A DNA stretch of 64,000 bases from Steroidobacteraceae bacterium (GCA_035503515.1 DATJTJ010000130.1:25547-89546), one strand, 5' to 3'. Positions 1-64,000 are shown, numbered from the stretch's first letter. Translations and numbers: made by a program. Notes: generated by a model from the sequence alone, not told the origin.

Positions 1-1101
1 CTTGGCGAGCGGCACGCAGTAGATGTCGATGGGCGAGCTGCGGCCGCGCAGCGTCATGGAAGGCAGCTCCACGGCCTTGATGTCGTGGCCGTGCTCCTCG
101 AGCCGGCGCTTGAGGGAGCGCGAAAAGACCATCTCGCCGGCACGGGCCCGCTGACACAGCCGCGAGGCGACGTTCACGGCATCGCCGATGATGGTGTAGC
201 TCATGAACATGGCGGACCCGACGTTGCCGGCCACCACGTCACCCTCGTTGATGCCGATGCCCAGCCCCGTCTCGATGTTGTGGCGGATGCGCCAGGTCTC
301 GGCGAGCAGCGCGAACCGGTCCAGCATTTCCTGTCCGGCCCGCACCGCCCGTTCCGGGCTGTCGTCCTGTTCGAAGGGCACGCCGAACCCGACCATGAGG
401 CAGTCGCCGGCCATGTGGAACACCGTGCCTTCGTGCTGGAAGGTGATCTCCGTGAGCAACGAGAAGTACTCGTTCAGCAGCGGCACGACTTCGTGCGGGC
501 TCAGCCGTTCGGAAATGCCGGTGAAGCCGCGCAGGTCCGCGAACATGATGACCGCCCGGGTGCGGATGTCGGCCGCCGTCACGATGCTGTCGCGCATCCG
601 CGAGTTGTCGAGGATGCGGTCCGCGAGCTGCGGCGAGACGTAGCGCCGGAAGGTCGCCTGCAGTTCCTCCCCGCGCCGCTCCTCGGTCGTGCGGGCGGCG
701 GCGGCGACCTTGCGGCGACGGGCGCCGGCGCGGGCGAGCGCCTCGAGTCGGGCCAGCAGCACCGAGTCGGCGCCGTTCACCACGACGAAGTCGTCGGCGC
801 CGGCCGAGTACGCGGCCATCTGCATTTCCGAGCCGAGACTGACCACGACGACCGGCAGCATCATGGTCGCAGGGTGTTCCTTCAGGGCGCGGCAGGTCTG
901 CAGGCCCGCATGCGCCGTGCTGTCCGCGTCGATCAGGATCAGGTCCGGAGAGACCCGATCGACGTTTGCCAGGATGTCCTCCTGGATCGCGCAGCAGTCC
1001 ATCCGGAAGCGCTGTGCCGTCGGACCGCGCTCCAGAAGCAAACGGATTGCCCCACAATCGCCAGCGGCCAAGACCTGGAATCGTTCTGCTGAAACCGCCA
1101 T
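1..1101 (-). CDS. Response-regulator receiver domain fused to a class III adenylate/guanylate cyclase (C-terminus cut by window edge)
   Basis: This frame is absent from the ORF track because it has no stop inside the window. My translation of the minus strand from the ATG at 1101-1099 reads [17 protein letters not shown]... It continues into cyclase motifs [19 protein letters not shown] and [27 protein letters not shown]. Track ORFs 85..1092(+) and 239..1117(-) are Arg/Gly/His-rich off-frame products. Confidence 0.8.
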
Positions 1102-1151
1102 CACTCAAGGGTACCATTGCCGTTCCTCATCAGCACGGATGTGATTGCATA

Positions 1152-1799
1152 ATGGCCAGGTCCAATCGCAAGGCAGTTGCCGCCCGTCCGCTGCCTGCCG
1201 CCGGCCCGACCGCCGGCAAGGTCTCGCGCGAGCAGGCCGAAGAGGCGGTCAGGACCTTGCTGCGCTGGGCCGGGGACGATCCTGGCCGGGAAGGGTTGAT
1301 TGATACGCCCAAACGCGTGGTCAGGGCGTATGCGGATTGGTTCTCGGGCTATGCCGTGGATCCGCGCGAGTACCTGAGCCGCACCTTCGAAGAAGTCGAG
1401 GGCTATGACGAAATGGTGGTGCTGCGCGACATCACCTTCGAGAGCTACTGCGAGCATCACATGGCGCCGATCATCGGCCGGGCCCACGTCGGTTACCTGC
1501 CTTCCAACAAGGTCGTCGGCATCAGCAAGCTCGCGCGCGTGGTCGACGGCTACGCCCGGCGCTTCCAGGTCCAGGAGAAACTGACGGCGCAGATCGCGGC
1601 CTGCATCGACGAGGTGCTCAAGCCGCGCGGGGCGGGGGTCGTCATCGATTCAGAACATCAGTGCATGACCACCCGCGGCGTGCACAAGCGCGGCGTGTCG
1701 ATGGTCACCAGCCGCATGGTGGGGATCTTCCGCAGCGATGCCCGCACCCGCGCCGAGTTCCTGCAGTTCATCGACATCCGCGGCTCGCGCATCGTCTGA
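1152..1799 (+). CDS. folE: GTP cyclohydrolase I
   Basis: Internal ATG of track ORF 966..1799. Motifs [24 protein letters not shown] and [11 protein letters not shown] are typical FolE type I. Confidence 0.92.
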
Positions 1800-1808
1800 A
1801 CCGAAGTT

Positions 1809-2279
1809 TCAGGGATGCGCCTTCACCTTGGCCAGTGACAGTGCATTGATGCAGTAGCGCAGGCCGCTCGGGGGCGGTCCGTCCTGGAAGACATGGCCCA
1901 GGTGGGCATCGCAGACATTGCAGGTCACCTCGATGCGCCGGCCGTAACTGCGGTCCTCGTGGTATGCGATGACATCCGGGGCGGCGGCCTGGGTGAAGGA
2001 CGGCCAGCCGGTGCCGCTCTGGAACTTCTCGGCGCTGTCGAACAGCAGCGTGCTGCAGCACGCGCATCCATACTTTCCGGGTTCGAACAGGTCGCACATC
2101 GGCGAGCTGTGCGGCCGCTCGGTACCCTTCTCGCGGGTCACATGGAAGGTCTGCGGGTCAAGGATCCTGCGCCATTCGCTCTCGGGCTTCTCCACCCGGC
2201 GCGGCGGCGGGGGATTTCCCTGGCGCACGATGTTGAGCACGTCGTTCCAGCGCAGTACGGCGGGATTTTGGGACATCAT
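1809..2279 (-). CDS. msrB: Peptide-methionine (R)-S-oxide reductase
   Basis: 156 aa with GKYGCACCSTLLF, GTGWPSF and CNVCDAHLGHVF (two CxxC pairs, SelR fold). Convergent with folE across a 9-nt gap. Confidence 0.9.
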   Translation of the reverse strand: MMSQNPAVLRWNDVLNIVRQGNPPPPRRVEKPESEWRRILDPQTFHVTREKGTERPHSSPMCDLFEPGKYGCACCSTLLFDSAEKFQSGTGWPSFTQAAAPDVIAYHEDRSYGRRIEVTCNVCDAHLGHVFQDGPPPSGLRYCINALSLAKVKAHP

Positions 2280-4573
2280 GGGCTCCTGGCGGTCCGCGCG
2301 GACCGGGTGCAGATCCAGAGTGCGGCAGGCAGGGCCGTGAAATCGGCCAGCAGTGCCAGTACGAATGCGGCGGATGATACCGTGCCGAACTGACGCATCG
2401 GCGGCAGGGGCGAAAAAGCCAGTGCCAGGAAGCCCGCGGCATTGATCAGGGTGGCGAACAGGATCGGCTTGCCGGCGACCAGCAGCGCATGGCGCAGCGC
2501 GGCCAGCGTGGAGCCTTCGCTGCGACCTTCCTGGTAATGATAGAAGAAATGAACCTGGTCGTTCTCGGTCGCGCCCAGCACCGTGGAGCCGATGAGGATG
2601 GTCGCGATGTTCAGCGATATGGAGGCGCCGCGCATCACCAGGAAAGCCGACAGGATGGCGAACAGCGAGGGGATCATCGCCATCAGGCGGGCCAGCGGGC
2701 TGCGGAACACCACCAGGAAGGCGCAGAAGATGATGCTCGCGGTGAGCAGGAAGCTTTCCATGAGCGTCGGCACCAGCTGCAGGGTGATCTGGTCGGACAG
2801 TACGCTCTCCCCGACCACGCGCGCCGTCACCCCGGCCAGCGCCGGCTGCGTGCGCTGCACGTCCGTCCAGACCTTCTCGATGTAGTGGTGCATGGCGCCG
2901 ATGTCACCGAAGGCCCGGTCGCGGCCGCGGATCGAGAGCCGCACGTCCCCGAGGGAGGCCAGGTCGACATAGCCGCGCGCGCCGGGCGTGGTGAGCAGCA
3001 GCTGCTCCAGTTCGCCGGCCAGCTCATTCCAGGCCTGAGGATCGGTGGGCAGCTGATCCACGCCGGATTGCACGTACCGCGCCCAGCGCAGCAGGGAAGT
3101 CGGCCCGTCCACGGCCGTGATCCGCGGGTCGCTTTCCAGCCGGCGCACCAGCTGGTCCACGGCCCGCAGGAACTGCGGATCCAGTGCGCCCCCATGGGGT
3201 ACCTTCAGCCACAGCTGATAGACATCCAGGCCCTCCTGGCCTTCGAAGTAGCGGGTGTCCTGGGCGGCCGGCAGGTTCGGATCGATGTAGGTGAGCGTCT
3301 CGGTCTGCAGCGCGAGCGGCCGGATGTGGCCGGGAATGCCCAGCAGCGCGATGGCGCCGGCCGCCATCCCGAGGAGCGCCGCGGCGACCAGCGGCCAGCG
3401 CAGCGCGCGGGTGAGCGGCAGCCAGTGATCGACGAACCGCGGGTACCAGCGGCCCGCCGTCGCGCGTTCGGACTGGGTGGGCGTGCGCAGCAGCTGCTGC
3501 AAGGCCGGGAACAGCGTGAAGCTCGCGATCCACGCGACGATGAGGCCGCAGGCCGTCCACAGCCCCATTTCGCGCACCGGGCGGATGTTGGATACGACGA
3601 GCGCCCCGAAGCCCACCGCGGTGGCGAAGATCGACGCAGTGCAGGGCAGGAACTTGTTGGCGAGTACCCGGGCGTGATGCTCCAACAGATCCGGTGCATC
3701 GCCGCGCTCGATGTACCGCGAATGGATGTACACCAGGGTGGAGGTCGCCGTGACCAGCACCGTGAGGGGCACCAGCGAGGAGACGATGGTGTGCTTCCAG
3801 CCGGTGAGGGCCGCCACTCCCATGGCGATGGCGACGACCAGGCCGAGCGTGATCACGATGGCGAGCAGGGCCCGCCAGGACCGGTACAGCAGGAAGATCA
3901 GGACCACGAGGAACACACCGAACAGCGGCATGGAGCGCTGGGTGGCCACCTGCGTCTCATGTTCCAGCCAGGCATCCAGCCAGGGCGATCCGACGCGGCG
4001 GATGCGCTCGAAGGGACCACCGTGGCTGCCTTGCAGGGGCGCGATGGCCGCATCGATGGCGGCGAGCATCCGGTCCCGGTCCGCCGGCGAGCGCACGTGC
4101 AGTTCCAGCGCGATACCCAGGTAGTTCGGTCCGAGCAGCCCGGAGCGGCTGAAAAGCTGGGTGCCGGTCGCAAAGCCGTGCAACCTTGCGACATCGCCGG
4201 CATTGACGCCCGAGCCGGGATTGGCGCCCCGGAAAATGCTCAGCAAGCTCTGCGTCTCAACGCCCCTGATCCGCGCCAGCTGCTGTTCGAGCCGGTCCGC
4301 CGCCTGCAGCGCCGTGATCCCGAGCGGATCGGCACTCTGCAGCATCAGCAGCGCATGGACGCCCTCGGGAAAGAGCTTCTCGAAGGCGACGGTTGCCTTG
4401 GCATCCGGATCGTTCGCGACCATCAGGGTGTCGATGGCATTGTCATCCGGAATGAGCGTCGCGCCGTACACGCCCAGGGCCCCGAGCAGCACGAACGCCA
4501 GCACGATCAGCCGGCGGGCCGCCAGCACCCGCGCAAATACCCGTATGGCGGCAGGGGCGGCAGGCACCGTCAC
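2276..4573 (-). CDS. MMPL/RND-superfamily membrane transporter (two 6-TM bundles with periplasmic loops)
   Basis: 765 aa. Two hydrophobic blocks (around residues 215-360 and 600-750) are separated by soluble domains. Overall it resembles MMPL/HpnN-type exporters. There is a 4-nt overlap with the msrB start. Confidence 0.75.
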   Translation of the reverse strand: MTVPAAPAAIRVFARVLAARRLIVLAFVLLGALGVYGATLIPDDNAIDTLMVANDPDAKATVAFEKLFPEGVHALLMLQSADPLGITALQAADRLEQQLARIRGVETQSLLSIFRGANPGSGVNAGDVARLHGFATGTQLFSRSGLLGPNYLGIALELHVRSPADRDRMLAAIDAAIAPLQGSHGGPFERIRRVGSPWLDAWLEHETQVATQRSMPLFGVFLVVLIFLLYRSWRALLAIVITLGLVVAIAMGVAALTGWKHTIVSSLVPLTVLVTATSTLVYIHSRYIERGDAPDLLEHHARVLANKFLPCTASIFATAVGFGALVVSNIRPVREMGLWTACGLIVAWIASFTLFPALQQLLRTPTQSERATAGRWYPRFVDHWLPLTRALRWPLVAAALLGMAAGAIALLGIPGHIRPLALQTETLTYIDPNLPAAQDTRYFEGQEGLDVYQLWLKVPHGGALDPQFLRAVDQLVRRLESDPRITAVDGPTSLLRWARYVQSGVDQLPTDPQAWNELAGELEQLLLTTPGARGYVDLASLGDVRLSIRGRDRAFGDIGAMHHYIEKVWTDVQRTQPALAGVTARVVGESVLSDQITLQLVPTLMESFLLTASIIFCAFLVVFRSPLARLMAMIPSLFAILSAFLVMRGASISLNIATILIGSTVLGATENDQVHFFYHYQEGRSEGSTLAALRHALLVAGKPILFATLINAAGFLALAFSPLPPMRQFGTVSSAAFVLALLADFTALPAALWICTRSARTARSP

Positions 4574-4644
4574 GGGGCAGATCCTGACGCCAGTATCGGA
4601 CGTTCGGCGAAGCGCTTCATCTGAGGGAATGATAGCCTAACGAA

Positions 4645-5415
4645 ATGAGCTCACTGGTCGCGGCCGCAGCCTCATTGCTGGTCTTCTGCGCTCCGGGCTA
4701 CTCCGGTACCAGCGCCGACGCCCAACCTCTTGTAGGAGAATTCGCCACGACGCTGGCCGCGGCCGCCGGCCTGCCCGCAGATGGGCTGACGGCGGTATAT
4801 GACGCCAACGAGCAAAGCGACCTGCAGCGGCTCGCCGCCCCCGATGCCGACCTGGCCTTCGTGCCGTATCCGTTCTTCGTCCAGCATGGCGCGGCCCTGC
4901 ACCTGGCGCCGCTTGCGCAGGCCGACGTGCCTCCGGCGGGCGTGCGGCAGCATTGGACGCTGGTCATGAAGCGCGGCCGGCCGGCGCCCCCGGCGGGACT
5001 TGCCGGCATGACCGTCATCAGCACGGCAGGCTATGCGCAGGACTTCGTCCGCGACGTGCTGCGTGGTGTCGGGCCGCTGCCCGCCAACACGACCATCACC
5101 GCCACGGGGCAGGTGCTCTCGGCGCTGCGCCGGACGGCGACCGGTGAGCCGGTCGCGGTGCTGCTGGATCAGGAACAGGCCGCGGCGCTCGGCAGTCTGC
5201 CGTTCGCGGCGGATCTGCAGTCGGTGGCGACCACGGCAGCGGTGCCCGTCGCACTCGTCGTCAGCGTCGGCGGCCGGGTGCCGAAGGCCCGCGCCGATGC
5301 CCTGCAGAAGGCGTTGCTGCAGCTGTCGGGCAGTGCCCAGGGTGCGGCAGCTCTGGGCCGCCTGCGTCTGAAGGGTTTCGTAGCCCCACACCTGCCCGCG
5401 ACTCCCGGCTCATGA
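4645..5415 (+). CDS. Exported protein, periplasmic solute-binding-like (PhnD-type?), function unknown
   Basis: 256 aa with a short signal peptide (MSSLVAAAASLLVFCAPGYSG). Codon usage is coding-like. Divergent from the MMPL gene. The family call is from memory only. Confidence 0.45.
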   Translation: MSSLVAAAASLLVFCAPGYSGTSADAQPLVGEFATTLAAAAGLPADGLTAVYDANEQSDLQRLAAPDADLAFVPYPFFVQHGAALHLAPLAQADVPPAGVRQHWTLVMKRGRPAPPAGLAGMTVISTAGYAQDFVRDVLRGVGPLPANTTITATGQVLSALRRTATGEPVAVLLDQEQAAALGSLPFAADLQSVATTAAVPVALVVSVGGRVPKARADALQKALLQLSGSAQGAAALGRLRLKGFVAPHLPATPGS

Positions 5416-6116
5416 GCCGGCCGCTGCGGGCACTCGCCGTGCTGGCGCTTGCGGCGCTGGCCGCCTGCGCGGCGGGCCCGCCGGCTCAGCCGCCGGCCGG
5501 CGCGGCGACACCGGCCCGTGGCCAGAGTCCGGCCCAGCTGCTCGCCGTGGTGCAGCGCGATGCGGACGGGCTCGATCAGACCACCGATGCGGCCGCACGC
5601 TCGCGGCTGCTGACCGAGGCCGCCGCCGCGGCCCGGCAGTGCATGGCGCAGTTCCCGGATGCCGGCGCCTGCCCGTACGCGCAGGCGCAGGTGCAGGGCC
5701 TCAGCGCCCGCGCCAAGCCTGTCGAAGCCCCCGGACTGCTCAAGCAGATGGTGGCCAGCCTGGCCAGGGCCGAGGCGCGGGAACCCGACCTCGATCATGC
5801 CGGACCGGCGCGACTCTCCGCCATCGTGCTGCTGCGTGCACCGCCCTGGCCCTTGGGGCCGGGCGACGTCGACACCGCGCTGAGTGCGGCCCAGCGGGCC
5901 GTGAAGCTCGATCCGGCCTATCCGCCCAATCTGATCACGCTGGGGGCGGTGCAGGCCAAGGCCGTCGGCGCGGCCACGGCGCGGACCACCTTCGGGCAGG
6001 CCCGGCAGGCAGTGCAGGCCTGGAATGGAGCCGGCTCGGAGCCGGCGGCCGAAGTGGCCGCCGAGCGCGGCAAGTGGCTGGCGCAGATCGAGCAGGGGCT
6101 GCACGACCTGCAGTGA
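5412..6116 (+). CDS. Lipoprotein, helical/TPR-like, function unknown
   Basis: Lipobox LAALAAC after MSRPLRALAVLA. ATGA overlap with the upstream gene. Ala/Leu-rich helical repeats. Confidence 0.45.
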   Translation: MSRPLRALAVLALAALAACAAGPPAQPPAGAATPARGQSPAQLLAVVQRDADGLDQTTDAAARSRLLTEAAAAARQCMAQFPDAGACPYAQAQVQGLSARAKPVEAPGLLKQMVASLARAEAREPDLDHAGPARLSAIVLLRAPPWPLGPGDVDTALSAAQRAVKLDPAYPPNLITLGAVQAKAVGAATARTTFGQARQAVQAWNGAGSEPAAEVAAERGKWLAQIEQGLHDLQ

Positions 6117-6119
6117 ACC

Positions 6120-7943
6120 TCAGGCGATGCTTTCCGAACTGCGGGCGGCCCGCTTGCGCTCGTTCTCGTCGAGGAAGCGCTTGCGGATGCGGATCGATTC
6201 GGGAGTCACCTCGACCAGCTCGTCCTCGTCGATGAATTCCACGGCGTATTCCAGGGTCATCTGGATCGGCGGGGTCAGCAGGATCGCATCGTCCTTGCCG
6301 GCGGCGCGGATGTTGGTGAGCTTCTTGGTCTTGATGGGATTGACGACCAGGTCGTTCTCGCGGCTGTGGATGCCGATGATCATGCCGGGATAGAGCTTCT
6401 CGCCCGGATGCACGAACATGCGGCCGCGCTCCTGCAGATTGAACAGGGAATAGGCCACGGCCTCGCCCATTTCGTTGCTGATGAGCACGCCGTTGCGTCG
6501 TTCCGGTATGTCGCCCTTCACCGGTGAGTAGCCGTCGAAGATGTGGCTGATCAGCCCGTTGCCGCGGGTCAGGGTCATGAATTCACCCTGGAATCCGATC
6601 AGCCCGCGCGCCGGCACGCGATACTCCAGGCGTACCCGCCCGAGATCGTCGATGACCATGTCGGTCAGGTCCGCGCGGCGGGTCCCCAGGGCCTCCATCA
6701 CGGCACCCTGGTGCTCGGCGTCGATGTCGATCGTGAGTGCCTCATAGGGTTCGTGCAGCACGCCATCGACCATGCGGTTGAGCACCTGCGGCTTGCCGAC
6801 CGCGAGCTCGTAGCCTTCGCGGCGCATGTTCTCGATGAGGATGGTCAGGTGCAGTTCACCGCGACCCGAGACCCGGAAGATGTCCGGCTCGGCGGTGTCC
6901 TCGACCCGTAGCGCCACGTTGCTCTGCAGTTCGCGGTACAGGCGCTCGCGGATCTGGCGGCTGGTCACGTACTTGCCTTCGCGGCCGGCCAGCGGCGAGG
7001 TGTTGACCTGGAAGTTCATGGACAGGGTCGGCTCATCGACGCTGATCGGCGGCAGTCCCTGCGGAGTCTCGCGGTCGCAGAGGGTGAGGCCGATGTTCAC
7101 TTCTTCGATGCCCGTGATGGCGACGATGTCGCCCGCCAGTGCTTCGGGCACCGACTGCCGCTGCAGTCCCTGGAACGTGAGTACCTGCACCACTTTGGCC
7201 TCGCCGCGATCCTCGGCGCCATGGCGCAGGGCCACGGTCTGGCCGGCGCGGATGGTGCCGCGACGCACCCGGCCGATGCCGATGCGCCCGACGTAGGAGT
7301 TGTAGTCGAGAGTCGAGATCTGCAGCTGCAGGGGCGCCGACGGATCGCTCGGGGGTGCCGGAACGTACTGCAGGATCGCCTCGAACAGTGCGGTCATGTC
7401 CTGCCGCCGCTCCGTATGGTCGAGGCTGGCCCAGCCCTGCAGGGCCGAGGCGTAGACCACCGGAAAGTCCAGCTGCGCGTCGGTGGCACCCAGCCGGTCG
7501 AAGAGTTCGAAAGTCTTGTCGATGACCCACCCCGGACGCGCGCCGGGGCGGTCGATCTTGTTCACCACCACGATGGCCTTGTGGCCCAGGCCCAGGGCCT
7601 TGCGGGTCACGAAGCGGGTCTGCGGCATCGGGCCCTCGACCGCATCGACCAGCAGCAGCACCCCGTCCACCATCGACAGCACGCGTTCCACCTCGCCACC
7701 GAAATCGGCGTGGCCCGGGGTATCGACGATGTTGATGCGGGTGCCGCCGTACTCGATGGCGCAGTTCTTGGCGAGGATGGTGATGCCGCGCTCGCGCTCG
7801 ATGTCGTTCGAGTCCATGACGCGTTCGCCCACCTTCTCATGCGCTTCGAAGGTGCCGGACTGCTTGAGCAGGCAATCCACCAGCGTCGTCTTGCCGTGGT
7901 CGACGTGCGCGATGATTGCGATGTTGCGGATGGGGCGGTTCAT
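6120..7943 (-). CDS. typA: Translational GTPase TypA/BipA
   Basis: True start is [23 protein letters not shown], residue 143 of track ORF 6120..8369. Also has [14 protein letters not shown] and NKIDR. Length is 607 aa. Confidence 0.93.
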
Positions 7944-8114
7944 GGGGTTACGGGGCGGTCGCGAAAGGGTCGCGAAGATTAGCAGAAGAATGCGGCAACC
8001 GGCAGTGAGCGTGAGCATGGCCGCATGAGACCGGGGTAGGATGCCCCAATGGCTCCGCGAGACCACAAAGGCCGCTCCGCCCCGGCTGCGCCGGGCGGTG
8101 TGGATTCGACCCTG

Positions 8115-9902
8115 ATGGGGTTCTTCGGCGTTTTCCGGTACAGCCGCCAGGCATTGGGCCTGGTACTGGACACCAGCCCGCGGCTGACCCTGGCGCTGGC
8201 CCTGCTGACCCTGGTCGCCGGCACGGTGCCGGCGGGTATCGCCTGGGTCGGATCGCAGCTGGTGGATGCCGTGGTCACGGTCATCCGTGCCGGCAACGGC
8301 GATGCGCACCGGGTGCTGCACTTCGTGCTGCTGGAAGGAGTGCTGGTGGCGGTGCTGGCGGCCGCGCAACGCGGCCTCTCATTGTGCCAGTCGCTGCTGC
8401 GGGCCCTCCTGGGCCAGCGCGTGAACGTGATGATCCTGGAGAAGGCCCTGACGCTGGAGCTTGCGCACTTCGAGGACTCCGAGTTCTACGACAAGCTCAC
8501 GCGGGCCCGCCGCGAGGCGTCCAGCCGGCCACTGAGCCTGGTGATGCGCACCTTCGGCCTGACGCAGAACGCGATTTCGCTCGCCAGTTTCGGTGGGCTG
8601 CTGTTCCGGTTCTCGCCCTGGGCGGTGGCCGTACTGCTGCTGTCGGGGCTGCCGGCCTTCATCGCCGAGGCGCGCTTCTCCGGTGATGCCTTCCGCCTGT
8701 TCCGGTGGCGCTCACCGGAGACGCGCATGCAGCTGTACCTGGAGTCCGTGCTCGGGCGCGAGGAGCACGCCAAGGAGGTGCGCCTGTTCGGTCTCGGGAG
8801 CCGGCTGCTGGCTCGCTACCGCGACATCTTCACGACGCTGTACCGGGAGGACCGCGCGCTCACCATCCGGCGCGACGCCTGGGGGTTCTTCCTGGGGCTG
8901 ATCGGCACCTGCGCGCTGTACCTGGCCTATGCCTGGATCGCGCTCGCGACCGTCCGCGGGGTCATCACCCTGGGCAAGATGACCATGTACCTGGCGCTCT
9001 TCCGGCAGGGGCAGTCGGCGGTGTCCGCCGCGCTGTCCTCGATCGGCGGGATGTACGAGGACAACCTGTACCTGTCGACGCTGTATGAGTACCTGGATAC
9101 TCCGGTGCCGGCGTCCCGGGGTGAACTCATCAAGGGTCCGCATCCCGAGGATGGCATCCGCTTCGAGAACGTCGGCTTCGTCTATCCCGGCGCCACCCAA
9201 CCGGCGCTGCAGGATGTGACGCTGCACCTGCGGCCGGGCAGCAGTCTCGCCCTGGTGGGTGAGAATGGCTCGGGCAAGACCACGCTCATCAAGCTGCTGA
9301 CGCGGCTGTATCGCCCGACTTCGGGGCGCGTGCTGCTGGATGGGCTGGACCTGGAGCTGTGGGAAGAGAGCCGGCTGCGCGAACGCATCGGCGTCATCTT
9401 CCAGGATTTCGCCCGCTACCAGATGCTGGTGGGCGAGAACGTCGGTGCCGGCGATGAGCCCTTTTTCCTGGACGAGGAACGCTGGCGCGAGGCCGCCGAC
9501 AAGGCCCAGGCGGATGATTTCATCAGGACGCTGCCGTCCGGATATCACACGCAGTTGGGCAGGTGGTTCAAGGACGGGCGCGAGCTCTCCGGCGGCCAGT
9601 GGCAGAAGGTCGCGCTGTCACGGGCGTTCATGCGCGTCCGCGCCGACGTGCTGGTGCTGGATGAGCCCACCGCGGCCATGGACGCCCGGGCCGAGGCCCT
9701 GGTATTCGAGCGCTTCCGGCAACTGGGACGCGACCGGATGACCATCCTGATCTCGCATCGCTTCTCCACCGTGCGCATGGCCGATGAAATCGCGGTGCTC
9801 GAACAGGGTCGCATCATCGAACGCGGCAGCCACGAGCAGCTGATGCAGCGCGAGGGCCATTATGCGGCACTCTTCTCGCTGCAGGCGCGAGGCTACCGCT
9901 GA
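8115..9902 (+). CDS. ABC transporter, fused permease/ATP-binding protein (MsbA-like exporter family)
   Basis: Start taken at [14 protein letters not shown]. Six-TM N-terminal half. Walker [10 protein letters not shown], signature [15 protein letters not shown], Walker B VLVLDEPT. Confidence 0.85.
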
Positions 9903-9921
9903 GAGGTCCCGCCCTGGCTGC

Positions 9922-12039
9922 TCAGCCGGCGGCCACCTCCATCAGCACGGCGATCGAGCGGGCCGGCAGCGTCAGCGTCGCACCGCCGGGCAAGGGTTTG
10001 CCGTAGGGCGGCCGTCCTTCGGCGCTCTCCAGTTCCATGCGCCAGCGTCGTCGCTCGGGCAGCGGCGGCAGCACGAACGCCATGGTGTCGTGATGGGCGT
10101 TGAACAGCAGGGTGAAGTTCTCATCCAGCACCGGATGGCCCCGGGTGTCGGTGCGATGCACCGCGGCGCCCGAAAGGTGCATCCCCAGGCAGCGTGCGAA
10201 GCCCTGGCTCCAGTCGAATTCGGTCATCTCGGTACCCGCGGGCGTGAGCCACGTCACATCCTTCTGGGATTCGCCCGCCACGGGCAGACCGGTGAGGAAA
10301 TGCCGGCGCGAGAAGATGGCGTGACTGCGCCGGAAGGCCACCATGCGCTGCACGAAATCCATGAAGAGCCGCTGCTGCGGCCGCAGTTCCCAGTCGAGCC
10401 AGGAGATCTCGTTGTCCTGGCAGTACGCATTGTTGTTGCCGGCCTGCGTGCGCCCGAGTTCATCGCCCGCGAGCAGCATCGGCACACCCTGCGACAGCAG
10501 CAGCGTTGCAATCAGGTTGCGCTTCTGGCGCTCGCGGATCTCGAGGATGTCCGGATCATCGCTCGGGCCTTCGATCCCCCAGTTCCACGAGCGGTTGTCG
10601 TCCGAACCGTCGCGGTTGTCCTCGCCGTTGTCCTCGTTGTGCTTCTGGTTGTACGACACCAGGTCGCTGAGCGTGAAGCCGTCATGGGCCGTGACGAAGT
10701 TGATGCTGGCGTGGGGCTTGCGGCCGCTGGCCTCGTACAGATCCGAGGAACCGGTGAAGCGTTGCGCGAATTCCCCGATCAGGCCGCCATCGCCCTTCCA
10801 GTAGGCGCGCACGCTGTCACGATACTTGTCGTTCCACTCGTTCCAGCCGGGCGGGAAGTTGCCGACCTGATAGCCGCCGGCACCCACGTCCCAGGGCTCG
10901 GCGATGAGTTTGACCTGCGACAGCACCGGATCCTGGGAAATGGTGTCGAAGAAGGAACCGAGCCGGTCGACGTCGAACAGCTCGCGGGCGAGCGCCGCCG
11001 CGAGGTCGAAGCGGAAGCCGTCGACGTGCATGTCAAGCACCCAGTACCGCAGTGAGTCCATGATCAGCTGCAGCACCCGCGGGTGCTGCAGGTTCAGCGT
11101 ATTGCCGGTACCGGTGAAGTCCATGTAGTGACGCAGGCTGCCGGGCACCAGGCGGTAATACGAAGAGTTGTCGATGCCGCGGAAGCTCAGGGTCGGGCCG
11201 CGCTCGCTGCCCTCGGCGGTATGGTTGTAGACCACATCCAGGATGACCTCGATGCCGGCCGAGTGCAGGCTCTTGACCATGGTCTTGAATTCCTCGACCC
11301 GACCGCTGGCGCTGTAGCGCATTTCCGGGGCGAGGAACCCGATGGTGTTGTAGCCCCAGTAGTTGCGGAGGCCCTGCTTCACCAGATGGCGGTCATCGAG
11401 GAAGGCGTGGACCGGCATCAGTTCCACGGCGGTAATGCCCATGCGCCGCAGGTGGTCGATGACCGGCGCGGTCCCCAATCCGGCATAGGTTCCGCGCAGG
11501 GCCGGGGGCACCTGCGGATGCCGCATCGTCATGCCGCGCACGTGCAGCTCGTAGATGATGGTGTCGTGCCACGGCGTGCGCGGGGGCCGGTCGTCGCCCC
11601 AGGTAAAGGCGGGATCGATGACGCGGCACTTGGGGGTGCCCGCTGCGCTGTCACGCTCGTCGTAGGACAGGTCGAGCCTGGAATCGGCCGTGTCATAGCC
11701 GAAATGCGCATCGTTCCAGCGCATCCGCCCCGACAGCAGCCGCGCGTACGGCTCGATCAGCAGCTTGTTCGGATTGAAGCGGTGGCCGCGTTCGGGATCG
11801 TAGGGACCATGGCAACGATAGCCGTACAGCTGCCCCGGCCGGGCTTCGGGGAGGTAGCAGTGCCAGATCTGGTCCGTGCGCTCCTTGAGCTCGATGCGCT
11901 CCACCTCGTGGCGGCCGCTGCCGTCGAACAGGCACAGCTCCACCTTGGTCGCGTTTTCGGAAAACAGCGAGAAATTCACGCCTTCGCCATCCCAGGTGGC
12001 GCCCCTGGGATAGGGGTTGCCCGGCCAGACCGCCGTCAT
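9922..12039 (-). CDS. glgX: Glycogen debranching enzyme
   Basis: [35 protein letters not shown] and [10 protein letters not shown] (GH13 catalytic regions). 4-nt overlap with glgB. Confidence 0.9.
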
Positions 12040-13943
12040 TGCGGGGACAGGAACAGTACGCCCAGCGGCGGCAGGGTGAGCGTCAGGGAGTGTGGCCGGC
12101 CATGAGTGCCATGATCATCGGCCTGGACCATGCCCGCATTGCCCTGGCCGCTGCCGCCGTACACCGTGGCGTCGCTGTTCAGCCGTTCGCGCCACAGGCC
12201 CGCGCGCGGCACGCCCACACGGTAGTCGTAGCGCACGACCGGCGTGAAATTGCAGATCACCAGCATCACCGTGCCGCTGGTGCGGTCCTTGCGCAGGAAC
12301 GACAGCACGCTCGAATCGGCATCGTTGCAATCCACCCACTCGAAGCCCTCGGCGGTGAAGTCCTGCTCGAACAGCGCCGGAGCGTCCCGATACAGCAGGT
12401 TGAGGTCGCGGACCCAGCGTTGCACGCCCGCGTGCAGCGGGTACTGCGTGACGTGCCATTCGAGGCTGCTGTCGTGCTGCCATTCGCGCTTCTGGCCGAA
12501 TTCGCAGCCCATGAAGAGCAGCTTCTTGCCCGGATGGCCCCACATGTAGCCGAACAGCAGCCGCAGGTTGGCGAACTGCTGCCATTCATCGCCGGGCATC
12601 TTGCCGATCAGCGAGCCCTTGCCATGCACCACCTCATCGTGGGACAGCGCCAGCACGAAGTTCTCGGTGAACGCATACCAGATGGAGAAGGTGATCTGGT
12701 TGAAATGGTGCCGTCGGAACAGCGGATCGGTCTGGAAGAACTTGAGCGTGTCGTGCATCCAGCCCATGTTCCACTTCAATCCGAATCCCAGCCCGCCGAG
12801 GTATACGGGGCGCGACACCTGTGGCCAGGCGGTGGATTCCTCGGCGATGGTCTGGGTGCCGGGGTGATCCCGGTAGATGGCCTCGTTGAGGGACTTGAGG
12901 AAATCGCGGGCACCCAGGTTTTCGTGGCCGCCGAAGCGGTTGGGTACCCACTCTCCGGCCTTGCGACCGTAGTCGAGGTAGAGCATCGAGGCCACCGCGT
13001 CCACTCGCAGTGCGTCGGCGCGGTAGACCTGCAGCCAGTACAGCGCGTTGCTGCCGAGGAAATTGCGGACCTCCGCGCGGCCGTAGTTGAAGATGGAGCT
13101 GTTCCATTCCGGGTGGTAGCCCTGGCGAGGGTCGGCGTGCTCGTACAGATGGGTGCCGTCGAAGAAGGACAGGCCATGCTGGTCGCTCGGAAAATGCGAC
13201 GGCACCCAATCCAGGATCACGCCGATGCCCCTGGCGTGCAGGTGATCCACCAGGTACATGAAATCCTGCGGCGTCCCGTAGCGGGAGGAGGGCGCGAAGT
13301 AGCCGGTGATCTGGTAGCCCCAGGAACCGAAGAACGGATGCTCCATGACGGGCATCAGCTCGACATGCGTGAAGCCCATCCAGGCCACGTAGTCGGCCAG
13401 CTCGTGCGCGATCTCGCGGTAGTTGAGCGAGCGGTTGCCGTCCTCCGGCACTCGCTTCCAGGAACCCAGGTGGACCTCGTAGATCGACCAGGGCGCATCC
13501 AGCGCGTTCACCCGGCCACAGTCACGCTGCCACTCGATGTCGTTCCAGGCGTACGCATTGTCCCAGACCACCGCCCCGGTCCGGGGCGGCTCCTCGCAGC
13601 GCAGCGCATAGGGGTCGCTTTTTTCCACCGCGTACCCGCCGTAGCGGGAGCGCACGAAATACTTGTAGACGCTGCCGGGGCCCAGGTCCGGGATGAACAG
13701 CTCCCAGATGCCGGAATGATCCTGGCGCGGTGCCATCGGATGGCTGTCGTGGTCCCAGCCGTTGAAGTCGCCGATGACGTGCACCGCTGCGGCATTCGGC
13801 GCCCAGACGGCGAAGCGCGTACCCTGGGTACCGCCGACGCTGTCCGGATGCGCCCCGAGCTTGTCGTAGGCGCGGAAGAACGTGCCTTCCCGGAAATGGT
13901 ATATGTCGGTATCGGTGAGTTCGCTCATGGGGCCATCGTACAC
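12036..13943 (-). CDS. glgB: 1,4-alpha-glucan branching enzyme (short form, 635 aa)
   Basis: [41 protein letters not shown] and [10 protein letters not shown]. Confidence 0.9.
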
Positions 13944-13992
13944 TTTTGAGTCCTGCTTGTTCCGCCGTCGGGCAATCGATTAATGTCGGAAA

Positions 13993-15090
13993 ATGATGAC
14001 TGAAAGCACCGATACCGGGCAGACCGTCGAACCGCGGGCGCTGGTGCCGATCATCATCGGCCATCGGGGGGCGAGCGGGTACGTTCCGGAACACACGCTG
14101 GCGTCCTATTTCCTGGCCATCCAGCAGGGCGCGGATTTCATCGAGCCTGACCTCGTCAGCACTCGCGATCGCGTGCTGGTGGCCCGTCACGAAAATGAAA
14201 TCGGCGGCACCACGGACGTGGCGTCGCATCCGCAATTTGCGGATCGCCGTACCACCCGGGTGGTCGATGGTGTCAGCATCGAAGGCTGGTTCATCGAGGA
14301 TTTCACGCTCGCCGAGCTCAAGACACTGCGCGCCCGCGAACGCATTGCCGACCTGCGGCCTGCCAACGCAAGGTTCGACGGACAGTTCGAGATCCCCACC
14401 CTGGATGAAATCCTCGACCTGGTGCACGGCGCCGACGTAGTACGCGCGCACGCGGCCCGGCTGCGGCACGAACCTCCGCCGCTGCGCATCGGCGTCTATC
14501 CGGAAACCAAGCACCCGACCTACTTCTCCGGGATCGGACTGGCACTCGAAGAGCCGCTGCTGGAAACCCTCGAACGGCACGGGTTCGCGCACCCGGACGC
14601 GCCGGTCTTCATCCAGTCGTTTGAGACCGCCAATCTGCGGATGCTGCGCTCGATGACCCAGCTGCCCCTGGTGCAGCTGGTGGCCGCCACCGGCGCCCCC
14701 TACGACTGGGTGCTCGCGGGCGACCCGCGCAACTACGCCGGCATGATCACGCGCCGGGGTCTGAAGCAGGTTGCCGACTATGCGGATGCGATCGGGGTCG
14801 AAAAAACGCTGGTGATCCCGCGTTCCGCGCAGGGTGCGCTGGGAGCACCGACGGGGTTGATCGACGATGCCCACGCCGAGGAACTGCTGGTGCATGCCTG
14901 GACGTTCCGCGCGGAAAACCACTTCCTGCCGCCGGCCGCGCGCTCGGGGACGGAGCCCGCCGCCCTCGGTGATCTTGCCCTGGAACTCGTTCCGTATCTG
15001 AAGGCCGGCCTGGATGGCGTTTTCATCGACCAGCCGGTGCTCGGCGTGCGCACCCGCGACGCGCTGCTCCGGGACAGCGGGGAGGACTAG
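13993..15090 (+). CDS. glpQ: Glycerophosphodiester phosphodiesterase
   Basis: IIGHRGASGYVPEHTL and FIEPDLVSTRD (GDPD domain). Its stop overlaps the convergent gene's stop inside a CTAG. Confidence 0.85.
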   Translation: MMTESTDTGQTVEPRALVPIIIGHRGASGYVPEHTLASYFLAIQQGADFIEPDLVSTRDRVLVARHENEIGGTTDVASHPQFADRRTTRVVDGVSIEGWFIEDFTLAELKTLRARERIADLRPANARFDGQFEIPTLDEILDLVHGADVVRAHAARLRHEPPPLRIGVYPETKHPTYFSGIGLALEEPLLETLERHGFAHPDAPVFIQSFETANLRMLRSMTQLPLVQLVAATGAPYDWVLAGDPRNYAGMITRRGLKQVADYADAIGVEKTLVIPRSAQGALGAPTGLIDDAHAEELLVHAWTFRAENHFLPPAARSGTEPAALGDLALELVPYLKAGLDGVFIDQPVLGVRTRDALLRDSGED

Positions 15091-17852
15091 GGCCGACGTC
15101 GCGCCTTGGCGCCGACGAACAGCAGTGAGCCATCGCCCGCACGGGTGCCCTGGGCCGCCTGGTCAGCCGGCGCCTGCAGCAGCGTGCGGGCGCGGGCGGC
15201 TGCGGTTTCCGCCGTCTGTGCGGTCAGCTGCATTTCCACGGGCGCCGCCAGCAGGAATCCCTGCACCGTGATCGGGCCGCACTGGCCCAGCAGTACCAGC
15301 TGCCCCGGGCGCTCCACGCCCTCGGCGACGACCTCCAGACCCAGGCCATGGCACAGCGCGATGACCGAGCGGGCGATGGCGGCGGAGCGCGGATTGTGAT
15401 CGATTTCCTCGATCAGCGTGCGGTCCAGCTTGACGCGGTTGATCGGCAATTGCGCCAGCGACGCAAGCGAGGAGTAACCGGTTCCGAAATCATCCAGCGC
15501 GACCGCCACATCGAGGGCCCGCAGTCGCTGCAGGGCCGCCAGTGTCGCCGGCGCCGTCTGGATGACCGTCTCGGTGATCTCGATTTCCAGCGCATCTCCG
15601 GGCAGTCCGGTGACGGACAACGCCTCGATGACGTGGTCCACGAAACTGCCATCCAGCAGCTGCATGGCCGAGACGTTGATGGCCACGCTGGCGTTGTGCC
15701 AGCCCATCGCGCGCCAGGCCTTCACGGTGGCCGTGGCCGAGCGCAGCGCCCAGGTGGTCAGCTCGCGCATGAGGCCGGTGGCTTCGGCGATCTCGATGAA
15801 CTCGCTGGCACTGGCGATCCGGCCATCCCCCTTGCGCCAGCGCAGCAGGGCCTCCACACCGGCGGGCTCCAGCGTGTGCAGCGCGATCTGGGGCTGGTAC
15901 ATGAGCAGCAGGTCGCCGTCCTCCACCGCGCGTCGCAAGGCCTGCTCGAGGCGGAACCGGTGGGCGGCCAGATCGTAGAGTTCCGGGGTGTACATGGCGA
16001 AGCGGTTGCGGCCTAGGTCCTTGGCGTGGAACAGCGCCACGTCCGCCGTGCGCAGCAGCGCATCGGCGTCGCGGGCATGGTCCGGGTACAGTGTCGCGCC
16101 GATGCTGGCGCTGGTGGAGAGCTGGCGGCCATCCACCAGCAGCGGCTTCTGCAACGCCTCGATGACCTTCGCGGCCTGTTCACAGACGTGCTCCGCGCTC
16201 ACGGCGTCCTCGATCAGCACCGTGAATTCGTCACCCCCCAGGCGCGCAATGAAGGCCGACGGCTCGAGGGCCTCCCGCAGGCGCAGGCCCACCAGCTGCA
16301 GCACGCGGTCGCCGAACTTGTGGCCGAGGGTGTCGTTGACGGATTTGAAATTGTCCAGGTCCACGAACAGCAGCGCGCAGCGGCGCTCGGCGTGCGCCGC
16401 CATGGCGAGGGCGGCGGCCAGCCGCGCGGTCAGCTGGCGGCGGTTGGGCAGTTCGGTCAGCGGGTCGTGATGCGCCAGGTGGTGCAGCGCCCGGGTGCGA
16501 TCCTCGACGTTCTGCTCGAGCACCGCCTGGTGTGCCCGCAGATCCGCTTCGGCGTCGCTGATCTTCGCCGCCATGGCATTGAAGGCTTCGGCGAGCTCGG
16601 CGATCTCGGCGGAGCCGCCGCCGCGGGCGCTCACGTCGCGCTCGCCCGCGGTCAGCCGGCGGGTCGCGACCATGAGCCTGCGGACCGGAAGCGATATGCG
16701 CAGCGCCAGCAGCAGTGACACCAGCAGCACCACGACCACGACGGCGATGCCCGTCGAAACGAGCGCCCGCTGGGCGTTGGTTGCGGCCTGCGCGGCCCGC
16801 TGAGCCGCCGCCGAGAGCGCTTGCCGCGCCGGCTCCTGCAGCAGCGTCTGTGCGTCGCTGATCAGCCCGCTGCCCGCGCTCAGGAAATCGTGGCGGTCGC
16901 GGGCGTTGCTCGCATCGAAGCGATTGACCTGGTTGCGCAGGCTCACCGAGCGGTTGAAGTCCTCGCGCACGATCTCCATCCAGGCGGCGCCCGGCGAGTG
17001 CATGAGTTCGGCATCGTTGCGATCCAGCGTCGCCGCAAATTCATGTTCGGCGCGCGCTGCGGCATCGCCCAGGTCGGCGACCGAGCGCAGCCCCGCGGCC
17101 GCCTGCGACAACTCCATGAGCGACTTGCGGGCGACGACGACCGCCGTGTCGTTGATCGCAAGACCGGCGCCGCCGGCCCGGGTGATGCGCCGGCCCTCGG
17201 CTTCCAGCAGTTCGTGCCGCTCCCGCAGCCACTGCTGCCGTGCGCCTGAGCTGCCGGCGAGCGTGCGACCGGCCGCGACGTGGGCGGCGATCCGCTGTTC
17301 GAGCAATTGCTGGTTGCGGGCCTCGGGCGGGACTGAGGCGCCCCGGGGCATGCGTTCAAACCACACGGTGAGCGCGTCGTTCAGGTCGCCGGCCGCGGCA
17401 TCGAGCGCGGCCTGCACCGAATGCTGTGCTTCGACCGAGGTCGTTTCGGAGCCGAGCGATTCTTCCACGGCGCGGTCGAATGCGGCCAGCTTCTCGATGA
17501 TGGCGCCGGCGAGGCGCGCCTGCGGTTCATAGCGCAGTTGCAGGGAGCGTACCGCCTGGGCTGCGGTGTGAGTGATGTTGTCGGCAACCAGCTGACCGAC
17601 CAGCACCACGAACGCGACGGCCGCCAGCCCGAGCGCCAGGTGTGCACCGATGCCCAGCCGCCAGCGGCGGCGCGGGATAGCGGGGTCGGAAGCCGTTTCA
17701 GAAGCCGACTGCACTGTTTGTGTTCCGCAGCATGAGACATAAGCCCGGATCCGGAGATTCCAGGAATCATGCGAACGGGGCCGATGTTGCCCCCCTGGCG
17801 GTGCGGCGTCCGTGGCGGGTTTCGCAAAAGCGACGTGCGTAAGCGCCGCCAT
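15087..17852 (-). CDS. Membrane sensor with HAMP, GGDEF and EAL domains (c-di-GMP turnover)
   Basis: TM segment LGIGAHLALGLAAVAFVVLVG. HAMP region around LPVRRLMVATRRL. GGDEF region RLGGDEFTVLI. EAL region VEALLRW...DDFGTGYSSL. The start is uncertain: ATG at 17852, or GTG near 17714. Confidence 0.8.
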   Translation of the reverse strand: MAALTHVAFAKPATDAAPPGGQHRPRSHDSWNLRIRAYVSCCGTQTVQSASETASDPAIPRRRWRLGIGAHLALGLAAVAFVVLVGQLVADNITHTAAQAVRSLQLRYEPQARLAGAIIEKLAAFDRAVEESLGSETTSVEAQHSVQAALDAAAGDLNDALTVWFERMPRGASVPPEARNQQLLEQRIAAHVAAGRTLAGSSGARQQWLRERHELLEAEGRRITRAGGAGLAINDTAVVVARKSLMELSQAAAGLRSVADLGDAAARAEHEFAATLDRNDAELMHSPGAAWMEIVREDFNRSVSLRNQVNRFDASNARDRHDFLSAGSGLISDAQTLLQEPARQALSAAAQRAAQAATNAQRALVSTGIAVVVVVLLVSLLLALRISLPVRRLMVATRRLTAGERDVSARGGGSAEIAELAEAFNAMAAKISDAEADLRAHQAVLEQNVEDRTRALHHLAHHDPLTELPNRRQLTARLAAALAMAAHAERRCALLFVDLDNFKSVNDTLGHKFGDRVLQLVGLRLREALEPSAFIARLGGDEFTVLIEDAVSAEHVCEQAAKVIEALQKPLLVDGRQLSTSASIGATLYPDHARDADALLRTADVALFHAKDLGRNRFAMYTPELYDLAAHRFRLEQALRRAVEDGDLLLMYQPQIALHTLEPAGVEALLRWRKGDGRIASASEFIEIAEATGLMRELTTWALRSATATVKAWRAMGWHNASVAINVSAMQLLDGSFVDHVIEALSVTGLPGDALEIEITETVIQTAPATLAALQRLRALDVAVALDDFGTGYSSLASLAQLPINRVKLDRTLIEEIDHNPRSAAIARSVIALCHGLGLEVVAEGVERPGQLVLLGQCGPITVQGFLLAAPVEMQLTAQTAETAAARARTLLQAPADQAAQGTRAGDGSLLFVGAKARRRP

Positions 17853-17917
17853 GGCGTCAAAAGCGCGGTTTTGGGGCTTTGGCGGATCCTTTGGCCAGTT
17901 GCTCTATACTGACCGCC

Positions 17918-18217
17918 ATGACTGAACTTGCGGATACGTTTGACTCGGCTTTTGCCAAGGCCGTGGACCTTGGCAACCGACTGGCAGACAAGGATAAAGA
18001 CGCGGACCTGTGGGATATCGCCGATGGGCTCCTGGCCGGGGCCCTGCAGTACTGGCTGTATTCCCGCCAACCCTGTGGCGATCCCCGTTGCCAGGACTGC
18101 ATGCCCATCAGCACCGCCGAAGGCCGGATGGCGGAACTGAAGCGCCTCGTGGACCAGCTGGCGGCGGAAAGCGAATACTTCCATACACCCACGGACGCGA
18201 ACGCCGGGCGCGCCTGA
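17918..18217 (+). CDS. Small conserved hypothetical protein (about 99 aa; possibly DUF3144-like)
   Basis: MTELADTFDSAFAKAVDLGNRLA... with coding-like codon usage. It ends 14 nt upstream of the reductase gene. The family guess is from memory only. Confidence 0.4.
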   Translation: MTELADTFDSAFAKAVDLGNRLADKDKDADLWDIADGLLAGALQYWLYSRQPCGDPRCQDCMPISTAEGRMAELKRLVDQLAAESEYFHTPTDANAGRA

Positions 18218-18231
18218 AGCGCCGCCACCGC

Positions 18232-19290
18232 ATGAATTTGCCTGCGGCCACGCAATCCAGGGAGGCTGAGCCCGGCTCGTCGGTGGCCATCATCGGCGCC
18301 GGTCCCTGCGGCCTGTTCCAGGTGTTCGAACTCGGGCTGCTGGGGATCCAGGCACACGTGTTCGATTCGCTGAAGGTGGTCGGCGGGCAGTGCGCCGAGC
18401 TTTACCCCGACAAGCCCATCTACGACATTCCGGCGCTGCCCGTCTGCGGTGCCCAGGAACTGGTGGACCGGCTGAAGCAGCAGATCCAGCCGTTCAATCC
18501 GAAGTTTCATCTCGGCGCCGAGGTCACCTCGCTGTCGCAGGACGCGGCCGGACACTTCAGGGTGGGCACGGCCATCGGCACCGAAGTGACGGTCGGTGCG
18601 GTGGTGATCGCGGCCGGCCTCGGTGCCTTCCAGCCACGGCGCCTCGGGGTGCCTGGCGCCGAGGCCTTCGAGGGCGGCCCGATCCAGTACCGGGTGCGCG
18701 ATGCCCAGCAGCTGGCCGGCAAGCGCATCGTGGTGTTCGGCGGGGGCGACTCCGCGCTGGACTGGACGGTGGCCCTGGCGCCCGCGGCGCAATCCCTCAC
18801 CCTGGTACACCGCCGGGAGCATTTCCGGGCGGCGCCCGCGACCGTGGCCCGGATGCGGGAACTGCAATCGGCGGGGCGTGTCGAACATCTCGAAGGACTG
18901 GCCGAGTCACTGCTGATCGATGACGCCACCCTGCGCGGCGTACGCGTCAAGGGTAACGACGGCACCGTTCATGATCTGCCCGCCGATCAGGTCCTGGTGT
19001 TCTTCGGGCTGCATCCCAAGCTCGGCCCCATCGCCGAGTGGGGACTGGCCCTGGAACGCAAGGCGCTGGTGGTGGACACCGAGAAGTTCCAGACCAGCAT
19101 CCCGGGCATTTTCGCGGTGGGTGACATCAATACGTATCCTGGGAAGAAGAAGCTGATCCTGTCGGGATTCCACGAGGCGGCCCTCGCGGCATTCGGCATC
19201 CAGCACCACCTGTTTCCGCAGAAAAAACAATTCCTGCAGTACACGACCACCAGTCCCATCATGCACCGGCGCCTGGGTGTTCCGGATTAG
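18232..19290 (+). CDS. Ferredoxin-NADP+ reductase, thioredoxin-reductase-like type
   Basis: Start MNLPAAT, residue 75 of track ORF 18010..19290. Motifs VAIIGAGPCGL, GGGDSALDW and IFAVGDI. No CxxC redox pair. Confidence 0.85.
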   Translation: MNLPAATQSREAEPGSSVAIIGAGPCGLFQVFELGLLGIQAHVFDSLKVVGGQCAELYPDKPIYDIPALPVCGAQELVDRLKQQIQPFNPKFHLGAEVTSLSQDAAGHFRVGTAIGTEVTVGAVVIAAGLGAFQPRRLGVPGAEAFEGGPIQYRVRDAQQLAGKRIVVFGGGDSALDWTVALAPAAQSLTLVHRREHFRAAPATVARMRELQSAGRVEHLEGLAESLLIDDATLRGVRVKGNDGTVHDLPADQVLVFFGLHPKLGPIAEWGLALERKALVVDTEKFQTSIPGIFAVGDINTYPGKKKLILSGFHEAALAAFGIQHHLFPQKKQFLQYTTTSPIMHRRLGVPD

Positions 19291-19393
19291 CCCGCGCTTG
19301 CGCAGGCCGCGTGCGCCAGACAGCCGGCTCATGCAAAATACGGTCCCATTGTGCCCGACCCCCATTGTTCCGTTCCCGTTAAGGAGTTATCCG

Positions 19394-19867
19394 ATGATCC
19401 GTAGACACTCTGTTCTGGCCGCGCTGGCGATTGCCGCCGTTTTTTTGGGCGGAGGCACCCACGCCGCATTCGCAGCCGACAAGGTCTGCAAGCTTGAGAT
19501 ATCCGCCAACGACGCGATGCAGTACGACAAGAAGGAACTGAGTGTTCCCGGGGACTGCACCCAGGTTCAGCTGACCCTCACGCACACGGGCAAACTGCCC
19601 GCCGCCGCCATGGGCCACAACTGGGTCCTGGTGAAGACCGCCGATGTGACGACCGTGGCCAATGCCGGCATGAGCGCGGGTCTTGCAAACAATTACCTGA
19701 CCCCGAACGACCCGCACGTGATCGCTGCGACCAAGATCATCGGCGGTGGCCAGAGCACCACGGTGACGTTCCCCACGTCGAAACTCACCAAGGGCGGTGA
19801 CTACACCTACATCTGCACCTTCCCCGGTCACTACGTGATCATGAAGGGCACCTTCAAGTTCGGCTGA
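19394..19867 (+). CDS. azu: Azurin (blue copper protein) precursor
   Basis: AAGGAG sits 8 nt upstream of the ATG. Signal peptide present. Copper ligands in MGHNWV and CTFPGHYVIMKG. Disulfide Cys pair CKLE...GDC. Confidence 0.92.
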   Translation: MIRRHSVLAALAIAAVFLGGGTHAAFAADKVCKLEISANDAMQYDKKELSVPGDCTQVQLTLTHTGKLPAAAMGHNWVLVKTADVTTVANAGMSAGLANNYLTPNDPHVIAATKIIGGGQSTTVTFPTSKLTKGGDYTYICTFPGHYVIMKGTFKFG

Positions 19868-19892
19868 TCGCAGCCTCAGGGCAGGTGCGCCG

Positions 19893-20759
19893 GTGGACCA
19901 GCGGATTGCTGATCTGATCGCACTCCTGGACCTCGAGATGCTCGAGGTCAACCTGTTTCGCGGCGAAAGCCGCGACATAGGCAGTCCACAGGTGTTCGGG
20001 GGCCAGGTGCTCGGCCAGGCCCTCAACGCCGCCTCGCGCACCGTGACCGGCCGGATGGTGCATTCGCTGCACGCCTACTTCCTGCGACGCGGCGACTTCA
20101 ATGCGCCGATCATCTACCAGGTCGACCGCAGCCGCGACGGTCGCAGTTTTTCCAATCGCCGCGTGATCGCGATCCAGCATGGCGAGCAGATCTTCAACAT
20201 GGCCTGTTCGTTCCAGAGCACCGAGGAGGGTCTGGAGCATCAGGTGGCGATGCCGCAGGTGCCGCCGCCGGAGCGCCTGACGGACACCTCGCGGGTGGCT
20301 CCCGAGCATCTGGAAAAGCTGCCTGAGCGGGTGCGGCGCGTGCTGGCGATACCGAGGCCGTTCGAGTTCCGTGCGGTGGGGTCACCGGATTCGCGGCGGG
20401 GCCCGGGGTCTGCCACCTCGCGACAGGTCTGGTTCCGCGCGGTGGCGCCCGTGCCCGCCGACCAGACGCTGCAGCGTTGCCTGCTGGCATACGTATCGGA
20501 TTTCAATCTGCTGGAGACCGCGACACTGCCCCACGGCATCTCGCACCTGAGCGGCAAGGCGCAGGTCGCCAGCATCGACCACGCCATGTGGTTCCATCGC
20601 CCGCTGCGCGTGGACGAGTGGCTGCTGCATGCCGTGGAAAGCCCCAGCGCCTCCGGTGCCCGGGGGTTCGCGCGCGCCAACGTCTTTGCACGTGATGGGA
20701 CGCTGGTGGCCAGCACTGCGCAGGAAGGCCTGATACGGCTCACGCAACACAAAGAATGA
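19893..20759 (+). CDS. tesB: Acyl-CoA thioesterase II
   Basis: GTG start. Motifs LFRGESRDIGSPQVFGGQVLGQAL and HSLHAYFLRRGD (double hotdog). Confidence 0.88.
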   Translation: MDQRIADLIALLDLEMLEVNLFRGESRDIGSPQVFGGQVLGQALNAASRTVTGRMVHSLHAYFLRRGDFNAPIIYQVDRSRDGRSFSNRRVIAIQHGEQIFNMACSFQSTEEGLEHQVAMPQVPPPERLTDTSRVAPEHLEKLPERVRRVLAIPRPFEFRAVGSPDSRRGPGSATSRQVWFRAVAPVPADQTLQRCLLAYVSDFNLLETATLPHGISHLSGKAQVASIDHAMWFHRPLRVDEWLLHAVESPSASGARGFARANVFARDGTLVASTAQEGLIRLTQHKE

Positions 20760-21772
20760 GCCGTGGCCGCGCATGCGCCGCACTGGGCGCATGCCTGGGG
20801 CTGTGGCTGACCTTGAACCGGCCTGCGGCCGCCGCCGCCGAAATCACGCCCGAAATCGCCGAACTGGTGCGGTTGTGGTCCGGCGTCCACGACACCGCGC
20901 TGCAGGTGATCCTGGACAGTCATACACCGCAGGTCGCGGCGCAGGATGCGACGCGCCTGCGCACGGTGATCGAACCCGTCGATCTGCCGTGGCTCGGGCC
21001 TGCGGTGCTGTACCTGGAGGAGAGTCTGCACGACGTACCGGGGGCGCCGCGTCGCCAGGTGCTGCTGAGGCTTTCCCTTGATTCGCAGCTGCGGACCGCG
21101 CGCATCCGCATCCGTCAGTACACCTTCAGTGCGCCCGCCCAGTGGCGCGGCCTGTACGCCGATCACGCGGCGCAACTGGCGCTGCGTCGCTCGGACATCG
21201 ACACCATGGCCGGGTGTGACCTGCTGTTGAGCCGCGCCGGCGATGAGTTCCACGGCGGAACACTGGGTCGCGGTTGCGTCTCGCCACCCGCGGCGCCGCA
21301 GCGCTACGTGGACTATCGTCTGCAGGTCGGCGCCGGAGTGTACTGGTTTCGCACCCGGCAGTTCCGGTTCCAGGATGACGCGCTGGTCCAGGAAAGCGCC
21401 GGTTACGACTGGCCGGAACTGCACCTGGCGCGCCTCTACAGCTGCCGGATCCGCTGGTCGGCGACGGGCCGCCCTGCGGACCTGTCGCCGCTGCTGAGCC
21501 TGGATATTGCCGATCACGGCGGCCGCGCGGATTTTTCCTTGCCCGACGGCCGCAGGCTGCGGCTGACCCTGCACGGTGACGACTGGCCCTTCGATGCCAG
21601 CAACAACGCACTCATCCTGATCCTGCAGGATCTGGCGGCCGGGGGTGAGACGGTGCGCAGCTGGACGGCCGCGGATGCATTGCAGATCGTGGCGTCCATG
21701 AAGTCCATGGACGCCCGCTGCGGTCCTATCGTACCGCCAGCGATGCCAGCGCCTGCAGCAATGTGGCGTTGA
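20756..21772 (+). CDS. Exported protein with an N-terminal CpcT/CpeT-like (bilin-lyase-fold, DUF1001) region
   Basis: Signal peptide MSRGRACAALGACLGLWLTL. Pattern VLYLEESL...PRRQVLLRL...IRIRQYTF...GCDLLL...FHGGT...GC resembles the CpcT family signature. Assignment is by eye only. Confidence 0.5.
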   Translation: MSRGRACAALGACLGLWLTLNRPAAAAAEITPEIAELVRLWSGVHDTALQVILDSHTPQVAAQDATRLRTVIEPVDLPWLGPAVLYLEESLHDVPGAPRRQVLLRLSLDSQLRTARIRIRQYTFSAPAQWRGLYADHAAQLALRRSDIDTMAGCDLLLSRAGDEFHGGTLGRGCVSPPAAPQRYVDYRLQVGAGVYWFRTRQFRFQDDALVQESAGYDWPELHLARLYSCRIRWSATGRPADLSPLLSLDIADHGGRADFSLPDGRRLRLTLHGDDWPFDASNNALILILQDLAAGGETVRSWTAADALQIVASMKSMDARCGPIVPPAMPAPAAMWR

Positions 21773-22622
21773 ACCGCTGCGCGTCGTCCAGCATCGCGAA
21801 GCTGTCATCACCGTCGAGACTGATGACCCGCAGCCGGCCTGCAGCGCGCTGCAGCCGGCCGACGTCGGCAGCGCCCTCCTGGTCGGAATCGATGACGATG
21901 ATGGGTGCCTTCACCGCGGGCAGGACCGCGCCGTAGTCCAGGCGGTTCAGGTCCGCCAGTTCGGCGAGGGCCCGGTCCGCGGGCGTGCGGGCCATGAGAT
22001 CCGCTACCCGGCGAACGAGTGCGGGATCGGCCGCGGCATGAAACAGCGTACCGCTGACGAAACTGCGCACGGTACCCGCGAAATCGGCACGGAAGGGCTG
22101 CAGCTCGCGATCCAGCCTGGACGGCGACGGCGCACTCAACCCCAGGGTGCGGAAGGTCTCGACGCCGATGATGCCCAGGAGGCGGGCGCCGATCAGGGGC
22201 GCGCTCTGCAGCGCCACCGGTCCGCCCAGGCCGTCGCCGACCAGGACGATGCGGGCATTCGGCAGCTGCGCGACGACGGCAGCCACGTCCTCGGCAAAAT
22301 GCGGCAGTGTCCACGCCTGGCGTTCCGCGCCCGAGGCGCCCTGACCGGCCAGATCCAGCGTAATGACGCTGTAGAGCGGCGTCAGTGCCGGCAGCTGCGC
22401 GCGCCAGATGCTCGAATCGGCCGCCCAGCCATGGATCAGCACGACGGCCGTCGGACCGCGTCCGTACCGGTGCCAGGCGATCCGCACGCCATCGGCGGAC
22501 GGCGTGAACCGGGTGGCGGCGACGGGTGCGCTCGCCGGCGCCTGCGGGGGCTGGTGGCGCGATCCGCAGGCCGTGAGCACGGCCAGCGCGGCGCCGAGGA
22601 ACACGCGTCCGGAAGATGTCAC
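21726..22622 (-). CDS. Alpha/beta-hydrolase-fold lipoprotein, predicted catalytically inactive
   Basis: Lipobox LAVLTAC. HGW oxyanion region VVLIHGWAADS. The nucleophile elbow reads VGDGLGG instead of GxSxG. The His position reads GDDSFAML. Confidence 0.7.
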   Translation of the reverse strand: MTSSGRVFLGAALAVLTACGSRHQPPQAPASAPVAATRFTPSADGVRIAWHRYGRGPTAVVLIHGWAADSSIWRAQLPALTPLYSVITLDLAGQGASGAERQAWTLPHFAEDVAAVVAQLPNARIVLVGDGLGGPVALQSAPLIGARLLGIIGVETFRTLGLSAPSPSRLDRELQPFRADFAGTVRSFVSGTLFHAAADPALVRRVADLMARTPADRALAELADLNRLDYGAVLPAVKAPIIVIDSDQEGAADVGRLQRAAGRLRVISLDGDDSFAMLDDAQRFNATLLQALASLAVR

Positions 22623-22632
22623 CGCCGGGCTC

Positions 22633-24066
22633 TCAGCCGGTCCTGAGGACTTTGCCGGGGTTCATGATGCCGTTGGGGTCGAAGGCGCGCTTGATGGCGC
22701 GCATCAGATCCAGCTCGACCGGTGGGGCGTAGCGCTCCAGCTCCCCGACCTTCAGCTGCCCGATGCCGTGCTCGGCACTGAAGCTGCCACCGTACTCGCG
22801 CACCAGGTCATGGATGACCCGTTGCACATCGGCGGACCGCGCCAGGAACTGTTCCGGCGTGTACAGCGGATCCTGGTTCAGATTGAAGTGCAGGTTGCCG
22901 TCGCCGACATGACCGTAGGCGATGAGCCGCCCCTCCGGCACGTGTGCCGAAAGCCAGCCGGCCGCCTGGGTCACGAACTGCGGCAGGGCCGCGACCGGCA
23001 CGGAGATGTCATGCTTGATGCTGGCGCCATCCAGGCGCTGCGCCCGCGGGATGTTCTCGCGCAGGAACCAGAAGCTTTGCGCCTCGCGCCCGCTTTGCGC
23101 GATGACGGCATCGCGTACCAGACCGGCTTCGTGTGCGCCGGCGAGGACTTCCTCGAGAACGGCATCCAGCGCTTCGCCGGCGCGCGGCGAGGTCAGCTCG
23201 CACAGCACGTACCAGTCGTACTGCCCCGGTAGCGGATCCACGGCGGGCGTGACGTGCCGCACCGTCAGGTCCACCGCCAGCCGCGGAATCAGCTCAAACG
23301 AGCTGACCCGATCCCCGCTGTGGGTGCGCAGCCGGCTGAGCAGCTCCACCGCCGCTCGGACGTCCGCCACTGCCACGAATGCCGTGGCGCTACTGCGCAC
23401 CGCGGGAAACAGCTTCAGGGTGGCCGCCGTGATGATGCCGAGCGTGCCTTCGGCCCCGAGGAACAGGGATTTCACGTCGTAGCCGGTATTGTCCTTGCGC
23501 AGGCTCGTCAGGCTGTCGAGCATCCGCCCGTCCGGCAAGACCACCTCCAGCCCCAGCACCAGCTCGCGCATCATGCCGTAGCGCAGGACATTGGTGCCGC
23601 CGGCGTTCGTCGACAGATTGCCGCCGATCTGGCAGCTGCCCTCGGAACCCAGGCTCAGGGGAAAGAAACGCTCGGCCTGCGCCGCGGCCCGCTGCACCTC
23701 GGCCAGCACGCAGCCGGCTTCGCAGGTCAGGGAGTAGTTCAGGGGATCGACGCTGCGCACCCTGTTCAGCCGCGCCAGCGAGACGATCACCTGGTGTCCC
23801 GACGGATCGGGCGTGGCCCCGCCGCAATACGAGGTATTGCCCCCCTGGGGTACGACGCCGATGCGGTGGGCGTTGCAGAAGGCGAGGGTGGCGGCGACCT
23901 GCTCGACCGAGCGCGGCAGGATCAGTGCGGCGGCGTTGCCGTGGTACAGGCCGCGATGGTCGACGAGCCGGGGGCCGAGATCGCCGGGCGCGGTGCGAAC
24001 GCAGTCGGCGCCGAGAAGGAGGGTAAGTTGCGCGACCGCCTGGCCGCTAGCAGCCGGCTGCCTCAC
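22633..24066 (-). CDS. FAD-linked oxidase (GlcD / D-2-hydroxyacid dehydrogenase family)
   Basis: 477 aa. FAD-binding PCMH region VVPQGGNTSYCGGA. C-terminal AEHGIGQLK...DPNGIMNPGK. Confidence 0.85.
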   Translation of the reverse strand: MRQPAASGQAVAQLTLLLGADCVRTAPGDLGPRLVDHRGLYHGNAAALILPRSVEQVAATLAFCNAHRIGVVPQGGNTSYCGGATPDPSGHQVIVSLARLNRVRSVDPLNYSLTCEAGCVLAEVQRAAAQAERFFPLSLGSEGSCQIGGNLSTNAGGTNVLRYGMMRELVLGLEVVLPDGRMLDSLTSLRKDNTGYDVKSLFLGAEGTLGIITAATLKLFPAVRSSATAFVAVADVRAAVELLSRLRTHSGDRVSSFELIPRLAVDLTVRHVTPAVDPLPGQYDWYVLCELTSPRAGEALDAVLEEVLAGAHEAGLVRDAVIAQSGREAQSFWFLRENIPRAQRLDGASIKHDISVPVAALPQFVTQAAGWLSAHVPEGRLIAYGHVGDGNLHFNLNQDPLYTPEQFLARSADVQRVIHDLVREYGGSFSAEHGIGQLKVGELERYAPPVELDLMRAIKRAFDPNGIMNPGKVLRTG

Positions 24067-24383
24067 TCGTCCTCGTCTTCATCCTCATCCCAATCGTCAT
24101 CCTCGTCTTCGTCCTCGTCCCAGTCGTCGTCCTCGTCCTCTTCGTCTTCCTCGTCCTCGTCCTCATCCTCGTCTTCGTCGGACTCGGACCAGCCTTCCGG
24201 TGCCGTGGTCTTCTCCAGGTCCATTTCATGCCAGGCTTCGATGTCGATCTCCTCGATGTCCCCATCGACATACTCGATCTCGACGAGTTCGGAGTCTTCG
24301 TCCACCGACAGCACGCGGAAGGACTCCTCTTCTTCCACGTTCTCGTACCACTGGCCGGCCGCCGGTTCGTAATCTCTGCTCAC
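24063..24383 (-). CDS. Hyperacidic small protein (DUF6763-like?), function unknown
   Basis: 106 aa, of which 60 are Asp/Glu by my count. N-terminal GQWYEN...FRVLSVDEDSELVEIEYVDGDIEEIDIEAWHEM fold-like part. The tail is DE repeats punctuated by Trp. 4-nt overlap with the FAD oxidase gene. Confidence 0.65.
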   Translation of the reverse strand: MSRDYEPAAGQWYENVEEEESFRVLSVDEDSELVEIEYVDGDIEEIDIEAWHEMDLEKTTAPEGWSESDEDEDEDEDEEDEEDEDDDWDEDEDEDDDWDEDEDEDE

Positions 24384-24506
24384 CGTTTGGTCCTCGAGGG
24401 CTCAACTGTTGAAGGCGGGCGCCAGTTTAAGGGGGGATTGTTGCAGGTGGCAACGATCACCGGCACCGATTCGCCGGCCCGCCGCCGATCCCGTATAGTT
24501 TTTACC

Positions 24507-25667
24507 ATGAGCACCGCCGTTCAGACTCTCGCGTCGCCATTGCTTTCGGCACGGCGCATCGTCGTCAAGGTCGGGTCCGCCCTGCTGGTGCAGCAGGACA
24601 CCGGCCAGCTGCACCGCGAGTGGCTGACCGGACTGATCCAGGATCTGATGCGCCTGCGCGCACGCGGCCAGCAGGTCATCCTGGTGTCCTCGGGGGCCAT
24701 TGCACTGGGCCGACGTGAGCTGGGGCTTGCCCCGGGGCCGCTGCGGCTGGATGAGAGCCAGGCGGCGGCCGCCGTGGGCCAGATCCGACTGGCCCATGCC
24801 TACAAGGAACTGCTGGGCGAGCATGGGGTGACGGTGGCACAGGTGCTGTTGACGCTGGAGGACAGCGAGCAGCGACGCCGGTACCTCAATGCCCGGGCCA
24901 CTCTGGAGTCCCTGCTGGCGTTGGGGGCGCTGCCGGTGATCAATGAAAACGACACCGTCGCCACCGCCGAGATCCGCTATGGCGACAACGACCGGCTCGG
25001 CGCCCGCGTGGCGCAGATGGCCGGCGCCGACTGCCTGGTGCTGCTCTCGGATGTCGAGGGCCTCTTCAGTGCCGATCCGAACCGCCATTCCGACGCGCGC
25101 TTCATCGAGAGGGTCACGGCGCTGACGCCGGAAATCGAGGCCATGGCCGGCCGGTCCGCCTCCGCCGTGGGCTCCGGTGGCATGACGACGAAGCTCCTGG
25201 CCGCCCGGATCGCCGTCGCCGCGGGGTGTCATATGTGCATTGCGGCGGGCCACCATGCCCACCCCGTCCGTCGGCTCGAGGAGGGGGCGCGCTGTACCTG
25301 GTTCGTCCCCAGCGATACGCCGGTGGCGGCACGCAAGCAGTGGATCGCGGGAACGCTGCGCCCGGCCGGAGCCCTGGGCGTCGATGCCGGCGCGCTCAAG
25401 GCGCTCAGTGCCGGCAAGAGCCTGCTGCCCGCCGGCGTGGTGCGGCTGACGGGACGCTTCGACCGAGGGGATACCGTCAGCATCCTGGCCCCCGACGGCA
25501 CCGAGGTGGCGCGCGGCATCAGTGCCTACTCGGACAGCGACGTGACCCGCATCATGGGTCGCAGATCGGCCGAAATCGAAGGCATTCTGGGCTACCGCAG
25601 CGGCGATGCGCTGGTGCACCGGGACGATCTGGTGATGCTGCGCAAGGAGATGGCATGTCTGACCTGA
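24507..25667 (+). CDS. proB: Glutamate 5-kinase
   Basis: Start MSTAVQT, residue 94 of track ORF 24228..25667. [11 protein letters not shown] and [10 protein letters not shown]-terminal PUA region. Confidence 0.92.
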
Positions 25668-26917
25668 CCGAGCTCATGCGGGCCATGGGCGAGGCGGCGC
25701 TGGCGGCTTCGGATGACCTGGGCCTGGCCGATACCCCCACCAAGAACCGGGCGTTGAGTGGCGCGGCTGATGCGATCCGCGCCGGCGGGAAGGAAATCCT
25801 GGCGGCCAATGCCGAGGATCTCGGCCGGGCGCGGGAGCGGCAGCTGTCAGCCGCACTGCTGGACCGGCTGCAGCTCAACGAGAAGCGGGTGGAAGCCATG
25901 GCCAAAGGCCTGGAGGACATCGTTGCTCTCGAGGATCCCATCGGCACCGTGGCCGCCCACTGGACGCGACCGAATGGCCTGGACATTTCCCGGGTGCGGG
26001 TGCCGCTGGGCGTGATCGGCATCATCTACGAGAGCCGGCCCAACGTCACCGCGGACGCGGGGGCACTGTGCCTGAAGTCGGGCAATGCCGTGATCCTGCG
26101 GGGCGGCTCGGAGAGCGAACGGTCCAACCGCGCGATCCATGCGTGCCTGCAGGCGGGGCTGAAGGCCGCGGGGCTGCCCCCGTCCTGCATCCAGCTGGTG
26201 CCGACCACGGACCGCGCCGCCGTGGGCCTCATGCTCTCGGGCATGACCGACTACATCGACGTGATCGTGCCGCGCGGCGGCCGGAGCCTGGTCGCCCGCG
26301 TGCAGCAGGAAGCGCGCGTGCCGGTCATCGGACATCTCGAAGGCAACTGTCATGTGTACGTGGACCGGGACGCCGACCTTGCGATGGCGCGGGCCATCGT
26401 CCTCAACGCCAAGTTGCGCCGGACCGGCATCTGCGGCGCCGCCGAGACGCTGCTGGTGGACCGGGCCGGTGTCGCGACCCATCTCACCCCCCTGGTCCAG
26501 GATCTGCTCGCGGCCGGCTGCGAAGTGCGCGGGGACGGAGCGGTCCAGGAGGTCGATCGCCGGGTGCGGCCGGCGACCGAAGAGGACTGGTACACCGAGT
26601 ACCTCGACGCCATCATTGCGGTGCGGGTGGTCGACGGCGTCGAGGCGGCGGTGGCCCACATCGCACGCTACGGCTCGGCGCACACCGAGTCCATCGTCAC
26701 GGGCAACGCGGCAACCGCGGCCCGCTTCCTGAAGCAGGTGGACAGCGCGATCGTGCTGCACAATGCCTCCACGCAGTTCGCCGATGGCGGTGAATTCGGC
26801 ATGGGTGCCGAGATCGGTATCTCCACCGACCGCTTTCATGCGCGCGGTCCGGTGGGCGTGGAGCAGCTCACCAGCTACAAGTACGTGGTGCGCGGCACCG
26901 GGCAGGTGCGCCCCTAG
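25655..26917 (+). CDS. proA: Gamma-glutamyl phosphate reductase
   Basis: Start MSDLTELM. 13-nt overlap with proB. Motifs [21 protein letters not shown] and [13 protein letters not shown]. Confidence 0.92.
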
Positions 26918-26926
26918 TCCCGGCGG

Positions 26927-28537
26927 TCAGGCCGGCTGCGGTTGCTTCGGCAGCGCCGCGACGCCGCCCTGGAGCGAGGCCACCTGCCTGAAGCCGCGAT
27001 CGTGCAGGGTCTGTGCGGCCGCGAGACTGCGGCGGCCCGTGGCGCACACCAGCAGGTACTTTTCATGCGGCGCGAGCGCGGCGTCGGCGCGCAGCAATTG
27101 CTGCATGGGAATGAGGCGCACGTTCGCACCTGGAGCCGGTTCTGCGGCGATCTCGGCCGGCTCGCGGATGTCGACCACGGTATAGCCGGCGGCCTGGGCC
27201 AGCTGCAGCGAAGCGAACCGCACCTGTAGCTGCGCATCCGGACCCGGGATGGCCGGGATCCGGGTGCAGGAACCCGCGGCGCAGGCCCGGGCGCGCCGGG
27301 CCTTCATGCGCGAAACCTGCAGCGTGAGCAGGTCCATCACCAGCAGCTCATCCCCCAGTTGCCCCGGCAGGTCGAGCAGGATCTTCAGGGCCTCCAGGGC
27401 CTGCAGGCTGCCGAATACACCCGGAACGGGTCCCAGGACTCCCGCTTCGGCGCAGTTGCCGACCAGGCCATCGCGGGTGGCCTCGGGCCAGATGCAGCGC
27501 AGGCAGGCGCCCTGCGCATCCGGGCGGATGACCTGCAGCTGGCCTTCGTACTGATAGATGCTCGAGAGAATGGCGGGCTTGCGGGCCGTCACGCACACGT
27601 CATTGATCAGGAACTTGGTGCTGAAGTTGTCGCTGCAGTCGATCACCAGATCCCAGCCGGTGACGATCTCGGCGGCATTGTGTCCCGTGAGACGCAGGCC
27701 GTAGATCTGGACATCCACCTCGGGATTGAGCGCCCGCAGCCGATCGGCCGCCAGTTGCGCCTTGGGCTGGCCCACGGAACCGAAACTGTACAGCGGCTGG
27801 CGGTGCAGGTTGGAGGCCTCGAGCCGGTCGCCGTCGACGATGCCGATGCGTCCGACCCCGGCACCGGCGAGGTAGCTGAGCACCGGGACACCCAGTCCGC
27901 CCGCACCGACGACCAGCACCCGCGCGGCACGCAGCCGGGCCTGGCCGGCGGCACCCACTTCCTTCAATGCCTGCTGACGCGAGTAATCGGCCGTCGGGCG
28001 CACCGCACCGGCCGTGGGCAACGTGGGTTCATGATCGTGCCGGTGATCGTGGTGATGATCATGTCCCTGGTGAGGAGCGTGCTCGTGCACGACGGCCGCG
28101 CAGCGCTCGCAGTTCACCCAGCCCGAGTCGCCATCGACGTAGTGTTCCTTCTTCCAGATGGGGACCCGATGCTTCACCTCATCTATGATGTAGCGGCAGG
28201 CAAGGAAGGCTTCCTGCCGATGACGCGCGCTCACCCCGACCCACACGGCCATCTCACCGAGTGCCAGATCGCCCACGCGGTGGACGCAGGCCGCATGTTC
28301 GACGCCGAAGCGCTCCACGGCCTCGGCCAGAATGCGTTCGCCTTCCTTGGCTGCCAGCAGTTCGAAGGCCTCGTATTCCAGGTGCCGCACCTGCCGGCCT
28401 TCGTTGTGGTCCCGCACCCAGCCCTCGAAGGCGGCGTAGCCGCCGCAGGCGGGATCGAGCACCCGGCGGCGTTCGGCCTCGGTGTCGATGGCAGTACGGG
28501 CGAAGCCGAAGAACCTCATGGACCTGGATGACGCCAT
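26927..28537 (-). CDS. Tri-domain fusion: MoaE (molybdopterin synthase large subunit), MoeB/ThiF adenylyltransferase and rhodanese
   Basis: MoaE part: AFEGWVRDHNEGRQV...VPIWKKEHY. His-rich linker HEHAPHQGHDHHHDHRHDHE. ThiF part: VLVVGAGGLGVPVLSYLAGAGVGRIGIVDGD...NCAEAGVLG. Rhodanese loop LLVCATGRRS. The start ATG overlaps the upstream stop (TGATG). Confidence 0.8.
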   Translation of the reverse strand: MASSRSMRFFGFARTAIDTEAERRRVLDPACGGYAAFEGWVRDHNEGRQVRHLEYEAFELLAAKEGERILAEAVERFGVEHAACVHRVGDLALGEMAVWVGVSARHRQEAFLACRYIIDEVKHRVPIWKKEHYVDGDSGWVNCERCAAVVHEHAPHQGHDHHHDHRHDHEPTLPTAGAVRPTADYSRQQALKEVGAAGQARLRAARVLVVGAGGLGVPVLSYLAGAGVGRIGIVDGDRLEASNLHRQPLYSFGSVGQPKAQLAADRLRALNPEVDVQIYGLRLTGHNAAEIVTGWDLVIDCSDNFSTKFLINDVCVTARKPAILSSIYQYEGQLQVIRPDAQGACLRCIWPEATRDGLVGNCAEAGVLGPVPGVFGSLQALEALKILLDLPGQLGDELLVMDLLTLQVSRMKARRARACAAGSCTRIPAIPGPDAQLQVRFASLQLAQAAGYTVVDIREPAEIAAEPAPGANVRLIPMQQLLRADAALAPHEKYLLVCATGRRSLAAAQTLHDRGFRQVASLQGGVAALPKQPQPA

Positions 28538-29379
28538 CAGCCGCCCGCCACCGGCGGAATGAACACCACGGCATCGCCTTCGGCCAGAGGCTGCGACCAG
28601 TCGCTGAATTCGGCGTTGATGGCCACCCGCAGGCTCTCGGCGCCCAGTGAGAACGGGTGGCGGCGCTGCAGCTCGGAATACAGGTCGCGCGGCGTGCGCG
28701 CCGCGGTGGCGACCGTTTCCTCGCTGCGCCCGGCCTGCTCGCGCAGGATGGCGTAATACTGAACCTTGATCTGCATCGGATCCCGTCCTTGCATCGAGAG
28801 CAGGGTATCGCCGGCGGCCCGATACTCCGCAGGGGTGTTGATGTTGTCGAGCGCCTGCGGATGCGGCTGCTCCAGCAGCAGCGGATCGGACCGGATCAGG
28901 AACTTGCGCGGACAGGTCTTGCCCGCGCCGATCCAGGCGAGCACGGCCGCCGCGCTGGCAGGCTCGAAGATGGCGCACAGGGGCTCGGGCAGACCGTCAT
29001 GGGCGGAGCGGTAGGCGGTCGCGATCCGCGCCGGGTCGCGGTGCGCCAGCAGATGCCCGAGCGTGCCGGCATCCAGGTGCGGCAGGTCGCAGGCGAGCAC
29101 CAGCCAGGCGGCATCGGGATGCAGCGCCTGCGCAGCCGCGATCCCCGCGATGGGTCCCAATCCCTCGTGGGTATCGAGGATCTGTGGGTAGCGGGCCCGC
29201 GCGGCATCCTCGCGCTGGTCGGACCGCACGGACACGAATGCCCGTGCCACGCACGGCTGGATCAGGTCCATGGCCCGGTCGAGCTGGTAGCGGCCCTGGT
29301 AAGGCAGCGTCGCCTTGTCGCGCTGCATGCGCGTGCTTCGGCCCCCGGCCAGGACCAGACCGTAGAGAGGGGGAGTCAT
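28537..29379 (-). CDS. MobA (Moco guanylyltransferase) fused in frame to MoaD (sulfur-carrier subunit)
   Basis: N-terminus LVLAGGRSTRMQRDKATL...LGPIAGI...LACDLP. The last 79 aa read MQIKVQYYAILREQAG...VFIPPVAGG and end in Gly-Gly-stop. No stop codon lies between the two parts. Confidence 0.75.
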   Translation of the reverse strand: MTPPLYGLVLAGGRSTRMQRDKATLPYQGRYQLDRAMDLIQPCVARAFVSVRSDQREDAARARYPQILDTHEGLGPIAGIAAAQALHPDAAWLVLACDLPHLDAGTLGHLLAHRDPARIATAYRSAHDGLPEPLCAIFEPASAAAVLAWIGAGKTCPRKFLIRSDPLLLEQPHPQALDNINTPAEYRAAGDTLLSMQGRDPMQIKVQYYAILREQAGRSEETVATAARTPRDLYSELQRRHPFSLGAESLRVAINAEFSDWSQPLAEGDAVVFIPPVAGG

Positions 29380-29388
29380 GACGACATT

Positions 29389-29895
29389 TTACGGCCGCGA
29401 GGGCCGCCCGGTCGAACGGCGGCTGAAATCGCGTTTGCCGCCGGTCTTGGCCATCAGCCGCACCGCCGTGATCTCGATGTCATGGGAGAGGGCCTTGCAC
29501 ATATCGTAGACGGTCAGGGCGGCGACGGTGGCGCCGGTCATGGCCTCCATCTCCACCCCGGTGCGGTGCTGTACCGAGGCCGTGCAGACGATGCGGATGC
29601 CGCCGGGGGTGGCGCCCACCTCCAGCTTGCAGTTGTCCAGGGACAGGGGATGGCAGAACGGGATCAGCTCCGAGGTGCGCTTGGCGGCCATGACGCCCGC
29701 GATGATGGCGGTATCGAAAATGGGTCCCTTCTTGGTGCGGTGACCCGAGCGTCGCAGGGCCAGCAGCACGCTGCGCGGCAGGCGGATGTGCGCCTCCGCG
29801 GTGGCCGTGCGGCGCGTGATCTCCTTGTCGCCGACGTCGACCATGGTGGGTCGATTGCGGGCGGTGAGGTGCGTCAGTCCCGATGCCATGGTCAA
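29389..29895 (-). CDS. moaC: Cyclic pyranopterin monophosphate synthase
   Basis: LTHLTARNRPTMVDVGDKEITRRTA and TGVEMEAMTGATVAALTVYDMCKA. Confidence 0.92.
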   Translation of the reverse strand: MTMASGLTHLTARNRPTMVDVGDKEITRRTATAEAHIRLPRSVLLALRRSGHRTKKGPIFDTAIIAGVMAAKRTSELIPFCHPLSLDNCKLEVGATPGGIRIVCTASVQHRTGVEMEAMTGATVAALTVYDMCKALSHDIEITAVRLMAKTGGKRDFSRRSTGRPSRP

Positions 29896-30950
29896 CCGCC
29901 GATGTAGTACATCTCGACCTTGGTGTGATCGCCGCTCGCCTGGCGCAGGTTCGCGCGCAGTTCGCTGTAGCGATCCTGGCGGCCCGACCAGATGGCCCGG
30001 ATCATCTCCGCCAGCTCATCGTCGGTGGCGCCGGCGCGCAGTGGATCACGCAGGCTGACGCCCTGCGCCGCGAACAGGCAGGTATAGAGGGCGCCGTCGG
30101 AGGACAGCCGCGCGCGCGAGCAATCGCCGCAGAACGCCTGCGTGACCGAGGAGATGAATCCGACCTCGCCGCGGCCATCCGTGAAACCGTAGCGACGGGC
30201 CACTTCACCGCGGTAGTTGCGCTCCAGGGGTTCGATGGGCCAGCGCGCATTGATCGCCTCGGCCAGTTCCCTGGAAGGCACGACGCGATCCGCTTCCCAG
30301 TGGTTGCGGTTGCCCACGTCCATGTACTCGATGAAACGCACGATCACGCCCGTGCCGCGGAAGCGATCCACGAGATCGAGCGCGGTATGGTCGTTGATGC
30401 CGCGCTGGATGACGGCATTGACCTTGATGGGCATGAGATCGGCGCGCTGCGCGGCCTCGATGCCGGCCAGTACTTCCTCGACGCCGCCGAAGCCGCCGCT
30501 CATGCGGGCGAAGATCTCCGGGTCGAGGCTGTCGAGACTGACGGTAATCCGATTCAGGCCCGCGGCCTTCAATTCGGCCGCATGGCGGGCGAGCAGGATG
30601 CCATTGGTCGTGAGGGCCACATCCTCGATGCCCGCGATGCTCGTGAGATCGCCGATGAGGTCGGCGAGGTTCGCGCGCAGCAGCGGTTCGCCGCCGGTGA
30701 GGCGGATCTTGCGCACGCCCTGGGCGACGAACAGGCGTGCCAGGCGCAGGATCTCCTCGAACGAGAGCCGCTGCGAGGATTTCAGGAACCGGTAGGCGTC
30801 GTGAAACTGCTCGCGCGGCATGCAGTACGGGCAGCGGAAATTGCAGCGGTCCATGACCGAAATGCGCAGATCCCGCAGCGGCCGCTGCAGCCGGTCACGC
30901 GGGCGTGGTGCATTGAGCGGAACGATGATTTCCTTTGCGGTCATGGGCAA
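29892..30950 (-). CDS. moaA: GTP 3',8-cyclase (radical SAM)
   Basis: CNFRCPYCMP cluster motif, a second cluster CGDCSRARLSSDG, and a C-terminal GG. Confidence 0.93.
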   Translation of the reverse strand: MPMTAKEIIVPLNAPRPRDRLQRPLRDLRISVMDRCNFRCPYCMPREQFHDAYRFLKSSQRLSFEEILRLARLFVAQGVRKIRLTGGEPLLRANLADLIGDLTSIAGIEDVALTTNGILLARHAAELKAAGLNRITVSLDSLDPEIFARMSGGFGGVEEVLAGIEAAQRADLMPIKVNAVIQRGINDHTALDLVDRFRGTGVIVRFIEYMDVGNRNHWEADRVVPSRELAEAINARWPIEPLERNYRGEVARRYGFTDGRGEVGFISSVTQAFCGDCSRARLSSDGALYTCLFAAQGVSLRDPLRAGATDDELAEMIRAIWSGRQDRYSELRANLRQASGDHTKVEMYYIGG

Positions 30951-32195
30951 CTACCAGCGAAACAGGCGGGCGACGAAGCCCTTCGGGAAGGTATTCGGTC
31001 CGGGCGGCAGTTCCACGAAGCCATCGGTGCCGGCCAGCGAGGTGAAATCACCGGAGCCGTTGGTCCCGCGCGGCACGGCCCAGTCCCGGCCCCAGTCGTC
31101 CACTTCGGTACATACGGGAATGAACTGCACGAACTTGGTCGTGGTGGTCACCGGGGCCGACAGCGGGATCCGGCGCACGGCGGCGCGGGTCTCCCCCATG
31201 GCGGACAACAGGGCCGGGATCACGTAGCGGCTGAGGCACACCTGCGTCGACACGGGGTTGCCGGGCAGCGCAAAAACCGCAGGCCCGGACTGCGCCACCC
31301 CGAACCACAGCGGCTTGCCCGGCCGCTGCGCCACCTTGTGGAACACCATGCGTACGCCCAGTTCGGTCAGCAGGCGCGGCACGAGGTCGAAGCGGCCCAT
31401 CGAGACCCCACCGCTGAGGATCAGCACATCATGGGTGTCCAGGTGCTGCTTCAGGCGGGCGCGCATCTGCTCCGGGTCGTCCCGGACATGGTCGTCGGCG
31501 ACCCGCTGGAAGCCGTGGCGGCGCAGGCCGGCGATAACGCCGTAGACGTTCGAGCGCCGGACCTGGTGCGGCAGGACCGCCTCGCCGGGCTCGATGAGCT
31601 CGTTACCGGTCGAAAGCACCGCCAGCATGGGTTGGGCGCTGACCCGGACCCGGGCCATCCCGGCACCGGCGGCGATCGCCACCTCCGGAGGGCTCAGGCG
31701 GGTGCCCGCTTCCAGCAACAGTGCTCCCTGCCGGGCGTCACTGCCGCGCCGGTGGATATTGTCCCAGGGCGCTACGCCCACATCGTCCCGGAGTCGGGCG
31801 ATACCGGCACTGACGGAAATGTCCTCCACCGGCACGACGCTGTCGCAGCCGGCGGGCAGCACCGCGCCGGTCATGGCCTCGATGCAGCCCGTGCGCCGGC
31901 TCAACGTGAGCTGCGGATCCCCGGCGGCCTGGACCGCTTCGATGGCGAAGCTGCGCTGGCCCTCGCGCACCGCGGCGCTGTCGAGGGCAATGCCGTCCAT
32001 GGCGACGCGGTCGAAGGGCGGCTGATCGCGTTCGCCGTAGATGTTCTCGCGCAGCACTGCGCCCGCGCACTGCACCAGCGGCAGCGACTCGATCGGCAGA
32101 CAGCTCAGGTTTTCGCCGATGAGCCGCTCCGCCTCGGCCGGTGCCAGGAATCCTGGGTCGGGGCTCGGCGTCTGCGCTGTTGCCGGTGGGGTCAC
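30951..32195 (-). CDS. moeA: Molybdopterin molybdenumtransferase
   Basis: PPFDRVAMDGIAL and SGGVSMGRFD. It abuts moaA with no gap. Confidence 0.9.
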   Translation of the reverse strand: MTPPATAQTPSPDPGFLAPAEAERLIGENLSCLPIESLPLVQCAGAVLRENIYGERDQPPFDRVAMDGIALDSAAVREGQRSFAIEAVQAAGDPQLTLSRRTGCIEAMTGAVLPAGCDSVVPVEDISVSAGIARLRDDVGVAPWDNIHRRGSDARQGALLLEAGTRLSPPEVAIAAGAGMARVRVSAQPMLAVLSTGNELIEPGEAVLPHQVRRSNVYGVIAGLRRHGFQRVADDHVRDDPEQMRARLKQHLDTHDVLILSGGVSMGRFDLVPRLLTELGVRMVFHKVAQRPGKPLWFGVAQSGPAVFALPGNPVSTQVCLSRYVIPALLSAMGETRAAVRRIPLSAPVTTTTKFVQFIPVCTEVDDWGRDWAVPRGTNGSGDFTSLAGTDGFVELPPGPNTFPKGFVARLFRW

Positions 32196-32232
32196 GAGTG
32201 GAATCGAGGGAGGCGCCGCCGCCAGGCAGCGT

Positions 32233-32628
32233 TCAGCTCTTGTGCTTGTCGTTGTAGGCGTGGATCTGATCGTTGAAACGTCCGGTCACGGCCTGCGCTT
32301 CATCCACCGCCGCATCGTTCTTCTGCGCCAGCACCTTGTCGAGCTCGGCCTTCTGGGCGTCCTTCTTGTCCTGGGCGAGATTCGGGTCGATCTTGGCGAC
32401 CTGCGCGTCATGCTCGCTCCTGAGGCAGTCGGTGTACTGCTTGATGAGATCGTTGTAGGCGCGCATCGCCTTCATGCCGGCGATCATCTCTTCCTTGGAG
32501 GCCGTGGTGCCATCCGGGATCTTGTCCGGCGCCTTGGGATAGGTGCAACCGGCGGCCGAGGCCTGCGCTGCGACGAGCGACGCGGCAACGGCCAGCGAGG
32601 TGGCCAGCACGGTGGAACGCAACTTCAT
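32233..32628 (-). CDS. Small exported Lys/Ala/Asp-rich helical protein, function unknown
   Basis: Start MKLRSTVLATSLAVAASLVAAQASA (signal peptide), residue 32 of track ORF 32233..32721. It ends 37 nt upstream of moeA. Confidence 0.5.
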   Translation of the reverse strand: MKLRSTVLATSLAVAASLVAAQASAAGCTYPKAPDKIPDGTTASKEEMIAGMKAMRAYNDLIKQYTDCLRSEHDAQVAKIDPNLAQDKKDAQKAELDKVLAQKNDAAVDEAQAVTGRFNDQIHAYNDKHKS

Positions 32629-32775
32629 ATAGAACCCCCAGTAATAATGTAAGAATTGGCCACATCCGGGTACCCAGGCCCGGACGCCCATATTAAGCGA
32701 TTTCGGCGGGGCGGGTCCCAATCCGGCCGGGAATTCGATAGCCTATGATCATGCCGGCATCCGCCCGCACCAAAA

Positions 32776-32852
32776 GCGCCCGTAGCTCAGTTGGATAGAG
32801 CATCAGGCTTCGAACCTGAGGGTCGGGAGTTCGAATCTCTCCGGGCGCGCCA
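32776..32852 (+). tRNA. tRNA-Arg, anticodon TCG (UCG)
   Basis: Hand-folded cloverleaf. Acceptor GCGCCCG/CGGGCGC, D stem GCTC/GAGC, anticodon stem TCAGG/CCTGA with loop CTTCGAA, T arm GGGAG-TTCGAAT-CTCTC, discriminator G and encoded CCA. The body is very similar to the E. coli Arg(ACG) tRNA. Confidence 0.85.
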
Positions 32853-32857
32853 CAGCG

Positions 32858-33892
32858 ATGAACACGTTCCAGGGACAGGCTGCCTTTTCGAACATTCCCC
32901 GATGGGTCAATCGCGGCCTGCGGCCGTTTCATTGGCAGCAGCTGGTCGTATGTCTGCCCACCATACCCCTGATTCTGGTGGGGGGCTCGCTGCTGCGCGC
33001 CCGGCTCGCGGCCAGCATTGCCGCCGGCGCCGCGATTTCAGTGGGTTTCGGGGCGTCCCGGGCTCTGTATGGACGCCGCTGGGGGGCCATGGCGGCCGCG
33101 ACCGTCTGCATGGCCGTCGCGGCGTTTGCAGGCTCCTGCGCAGGCGGCAGGCTGTGGATATTGCTGCTGTTTTCCGGTGCGACCGCGGCCGCCTGCGCGG
33201 TGCTGGCCCTCATTGACGATGATCTGTGGTGGGTCGTGCTGCAGTCGGTCATCGCATTGCTGGTCGCGGGGGCCTATCCGGGGAACCTGACCGAGGCAGC
33301 GGCACGCGCGGGCGTCATCTTTCTCGGCGGGGCGGCGCAGGTGGGGGTGGTCCTCGTGCTGACGACGCTGCTGCAGGTGGATCCCCTGCTGCCCCCCGCT
33401 GCGCCAAAGCCACCGCAGGCGCACGCGCGCCCCTGGCTTGCCGGGCTGCGCGCCGCGGTATGCATCGTGATTTCCCTGTATGCGGCGCGGGCGCTGCACT
33501 GGTCGAACAGCTACTGGGCGCCGATGACCGCGATGCTGGTCCTGAAACCGGGGCTGCGGGAAACGCAGGTGCGCGGGGTGGCCCGCTTTTCCGGCACCAT
33601 CCTCGGCTGCGTGCTGGCCACGCTGTTCGTCGACCTGACCCACGGCGCGCCGGGACCGCTGGTCGCGGCGCTGTCCATCACCGCCGCGCTGGCGTTCGCG
33701 TTGCAGAAGGCGAGTTATGTCTTCGTGACGGCCGGTATCACCGCCACCATCGTGCTGCTGATTTCGCTCAGTACCGGCATGGTGCTGGCCACGGCCGAGC
33801 ACCGCATCTTCGCAACGCTGCTCGGGGGTGTCGTGGCCATTGCGGTGGCCTTTGCCTTCCCCCCCACCCAGACGCCGGTCACTCCAGCCTGA
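32858..33892 (+). CDS. FUSC-family (fusaric-acid-resistance-like) integral membrane protein
   Basis: 344 aa and highly hydrophobic, about 10 TM segments. The ATG lies only 6 nt after the tRNA CCA end, so the real start may be further downstream. Confidence 0.6.
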   Translation: MNTFQGQAAFSNIPRWVNRGLRPFHWQQLVVCLPTIPLILVGGSLLRARLAASIAAGAAISVGFGASRALYGRRWGAMAAATVCMAVAAFAGSCAGGRLWILLLFSGATAAACAVLALIDDDLWWVVLQSVIALLVAGAYPGNLTEAAARAGVIFLGGAAQVGVVLVLTTLLQVDPLLPPAAPKPPQAHARPWLAGLRAAVCIVISLYAARALHWSNSYWAPMTAMLVLKPGLRETQVRGVARFSGTILGCVLATLFVDLTHGAPGPLVAALSITAALAFALQKASYVFVTAGITATIVLLISLSTGMVLATAEHRIFATLLGGVVAIAVAFAFPPTQTPVTPA

Positions 33893-34671
33893 AGCGGATC
33901 CGGAAGGCGTAGCAGGAATCCACGGCGGCGCCGTCCTGGGTGCTCGGCCGGTAGTGTCCCGATCCGGCCGCGGGGATCGACGCAGACCCGCACGATGGTC
34001 GTTCCGGTTTGTCCGAGGCGCCGCGCGGCAACCGGATAGAAGTCATCGGTGTTCGGGAAGCCGGCACCGGGACCGCCCGGGGTCACGACCGCGGGCGGCG
34101 CCGCAGGCGGCCTCCTGGTCTCCCCGTTTTGGGGAACCTGAAGCTCGTGCCCGGGATCTGCGTCGGGCGCTACGCGGATCTCCGGAACGACCGGCGGAAG
34201 GTCATGGAACGTTGGCCGTTTGAGAACCAGCGGATGCAGGGGCGGCGGCGGGGGATCCCGATGGGCTGTTTCCTGGATGAAGGAGACCTGGCTCTGGCTG
34301 GTGAGCGGGCGCGCGCCGTGCTGGCCAAGTCCCAGGGTGATCCCGTAGATCAGCAGCAGATGCACGCCGGCGATGGCCAGGAAGGCGAGGGTGCGTCGGG
34401 ACAGCTGCGGAAAGCCCTGGTGCGCACCGTCGAGCAGCGCGCGCACCCCGCCGCCGATGCCCGAGACGGCAACCTGCGGCATCGCGCAGTCGCGGGTGAT
34501 GACGCCAGTGGCCCACCAGCAGCCGACGGCGAGGCGCAGTCGCGCGAGGGTGTCCGCGCGGGTTGCCAGATCCGCCAGCCACTCCTCTTCCAGCCGCGCG
34601 GCGAGGGTGGGAAGGGTACTGCGGGCCGCCCGCAGGATCAACCGGTATGCCAGATCACCATGCGTTGTCAT
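33879..34671 (-). pseudogene. Membrane protein with a Pro-rich linker and TonB C-terminal domain, disrupted by an internal deletion/frameshift
   Basis: Frame A reads ...FPNTDDFYPVAARRLGQTGTTIVRVCVDPRGRI, then runs as nonsense into the antisense of the FUSC gene (to 33715). Frame B (track ORF 33879..34067) carries the expected domain end YRPSTQDGAAVDSCYAFRIRFRLE-stop. The roughly 25 residues normally between these blocks are missing. Confidence 0.5.
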
Positions 34672-34973
34672 GCTGGAACTCCTCGACCGAAGCTGGCGAA
34701 GACTCCGCTTGCACGGGCAAGTCCACTGGGTGTCAGACGGTACAGGCGGCGGCGCGGACGACCGACGTGAGCCGGATCGACGGCCTCCCAGCGGCTGACC
34801 AACCAGCAGGCCGTCTCCAGCCGCATCAGTATCGGATACAGCGTGCCGGAGGCCAGGTGCCCGCGTTTCTGTACATCGGCGCCGGCCAGTTCCCGGGTGG
34901 GATCCTCCAGAAACGCCTCCAGGACCCGCAGCGTCTGCAGGGACATCCGTACATCGCGAATCTGCCTACCCAT
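34668..34973 (-). CDS. PadR-family transcriptional regulator
   Basis: LQTLRVLEAFLEDP...SGTLYPILMRLETACWLVSRWE...RRRLYRLTPSG (winged helix). ATGA overlap with the downstream TonB-like gene. An alternative start is MSLQTL at 34946. Confidence 0.8.
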   Translation of the reverse strand: MGRQIRDVRMSLQTLRVLEAFLEDPTRELAGADVQKRGHLASGTLYPILMRLETACWLVSRWEAVDPAHVGRPRRRLYRLTPSGLARASGVFASFGRGVPA

Positions 34974-35063
34974 GATCGTAAGTCTACTTAGGGTCTGGAC
35001 GACGTGCAACTGTGATCGCGTTCCGGCCCGCTGCGTCATCCGTGACGCAAGCTGTGCGTTGCG

Positions 35064-35936
35064 ATGCCCATGAAACCCATTTCGTCCCTTGCTGCCGGTT
35101 GCCTGGTGATGTTGGGCTGCATGCTCTGCGGCCCTGCGAGCCGGGCCGATCCCGTATCCACCCTGCAGCTGCTGCGCGTCAGCGGCTGTGCCGGAGTCAT
35201 GCCGGCGCTGCGGCCCTTGCAACATAACGCGCGCCTCGACCGGGCCGCCCTGCTGTGGTCGGCGGGCGGCTCACCCCTGCGCGCGGCCATGGGCAGCGGC
35301 TACGAGACCGACTCGGCGGTAGGTCTGCGCCTGAGCGGTCCGGACGATGCGATCCTGCGCAGTCTGCGGCAGACGCGCTGCCGCGCGCTGGCGACGGAAT
35401 CGCTTCAGGACGTGGGCGTCTATCGCAGCGGCCGCCAGTACTGGATCGTCTTGGCGACGGCAGGGCCGCGCAAGCCGGTGCCGCACTCGCACCCGCCCCT
35501 GCCGCTGCAGACCGCCGGTGTGGCATCGCGCGTCCTCGAGGAAGTCAATGCCGTGCGCGCCCACGGCACGCGCTGTGGCGACCGCACGCTCGCACCGTCG
35601 CCGCCGCTGCGCATGTCGGCCATGCTCGCGAGCGTCGCCGCCGGACACGCCCTGGACATGGCGCAGCACGACTATTTCGAACACGTCGATCTGCGCGGTC
35701 AATCGCCCGCGGATCGCCTGCGCGCCACGGGGTACCGCGCATCGCTGGTCGGGGAAAACATCGCCTATGGCCCCGCGACCGCCGACGAAGTCGTGTCGGG
35801 ATGGCTGCACAGCGCCGGCCACTGCGAAAACATCATGGACCCACGGTTCGTGGAGATGGGCGTCGCCTATGCGCCAGGGCAGGGGACCCGCCGGGGCCTG
35901 TACTGGGACCAGGAGTTCGCGACCCCGGCGAAGTGA
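35064..35936 (+). CDS. Exported CAP/SCP/PR1-like (YkwD-type) protein with two tandem domains
   Basis: Signal/lipobox MLGCMLC. C-terminal domain has VLEEVNAVRAHG...HDYFEHVD...ENIAYG...GWLHSAGHCENIM. The N-terminal half is a degenerate copy. Confidence 0.75.
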   Translation: MPMKPISSLAAGCLVMLGCMLCGPASRADPVSTLQLLRVSGCAGVMPALRPLQHNARLDRAALLWSAGGSPLRAAMGSGYETDSAVGLRLSGPDDAILRSLRQTRCRALATESLQDVGVYRSGRQYWIVLATAGPRKPVPHSHPPLPLQTAGVASRVLEEVNAVRAHGTRCGDRTLAPSPPLRMSAMLASVAAGHALDMAQHDYFEHVDLRGQSPADRLRATGYRASLVGENIAYGPATADEVVSGWLHSAGHCENIMDPRFVEMGVAYAPGQGTRRGLYWDQEFATPAK

Positions 35937-35951
35937 CCCTCGGCCGGGTAC

Positions 35952-37457
35952 TCAGTAGCCGTATCGGATGCGCAGTTCACCGGCCCCTTGTGGGCCATGG
36001 TCCGGACGCGGCTGATCGCTCGAATAGCGCACCTCGGCATCGATGCTGAAGTTTGCGTTGAGCGGAAAGCTCGCGCGCACCTGGCCGATGCTGATGGCGA
36101 CCGGTGCCGAACTTACGAAGTTGATGGTGCTGTAGAGATTCGCGGCATACGCCGCCGCGGGGACTGCGACGTTCAGATCCGCGTGGTGATAGGTCAGCAT
36201 CCAGGTGATCCTGTGCGCGCCCAGCCAGCTCGCCTGGAGCGTCTCCAGTTTGCCATCGCTGTCCAGGCTGAAGCCCAGGGCCCGATCGAGGTTGCGCATG
36301 CCTCCCGGGTACTTGTAGTCGTTGTAGGCAAAGCCGTAGAAGTAATCGCCGAAGCCGAAGATCTGCTCGGTCGGAACGGTGTCCGTGAATTCAGCCGTGA
36401 TGCGCACCCGGGTGTCCCCGAAGGGGACCCACCCGGTGACACCGAACAGGTGGCTGGTCCCCGAATGCCAGAACGGATTGGAGTCTTCGTTCATCAGCTG
36501 CACGTAGGCGGACAGATCGATCGCGCCCAGCTTGCGGCTGTACTTGATGTCGAAGTCGCCCTGGTCATTGGTCTTGCTCGGGCTGGTGTCGCTGTTGCTG
36601 AGGTTGAAGTAATTGGCCGGATTGCAGGGATGACCGCGGCCGCAGGATTCGTCCATGCGCTCCAGACCGATATCCAGTCCCCGGAGCGGATTGAAGTTGA
36701 ACCGCAGGCCATCCACGAAGGTGTGTTTCGGGAGCAGGTCCCCGTCGAGTACGCCGAAGAAGAACTCGGCCTGCCATGGCCCCAGCCACGACAGCCACCG
36801 CGTCTTGAACGGGCTGGTGTCGATGCGCGAAATGCCGATCTGCGGAATCGGCACGGCATTGTTCGACATCGACAGCGCCGAGATCCATCCCGGACCCCAC
36901 CAGTGGGTCATTTCGCCGAGATACACGGCGGCACCGCCGATCTGCCTGGCGATATAGGTGCCGTCGAGCATCACCGTCTCGCTGTCGAAGTGATCGTGCG
37001 ACTTGATGCCGGCCGACAGCTGCACGAAAGTCGAAGTGCCGTTCCACGCCAGCGTTCCCTGCGTCTGCACGTTCTGACGTCCCAGGGCGTCGAATCCCCG
37101 CACGACTTCAGGTGCGTTCGTGCCATCGAAGTAGGCCGAAAAGCTCGAAGTGTCCTGCGTCATCTGGCCCGCCGCCTGCAGGCGGATGCGGTTGGCGGCA
37201 TCCACCACGTACCCCGGCTGGCTGTTCAGGACGCCGCTGGCGCTCAACCGGTCCAGGATCCGCGTCCATGGCACCGGCCATTGCGTCGTGAGATTGTCGA
37301 TGACTCCCGCATTGGCCAGCGTCTCGATGTCCGAACGCAGCTGCGCATCGCCGACTTCGGCCCAGGGCGCCGCGCGGGCGGTGCCAATGACCAGAGTCAG
37401 GACAAGGGCCATTGCGGGGCGCAGCAGCGCCCGCGCGGCATCACGGGTGACATTCAT
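35952..37457 (-). CDS. wzi: Capsule-assembly Wzi-family outer-membrane protein
   Basis: GDAQLRSDIETLANAGVI...QWPVPW and HWWGPGW...SPFKTRWLSWLGPWQAEFFFG closely parallel Klebsiella/E. coli Wzi motifs as I remember them. Confidence 0.8.
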   Translation of the reverse strand: MNVTRDAARALLRPAMALVLTLVIGTARAAPWAEVGDAQLRSDIETLANAGVIDNLTTQWPVPWTRILDRLSASGVLNSQPGYVVDAANRIRLQAAGQMTQDTSSFSAYFDGTNAPEVVRGFDALGRQNVQTQGTLAWNGTSTFVQLSAGIKSHDHFDSETVMLDGTYIARQIGGAAVYLGEMTHWWGPGWISALSMSNNAVPIPQIGISRIDTSPFKTRWLSWLGPWQAEFFFGVLDGDLLPKHTFVDGLRFNFNPLRGLDIGLERMDESCGRGHPCNPANYFNLSNSDTSPSKTNDQGDFDIKYSRKLGAIDLSAYVQLMNEDSNPFWHSGTSHLFGVTGWVPFGDTRVRITAEFTDTVPTEQIFGFGDYFYGFAYNDYKYPGGMRNLDRALGFSLDSDGKLETLQASWLGAHRITWMLTYHHADLNVAVPAAAYAANLYSTINFVSSAPVAISIGQVRASFPLNANFSIDAEVRYSSDQPRPDHGPQGAGELRIRYGY

Positions 37458-37527
37458 AGGGCTTTAACTTTACCGCACAAAGTATGGTTCTGGTGCATCG
37501 ATGCGCCCGGCAGCGGTGCGCACCGGC

Positions 37528-38979
37528 TCAAGCGTACCGGAAGAGTGCCTTGAAGCCGAAGTCCATGTGATGCTGGATGTGGCAGTGGAACAGCGACAGA
37601 CCCGGTTGGTCGGCCGTGAAATCCACCGCGACCCGGCCGTACATGGGAACGATGACCGTATCCTTGAGAATGCCGCCGGTGGGCTTGCCGTTCACGTCCG
37701 CCAGTTCGAACCGATGCCGATGCAGATGCAGCGGGTGGGCGTCGTCGGTGCGGTTCCTGAACAGCAGCCGGTAACGATGGCCCTGCTGCAGCACGAACTC
37801 ACGGTCGTGCGGATAGGCCTTGCCGTTGACCTTGTACAAATTGAAGGGCCGCGCGCCGCCGGGCTCCTTTTCGAAGACCATCTCGATGGTCTGCGCGGGT
37901 GGTTTCGCCGAGGGTGCCCGGCCGAAGACGGTGTAGTCCCAGTAGATACCGGGCTGCGGCGCCCACTGGGGCGGGCGGTGCTGCCCCGCGTATTCCACGA
38001 CCACACCGAGCCCACCCTGGCGGGTGGCGTCGTCGATGGCGCCCAGGATCCACACTCCCGGCTGGTTCATCTCGACGATGGCATCGATCCGTTCCCCCGG
38101 CCCGAGAGTGAGCACCTTCACCGGGCGCGGCGTGGGCACCGGATTGCCGTCCAGTGCCAGCACGTGAAATTCGTGACCGGGCAGCGCGATCGTACGGTTC
38201 TCCACCGCGCTCGCATTGAGCAGATGCATCAGCACGCGACTTCCGGGGCGCACCCGGATGGGTTCACCGGCGCGCAGCGCCTTGTCGTTGATGGAGTACA
38301 GCTGACTCATGACTTCCAGCCCGTTCGGGCGGGTGTCGAGCTTCGCGGGTTTCTCGGGCTGCGGACCCGGCGCGTCCTGGTCATCCATGTCCACGAACTG
38401 GTCGGTGTAGAAGTGCTCCCAGTCGCGCATGGCCAGGAACACTTCCTGATCGTAGCCGCCGGCATCCCGCCCGGACTCCACGACGATGAACCCGTACTGC
38501 CCGGTGTACGAACCGCGATGCAGGTCGCCCATCGCCATGGCGTGGGAGTGATACCAGCGGGTGCCCGCCGGTTGCGGCGTGAAGCGATAGCGTCGCCGCG
38601 CGCCGGGGGGGATCGGCGGCGTGCCTTCCTCCTCGGCGCCATCGAGCTGCGAGGGCAGGAACAGCCCATGCCAATGCACCAGCTCGGCCGCGTCCGAGTC
38701 GTTGATGACATCGACCGTGACCGGCTTGCCCTCGCGCATGCGCAGTACCGGCCCGGGCGAGGTACCGTTATAGCCCACGGTGCTGATGAAGCGGCTCGGG
38801 GCGACCTCCACCGCGATCGGTGCGATCCGCAACGTCACGTCCGCGGGCGGTGCATGCGGGCCGGGGTCGGATGCGCCCATGTCCATGGCACCCGCATGCC
38901 CGGCCTGCGCCCGTAGATCACCGGCGCCGGCCTGGCCCAGTGTCGCTGCAGCCAGTGTGACGAAATCGCGGCGTCTCAT
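37528..38979 (-). CDS. Multicopper oxidase, Tat-exported
   Basis: Twin-arginine MRRRDFVTLAAA. Copper motifs HWHG, WYHSH and HCHIQHHMDFG. Confidence 0.88.
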   Translation of the reverse strand: MRRRDFVTLAAATLGQAGAGDLRAQAGHAGAMDMGASDPGPHAPPADVTLRIAPIAVEVAPSRFISTVGYNGTSPGPVLRMREGKPVTVDVINDSDAAELVHWHGLFLPSQLDGAEEEGTPPIPPGARRRYRFTPQPAGTRWYHSHAMAMGDLHRGSYTGQYGFIVVESGRDAGGYDQEVFLAMRDWEHFYTDQFVDMDDQDAPGPQPEKPAKLDTRPNGLEVMSQLYSINDKALRAGEPIRVRPGSRVLMHLLNASAVENRTIALPGHEFHVLALDGNPVPTPRPVKVLTLGPGERIDAIVEMNQPGVWILGAIDDATRQGGLGVVVEYAGQHRPPQWAPQPGIYWDYTVFGRAPSAKPPAQTIEMVFEKEPGGARPFNLYKVNGKAYPHDREFVLQQGHRYRLLFRNRTDDAHPLHLHRHRFELADVNGKPTGGILKDTVIVPMYGRVAVDFTADQPGLSLFHCHIQHHMDFGFKALFRYA

Positions 38980-39132
38980 GTGCGGTGCAAGGCGTTGTCA
39001 GGTGAAAAATGGTGGCATGTCATGCCCGCCGGGACAAGCGGCTTGTGACCGGCCGGCGCAGGTCGAGGCACACCGTTGGCCGGGGCAACTCGCTACACTG
39101 GCGACGCAGGTTCCACGGCGAGGGCGGCGATC

Positions 39133-39939
39133 ATGCGAATCCGAGGCCCCTGGCGGCAAATCGTGCTCGTCACAACGGCGTTGTGCGGATGGCTGTGGGT
39201 CGATCACGCCCATTCGCAACAGGACTACGACGCCGTGGAGCAGGGCCCCGAGAAGGCGGAGTTCTACTGGTCGCGGCTGCGATATACCTCGGCGAACGAC
39301 TACGGCGGTGGTCGGGGATTCGGATTCGGCTACGGCGGCTTCTCGGGCTGGTCACGCGACTACCCCAAGGCCGACCGCCAGTTCCTCGAGGCCCTGAAAC
39401 GGCTCACCCGCATCCAGATGCGCTCGTACGAACAGGTGGTCGACCTCGACAGCGACAAGATCTACGACTATCCCTGGGTGTACGCCGTCCAGGTGGCCAA
39501 CTGGACCTTCACGGACGCCGAGGCCAAGCGCCTGCGCGAATATCTGCTCAAGGGCGGCTTCCTGATGGTCGATGACTTCCACGGTACCGAGGACTGGGAC
39601 CGCTTCATGGCGGGGATGCGGCAGGTGTTCCCGGATCGTCCGGTCGAGGATCTTCCCGACAGCGACGAGATCTTCCACGTGCTGTTCGATCTGTCGAACC
39701 GGTTCCAGATTCCGGGCGAGCAGTACGTGAACACCGGGCGCACCTACGAGAAGGACGGCTACGTGCCGAAATGGCGCGCGATCCGCGACGACAAGGGCCG
39801 CATCGTGGTCGCGATCTGCCACAACATGCATCTGGGCGATGCCTGGGAATGGGCCGACATCGCCGAGTATCCGGAGAATTTCTCCTCCATGGCGTTTCGC
39901 ATCGGCATCAACTACATCATCTACGGCATGACGCACTGA
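39133..39939 (+). CDS. DUF4159-like exported protein (first gene of the MoxR/vWA operon)
   Basis: Start MRIRGPWRQIVLVTTALCGWLW (signal-like). Also YPWVYAVQVANWTFTDAEAKRLREYLLKGGFLMVDDFHG and AFRIGINYIIYGMTH, as I remember them from DUF4159 proteins. Confidence 0.75.
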   Translation: MRIRGPWRQIVLVTTALCGWLWVDHAHSQQDYDAVEQGPEKAEFYWSRLRYTSANDYGGGRGFGFGYGGFSGWSRDYPKADRQFLEALKRLTRIQMRSYEQVVDLDSDKIYDYPWVYAVQVANWTFTDAEAKRLREYLLKGGFLMVDDFHGTEDWDRFMAGMRQVFPDRPVEDLPDSDEIFHVLFDLSNRFQIPGEQYVNTGRTYEKDGYVPKWRAIRDDKGRIVVAICHNMHLGDAWEWADIAEYPENFSSMAFRIGINYIIYGMTH

Positions 39940-39944
39940 CAGCG

Positions 39945-42206
39945 ATGTTCGAATGGCTGTTCAAGTACCCGCCGGCCGTGTTCCTGCATGGACAGCTGCT
40001 GCTGCGCAGTGCCTGGCCGCGCTGGCTGCTGGTGCTCGGGGTGGTGCTGGTCGGCGTGCTGCTGGCGGGTCTGATGCGCGGCCGGCGCGCCGCGGATACC
40101 CGATCGGCCCACCGCTGGCGACTGCCGCTGATCTGGCTGCTGCAATGGGCGCTCGCGGCCGCCGTCATGGTGCTGCTGTGGCGGCCCGCGGTCGCCATCA
40201 ACGAACTGGTCCCGCAGGCCAACATCATCGCCGTGCTGGTCGATGACTCGCGCAGCATGGGTATCGCCGACAACGGCAGCACGCGGCTGCAGCAGGCGAC
40301 GCAGGCCCTGCGGGGTGACTGGCTGAATACCCTCGGGCGCAATTTCCAGACCCGCCTCTACCGGTTCGACTCGAGCCTGGTGCGATTGAGCGGTCCTGCC
40401 GCGACACTGACCGCCACCGGACCCGCGACCCACATCGGCGCCGTGCTCGACCAGTTCGCGAGCGACACCGCAAGCGTGCCGGTCGGCGCCATCGTGCTGC
40501 TGTCCGACGGTGGTGACAACGGTGGCCGGATCGATCGCAGCACCATCGAGGCCCTGCGGCAGCGGCACATCGCCGTGCACACCGTGGGTTTCGGCGCGAC
40601 GCGCGTGCCGCGAGACATCGAGCTGCAGAACGTGGCGCTGACGGCGCGCGCGCTGGCGCATTCGCGGGTCACGGCGATGGTGGAGGTGTCGCAGTCGGGC
40701 TTTGCCGCACGACACGTCAATGTCACGGTCCGGGACGCCGCCCGACTGCTCGCGACCCGCGACCTGGTGCTGGGCGCCGATGGTGCGACGGCGAGCGCCG
40801 AGCTGACTTTCGATCTTCCCGACGCCGGCCCGAGGATCCTGCGCTTCGCGGTGTCGGCGCTGGCGGGCGAAACCAATACCCGCAACAACGAGCTCACGCG
40901 CCTGGTGAACGTCGAATCCGGCCCACGGCGGATCCTGTACGTGGAGGGTGAGCCGCGCTGGGAGTACAAGTTCATCCGTCGCGCCGAGGACGATGACAAG
41001 GCGGTGCAGCTGGTGTCGATGCTGCGCACGACGGAGAACAAGATCTACCGGCAGGGGGTGAAGGACGGCCTGGAACTGGCCGACGGCTTCCCCACCCGGC
41101 CCGAAGACCTGTTCGGTTACGACGGCATCATCATGGGCTCGGTGGATGCCGGCTACTTCAATGCCGCGCAGCAGGCGCTGATGCGCGAGTTCGTCGACCG
41201 TCGCGGCGGGGGACTGCTGTTCCTGGGCGGCCGTCAGGCGCTCGCCGACGGGGTCTGGGGCGGATCGCAGCTGAACGAGCTGCTGCCGGTGACGCTGCCC
41301 ATGATCGGCAGCACCTTTCGCCGGGAGAACGCCAGCGTCAGTCTGACCGCCGCCGGCGCCGACAGTCCGGTGACGCGCCTGCTGGATGACCGCACGGCCA
41401 ATATGGCGCTGTGGAACAGGCTGCCGCAACTGGCCGACTTCCAGAATCCCGGCGTCGCGAAGCCGGGGGCCGTCGAACTTGCGCAGATGCACGTCGCGGG
41501 CCGCAGCATGCCGTTGCTGGTCACCGAGAATTACGGCCGCGGGCGCACGGCCGTGCTGGCGACCGGCGGCACCTGGCGCTGGCAGATGAGCCTGCCGCTC
41601 GGCGACCCGACCCACTCGGTGTTCTGGCACCAGCTGCTGCACTGGCTGGTGTCCGATACCCGCGGTCAGCTCAGCGCGCAGGTGTCGGCGAGCACGTTGC
41701 AGGATGACGGTCACGTGCAGTTGCTCGCCGATGTGCGCGACCGCAGTTACCTGCCGGCGACTGACGCCGTCGTGAACGCGCATCTGATCGGACCCGATCG
41801 CCTGCAGGCGGACGTCGCGCTGCGTCCGGTCCCCGGCCAGCCGGGCCGGTACCAGACCGACTGGACGGCGCCGGCCGTGGGGATGTACGTGGCGGACCTC
41901 ACCGCCACTCAGGGGTCTCTCGGCGCCGGCCATGACACCGTCGCGTTCCAGCGCGAGGACGGCGTCGCCGAGAATTTCCACACCGCCCAGAACGTCGATC
42001 TGCTGAAGTCCCTCGCCGCCGACACCGGCGGCCGGTATTGGCAGGTGGACGACCTGGCGGCGCTGGCGCGCGCCATCCCGTTCTCCAATGCCGGCGTCTC
42101 GGTGCAGAAATTCCAGGACCTGTGGAACATGCCGGCGGTGTTCCTGCTGCTGATGCTGTTGCCCCTGTGCGAGTGGCTGCTGCGACGGCGCTGGGGTGTG
42201 GTATGA
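39945..42206 (+). CDS. Membrane protein with N-terminal TM helices, a vWA domain and a class-I-glutamine-amidotransferase-like domain
   Basis: Start MFEWLFKYPP, residue 59 of track ORF 39771..42206. MIDAS-type VLVDDSRSMG. RILYVEGEPRWEYKFIRRA and GGGLLFLGG resemble ThuA/DUF1355-type domains (from memory). Confidence 0.7.
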   Translation: MFEWLFKYPPAVFLHGQLLLRSAWPRWLLVLGVVLVGVLLAGLMRGRRAADTRSAHRWRLPLIWLLQWALAAAVMVLLWRPAVAINELVPQANIIAVLVDDSRSMGIADNGSTRLQQATQALRGDWLNTLGRNFQTRLYRFDSSLVRLSGPAATLTATGPATHIGAVLDQFASDTASVPVGAIVLLSDGGDNGGRIDRSTIEALRQRHIAVHTVGFGATRVPRDIELQNVALTARALAHSRVTAMVEVSQSGFAARHVNVTVRDAARLLATRDLVLGADGATASAELTFDLPDAGPRILRFAVSALAGETNTRNNELTRLVNVESGPRRILYVEGEPRWEYKFIRRAEDDDKAVQLVSMLRTTENKIYRQGVKDGLELADGFPTRPEDLFGYDGIIMGSVDAGYFNAAQQALMREFVDRRGGGLLFLGGRQALADGVWGGSQLNELLPVTLPMIGSTFRRENASVSLTAAGADSPVTRLLDDRTANMALWNRLPQLADFQNPGVAKPGAVELAQMHVAGRSMPLLVTENYGRGRTAVLATGGTWRWQMSLPLGDPTHSVFWHQLLHWLVSDTRGQLSAQVSASTLQDDGHVQLLADVRDRSYLPATDAVVNAHLIGPDRLQADVALRPVPGQPGRYQTDWTAPAVGMYVADLTATQGSLGAGHDTVAFQREDGVAENFHTAQNVDLLKSLAADTGGRYWQVDDLAALARAIPFSNAGVSVQKFQDLWNMPAVFLLLMLLPLCEWLLRRRWGVV

Positions 42207-43141
42207 AAAGGCTCATCGGCATGGCGCTGTGCGCGCTCTGCGCCGGTGGCCCGCTGGCGCGCGCGGACAGCTACTTCGTGAACGTGGCGGGGTTGGGGGG
42301 CGAAGCGGACTACGAGCAACGCTTCGAGGCGCTGGCGGCGGACCTGGACCGCATCGCCAGGCAGACCGGACCCGGCGCACATGTGACGACACTGTCCGGT
42401 GCCCAGGCGACCCGCGGGCATCTGCAGCAGGTTCTGCGCGATATCGCCGATCAGGCGCACCCCGATGACGTGCTGGTCATCACCCTCGTCGGTCATGGCA
42501 GCTTCGATGGCACGCAGTACAAGTTCAACCTTCCGGGTCCCGACCTGTCCGCGGAACAGCTGGCCAGCTGGTGCGAGCGCATTCCGGCAAGCCGGCAGCT
42601 GATCGTCAACACCACCAGCGCCAGCGGCGGCTCGGTGAAGGCGCTGCAGCGCCACGACCGGGTGGTGGTGGCGGCCACCAAGACGGGCACCGAAAAGAAT
42701 GCCACGGTATTCGCGCGGTACTGGGTGGAGGCACTGCAGGATCCCGGTGCCGATACCGACAAGAACCAGGTCATCACGGCGCTGGAGGCCTTCTCCTACG
42801 CCGCCCGCAAGACCGCGGCGTTCTATGAAACGGAAAAGCGCCTCGCGACCGAGCACGCCGTATTCGAAGAGGGCGGACGCTCCGAACCGGTGCGCACGGC
42901 GAGTGCCGACGGCGATGCCGGGCGGATGCTGGCATCCTTTGCGCTGGTGCGGCTGGGCGGCACCGCCACCACGAGTTCGGATCCGGCCAAGCTGGCACTG
43001 CTCAAGCAGAAGGAACAGCTGGAACAGAAAATCGATCTGCTCAAGTACCAGCGGGCGGCGATGTCGCCGGAGGATTACCGCTCGCAGCTGACCCAGGCCC
43101 TGGTGGCGCTGGCCAAAGTGCAGCAGGAGCTGGACAAGTGA
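42203..43141 (+). CDS. Exported clan-CD (caspase/legumain-like) fold protein lacking the catalytic Cys, with a C-terminal coiled coil
   Basis: ATGA overlap with the upstream gene. Signal peptide MKRLIGMALCALCAGGPLARA. VLVITLVGHGS supplies the His strand. The expected Cys strand reads QLIVNTTSASGGS. The tail is KQKEQLEQKIDLLKYQ. Confidence 0.55.
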   Translation: MKRLIGMALCALCAGGPLARADSYFVNVAGLGGEADYEQRFEALAADLDRIARQTGPGAHVTTLSGAQATRGHLQQVLRDIADQAHPDDVLVITLVGHGSFDGTQYKFNLPGPDLSAEQLASWCERIPASRQLIVNTTSASGGSVKALQRHDRVVVAATKTGTEKNATVFARYWVEALQDPGADTDKNQVITALEAFSYAARKTAAFYETEKRLATEHAVFEEGGRSEPVRTASADGDAGRMLASFALVRLGGTATTSSDPAKLALLKQKEQLEQKIDLLKYQRAAMSPEDYRSQLTQALVALAKVQQELDK

Positions 43142-45366
43142 CGAAGGTGCAGCGGATGGTGCGGCGGGCCGCGGTGCTCTGCGGCTTAAGTCTCGTCGTG
43201 CCGATGGTGGCGCCGTCACAGGCAGCGGCACCGCCGGCCGAAGTACGGCAATGCCTGCAGGAACGGCTGCACGGCCAGGAGACGATGGCGCAGAAGTGCT
43301 TCATGGCTCTGACGCGCGCGAATGCGCCGTACCTGCGCGCCGAGGGCGACTGGGGACTCGACCGGTACGATGCCGCCAATGCCGAGTTCCGCGCGGCCGT
43401 GGCGCAGGCGGACGCCAATGCGCTGTACCGCACACGCTGGGGCGAGCTGCTGCACGAGCGCTTCAACAGCGTCGATGCCGCCGGGCTGTTCAGGGAAGCC
43501 CTGCAGCGCGATCCGCGCGACGCACAGGCGCTGCTCGGCCTGGCTCGGGTCAGCGCCGATGGGTTCGACGACAAGGCCGTGAGCTGGGCACAGCAGGCGC
43601 TGGCCGTGGATCCGAAGCTCGCGCCCGCCCACGAGCTGCTGGCGGAGCTGGCACTGCAGGATGACCAGCCCGAGATCGCCGGCAAGGAGGCCGATACGGC
43701 GCTGGCGCTCGATCCGGAGGCACTGGATGCGATGGCGCTGCACGCGGTCATCGAGATCCTGGCGGATCGTTCCGGGGATGCCTGGTGGGCCAGGATCCGG
43801 GGCATCAATGCCGCCTATGGTCGCGGCTATGCCATTGCCGCCGAGCATCTGATCTTCAACCGGCGCTACCAGGACGGCGTCGCCCTGTACCGCAAGGCGC
43901 TGGAACTGTCTCCGCACCTGTGGTCGGCGCGCTCGGAACTGGGCATCAACCTGATGCGGCTGGGCCAGGATGAGGAGGCCCGGCAGCAGCTGATGCAGTG
44001 CTACGACAACGGCTACCGCAACGACGCGACGGTCAACAGCCTGCGGCTGCTGGATACACTCAGGGATTTCGCCACCTTCACCGACTCGACCACCATCCTG
44101 AAGCTGCACCGCAAGGAGGCGCAGCTGCTGTACCCGTACTTCCACGACGTGCTGACCCAGGCCATCACGGCCTACCAGACCAAGTACCACATGCAGCTCG
44201 ACGGCCCGGTGCAGGTGGAGGTCTATCCCGATCACGAGGATTTCGCGGTGCGCACCCTCGGGATGCCGGGCCTCGGGGCGCTGGGCGTGACCTTCGGGCA
44301 GGTGGTGGCCATGGACAGCCCCTCCGGCCGCAAGCCCGGGGAGTTCCACTGGGCGAGCACGCTGCGGCACGAACTGAGCCACGTGTTCATCCTCAAGGCG
44401 ACGCGCCACCGCGTGCCGCGCTGGTTCACGGAAGGACTGGCCGTACACGAGGAAACCGCGGCCTCGCCCGAGTGGGGCGATCCGATCACGCCGGATATCA
44501 TCGTCGCGCTGCGCGACCACAAGCTGCTGCCGGTCGCGGAGCTGGATCGGGGATTCATCCATCCGCAGTACGACACCCAGGTCCTGGTGTCCTACTTCGA
44601 GGCCGGCCGCATCTGCGACTACATCCAATCCCGCTGGGGCGCCGCGAAGCTCCTGGAGCTGGTGCGGCAGTTCGCGATCCCACGCAGTACCCCGGAGGCC
44701 ATCAGGACCGCCCTGGGCATGGAACCGGCGGCCTTCGATGCGCAGTTCCAGGCATGGCTCTACCAGGACACCGCCTCGCTGGTGAGCGGTTTCGATGCCT
44801 GGCACAAGCAGCTCGCGGCGCTGGTCAGCGCCATGCGGGCCCGCCGCTACGATGAAGTGCTGAACCAGGGCGAGTCGGTGATCGCGCTCTATCCGGACTA
44901 CGTGTTCGACGCGAACGCCTACCAGATGCTGGCCGAGGCGGCGCTCGCCGAAGGCCGGAACGCGATTGCCATCAGTGCCCTCAGGCGCTACGTCGAGCAT
45001 CGCGGGCGCGAACCCGCATCGCTCGAAGAGCTCGCGAAGCTGCAGAGCCAGGCCGGGGACCGGGCGGCGGCGATCGCCACGCTCGAGCAGATAAATTTCA
45101 TCGACCCGGTTTTCGACACCCAATCGCACCGCCAGTTGGGCGATCTGCTGATGGAGGCGAAGGATTTCGCGGCGGCGCGCCGCGAGTTCAACGCCGTGCT
45201 GGCGATGCAGCCCCTGGACAAGGCGCAGTCCAGTTACGATCTGGCGCGGGCCTGTCATGCCATGGGTGATGCCGATTGTGCGATGAACGCGGTGCTGGCG
45301 GCGCTGGAAGTCGCGCCCGACTTCAAGCCCGCGCAGAAACTGTTGCTGGAACTGACCGGTCAATAA
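43138..45366 (+). CDS. Exported TPR-repeat protein with an embedded HExxH (peptidase MA-like) module
   Basis: GTGA overlap with the upstream gene. Signal peptide present. TPR-like repeats flank LRHELSHVFILKATRHRVPRWFTEGLAVHEE (HExxH at 44368-44382, plus a downstream Glu). Confidence 0.7.
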   Translation: MTKVQRMVRRAAVLCGLSLVVPMVAPSQAAAPPAEVRQCLQERLHGQETMAQKCFMALTRANAPYLRAEGDWGLDRYDAANAEFRAAVAQADANALYRTRWGELLHERFNSVDAAGLFREALQRDPRDAQALLGLARVSADGFDDKAVSWAQQALAVDPKLAPAHELLAELALQDDQPEIAGKEADTALALDPEALDAMALHAVIEILADRSGDAWWARIRGINAAYGRGYAIAAEHLIFNRRYQDGVALYRKALELSPHLWSARSELGINLMRLGQDEEARQQLMQCYDNGYRNDATVNSLRLLDTLRDFATFTDSTTILKLHRKEAQLLYPYFHDVLTQAITAYQTKYHMQLDGPVQVEVYPDHEDFAVRTLGMPGLGALGVTFGQVVAMDSPSGRKPGEFHWASTLRHELSHVFILKATRHRVPRWFTEGLAVHEETAASPEWGDPITPDIIVALRDHKLLPVAELDRGFIHPQYDTQVLVSYFEAGRICDYIQSRWGAAKLLELVRQFAIPRSTPEAIRTALGMEPAAFDAQFQAWLYQDTASLVSGFDAWHKQLAALVSAMRARRYDEVLNQGESVIALYPDYVFDANAYQMLAEAALAEGRNAIAISALRRYVEHRGREPASLEELAKLQSQAGDRAAAIATLEQINFIDPVFDTQSHRQLGDLLMEAKDFAAARREFNAVLAMQPLDKAQSSYDLARACHAMGDADCAMNAVLAALEVAPDFKPAQKLLLELTGQ

Positions 45367-45383
45367 ACTGCGAAGAGGACACG

Positions 45384-46399
<1,016 letters not shown>

Positions 46400-46403
<4 letters not shown>

Positions 46404-47299
46404 GCTCCGCCGTGCAGAACCTGCTGGACCCGGTGGTGCTCAATGCGATATCCGGCCTGGACCTGGTCGCGGCGACCGTGGTCGACGGGTTCGTCGCCGG
46501 GCTGCACCGCTCCGCGGACTTCGGCTTCAGCCAGGAATTCGCCGAATACCGGGCCTATGCGCCGGGAGATGACCTGCGGCACGTCGACTGGAACGTCTAC
46601 GCACGCTCGGACCGCGCCTACATCAAGCGCTTCCATGGCGAGACCAACAGCCAGCTGATGCTGCTGGTGGATGCCAGCAGTTCCATGGGCTTCACCTCGC
46701 ACGCCGTCTCCAAGCTCGCGTACGTGCGCTTCATGGCCGCCGCGCTCGCGTATCTTGCCACCCGGCGGCAGCGCGACGCGACGGGGCTGGTGGTCTTCGG
46801 TAACACAGTGCGCGATTTCGTGGCCCCGGCCACGCGCCAGGGACACCTGCAGCGGGTGCTGGCGGCACTGGTGGCCGCGCAGCCCGGGGAAAGCACCTCC
46901 TATGCCGCACCGCTGCTGCACCTGCAGTCGTTCCTGCGCCGGCGCGGCATGGTCGTGGTGCTGTCGGACTTCTATGCGCCGCCGGCCGACATCGTGCGCG
47001 CCGTGGCGCCGCTGCGGATCCACGGCAATGAAGTGGTCCTGTTCCAGGTACTGGACCCGGAGGAACTGCGACCCCGGGTCGATGGTTCCTCGATGCTGAT
47101 CGACTCGGAGACGGGCGCGTCGCTGGAAGTCTCCCAGGACTACGTGCAGGGACGGTACCGCGAGCGTATCGATGCCCACGTCGCCGGCCTGGGCCGGGAA
47201 GCGCGCCGGGCCGGTATCGGTTATCAGCTGCTGCAGACCGACCAGCCTCTGGACCAGGCGCTGATGCAGTACCTGCTGCTGCGCACGGGACGCGACTGA
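46400..47299 (+). CDS. DUF58 protein (vWA-like partner of MoxR)
   Basis: EYRAYAPGDDLRHVDWNVYARSDRAYIKRF and LLVDASSSMGF. TTG start overlaps the MoxR stop (an alternative GTG lies at 46412). Confidence 0.85.
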
Positions 47300-49326
47300 T
47301 GGGCTGGCTGGCGCCGGGATTTCTGCTGGGTGCGGTCACGATCGCGGTGCCGGTGTGGCTGCACCTGCTCAAGCGCAGCGCCAGCCAGCCGCGGCAGTTC
47401 AGCTCGCTGATGCTGTTCGAACCGCAGCGACGCAGCACGACGCGACGGCGGCGCATCGATCACTGGTTGCTGCTGCTGCTGCGGGTCGCCGTCCTGCTGC
47501 TGATCGCAGCCGCGTTCGCCGAGCCGTTCGTGCGCGGACACCTGCCGGGCGTGGCACCGGAGAAGCTGCTGGTACTGGCGGTGGATGACTCCTTCAGTAT
47601 GCGGGCGGGTACCCGGATGGAGGACGCGCGCCGGGCCGCGCTCGCGGTACTGGCGGCCAAGCCACGCGACACCCGGGCCCAGGTCGTGGCGCTGGGTTCG
47701 CGCGCCGATGTGCTCACCGAGCAGGTGCAGGACGGGGCGGTGCTCGCCGGCGCCCTACAGCGCATTACGGCGACCGACGCGCGAGGCAGCCTCGTGCTGC
47801 TGGCGGGACTTGCTCGTACGCTCGCCGCGGGCACCCACATGCCGATCGAGCTGCATCTGTTCAGTGACATGCAGGCCAGCGGTTTGCCCGCGGATTTCGA
47901 TGAGTTGCGCATGCCGCCAGGCGTCACGCTGGTGCTGCACAGGGTGGGTGCGGCGGCGACACCGAACTGGACCGTGGAATCGGTCGCGGTTCCGGCGCAG
48001 GTCTGGGATCCGGCCAAGATGCGCATCATCGCCACCATCGCCGGCTTCGGTACGCCCGCGGCGACGCGCACCGTCACGGTGCTGATCAACGATCAGCCGG
48101 TGAGCCATCAGAGCGTCAGGGTTCCCGCTTCGGGACGTGCCTCCGTGGTCTTCGCGGGCCTCCAGATTCCCTACGGCATGGTCCGCGGCAGCGTGCGGAT
48201 CGACAGCGCCGATGGACTCGGCGGCGACGACCACTACGACTTCGTGATCCAGCGCAGCGAGCGCGTCCACGGGCTGTTCGTGCACCAGGGGTCCGATGCG
48301 GCGACCGGCCTGTACTTCCGTGCGGCGCTGGCAGCGGCGGCCGATGCGGCCGTGGCGCTCGATGAGATCACCGCCGATCAGCTACGCAACCGCGATCTCG
48401 CCGCCGACACCTTCATCGTGCTGTCCGATGTCGCGGGCCTTGCGCCGGCTGCGGAAGCACGCCTCACCGACTGGGTGAAGGCGGGCGGCCGCCTGTTCAT
48501 CAGCGCCGGGACCACGGCGGCCCAGCAGCGGCGGATCCCGGTCTTCGACGCTCGCATCCTCGGCGCCCATGACTACACGCGGGATGCCGGCCGCTTCACG
48601 GCCGTGGCTGCCGTGGATGAGGCGTATGCGCCGGCTGGACCCCTGTCCGGTTGGCAGGGCGTCAAGATCTTCTACGTCACGCGGGTGGACCCCGGGCAGG
48701 CGCAGACGGCTCTGCGCCTCGCCGATCAGACCCCGCTGCTGCTCGAGAAACGGCTCGGCAAGGGCCGGGTGCTGTTGTTCGCGACCGGCTTCGATCGGTT
48801 GACGAGCGATCTGCCCCTGCATCCGCAGTTCGTGGCGTTCATCGACCGGCTGGCCAGCTACCTGAGCGGCCGGGGCGCACGCAACAGCGCCCTGACCGTC
48901 GGGGACAGCGTGGACCTGCGGCCCGACCCTGCGGTACGCGGCAGCGCCGACGTCCTCGCACCCGATGGCACGCACCCGCTGGATCTGGGCCAGGCGCAGA
49001 CTGTGCGCACCTGGCCGTTGCCCGCGGCCGGTTTCTATACGCTCACGCTGGCCGACTCCCGCCATGAGCTGGTGGCCGCCAATGTCTCGCGCCTGGAGTC
49101 CGACCTGACGCCGGCCAGCGACGACAAGCTCAAGCTCTGGCAGGCGGCCAGCCAGGCCCCGGCCGCCGCCGGCGCGGCCGCGGCGTCGGCGTCGGCGACG
49201 CCCGGAACCGACGCGGAATCGATCCACGACCTCTGGTGGTACGCTATGTGCCTGCTGCTTGTGGCAGTGGTCGCCGAGTCCGTGGTGGCCAGCCGGTACC
49301 TCAACACGCTGCGGGATTCCACATGA
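47299..49326 (+). CDS. BatA-type N-terminal double-TM domain plus vWA domain membrane protein
   Basis: MGWLAPGFLLGAVTIAVPVWLHLLKR...RRIDHWLLLLLRVAVLLLI, MIDAS LAVDDSFSM, and a C-terminal TM helix. TGATG junction with the DUF58 gene. Confidence 0.8.
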   Translation: MGWLAPGFLLGAVTIAVPVWLHLLKRSASQPRQFSSLMLFEPQRRSTTRRRRIDHWLLLLLRVAVLLLIAAAFAEPFVRGHLPGVAPEKLLVLAVDDSFSMRAGTRMEDARRAALAVLAAKPRDTRAQVVALGSRADVLTEQVQDGAVLAGALQRITATDARGSLVLLAGLARTLAAGTHMPIELHLFSDMQASGLPADFDELRMPPGVTLVLHRVGAAATPNWTVESVAVPAQVWDPAKMRIIATIAGFGTPAATRTVTVLINDQPVSHQSVRVPASGRASVVFAGLQIPYGMVRGSVRIDSADGLGGDDHYDFVIQRSERVHGLFVHQGSDAATGLYFRAALAAAADAAVALDEITADQLRNRDLAADTFIVLSDVAGLAPAAEARLTDWVKAGGRLFISAGTTAAQQRRIPVFDARILGAHDYTRDAGRFTAVAAVDEAYAPAGPLSGWQGVKIFYVTRVDPGQAQTALRLADQTPLLLEKRLGKGRVLLFATGFDRLTSDLPLHPQFVAFIDRLASYLSGRGARNSALTVGDSVDLRPDPAVRGSADVLAPDGTHPLDLGQAQTVRTWPLPAAGFYTLTLADSRHELVAANVSRLESDLTPASDDKLKLWQAASQAPAAAGAAAASASATPGTDAESIHDLWWYAMCLLLVAVVAESVVASRYLNTLRDST

Positions 49327-52300
49327 ACGCGAGCGAGGAACTGCGTGAGTACGTCGCGCGACTGCATGCGCGGTTGAGGCTGGGCGCCGTCGCGCGCGGT
49401 GCAGCAATCGTGGCTGGCACTGCGCTCGGCATCACGCCCCTGCTGGTGCTCTTCGCCAACAGGTTCGCCTTCTCCGCCGGCAGCGTGCACGGCTCGCGCG
49501 CCGTGCTGGTGCTGGCCCTCGCTGCGGGCGCGGTGCTCGGCCTGGCGCTGCCGCTGTGGCGTCTGAACCGGCAGGGTGTGATCCGGCGCGCGGAGACCCG
49601 GTTTCCACAATTCGCGGAACGACTGCGGACTTTCGCACAGCGACCTGGAACCGCGGCAGACGGCAGCGGCCGTCCCGTCCGTGATTCCTTCGGCGAACTG
49701 TTGGCGGCGGACACCCTGCGCGTGGCGCACACCGCCGAGCCCGCGTCGCTGTTCTCCACCACGCTACTGGCGGGGCTTCTCAGCGGCGGTGTGGCCTGTG
49801 TCGCGGTGCTGGTGTGGCTGATCCGGTCCGGGCCGGGATACATGGGTTATGGGGCGGCGCTGTTGTGGTCCGTACCGCGCGGCGGGCCGCTTTATGAGCT
49901 GCATGTGGCGCCCGGGGATACCACCGTGCGCCGGCATGCCGATCTGCTGGTGAGCGCGGGACTGGTCGGTCTGAAGACCTCCGACGTTCGATTGCACGTG
50001 CGCATCGGCAATGCCGCCTGGCAGGAGGTCGGCATGCAGCCGCAACCCCACTCCGGTGGTTTCCGCTATCTGCTGTCGGCATTGCCCGATCACGCGCAAT
50101 ACTACGTCGAGGCCGGACCGCTGCAGTCGGCGCATTTCACGGCCCGGGTGGCGGATTTTGCCCAGGTGCGCCAGATCCGGGTGACCTATCACTTCCCGAC
50201 CTGGACCCAGCTGCCGGATCGCACCGAGGAACATGGCGGCGACCTGCGGGCGGTCCAGGGGACGCGCGCCGAACTGACGATCCTGACCGATCAGCCCCTG
50301 AGGCAGGGTGCAGCGGTGCTGGATGACGGTCAGCAGCTGCCGCTGGTGGCGGCAGCGGCCAACACCTACCGCGTGACGGTGCCACTGGATAAGGACGGGG
50401 CGTATCACCTGACCATGGTCGATGGCCGCCCGCTGCGTCTCACGGAGGACTATTTCATCGAGGCCGACGAGCCCAGCGCCCCGCAGGTCTCGATCGTCAA
50501 GCCCGGCGGCGATTATCGCGCCAGTCCGATCGAGGAAGTGACCATCGGTGCCCAGGCAGCCGATGATTTCGGGCTGAAGGAGTTCTCCCTCCATTACTCG
50601 GTCAATGGCGGGCCGGAGCAGCAGATCAACCTGCTGTCACATGCCGGATCACGGGACGCCCGGGGTGCCAGCGTCATCAGCCTGGAGAACATGAAGCTGG
50701 TTCCGGGCGATGTCGTGAGCGTCTATGCCCAGGCGGCCGATGCCCGCGCGCAGTCGCGTTCGCAGATGATCTTCGTCCAGGCCGACCCCTACGAACGGGA
50801 GTTCTCCCAATCCCAGGCCGGGGGCGGTGGTGGCGGGGGCGGAGGCGGTGCCAATCAGCAGATGGAGATCTCGCGGCGCGAAAAGGAAATCATCGCCGGA
50901 ACCTGGACCCAGGTCGATGGTCACGCCGCCGCGGCACGCCAGGCCGAGCAGGCCAAGTTCCTTTCCGACGTGCAGAACACGTTGCGGGGCCAGGCGCTGT
51001 CGCTGGCCGGTCGCCTGGAGATGCGGGGGCTCAATGAAGCCAATGAGCAGTTCAGCAGCTTCCAGAAGGAGATGAACGCGGCTGCCGATGCGATGACCCC
51101 GGCCGCGACCCAGCTCGCCCAGTCCCAATGGCGCCAGGCATTGCCGGACGAGCAGAAGGCCCTGCAGCACCTGCTGCGCGCCGAGGCGACCTTCCGCCAG
51201 ATCCAGGTCGCCTTCGGCAGTGCGGGTGGCGGTGGCGGTGGCAGCATGGGCAGCGATCTGGCGAGCCTGTCTGATCTGGAACTCGATACGCAGAAGAATC
51301 AGTACGAGACCGCTCAGTCGGCATCGCCGGGCCAGCAGCAGGATGAGCAGGTCGACGCCGCGCTGCGCAAGCTCGATGAGCTGGCCCGCAAACAGGAACA
51401 GCTCGCCCAGGAACACCCCGATGCCGCCGACGCCGCCAGTCAACGCTGGCAGCAGGAAATGCTGCGGCGACAGGCAGAGGAGTTACAACGTCAGCTGGAA
51501 CAGATGGCCCGCAATGGCCAGTCCGGCCGAAGCGGGCAGTCAGGTCAGTCAGGTCAGTCAGGCTCGGCCGGCCAGTCGGCACAGTCCGGACCGGCAGGCC
51601 GGTCACGGGCACGGCCCGGACGCGAGAACACCGGCAAGGGACAGGCCGATGGCGATGCGGCGGCGAGCACCATCCGTGAGGCCATGAACCGCCTGCGCGA
51701 GGCCCAGGAATCGATGCGCCGTTCGACGGAGCAGCGCGATGCCGCGGGAGCGCGCCGCGCCGCCGAGCAATTGCGGGATGCCATGGGCGCCCTGAGTGGC
51801 CTGCAGCGCGGTCAATCGGCTGACCAGCTCGCCGCGCTGGGCCGCAAGGCGGATGAGCTCGCCGACCGGGCACGCCAGCAGCAGCAGCAGCTGCAGGGGC
51901 TCACCGGTCCTGGAGCACGTGGGCGCACCGGGCGTCCGGGCGCCGATGGCGACGGCATGATCGACGCGCGGCAGAAGCTGGCCGATGACGTCGGACGCCT
52001 GGAACAGTCCCTGCGCGATGCGGAGCGGGAAGCCTTGAAGGGCAACCGGCAGGCGGCATCGAAGCTGCGCGACGCCCTGAGCGGCCTGGACGAATCGAAC
52101 ATCCAGAGCCGTCTGCAGGCGAGTGCGGATCATCTGCGCATGGGTTACAACCCCGGCGCCGACTCATCGGAAAGCGACATTCCCGATGAACTCAGCCGGC
52201 TTGGCGAGTCGGTGCGCGAGGCGGGCCGCACGGCCGGACAGGCGCCGGCCCCGGATGAGGCGCTGACGGCCGTGCAGCGCTTCCGCGACAGGCTGGCACA

Positions 52301-52886
52301 GATGGACCGCGCCAATCAGCAGGGCGCTGCGGGCAACCGGGCCGGCCAGCAGGGTTCGCCCGGCAATCAGCCGAACGCCTTGGGCCGCGGCGCCCGTGGT
52401 GACGCGGCCCCGGGCCAGGCCAGCGGACAGCGCGCGGGCGAAGTGACGGCCGCCGGCGGTGGCCGGGGTGGCTACATCGATGGCGGATGGAACACCGGGA
52501 ACAATCCGCATTCGGGACGAGCCGTGGCGCCGGCGGACTTAGGCCCGACTCCCGCGGATCGCGAAAAGGATTTCGACCAGGGTCTGGCGGACCTGCAGAA
52601 TGTGCGGCGGGCGGTCGCCGATGATCCGGTGGCGAAGCGCCAGGTGGATGACCTGATCCGCTCCATGCAGCAGCTTGATCCGCGGCGCTTTCCCGGTAAC
52701 CCTGAAGTCGCCGACCGGCTGTTCGCCGAGGTTCGCAGCGGCGTCGACCGCCTGGAGCTGCAGTTGGGGCAAGATCCCGCCGACGACAATCGCAACGTCG
52801 TCCGCAATGCCGAATCCTCACCGGTACCGGAGGGATACCAGGAGGCGGTGGCGGAGTACTATCGCCGGCTCAGCAAGGGACAGTGA
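49323..52886 (+). CDS. 1187-aa membrane protein with coiled-coil and Gly/Gln/Ser low-complexity regions (DUF4175/TIGR02302-like)
   Basis: ATGA overlap with the upstream gene. N-terminal TM helices. Runs G9 (50820-50846) and G6 (about 51226-51243), plus GQSGRSGQSGQSGQSGSAGQSAQSG. Long Gln/Arg/Ala/Glu-rich helical stretches. Confidence 0.65.
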   Translation: MNASEELREYVARLHARLRLGAVARGAAIVAGTALGITPLLVLFANRFAFSAGSVHGSRAVLVLALAAGAVLGLALPLWRLNRQGVIRRAETRFPQFAERLRTFAQRPGTAADGSGRPVRDSFGELLAADTLRVAHTAEPASLFSTTLLAGLLSGGVACVAVLVWLIRSGPGYMGYGAALLWSVPRGGPLYELHVAPGDTTVRRHADLLVSAGLVGLKTSDVRLHVRIGNAAWQEVGMQPQPHSGGFRYLLSALPDHAQYYVEAGPLQSAHFTARVADFAQVRQIRVTYHFPTWTQLPDRTEEHGGDLRAVQGTRAELTILTDQPLRQGAAVLDDGQQLPLVAAAANTYRVTVPLDKDGAYHLTMVDGRPLRLTEDYFIEADEPSAPQVSIVKPGGDYRASPIEEVTIGAQAADDFGLKEFSLHYSVNGGPEQQINLLSHAGSRDARGASVISLENMKLVPGDVVSVYAQAADARAQSRSQMIFVQADPYEREFSQSQAGGGGGGGGGGANQQMEISRREKEIIAGTWTQVDGHAAAARQAEQAKFLSDVQNTLRGQALSLAGRLEMRGLNEANEQFSSFQKEMNAAADAMTPAATQLAQSQWRQALPDEQKALQHLLRAEATFRQIQVAFGSAGGGGGGSMGSDLASLSDLELDTQKNQYETAQSASPGQQQDEQVDAALRKLDELARKQEQLAQEHPDAADAASQRWQQEMLRRQAEELQRQLEQMARNGQSGRSGQSGQSGQSGSAGQSAQSGPAGRSRARPGRENTGKGQADGDAAASTIREAMNRLREAQESMRRSTEQRDAAGARRAAEQLRDAMGALSGLQRGQSADQLAALGRKADELADRARQQQQQLQGLTGPGARGRTGRPGADGDGMIDARQKLADDVGRLEQSLRDAEREALKGNRQAASKLRDALSGLDESNIQSRLQASADHLRMGYNPGADSSESDIPDELSRLGESVREAGRTAGQAPAPDEALTAVQRFRDRLAQMDRANQQGAAGNRAGQQGSPGNQPNALGRGARGDAAPGQASGQRAGEVTAAGGGRGGYIDGGWNTGNNPHSGRAVAPADLGPTPADREKDFDQGLADLQNVRRAVADDPVAKRQVDDLIRSMQQLDPRRFPGNPEVADRLFAEVRSGVDRLELQLGQDPADDNRNVVRNAESSPVPEGYQEAVAEYYRRLSKGQ
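51537..51563 (+). repeat. Three tandem 9-nt units (cagtcaggt, cagtcaggt, cagtcaggc) encoding QSG repeats inside the large ORF
   Basis: Read directly from the sequence. In frame and coding, within a wider QSG/RSG-rich block at about 51516-51605. Confidence 0.8.
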
Positions 52887-52931
52887 GGGACGGAAGGAAT
52901 GCGCACGACCGAGCGGATCCGCAGCGCATAG

Positions 52932-53735
52932 ATGCATTTCTACCTGTTCAAGGCGATGGCCCGCGCGGTGCTGTTGCCTCCCATGGGGCTTCTCATCCTG
53001 TCCATTCTTGGCGCGGTGCTGCTGGGGCTGCGGCACAGGCGCAGCGGCTGGGCCTGCCTGGCGGCCGGACTCGGTCTGCTATGGCTGCTGTCGATGCCAT
53101 TCGTCGCCGATTCACTGACGCTTCTGGCCCAGGCCTATCCGGCCTTCGATCCGGCCACCGGCACCGACGCCCAGGCGATCGTCATCCTGGGGGGCGCGGG
53201 CCAGCGTGTCCCCGCACCCGAGTACCACGGTCAGCCGGCCGCGGAACTGGAGCTGCTGGAGCGGCTCAACTACGGGGCCTGGCTGTCGCGGCAGACCCAT
53301 CTGCCGATCCTGGTGACCAGCGACGGCATCAATGCCCGCACCATGGCCGTGTCACTGACGCGCGATTTCAGGATGCCGCCGCGCTGGGTCGACATGCACG
53401 CACATGATACGTACGAGAACGCGCGCAACAGCGCGCAGCTGCTGCGCGCGGATCACGTGGGCTCGGTGCTGCTGGTGACCAGCGCCACGCACATGCGCCG
53501 CTCGATGCGCGAGTTCATCGCAACCGGACTCGCGGTCACCGCGGCACCGGTCCAGGTGCGGCTGATGAGCCAGGAACTGCCCGAGCCCTACCCTTTGAAC
53601 CGGTTCCTGCCTTCGGCCGAAGGCATGCTGCGTTCCAACCGCGCCGTCTACGAACTGATCGGCGAGCCGGTCCGTGAACTGCTCGCGTTCCTGCACCTGC
53701 GACGCCAGCAGCCTCAGCTGCCGGCCGCCGCCTGA
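52932..53735 (+). CDS. YdcF/ElyC-family (DUF218) membrane-anchored protein
   Basis: N-terminal TM helices. Motifs AIVILGGA, DTYENARNSAQLL and VLLVTSATHMRRS. Confidence 0.8.
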   Translation: MHFYLFKAMARAVLLPPMGLLILSILGAVLLGLRHRRSGWACLAAGLGLLWLLSMPFVADSLTLLAQAYPAFDPATGTDAQAIVILGGAGQRVPAPEYHGQPAAELELLERLNYGAWLSRQTHLPILVTSDGINARTMAVSLTRDFRMPPRWVDMHAHDTYENARNSAQLLRADHVGSVLLVTSATHMRRSMREFIATGLAVTAAPVQVRLMSQELPEPYPLNRFLPSAEGMLRSNRAVYELIGEPVRELLAFLHLRRQQPQLPAAA

Positions 53736-54556
53736 GGCGCCTGCCCGAAGCGAAAACCCGAGATCCGCCAGCCCATCATCACATCATTGAAGGTGCGCAC
53801 GCCGAGGTCGTCGCCGGCGGCGCCGGCGGCAACCAGCAGCGGCATCAGATGCTCCTCGCGCGGATGCGCATAACGTGCCGCTGGCGCCTGCGACCAGTTG
53901 CGCAGTCCGGCGTTGCGGGCCGCAATGTCCCTCTGGCAGACGGTCTCGCCGAGCCAGTCATCGAAGAGCTGCGAGCCGGGAATGAGTTGGTTCTCCATCG
54001 AGCGGACCCGCAGGTTGTGAAAACTCATGCCGCTGCCGACGATCAGCACGCCGCGGTCGCGCAACGGCGCCAGGGCGGCGCCCAACTGCAGATGCGCGGC
54101 CGGATCCAGCCCCTGCCTCAGGGACAGCTGCACCACCGGCATGTCGGCATCGGGGTAGATCAGCTTGAACGGCACGAACACGCCGTGATCGAGACCCCGT
54201 TTGCCGTCCGTGGTCGACGGGATGCCGGCTGCATCCAGGAGCCGGCGGACATCGGCCGCCAGTTCCGGTGATCCCGGCGCCGGGTACTTCAGGCGGTAGG
54301 TGTGCTCGGGAAAGCCGTAATAGTCGAACAGCAGCGGCGGCTGCTGCTGCACGTTCACGGCCACCGGTTCGGACTCCCAATGCCCGGAGATCACCAGCAC
54401 GGCGCGCGGCGCCTGCGGCAGCGTGCCGCGCAGCTGACATAACCACTGCGCAAGGCTGGTCCAGGGATTGGGGGAGGGGTAGGGCCAGTCCATGAAGAAA
54501 CAGGGGCCGCCGCCATGGGGAATGTAGAACGTGGGCTGTCGCGCGGGGGTACTCAT
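53714..54556 (-). CDS. Class III extradiol dioxygenase (4,5-DOPA dioxygenase, YgiD-like)
   Basis: Start MSTPARQPTFYIPHGGGP, residue 185 of track ORF 53714..55108. Motifs VISGHWE, LDHGVFVP and GSGMSFHN. 22-nt convergent overlap with the DUF218 gene. Confidence 0.85.
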   Translation of the reverse strand: MSTPARQPTFYIPHGGGPCFFMDWPYPSPNPWTSLAQWLCQLRGTLPQAPRAVLVISGHWESEPVAVNVQQQPPLLFDYYGFPEHTYRLKYPAPGSPELAADVRRLLDAAGIPSTTDGKRGLDHGVFVPFKLIYPDADMPVVQLSLRQGLDPAAHLQLGAALAPLRDRGVLIVGSGMSFHNLRVRSMENQLIPGSQLFDDWLGETVCQRDIAARNAGLRNWSQAPAARYAHPREEHLMPLLVAAGAAGDDLGVRTFNDVMMGWRISGFRFGQAPQAAAGS

Positions 54557-54625
54557 GATGGCGGATCGGAGTTTAACAAAAACTGTCCGCGTCACCTCGA
54601 AAGCGCACAATTCAGCTGCACCCGA

Positions 54626-56623
54626 ATGGCGACGATACTGGATAATGCGCGTCCGGATTCCTGTGGGGCAGAAGTCGTGGCGGGTAGAGTGGTGGCAGGA
54701 TTTGCGGCGGTACTGCTGATTGTCGTTTCGCCGTGGCCGGTACTGGCAGCGGCCGCGGCAGCGCCGGATATCCGGCAGCTCATCGATCGCGCCGAGCAGG
54801 AAGGCTTCACGGATCCGGAGGCGCAGAACCGCGACGCCCGGGCGGCGCTCGACTCGTTGCAGCGCAGTCCGGACGTTGATGCGGAAATCCGCGCGCGACT
54901 GATCCTGTGCGGGTACGACTCGGAACGCAACCTGCAGGCCGCGCAGGAGCAGGCGCAGCGCGTGTCGGCGCTGCTGCCGCGGGCGCACGATGGCGGGCTG
55001 CGGGCGGGCATGCTGACCTGCGAGGGCGAGACCCGCGAGACCCGCGGGGACAATGCCGAAGCGCTGCGGCTGTTCAGCCTGGCGGTGGCGGCCGCCACGG
55101 GCAGCCACGATGATGCGCGGCTGGCGGCGGCCCTGTATTCACGCGGTTATCTGCTGGGTCTGCAGGGCGAGTATGCGGCGGGGCTGGTGGACCTGCGCCG
55201 GGCGCAGGACCTTTTCGACCGGACCGGTCATCACTACGATGCGCTCTCCTGCCGGGACAGCATCGCCACGCTCTACAGCCGCCTCGGCGATGACGCCGAG
55301 GCCGCACGGCTGTACTCCGACGTGCTGCGGATGCAGCGCGAGGCGGGCATGGTGCGCGAACAGGCCGTCACGCTGCACAACCTCGCCCGCACCTACGAGG
55401 ACCTGCAGCAGTGGGACCTTGCTGAGTCGGGTTTCCGCGAGGCGCTCGATCTGGCCCAGAAGCTGCGCTATACGCGCGTCCAGGCCTACGCCCTGCGTGG
55501 CCTCGCGGCCGTGCAAATCGCGCATCGCGACAGCGCCGGGGCCATGGCGCAACTGGCGGCCGCCGCCCTGCTGCAGCGGCAGACACCCGATGCGCGCCTG
55601 GGCGCGCAGATCAATCTGGAGCGGGGACGGGCGCTGGACCGGGCCGGGCGGCTGCTGGAAAGCGCGGTGGCCCTGCAGCAGGCCCGCGGGGTCTTCAGGT
55701 CCGCGCAATCGGCGAAGGAACTGATCGACGCGGACAGCGAGCTCGCGCGGGTCGAAGCCGAAATGGGGCAATGGCGTGCCGCGTACGCCGATGAAGCCGA
55801 GGCCGCGCACCAGCAGCAGCAGCTGTTCTCGCGGCAACTCGACCAGCGGTTCGCGGTGCTGAAGATCGAATACGATACCGCCGCCCAGGAGCAGGAAAAC
55901 CGCGCCCTGGTGCGCGAGAATCAGGCCACCGGCCTGGCGCTCGCCCAGTCCCGGCGGGTGCGGCAGTTGCAGGGCGTGGTGATCGGCCTCGGCGTGGCTC
56001 TGGGCACGGTCCTGATCTGGCTCGTCCTGCTCAATCGCGGACGGGCACGACGCATGGGGAGTCTGGCGATGACCGACGAGCTCACCAAGTCACCCAACCG
56101 GCGCGCGGTGCTCGCGCAACTGAGTGCATTGCTCAAGCGGCCCGAGCCCGGGCCCTGCGCGATCCTCATCATGGACATCGATTTCTTCAAGCGCATCAAC
56201 GACCAGCACGGGCATGCGGCCGGTGACGAAGTGCTGAGGCTGGTGGCCGATGCGGTGCGCAGCGCGGTGCAGGCCCCGGCGTTCTTCGGGCGCCTCGGAG
56301 GGGAGGAATTCCTGATCGTGCTGCCCGAAGCGGACATCCCGGCGGCACGGCGGTTCGCCGAGAGCCTGCGCCAGAGCGTCGCCGACATCGATACCGGGTC
56401 CGTGATCGCCGGGCACGCCGGCGTGACCACCAGCGTCGGACTGACGGTGACGCGGGCCGGCACGGACGATCTGGGCAACATGATGGCGCGCGCCGACACG
56501 GCGCTGTACGCGGCCAAGCGCTCGGGCAGGAACTGCGTGCGGGTCGAACCGGCGCCGGATGATCCGCATCGCGACGCAGCCGGCGCGCAGATGCTCGAAG
56601 ACGGCGCGCACACCCGTCACTGA
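54626..56623 (+). CDS. TPR-repeat sensor diguanylate cyclase (GGDEF)
   Basis: Start taken at MATILDN. Signal/TM segment [24 protein letters not shown]-like repeats, then a TM helix [24 protein letters not shown] domain with [12 protein letters not shown]. Confidence 0.8.
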
Positions 56624-58116
56624 AACGTGCGGGTACTCGCCACGGCCTGAGCCCAGCGCTGCAGCCGCGCGCCGGCCTCGTCCCGGGTCATCCGCGGCAG
56701 ATAGGTGGGACCCGCCTGCCAACCGGCAGCGATCTGCGCCTGCGTCCACAAACCCGCGCCGACGCCCGCAAGCGCGGCTGCCCCCAGTGCGGTGCTTTCG
56801 GCCTGCCGGGCGCACACGACCGGTGCGCCGAGCAGGTCGGCCTGGAACTGCATCAGCAGCGCGTTGCGGCAGCCGCCGCCATCGACCCGCAGCTCGCGCA
56901 CGGCGTGCTTCGCATCCGCCTGCATGGCGTTGAGGACATCCGTGCTCTGGAAGGCAATGGCCTCGAGGGTCGCGCGTGCGATATGACCCGCCGTCGTACC
57001 GCGAGTCAGCCCCACCAGCGCGCCGCGCGCCCGCGCATCCCAGTACGGCGCCCCGAGGCCGGTGAACGCGGGCACGAAGTGCACGCCATCGGTGTCGGGC
57101 ACGGTGCGCGCCAATGGCTCGACCGCATCCGAATCCGCGATCACGCCGAGTCCGTCGCGCAGCCATTGCACGGCAGCGCCGCCGACGAACACGCTGCCTT
57201 CGAGCGCGTACCGGGTGGCATCACTCCCCAGCCGCCAGGCGACGGTGGCGAGCAGATGATGGTCCGAGCGCATGGCGCTTGCGCCCGTGTTCATCAGCAG
57301 GAAGCAGCCCGTGCCATAGGTGTTCTTGGCCATCCCGGGGTGCAGGCATGCCTGCCCGAACAGCGCAGCCTGCTGATCGCCGGCGATGCCGGTGATGGGG
57401 ACGGCCGTCCCGTTCAGATCGGCCATCAGCTTCGCGTCGGCCGGGGCGAAGCAGCAGGGGAGAACCTGCGGCAGGCAGGGGCGCGGGATGTCGAACAGCG
57501 CCAGCAACTCCGGGTCCCAGTCGCCCGTGTGGATGTTGAACAGCATGGTCCGGCTGGCATTGCTGATGTCGGTGACATGGGCCCGGCCGCCGGTCAGATT
57601 CCAGATCAGCCAGCTGTCGATCGTGCCGAAGGCCAGCTCGCCGCGCGCCGCGCCGTCGCGGGCGCCCGGCACGTTCTGCAGCAGCCATTCGAGCTTGGAC
57701 GCCGAGAAATAGCTGTCGGGCACGAGGCCGGTGCGCGCACCGATCAGTCCGCCATGGCCGTCCGCGAGCAATCCGGCGCAGCGCTGCGCCGTGCGCCGGT
57801 CCTGCCAGACTATGGCCGGTGCGACGGGCCTGCCGGTGCGGCGGTTCCACAGCAGCGTGGTCTCCCGCTGGTTGGTGATGCCGATCGCTGCCAGGTCGCG
57901 GGCGCCGATGCCGGCGCGGCCGAGGGCCTCGGTGATGGTTGCGAGCTGCGTGGTCCAGATCTGCGCGGCGTCGTGCTCGACCCACCCCGGGTGCGGGTAG
58001 CCCTGGGGATGTTCGCGCTGACCCAGGCCTGCAATGTTGCGGGCCTCGTCGAACACGATCGCGCGCGAACTGGTCGTGCCCTGGTCGATGGCGAGCACGT
58101 GACGCTTCGGGTTCAC
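56617..58116 (-). CDS. glpK: Glycerol kinase
   Basis: GTG start gives [19 protein letters not shown] (499 aa). [10 protein letters not shown] also present. GTGA overlap with glpD. The track ORF's upstream 43 aa are not GlpK-like. Confidence 0.9.
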
Positions 58117-59630
58117 GCGAACTGTCCGCGCCTGCCTGAGCCGCGATTGCCGAGCCAGGCATCGAGCCGGGCCTCGCTCCCGGGCGGCAGATGCAGTCCG
58201 AGCTTGCTTCGGCGCCAGAGGATGTCGCGTGCGGTCATTGCCCACTCATGCCCGCACAGATAATCGATCTCGCGTTCATAGAGACCGGGTAGCACTTCCT
58301 CGCCCATCATCGGCAGGCTGCGCGCCGGACCGACGAGGCGCGCGATGCGCGTCCCATAGGCCCGCGCATAGCGTTCGCGCACCGCCTGCGGCAGCCACGG
58401 CAGGCGGCGGGCGATGGCGCGCAGGAACACCGCGAGACTCGCTCCCGGCAAGTCTCCCCCGGGCAATACCGCAAGCTGCGTCCAGGGCGCCGCCCGGAAC
58501 TGCAGCGCCTGGCAGAGCCTGTCGACCGCTTCCTCGGCGAGGCGGCGGAAGGTGGTGATCTTGCCGCCGAAGACGCTCAGCAGCGGTGGCCCGTCGGCGT
58601 CGAGGTCGAGGGCGTAATCGCGCGTGACCTTGGCGGGGTCCAGCGACTCATCCTCCAGCAGTGGCCGCACGCCGGCGAAGCTGTGGACCACGTCCCCGGC
58701 GTCGATCTGCGTGGTGAAATAGCGGTTCACGGTGGCGCAGAGGTAGTCGGTCTCGGCCGGCGTGATCTGCAGGTCCCGGGGCTCGGCATGGTATTCCTCA
58801 TCGGTGGTGCCGATCAGCGTGAACTCGCGCTCGTAGGGGATCGCGAACACGATGCGCCGGTCGGTATTCTGGAAGATGTAGGCGAAACGATGCCGGAAGA
58901 TCTGCGGGACGACGATATGGCTGCCCTTGATGAGGCGCACCGCGCGGCGCGTGCTCAAGCCGGTGCGCGCGTGCAGGAAGTCCGCGACCCAGGGCCCCGC
59001 GGCGTTCACCACCGCACGCGCGTACACGATCTGCGCAGTCCCACCGTGGCTCGTGGGCGCCAGCTCGAGCCGCCAGTCCGACTCGCGCCGGTGCGCACGC
59101 TCACAACGCACGCGGGTGAGGATCGTCGCGCCATGTTCGGCCGCGTCGCGGGCGTTGAGGGCCACCAGCCGCGCATCATCGGTCCAGGCATCGGAGTAGA
59201 TGAAGCCCCTGCGGAAGCGCGGGTCGAGTCCGGATCCGGCGGGATGGCGCCGCAGGTTCAGGCCTTTCGATGCGGCAAGCCGCTTGCGCGGCGCCAGATG
59301 ATCGTAGAGGAACAGGCCCGCACGGATTTCGAACAGCGGGCGCAGGTGTGCATCGTGGGGCATGACGAACCGCAGGGGGCGGATCAGGTGCGGGGCACTC
59401 GCCAGCAGCACCTCGCGCTCGAGCAACGCCTTGCGCACCAGCCCGAAGTGCCACTGTTCCAGGTAGCGCAGACCGCCATGTATGAGCTTGGTGCTGGCCG
59501 AGGAGGTGTGCGCGGCCAGATCGTCCTGTTCGCACAGGATCACCGACAGTCCGCGACCGGCGGCATCCCGTGCTATGCCGCAGCCATTGATGCCGCCTCC
59601 CACCACGAGCAGGTCACAGCGCTTTTCCAT
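58113..59630 (-). CDS. glpD: Aerobic glycerol-3-phosphate dehydrogenase
   Basis: [27 protein letters not shown] and [13 protein letters not shown]. An alternative upstream ATG lies at 59684. Confidence 0.88.
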
Positions 59631-59697
59631 GCCGGAAACGACGGGCATGGCCGGCATCTTGCCACGTGCGCCCGTTCGGTCCAATGTGCGCGCCGTG

Positions 59698-61236
59698 AAA
59701 GCCTATCTTGAAGTCCGTCTGCGGCGCATCTGCGTGGCGCGCGGTGAGCGCATGGTCCTGCGCGGCATCGACTGGCACCTGCGGCCAGGCCAGCACTGGG
59801 TGCTGGTCGGCGCCAATGGTGCGGGCAAGACCCAGCTGCTGAAGCTCATCGCCGGGGCGGTCTGGCCCGTGCCGGAACTGCAGCCTCTGCGGCGGTATCG
59901 CTGGGGCCGCGAGGTGCGCGACACCCCGTACGAAGCCCAGGACGAGATCGCGTATGTCGGCCCGGAACGCCAGGACCGCTACGAACGCTACGGCTGGAAC
60001 CATTGCGTCGAGCAGATCGTCGGTACGGGCATACATCGCACCGACATCCCGCTGCACGACTTGAGCGGCTCCGACCGGCGCACCATCGCGGCCCTGGCAC
60101 GCCGCCTGGACATCACGGCCCTGCTGCCCCGGCGTTTCCTGACGCTTTCCTATGGCGAGCGGCGCCTGGTGCTGCTGGCACGCGCCCTGGCCATCCGTCC
60201 GCGGCTGCTGCTCATGGACGAACTGCTCAATGGACTGGATGCGAAGCGGCATGCGACGGCGCTGCGTTTCCTCGCGGCGATGCGTCGTTCGCGGCTGCCG
60301 TGGATCCTGTCCGTGCACCGCCCCGAGGACGTGCCGGCCAGTGCCACGCATGCCCTGATACTCGAGGAGGGGCGGATCGCCTATCGTGGTCCAATCGGCC
60401 GGGCGCCGCTTGCGAAATGGTTTTCGCATGCAGCGGCCGCGCGCGGCGGCGTATCGGCATCCCGCGTCGCGGCGGGGCGTCCCGGGCGGCCGCGCGAGCG
60501 CGGGCAACCGCGCTTCCTGGTGCGCCTCACGAATGCAGATGTCTACCTGGACGAGCACCGGGCGCTCCGCGGCATCACGCTCACCGTCCACCGGGGCGAA
60601 TGCTGGGTGGTCCACGGCCACAACGGTTCGGGCAAGTCGACGCTCATCCGCACCCTCTACGGTGATCACGGCGTCGCGGTGGGCGGCCGCATCGAGCGCG
60701 CCGGTATCGTGGCCGGCGTGCCGCTGGATATCTTCAAGCGCTCGGTGGGACTGGTTGCACCCCATCTGCAGGCCGATCATCCGCGCGAGCTCACGGTGTC
60801 CGAGGTGGCGCAGTCCGGCCGCCATGCCAGCATCGGGCTGGTGGACGCACCCACCGCGGCGGACCGCGCGGCGGCGCGCGCCGCGCTGCGGTTCTTCGGC
60901 ATCGACGCTCTTGCCCGGCGCCGGCTCGAGGAACTCTCCTATGGACAGATGCGACGGGTGCTGTTCGCGCGGGCCTGGGTCAGCAAGCCACCGCTGCTGC
61001 TGCTCGATGAGCCCTACTCGGGAGTGGATGCGTCGACCCGGCATGCACTCATGCGCCACCTGGACGAGCTCGTCGCCGCAGGGACCACCGTGGTCATCGC
61101 GACCCATAACCGCGAGGAATGGCCGCGCGGCACCACCCACGAACTGGCATTGTCCCAAGGCAGCCCGGTATGGTGTGGGCCGATACGCCTGCGCCCCTCA
61201 CACACTTCCGCCAGGACCGCCGCCAAGTCCCGATGA
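59698..61236 (+). CDS. modF: ModF-like soluble protein with two ABC ATPase domains
   Basis: Domain 1: GANGAGKT, LSYGERRLVLLARAL, LLLMDE. Domain 2: GHNGSGKST, LSYGQMRRVLFARAW, LLLLDEP. No TM region. The start is uncertain (GTG at 59689 or 59698, ATG at 59650). Confidence 0.75.
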   Translation, partial: KAYLEVRLRRICVARGERMVLRGIDWHLRPGQHWVLVGANGAGKTQLLKLIAGAVWPVPELQPLRRYRWGREVRDTPYEAQDEIAYVGPERQDRYERYGWNHCVEQIVGTGIHRTDIPLHDLSGSDRRTIAALARRLDITALLPRRFLTLSYGERRLVLLARALAIRPRLLLMDELLNGLDAKRHATALRFLAAMRRSRLPWILSVHRPEDVPASATHALILEEGRIAYRGPIGRAPLAKWFSHAAAARGGVSASRVAAGRPGRPRERGQPRFLVRLTNADVYLDEHRALRGITLTVHRGECWVVHGHNGSGKSTLIRTLYGDHGVAVGGRIERAGIVAGVPLDIFKRSVGLVAPHLQADHPRELTVSEVAQSGRHASIGLVDAPTAADRAAARAALRFFGIDALARRRLEELSYGQMRRVLFARAWVSKPPLLLLDEPYSGVDASTRHALMRHLDELVAAGTTVVIATHNREEWPRGTTHELALSQGSPVWCGPIRLRPSHTSARTAAKSR

Positions 61237-62468
61237 CGCCATCGACCCCACCCCAAGCGCCCGCCAGGGCGCCTTCGCTGCTCTTCCTGTTCGTGGTGTC
61301 GATGATCGACGTACTGGGATTCGGCGTGCTGATTCCGCTGGTGCCCTACATAGCGCAGCGCTTCGGTGCCAGTGCCACGGTCACCACCGCCATTCTGGGC
61401 AGCTATTCGCTGTGCCAGCTGCTGGCCGCCCCGGTCTGGGGACGCCTGAGCGATCGCTACGGGCGGCGTCCGATTCTCATGAGCAGCCTGAGCGGGGCCT
61501 GCCTCTCCTACCTGATCCTGGGCTTTGCCAACGGCCTGTGGATGGTGCTGGCCTCGCGCATGCTGGCCGGCCTGATGGCGGGCAATCTCGCCGCAGCGTT
61601 CGCCTATGCCTCGGATGTGAGCACGCCGGCCACCCGCGCCAAGTCGATGGGCATGGTGGGTGCGGCCATCGGCATCGGCTTCATGCTCGGCATGCCGATC
61701 GGCGGCATGCTCGCCGGCAATCAGGCGCAAACGGCCGATTTTCTCGCCCCCGCCCTGGCATCGGCCGCGCTCAGCCTGTTCGCGCTGTCACTGGTCAAGT
61801 TCGGGCTGCCCGAAAGTCGTCGCGGACGGCAACCCACCGCCGCGGCATCTGCGGTCCGCCAGGGTCCGCTGACGCTGCTGCGACAGCGGCCCGGATTGCT
61901 GCTCATCGCCAGCGCCGCGCTGCTGGTCACCACCGCGCAGGGGATCCTCGAGTCGATCTTCGCGCTGTGGGCCCTGCACCGCTTCGGCGCGGGTCCCCGG
62001 ACGGTCGGCTTCGCGCTGTTCGGCGCAGCGTTCGTTGCAGTGCTGATGCAGGGCGGTCTGGTGCGGGTGCTCGCGCCGCGCATCGGCGAGCGGCGCCTGG
62101 CACAGGGGGGCGTGGCGTTCTACGTCGCCGGGTTGCTGGTCGTGGCGCTGGCCGCGAACAGCCTGCTGGCGGCCGCGCTGGGATTGCTGCTGTGTGGCGC
62201 CGGCATGGGCGCCTTCAGCCCCAGCGCCTCGGCGCTGGCCTCGCGCCAGTCGCATGGCGACAATCGCGGCGCCGTCATGGGCACCTACCAGTCCGCGACC
62301 AGTCTGGCGCGCGTCATCGGCCCGTTCGTCGCGGGGCCCGTGTACGCCTTCTGGGGCACGAACTCGCCTTTCATCGCCGCCGCATGCATTACCGCTCCGG
62401 CGGCACTCCTGATCTGGCGGGCGGCCGACTCCGCAACGGACGACGAGCCCAACTCGGTGCCGGAGTGA
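61233..62468 (+). CDS. MFS transporter (TCR/Tet-like drug:H+ antiporter family)
   Basis: Start MTPSTPP with ATGA overlap with the modF-like stop. Motif GRLSDRYGRRP. 12 predicted TM segments. Confidence 0.85.
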   Translation: MTPSTPPQAPARAPSLLFLFVVSMIDVLGFGVLIPLVPYIAQRFGASATVTTAILGSYSLCQLLAAPVWGRLSDRYGRRPILMSSLSGACLSYLILGFANGLWMVLASRMLAGLMAGNLAAAFAYASDVSTPATRAKSMGMVGAAIGIGFMLGMPIGGMLAGNQAQTADFLAPALASAALSLFALSLVKFGLPESRRGRQPTAAASAVRQGPLTLLRQRPGLLLIASAALLVTTAQGILESIFALWALHRFGAGPRTVGFALFGAAFVAVLMQGGLVRVLAPRIGERRLAQGGVAFYVAGLLVVALAANSLLAAALGLLLCGAGMGAFSPSASALASRQSHGDNRGAVMGTYQSATSLARVIGPFVAGPVYAFWGTNSPFIAAACITAPAALLIWRAADSATDDEPNSVPE

Positions 62469-62472
62469 AGAC

Positions 62473-63375
62473 TCAGAGGCTGATCCGGGTTTCGAAAATG
62501 GCGGTCGCCTGACCGACTATCCATACGCCGGCGACCGCCTCGTCGCGCAATTCCAGTTCGATTTCGACGCGTCCGGGGCGATGGAGGTGATGTCCCTGGG
62601 CACCGGCAAAGTGCACCTGTTCGGCCATCGGGCCGAGCAGCCGGTGACGGGCGAGATAGGTCCCGAGCATGCCATGCGCGTTGCCGCTCACCGGGTCCTC
62701 GGCGATACCCAGTGCCGGGCAGAACATCCGTGATTCGGTCAGCACCTCCGGCAGCTCCGGCGCGAGGGTAAACACGAAAAACCCCTGGGCACCCAGTTGC
62801 GCCGACAGGGTGGTCAGGCGCGAGAAGTCCGGCTTCAACTGCCGCAGGTTGTCCGCAGCCCGCACGCCCACCATGAGCCGGGTGCTGCTGGCGCCGACGA
62901 TCTGCACCGGGCAATTCGGATCCAGGTCGTGGGAGGCCAGCGCCAGGGCATCCATCACGGCCAGCCGCTCCCGATCGTTGATCTCGCGGCCCAGTGCCGG
63001 CGGGGTCTGCCGGATGGCAATGCGCCGCTGCGCATCGGCGCCGCGGATGTCCACCTCGACGATACCGCCCCGGGATTTCTGGCGCAGGCGGCGCGTGCCA
63101 TGGACGGCTGCGGAAAGCACGTAATGGGCGGCCACGCTCGCGTGGCCCACGAAGGCCGCCTCGGTGCGCGGCGTGAAGAACCGGACCCGCAGATCGTGGT
63201 CGGCGCCGTCGGGCTTGAGCACGAAGGCGGTATCGGCGTTGTTGAGCTCGCGTGCGATGGCGAGCATCTCGGCGTCGGTGAGGGGGTCTGCGTCCAGGAC
63301 GACGCCGGCGGGGTTGCCGGTGAAGCGGGTGCGGGTGAAGGCGTCGACCTGATGGACGTGGACGGTGCGCGTCAT
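62473..63375 (-). CDS. PhzF-family isomerase
   Basis: Start MTRTVHVHQVDAFTRTRFTGNPAGVV, residue 30 of track ORF 62473..63462. Also FFTPRTEAAFVGHA and EDPVSGNAHG. Confidence 0.85.
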   Translation of the reverse strand: MTRTVHVHQVDAFTRTRFTGNPAGVVLDADPLTDAEMLAIARELNNADTAFVLKPDGADHDLRVRFFTPRTEAAFVGHASVAAHYVLSAAVHGTRRLRQKSRGGIVEVDIRGADAQRRIAIRQTPPALGREINDRERLAVMDALALASHDLDPNCPVQIVGASSTRLMVGVRAADNLRQLKPDFSRLTTLSAQLGAQGFFVFTLAPELPEVLTESRMFCPALGIAEDPVSGNAHGMLGTYLARHRLLGPMAEQVHFAGAQGHHLHRPGRVEIELELRDEAVAGVWIVGQATAIFETRISL

Positions 63376-63456
63376 GCTTCGGCTGCTCCTGTTAGCGCAG
63401 GGCATGGAACTGCGGGCTTGCGCGCATTGTATGCCCTTCCTGCGACAATTCCGTGC

Positions 63457-63484
63457 TTGCAAAGGGGCGCGCAGTCACTAACAT
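63457..63484 (+). promoter_or_regulatory. Candidate sigma70 promoter (TTGCAA - 16 nt - TAACAT) for the riboswitch/receptor transcript
   Basis: Hexamers read by eye. Spacing and position just upstream of the riboswitch are appropriate. Coordinates are good to about +/-1 nt. Confidence 0.35.
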
Positions 63485-63493
63485 AAGCACCCT

Positions 63494-63590
63494 AGAACCT
63501 TGGGGTGGCTTCTGCGGAAGCCTGAGACGCGGGATTGGCCTGCGAACCCGTTGAACCTGATCCGGGTAATACCGGCGTAGGGAGCAGGTG
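63494..63590 (+). promoter_or_regulatory. TPP (THI-box) riboswitch
   Basis: GGGGTGGC...GCCTGAGA...AACCCGTTGAACCTGATCCGGGTAATACCGGCGTAGGGAG matches the conserved TPP aptamer core (CUGAGA, ACCUGAUC-GG-UAAUACC-GCGUAGGGA). Boundaries are approximate. Confidence 0.85.
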
Positions 63591-64000
63591 TGACAAGTCG
63601 CGCGATTACCGCCCATTCCGGGTTTTTCCTCTTTACTCTTGCGGCGCTCGCCAGGGTCGCCTGCGCCGCGGACTCCGCAGCCACCGGCGATGATCTGCAA
63701 GAAGTGGTGGTTTCGGCGACGTTGCTGCGGGATGAACCCGCCCAGGCCGTCCCCGCGAGCATCACGGTCCTTGACTCCGCAACGCTCAAGGCGATCGGCC
63801 AGCAGCATTTCGAGGACGTGATCGGCATGGTGCCGAATCTGAACTGGTCGGGCGATACCAACCGGCCCCGCTACTTCCAGATCCGGGGCATCGGCGAACT
63901 CGACGAGTACCAGGGTGCTCCCAACCCTTCGGTGGGGTTCCTGATCGATGACATCGACTTCAGCGGCATCGGTACCGTCGGCACGCTGTTCGACATGGAC
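63590..64000 (+). CDS. TonB-dependent outer-membrane receptor (N-terminal 137 codons; continues beyond the window)
   Basis: Not in the ORF track because there is no stop in the window. GTG start 5 nt after GGGAG. Signal peptide FFLFTLAALARVACA. TonB-box/plug region DDLQEVVVSAT...ITVLDSATLKAIGQQHFEDVIGMVPNLNWSG...RYFQIRGIG. Confidence 0.85.
   Translation, partial: MTSRAITAHSGFFLFTLAALARVACAADSAATGDDLQEVVVSATLLRDEPAQAVPASITVLDSATLKAIGQQHFEDVIGMVPNLNWSGDTNRPRYFQIRGIGELDEYQGAPNPSVGFLIDDIDFSGIGTVGTLFDMD

What the first reader, a model, noticed from the sequence alone, without database searches (positions are those of the whole stretch)
24063..24383. Hyperacidic 106-aa protein translationally coupled to a GlcD-like FAD oxidase
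Seen: 60 of 106 residues are Asp/Glu, against 3 Arg/Lys, by my count. The first roughly 65 aa look like a small folded domain (GQWYEN...FRVLSVDEDSELVEIEYVDGDIEEIDIEAWHEM...PEGW). The last 38 aa are pure D/E with two embedded Trp (DDDWDEDEDEDDDWDEDEDEDE, DNA about 24066-24179). Its stop overlaps the oxidase start by 4 nt.
Inference: conserved acidic proteins of this type (I recall a DUF6763-like family) have no known function. A polyanionic tail could act as a nucleic-acid mimic, a cation buffer or a partner for a basic protein. Coupling to a dehydrogenase is unexplained.
Basis: partly seen in the sequence, partly recalled or inferred. Interest (0 to 1): 0.5.

Follow-up and report, generated by a model that had tools for sequence, protein, structure and literature searches.

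The report
Hyperacidic DUF6763 protein, oxidase link incidental
This is a real, strongly conserved small protein of the catalogued but unstudied DUF6763 family, made of a tiny beta-barrel plus a disordered tail that is almost pure aspartate and glutamate; its tight coupling to the neighbouring oxidase gene is a local accident of gene order, not a conserved partnership.

Summary
ORF 24063-24383(-) encodes 106 aa with 60 D/E and 3 K/R. The last 38 residues are D/E plus two Trp. The stop overlaps the only possible start of the downstream FAD oxidase (GTGA).

It is a DUF6763 (PF20549) protein (71.5 bits, cut-off 27). AlphaFold gives a five-strand SH3/Tudor-like barrel (residues 10-60, pLDDT about 90) and a disordered tail. 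dN/dS of the N-domain is about 0.1.

The family occurs in 98 of 301 gammaproteobacterial genomes sampled evenly over families. Typical members are 27-36% D/E, with conserved PEDW..DDLGY and DW..PL motifs in a disordered C-half. The form with 50% D/E or more groups as one clade of the window's own family (NCBI names for relatives: Steroidobacteraceae). It keeps a Trp at the second motif.

The oxidase is D-2-hydroxyglutarate-dehydrogenase-like. It lies directly downstream only here and in one relative. Elsewhere VIT1, htpX or a desaturase gene comes first. Outside this family neither the oxidase nor proB was found within 1.5 kb.

Function is unknown. My best inference is a polyanionic decoy or chaperone for basic, nucleic-acid-binding surfaces, anchored by Trp.

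Other first-reader notes in this scan flagged what look like orthologues in other genomes.

The parts
24063..24383 (-). DUF6763 family gene (106 aa plus stop), hyperacidic variant
   Evidence: ORF and translation. PF20549 at 71.5 bits against a cut-off of 27. N-domain dN/dS about 0.1 across 22 orthologues.
24186..24383 (-). N-terminal domain, residues 1-66. Five-strand SH3/Tudor-like small beta-barrel (residues 12-59), followed by the PEGW motif with W65
   Evidence: AlphaFold2: pLDDT about 90 for residues 10-60, with strands 12-15, 20-28, 33-38, 43-47 and 56-59 and a helix at 48-53. The same fold is predicted for a typical family member. P7, W12, Y13, W51 and W65 are invariant.
24066..24179 (-). 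Polyacidic tail, residues 69-106: 36 D/E plus W88 and W98. Encoded by an imperfect GAN hexamer repeat
   Evidence: Composition. TRF period 6, 19 copies, 76% matches. pLDDT below 50, so predicted disordered. W88 aligns with the family's second conserved DW motif.
24063..24066 (-). GTGA overlap: the stop of the DUF6763 gene and the GTG start of the oxidase gene
   Evidence: Sequence. There is no alternative oxidase start.
24391..24395 (-). Shine-Dalgarno-like GAGGA, 7 nt upstream of the GTG start
   Evidence: Read directly from the sequence.
24424..24453 (-). Sigma-70-like promoter candidate (TTGCCA, 18 nt, TAAACT) in the 123-nt divergent region shared with proB
   Evidence: Consensus scan: 9 of 12 matches, 1 site found against 0.4 expected in shuffles. 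Weak evidence only.
22633..24066 (-). Downstream 477-aa FAD-linked oxidase, D-2-hydroxyglutarate-dehydrogenase-like
   Evidence: PF01565 and PF02913. Best solved relatives are 3pm9 (1e-137) and human D2HGDH 6lpn (4e-91). It scores below the GlcD equivalog cut-offs.
24507..25667 (+). proB (glutamate 5-kinase), divergently transcribed. It is the most conserved neighbour of the hyperacidic orthologues
   Evidence: AA_kinase and PUA domains. ATG at 24507. proB lies upstream and divergent in 13 of 13 loci and in 7 of 9 same-family genomes.

Best explanation
Shown:
- The ORF is a genuine cytoplasmic protein of the DUF6763 family.
- It has a small, acidic SH3/Tudor-like beta-barrel (residues ~10-60) and an invariant P-E-G/D-W motif.
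- Its intrinsically disordered tail is, in this bacterial family only, a 34-60-residue poly-Asp/Glu stretch that keeps one or two embedded Trp (sometimes Leu or Phe).
- The 4-nt overlap with the D2HGDH-like oxidase gene follows from local gene order. In most relatives VIT1 and/or htpX or desaturase genes lie between the two genes, and they are absent here.

Inferred:
- The family works through its conserved but disordered C-terminal motifs, which dock on a partner protein.
- The hyperacidic version acts as a polyanionic decoy or chaperone for a positively charged, nucleic-acid-binding surface. Candidates are a nucleoid-associated, ribosomal or H1-like Lys-rich protein.
- Charge would supply affinity and the Trp residues would act as hydrophobic anchors. 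Acidic histone-chaperone domains and bacterial DNA-mimic proteins work this way.

The stated confidence is for this whole statement, including the inferred mechanism. The descriptive part alone I would put at about 0.9.
For: Real gene and family:
- PF20549 match.
- More than 4,600 homologues with E <= 0.001, and 1,242 clusters at 50% identity.
- dN/dS about 0.1.

Fold: two AlphaFold models agree, with barrel pLDDT about 90 and tail below 50.

Conserved motifs in a disordered region:
- In 115 typical members D64, W65 and G67 are 100% conserved, D70 97%, D76 98% and G78 94%.
- The second motif has W 80%, P 86% and L 85%.
- This pattern is typical of linear binding motifs.

The tail is selected, not drift:
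- All 120 close clusters keep a tail of 63-92% D/E (median 84%) with 1-2 Trp, and 76 of 120 end in Tyr.
- It persists in 9 of 9 same-family genomes down to 54% N-domain identity.
- The hyperacidic rows group together in a tree (SH-aLRT 86), with a 40% D/E intermediate as sister.

The oxidase link is incidental.

Precedents:
- The APLF acidic domain binds histones through DNA-mimicking electrostatics plus aromatic anchors Y462, F468, Y476 and W485 (bioRxiv 10.1101/2021.12.24.474097).
- Neisseria DMP12 is an acidic DNA mimic that binds HU (PMC3643605, abstract).
- The acidic C-terminal domain of Hfq, the subject of PMC5606850 (title), competes with RNA for the Sm core by my own recollection of that paper.

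Possible partners: Lys-rich, H1-like tails exist in this genome.
Against: - No partner is identified. No conserved neighbour was found across the family.
- No sound domain fusion was found.
- There is no solved homologue.
- Fold matches are generic and weak: E >= 0.02 against PDB, and one marginal hit (E = 3.9e-4) to an uncharacterised phage protein in BFVD.
- Typical family members are only 27-36% D/E, so polyanion mimicry cannot be the ancestral mechanism in its extreme form.
- The window protein ends in DEDE, not in the aromatic tip seen in 63% of orthologues.
Confidence: 0.35

Rival explanations
1. Cation buffer or metallochaperone. The poly-carboxylate tail binds divalent or trivalent metals (Fe, Mn, Ca, Mg) and works with the VIT1-family Fe/Mn exporter that follows it in most relatives.
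For: In 10 of the 23 orthologous loci examined the next gene is a VIT1-family transporter. In three loci (L005, L015, L016) the stop overlaps a candidate start of that gene by 4 nt. Sixty carboxylates give a large low-affinity cation capacity.
Against: The window genome has no close orthologue of that VIT1 gene, yet it keeps the hyperacidic protein. Other relatives have htpX or a desaturase gene next instead. Distant family members show no VIT1 link in the contexts examined. Conserved Trp positions and a conserved folded domain are not needed for a cation sink. There are no His or Cys ligands.
Confidence: 0.15
2. Stress-protective polyanion. A highly charged, disordered 'shield' keeps other proteins soluble or serves as a macromolecular counter-ion during heat or osmotic stress. 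This would resemble Hero-type proteins or the acidic E. coli protein MsyB, which is used as a solubility tag.
For: It lies divergent to proBA (proline synthesis) in nearly all orthologous loci, and next to the heat-shock protease gene htpX in many. Some distant members sit near Usp, HPF/CSD or Hsp70/DnaJ genes. MsyB's use as an acidic solubility-enhancing fusion tag appears in the papers listed.
Against: The neighbourhood signal is weak and inconsistent. A non-specific shield would not need invariant P7, W12, Y13, W51 and W65 or precisely conserved tail motifs. There are no expression data.
Confidence: 0.15
3. Dedicated accessory subunit or regulator of the D2HGDH-like oxidase, which is the reading implied by the translational coupling.
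For: The 4-nt GTGA overlap and a single promoter candidate suggest co-expression in this genome. The oxidase lies within about 4 kb on the same strand in 9 of the 13 fetched loci, 4 of which end before it could be reached.
Against: Direct adjacency occurs only in the window and L004. One to three unrelated genes intervene elsewhere. The oxidase is absent within 1.5 kb of all 30 distant family loci. The two other DUF6763 paralogues in this genome sit in unrelated contexts: NUDIX, and MarC with an MFS transporter.
Confidence: 0.05

Closest known systems
Pfam PF20549 (DUF6763), named 'DUF6763 family protein' in NCBI annotation
   Same: It scores well above the family threshold. It has all invariant residues (P7, W12, Y13, W51, W65), the same predicted barrel, the same length class and an acidic, disordered C-half.
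   Different: Typical members have the conserved motifs PPEDW(T/S)GPxDDxERDDLGYTE and DWxxPL, and are 27-36% D/E. Here that region is replaced by a 38-residue D/E run, giving 57% D/E overall, with only the Trp retained.
Acidic disordered domains with aromatic anchors, for example the acidic domain of the histone chaperone APLF
   Same: A disordered poly-acidic stretch punctuated by conserved Trp/Tyr/Phe. In APLF the acidic residues mimic DNA phosphate contacts and the aromatics plug hydrophobic pockets.
   Different: A eukaryotic protein with no sequence relationship. The target here is unknown, and this protein adds a folded barrel. This is an analogy of mechanism only.
Bacterial and phage DNA-mimic proteins (Neisseria DMP12 and DMP19, phage Ocr, SPO1 Gp44)
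   Same: Small, very acidic proteins that occupy DNA-binding sites of basic proteins such as HU (abstracts).
   Different: Those mimics mostly display charge on a rigid folded surface. Here the charge lies in a disordered tail. There is no sequence or fold match, and no PHROG or PADLOC family hit below E = 0.02.
SH3-like, Tudor and KOW small beta-barrels (SMN and PHF1 Tudor, Spt5/NusG KOW, DtxR-family SH3-like domain)
   Same: A five-strand barrel of similar size. These are the best Foldseek matches, with TM-scores normalised to the target of 0.5-0.65.
   Different: All hits have E >= 0.02 and 10-20% identity. An aromatic cage was not tested. The barrel itself is strongly acidic, so nucleic-acid binding is unlikely.
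SSB and T7 gp2.5-type acidic C-terminal tips (my own recollection)
   Same: An acidic tail that ends in an aromatic residue in 76 of 120 orthologue clusters, with endings such as DEY and DQY.
   Different: The window protein itself ends in DEDE. There is no OB fold and no DDDIPF-like tip.

Membership tests
DUF6763 (PF20549) | Score above Pfam's gathering threshold over most of the model | tested here: met
   71.5 bits against a cut-off of 27. Residues 4-93 align to model positions 3-92 of 97. The genome search gives 72.6 bits.
DUF6763 (PF20549) | Invariant residues of the N-domain and the PE(D/G)W motif | tested here: met
   P7, W12, Y13, W51 and W65 are invariant in 101- and 127-sequence alignments and present in the window protein.
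DUF6763 (PF20549) | Conserved C-terminal motifs of typical members (GPxDDxERDDLGY and DWxxPL) | tested here: not met
   They are replaced by the poly-D/E run. Only W88 aligns with the second-motif Trp. This defines a sub-clade and is not a criterion of the Pfam model.
DNA-mimic proteins | Shown competition with DNA for a DNA-binding protein, with a charge pattern matching the phosphate backbone | not testable with these tools
   Only composition (net charge about -57) and predicted disorder are available. No partner is known.
Tudor / SH3-like small beta-barrel fold | Five-strand barrel topology | tested here: inconclusive
   The predicted topology fits. Foldseek matches are weak (E >= 0.02) and there is no experimental structure.
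SSB-type acidic tip | C-terminal acidic-aromatic tip | tested here: not met
   The window protein ends in DEDE. 76 of 120 orthologue clusters end in Tyr.
D-2-hydroxyglutarate dehydrogenase (the neighbouring gene) | FAD_binding_4 and FAD-oxidase_C domains, and closest to characterised D2HGDH rather than GlcD | tested here: met
   Pfam domains. Human D2HGDH 4e-91, against glycolate oxidase 3e-45. It scores below the GlcD equivalog cut-offs. Substrate was not tested.
Oxidase accessory protein (conserved operon partner) | Adjacency conserved across the family | tested here: not met
   Adjacent only in the window and L004. Other genes intervene in relatives, and the oxidase is absent in 30 distant loci.

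The most novel reading that the evidence does not exclude
DUF6763 proteins are a previously unrecognised bacterial class of acidic chaperones or decoys for basic nucleic-acid-binding proteins. They would be a functional analogue of eukaryotic acidic histone chaperones with aromatic anchors. They occur in about a third of gammaproteobacterial families, and the Steroidobacteraceae clade would be the extreme, polyanionic form.
Probability: 0.2. Interest if true: 0.6.

Novelty: new member of a known kind. Interest (0 to 1): 0.3.

Why it matters
By itself this is a catalogued protein of unknown function, so the immediate value is modest.

- It removes a false lead, the oxidase partnership.
- It gives the family a first anatomy: a small beta-barrel plus conserved linear motifs in a disordered acidic tail.
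- It shows that an extreme polyanionic tail has been kept by selection across a whole bacterial family.

If the decoy or chaperone idea is right, it would add a widespread bacterial counterpart to eukaryotic acidic chaperones. The hyperacidic clade would then be a convenient handle for finding the partner.

Tried and rejected
- Literature: 0 papers for 'DUF6763', 'PF20549' or 'hyperacidic protein'. The MsyB papers found mostly concern its use as a fusion tag or mention it in passing.
- NCBIfam: no model hits the protein.
- PHROGs: one insignificant hit (E = 0.02). PADLOC: nothing. So there is no phage or defence signal.
- Solved structures by profile: none.
- Foldseek against PDB and BFVD: generic small-barrel matches only.
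- Conserved neighbour across the family: all-against-all clustering of flanking ORFs in 30 distant loci found no neighbour shared by more than 4 loci. Three annotated contexts were all different: PilZ/dodecin, HPF and Hsp70/DnaJ, ParC/acetyl-CoA synthetase.
- Domain fusions: I inspected 8 of the best 150 hits, the seven longest plus one 196-aa hit with two matched stretches. They are frameshifted or chimeric gene calls, tandem duplications, or one probable read-through into a DksA/TraR gene.
- Upstream oxidase start that would make the ORF an artefact: excluded.
- The 372-aa plus-strand ORF 23254-24372 with poly-Ser is the antisense shadow of the GAN tract.

Full report
**1. The observation**

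The minus-strand ORF 24063-24383 starts with GTG and encodes 106 residues.
- I count 33 Glu and 27 Asp (60 acidic), 2 Arg and 1 Lys. The calculated net charge is about -57.
- Residues 69-106 (DNA 24066-24179) are 36 D/E plus W88 and W98. Tandem Repeats Finder reports exactly that span as 19 copies of an imperfect 6-nt unit.
- A GAGGA Shine-Dalgarno lies 7 nt upstream of the GTG.
- A sigma-70-like promoter candidate lies at 24453-24424 on the same strand.
- The TGA stop overlaps the GTG of the next gene as GTGA.
- That GTG is the only workable start of the oxidase. An in-frame stop lies four codons upstream. The next in-frame start is 92 codons downstream, inside the FAD-binding domain that begins at residue 46.
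- This is the only place in the 4.66-Mb assembly, in all six frames, where a 35-residue window reaches 60% D/E.

**2. It is a real gene of a catalogued family**

- Pfam assigns it to PF20549 (DUF6763) at 71.5 bits against a cut-off of 27. No NCBIfam model hits it.
- A search of 5.8 billion proteins gave more than 4,600 homologues with E <= 0.001. The closest are named 'DUF6763 family protein' from Steroidobacteraceae metagenome-assembled genomes.
- A profile of the N-domain found 1,242 clusters at 50% identity.
- In 22 orthologous loci the start (M/V-S-R-D-Y-E-P) is conserved. The N-domain has a median dN/dS of about 0.1, with synonymous sites near saturation.
- The N-domain is 70-90% identical between loci in which proB is 68-80% and the oxidase 61-67% identical.

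**3. Anatomy**

- AlphaFold2 with a 101-sequence alignment gives a five-strand barrel with one short helix: strands 12-15, 20-28, 33-38, 43-47 and 56-59, helix 48-53. pLDDT is about 90 for residues 10-60, and below 50 from residue 71 on, apart from the two Trp positions.
- A typical family member (P0122) gives the same barrel and a disordered C-half.
- Foldseek finds only generic SH3-like, Tudor and KOW barrels (best E = 0.02) and nothing informative among viral models.
- A profile search finds no solved homologue.
- P7, W12, Y13, W51 and W65 are invariant across the family.

**4. The wider family**

- DUF6763 was found in 98 of 301 gammaproteobacterial genomes sampled evenly over families.
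- It was found in only 1 other genome of 400 in a phylum-level sample, and in none of 14 control genomes.
- Typical members are 95-115 aa and 27-36% D/E.
- Their predicted-disordered C-half is strikingly conserved. In PPEDW(T/S)GPxDDxERDDLGYTE, D64, W65 and G67 are 100% conserved, D76 98% and G78 94%. In the second motif DWxxPL, W is 80%, P 86% and L 85%.
- High conservation in a region predicted to be disordered is what one expects of linear motifs that fold on a partner.
- No neighbour is conserved. In 30 loci no flanking gene recurred in more than 4, and three annotated contexts were unrelated to one another.
- The 8 long or double-stretch hits I inspected among the best 150 are frameshifted or chimeric gene calls, tandem duplications, and one probable read-through into a DksA/TraR gene. 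There is no sound fusion clue.
- No phage or defence family matches.

**5. The hyperacidic clade**

- This genome has three DUF6763 genes. The other two (L001, L002) have ordinary tails and lie in unrelated contexts: NUDIX, and MarC with an MFS transporter.
- The form with about 50% D/E or more occurs in all 9 sampled genomes of the window's own family, with N-domain identity down to 54%. It also occurs in all 13 loci fetched by similarity.
- Among 120 close protein clusters the tail is 34-60 residues and 63-92% D/E (median 84%). It always has one or two Trp, the second sometimes replaced by Leu or another residue. It ends in Tyr in 76 of 120.
- W88 of the window protein aligns with the second-motif Trp of typical members.
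- On a tree of the N-domain (65 columns, so weakly resolved) the hyperacidic rows group together (SH-aLRT 86). A 40% D/E intermediate (L063) from another family of the same order is sister to them (SH-aLRT 90). The ordinary copies of the same order, including this genome's L001, fall elsewhere.
- So the tail is an old elaboration, kept by selection, that arose in one paralogue lineage. It is not a strain-level repeat expansion.
- Frameshifted versions in public data (P0291, P0341, P0354) show that the GAN tract is error-prone in assemblies.

**6. The oxidase link**

The downstream gene has FAD_binding_4 and FAD-oxidase_C domains. It is closest to 3pm9 (1e-137) and human D-2-hydroxyglutarate dehydrogenase (4e-91), and far from glycolate oxidase. 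It scores below the GlcD equivalog cut-offs.

Across the 23 orthologous loci including the window:

| Gene immediately downstream | Loci |
|---|---|
| VIT1-family transporter | 10 |
| HtpX-like M48 protease | 5 |
| Fatty-acid desaturase | 1 |
| Oxidase | 2 (window and L004) |
| Not identified, or contig end | 5 |

- The oxidase usually follows 2-3.5 kb further on, as part of a syntenic block that ends with an alpha/beta-hydrolase gene.
- In L005, L015 and L016 the DUF6763 stop overlaps a candidate start of the VIT1 gene by 4 nt. Other loci have gaps of 30-125 nt.
- The window genome (90% complete) has no close orthologue of those VIT1 and htpX genes.
- The GTGA coupling to the oxidase is therefore most simply the result of losing the intervening genes in this sub-lineage.
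- Divergent proB is the steadiest neighbour (13 of 13 and 7 of 9 loci). It too is absent from the distant family loci.

**7. How it probably works (inference)**

Three features argue for binding to a protein partner rather than a purely bulk physico-chemical role:
- a conserved folded domain;
- invariant aromatic residues;
- conserved motifs in a disordered tail.

In the hyperacidic clade the motif region has become a polyanion that keeps its Trp. The best-understood analogues are acidic disordered domains that mimic nucleic-acid phosphate contacts and use aromatic anchors.
- In the APLF acidic domain, Y462, F468, Y476 and W485 anchor an acidic stretch on histones, and the acidic residues contact residues that otherwise bind DNA.
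- Small acidic bacterial DNA mimics such as DMP12 bind HU (abstract).
- Hfq's acidic C-terminal domain, the subject of the eLife 2017 paper found, competes with RNA for the Sm core by my own recollection of that paper.

I therefore favour a decoy or chaperone for a basic nucleic-acid-binding surface (about 35%). Lys-rich, H1-like tails exist in this genome, for example a tandem glyoxalase-like (VOC-type, by eye) protein with a ~110-aa Lys/Ala tail on contig C57. Nothing links them to this gene.

Rivals:
- A cation buffer linked to the VIT1 exporter (15%). This is weakened because the exporter is missing here and in many relatives, and because the Trp and the fold would be unnecessary.
- A stress-protective polyanion (15%). 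The proBA, htpX and Usp neighbourhoods give only weak support.
- An oxidase accessory protein (5%), contradicted by synteny.

The remaining probability covers functions I cannot name.

**8. Novelty and limits**

- The family is catalogued in Pfam and in NCBI names but is unstudied: no paper in the searchable library mentions it.
- This protein is a member of it. The hyperacidic clade and the motif anatomy are, as far as I can find, undescribed.
- Other first-reader notes in this scan (unchecked) flagged what appear to be orthologues in other genomes: 'between htpX and proBA' and 'overlapping the start of a VIT-family transporter'. Both descriptions match what I measured in relatives.
- No partner, structure or phenotype is available.

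Noticed in passing
G000 contig C57:16210-17367 (+), outside the window: A tandem glyoxalase-like (VOC-type, judged by eye, not scanned) protein carries a ~110-aa histone-H1-like Lys/Ala-rich C-terminal tail. Other Lys-rich small ORFs lie on C145, C20 and C7. They are possible basic counterparts of the hyperacidic protein, but nothing links them to it.
   Followed up: no
P0385 (269 aa): A DUF6763 protein runs on, through a Pro/Arg-rich linker that looks like translated intergenic DNA, into a DksA/TraR-type C4 zinc-finger protein. This is probably a read-through of adjacent genes. A dksA gene also lies three genes upstream of the DUF6763 gene in L051.
   Followed up: no
P0243 (185 aa) and P0350 (196 aa): Proteins with two tandem DUF6763 barrels, which may hint that the domain works as a dimer.
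   Followed up: no
P0291, P0341, P0354, P0251: Public gene calls of hyperacidic orthologues that shift frame inside the GAN tract into Arg/Thr-rich nonsense, or are chimeric. The tract is error-prone in assemblies, or it truly slips.
   Followed up: partly
L063 (G728:C53:38707-41904): An intermediate form (129 aa, 40% D/E) keeps the PEDWTG motif and adds a long acidic end with several DW motifs. It is sister to the hyperacidic clade on the tree.
   Followed up: partly
window 23254-24372 (+): A 372-aa ORF with a long poly-Ser run is the antisense shadow of the GAN tract and of the GC-rich oxidase gene. It is not a gene.
   Followed up: yes
L008:5504-6750 (+): About 1.3 kb of extra DNA, with ORFs I did not identify, lies between the VIT1 and htpX genes in one relative. 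This shows that the block downstream of the DUF6763 gene is a hotspot of rearrangement.
   Followed up: no
L005:4306-5343 (+) and orthologues: The VIT1-family protein of the relatives has a ~125-aa N-terminal extension before the VIT1 domain. By my recollection this resembles the ferritin-like domain of MbfA-type iron exporters. Only the VIT1 domain was confirmed.
   Followed up: partly
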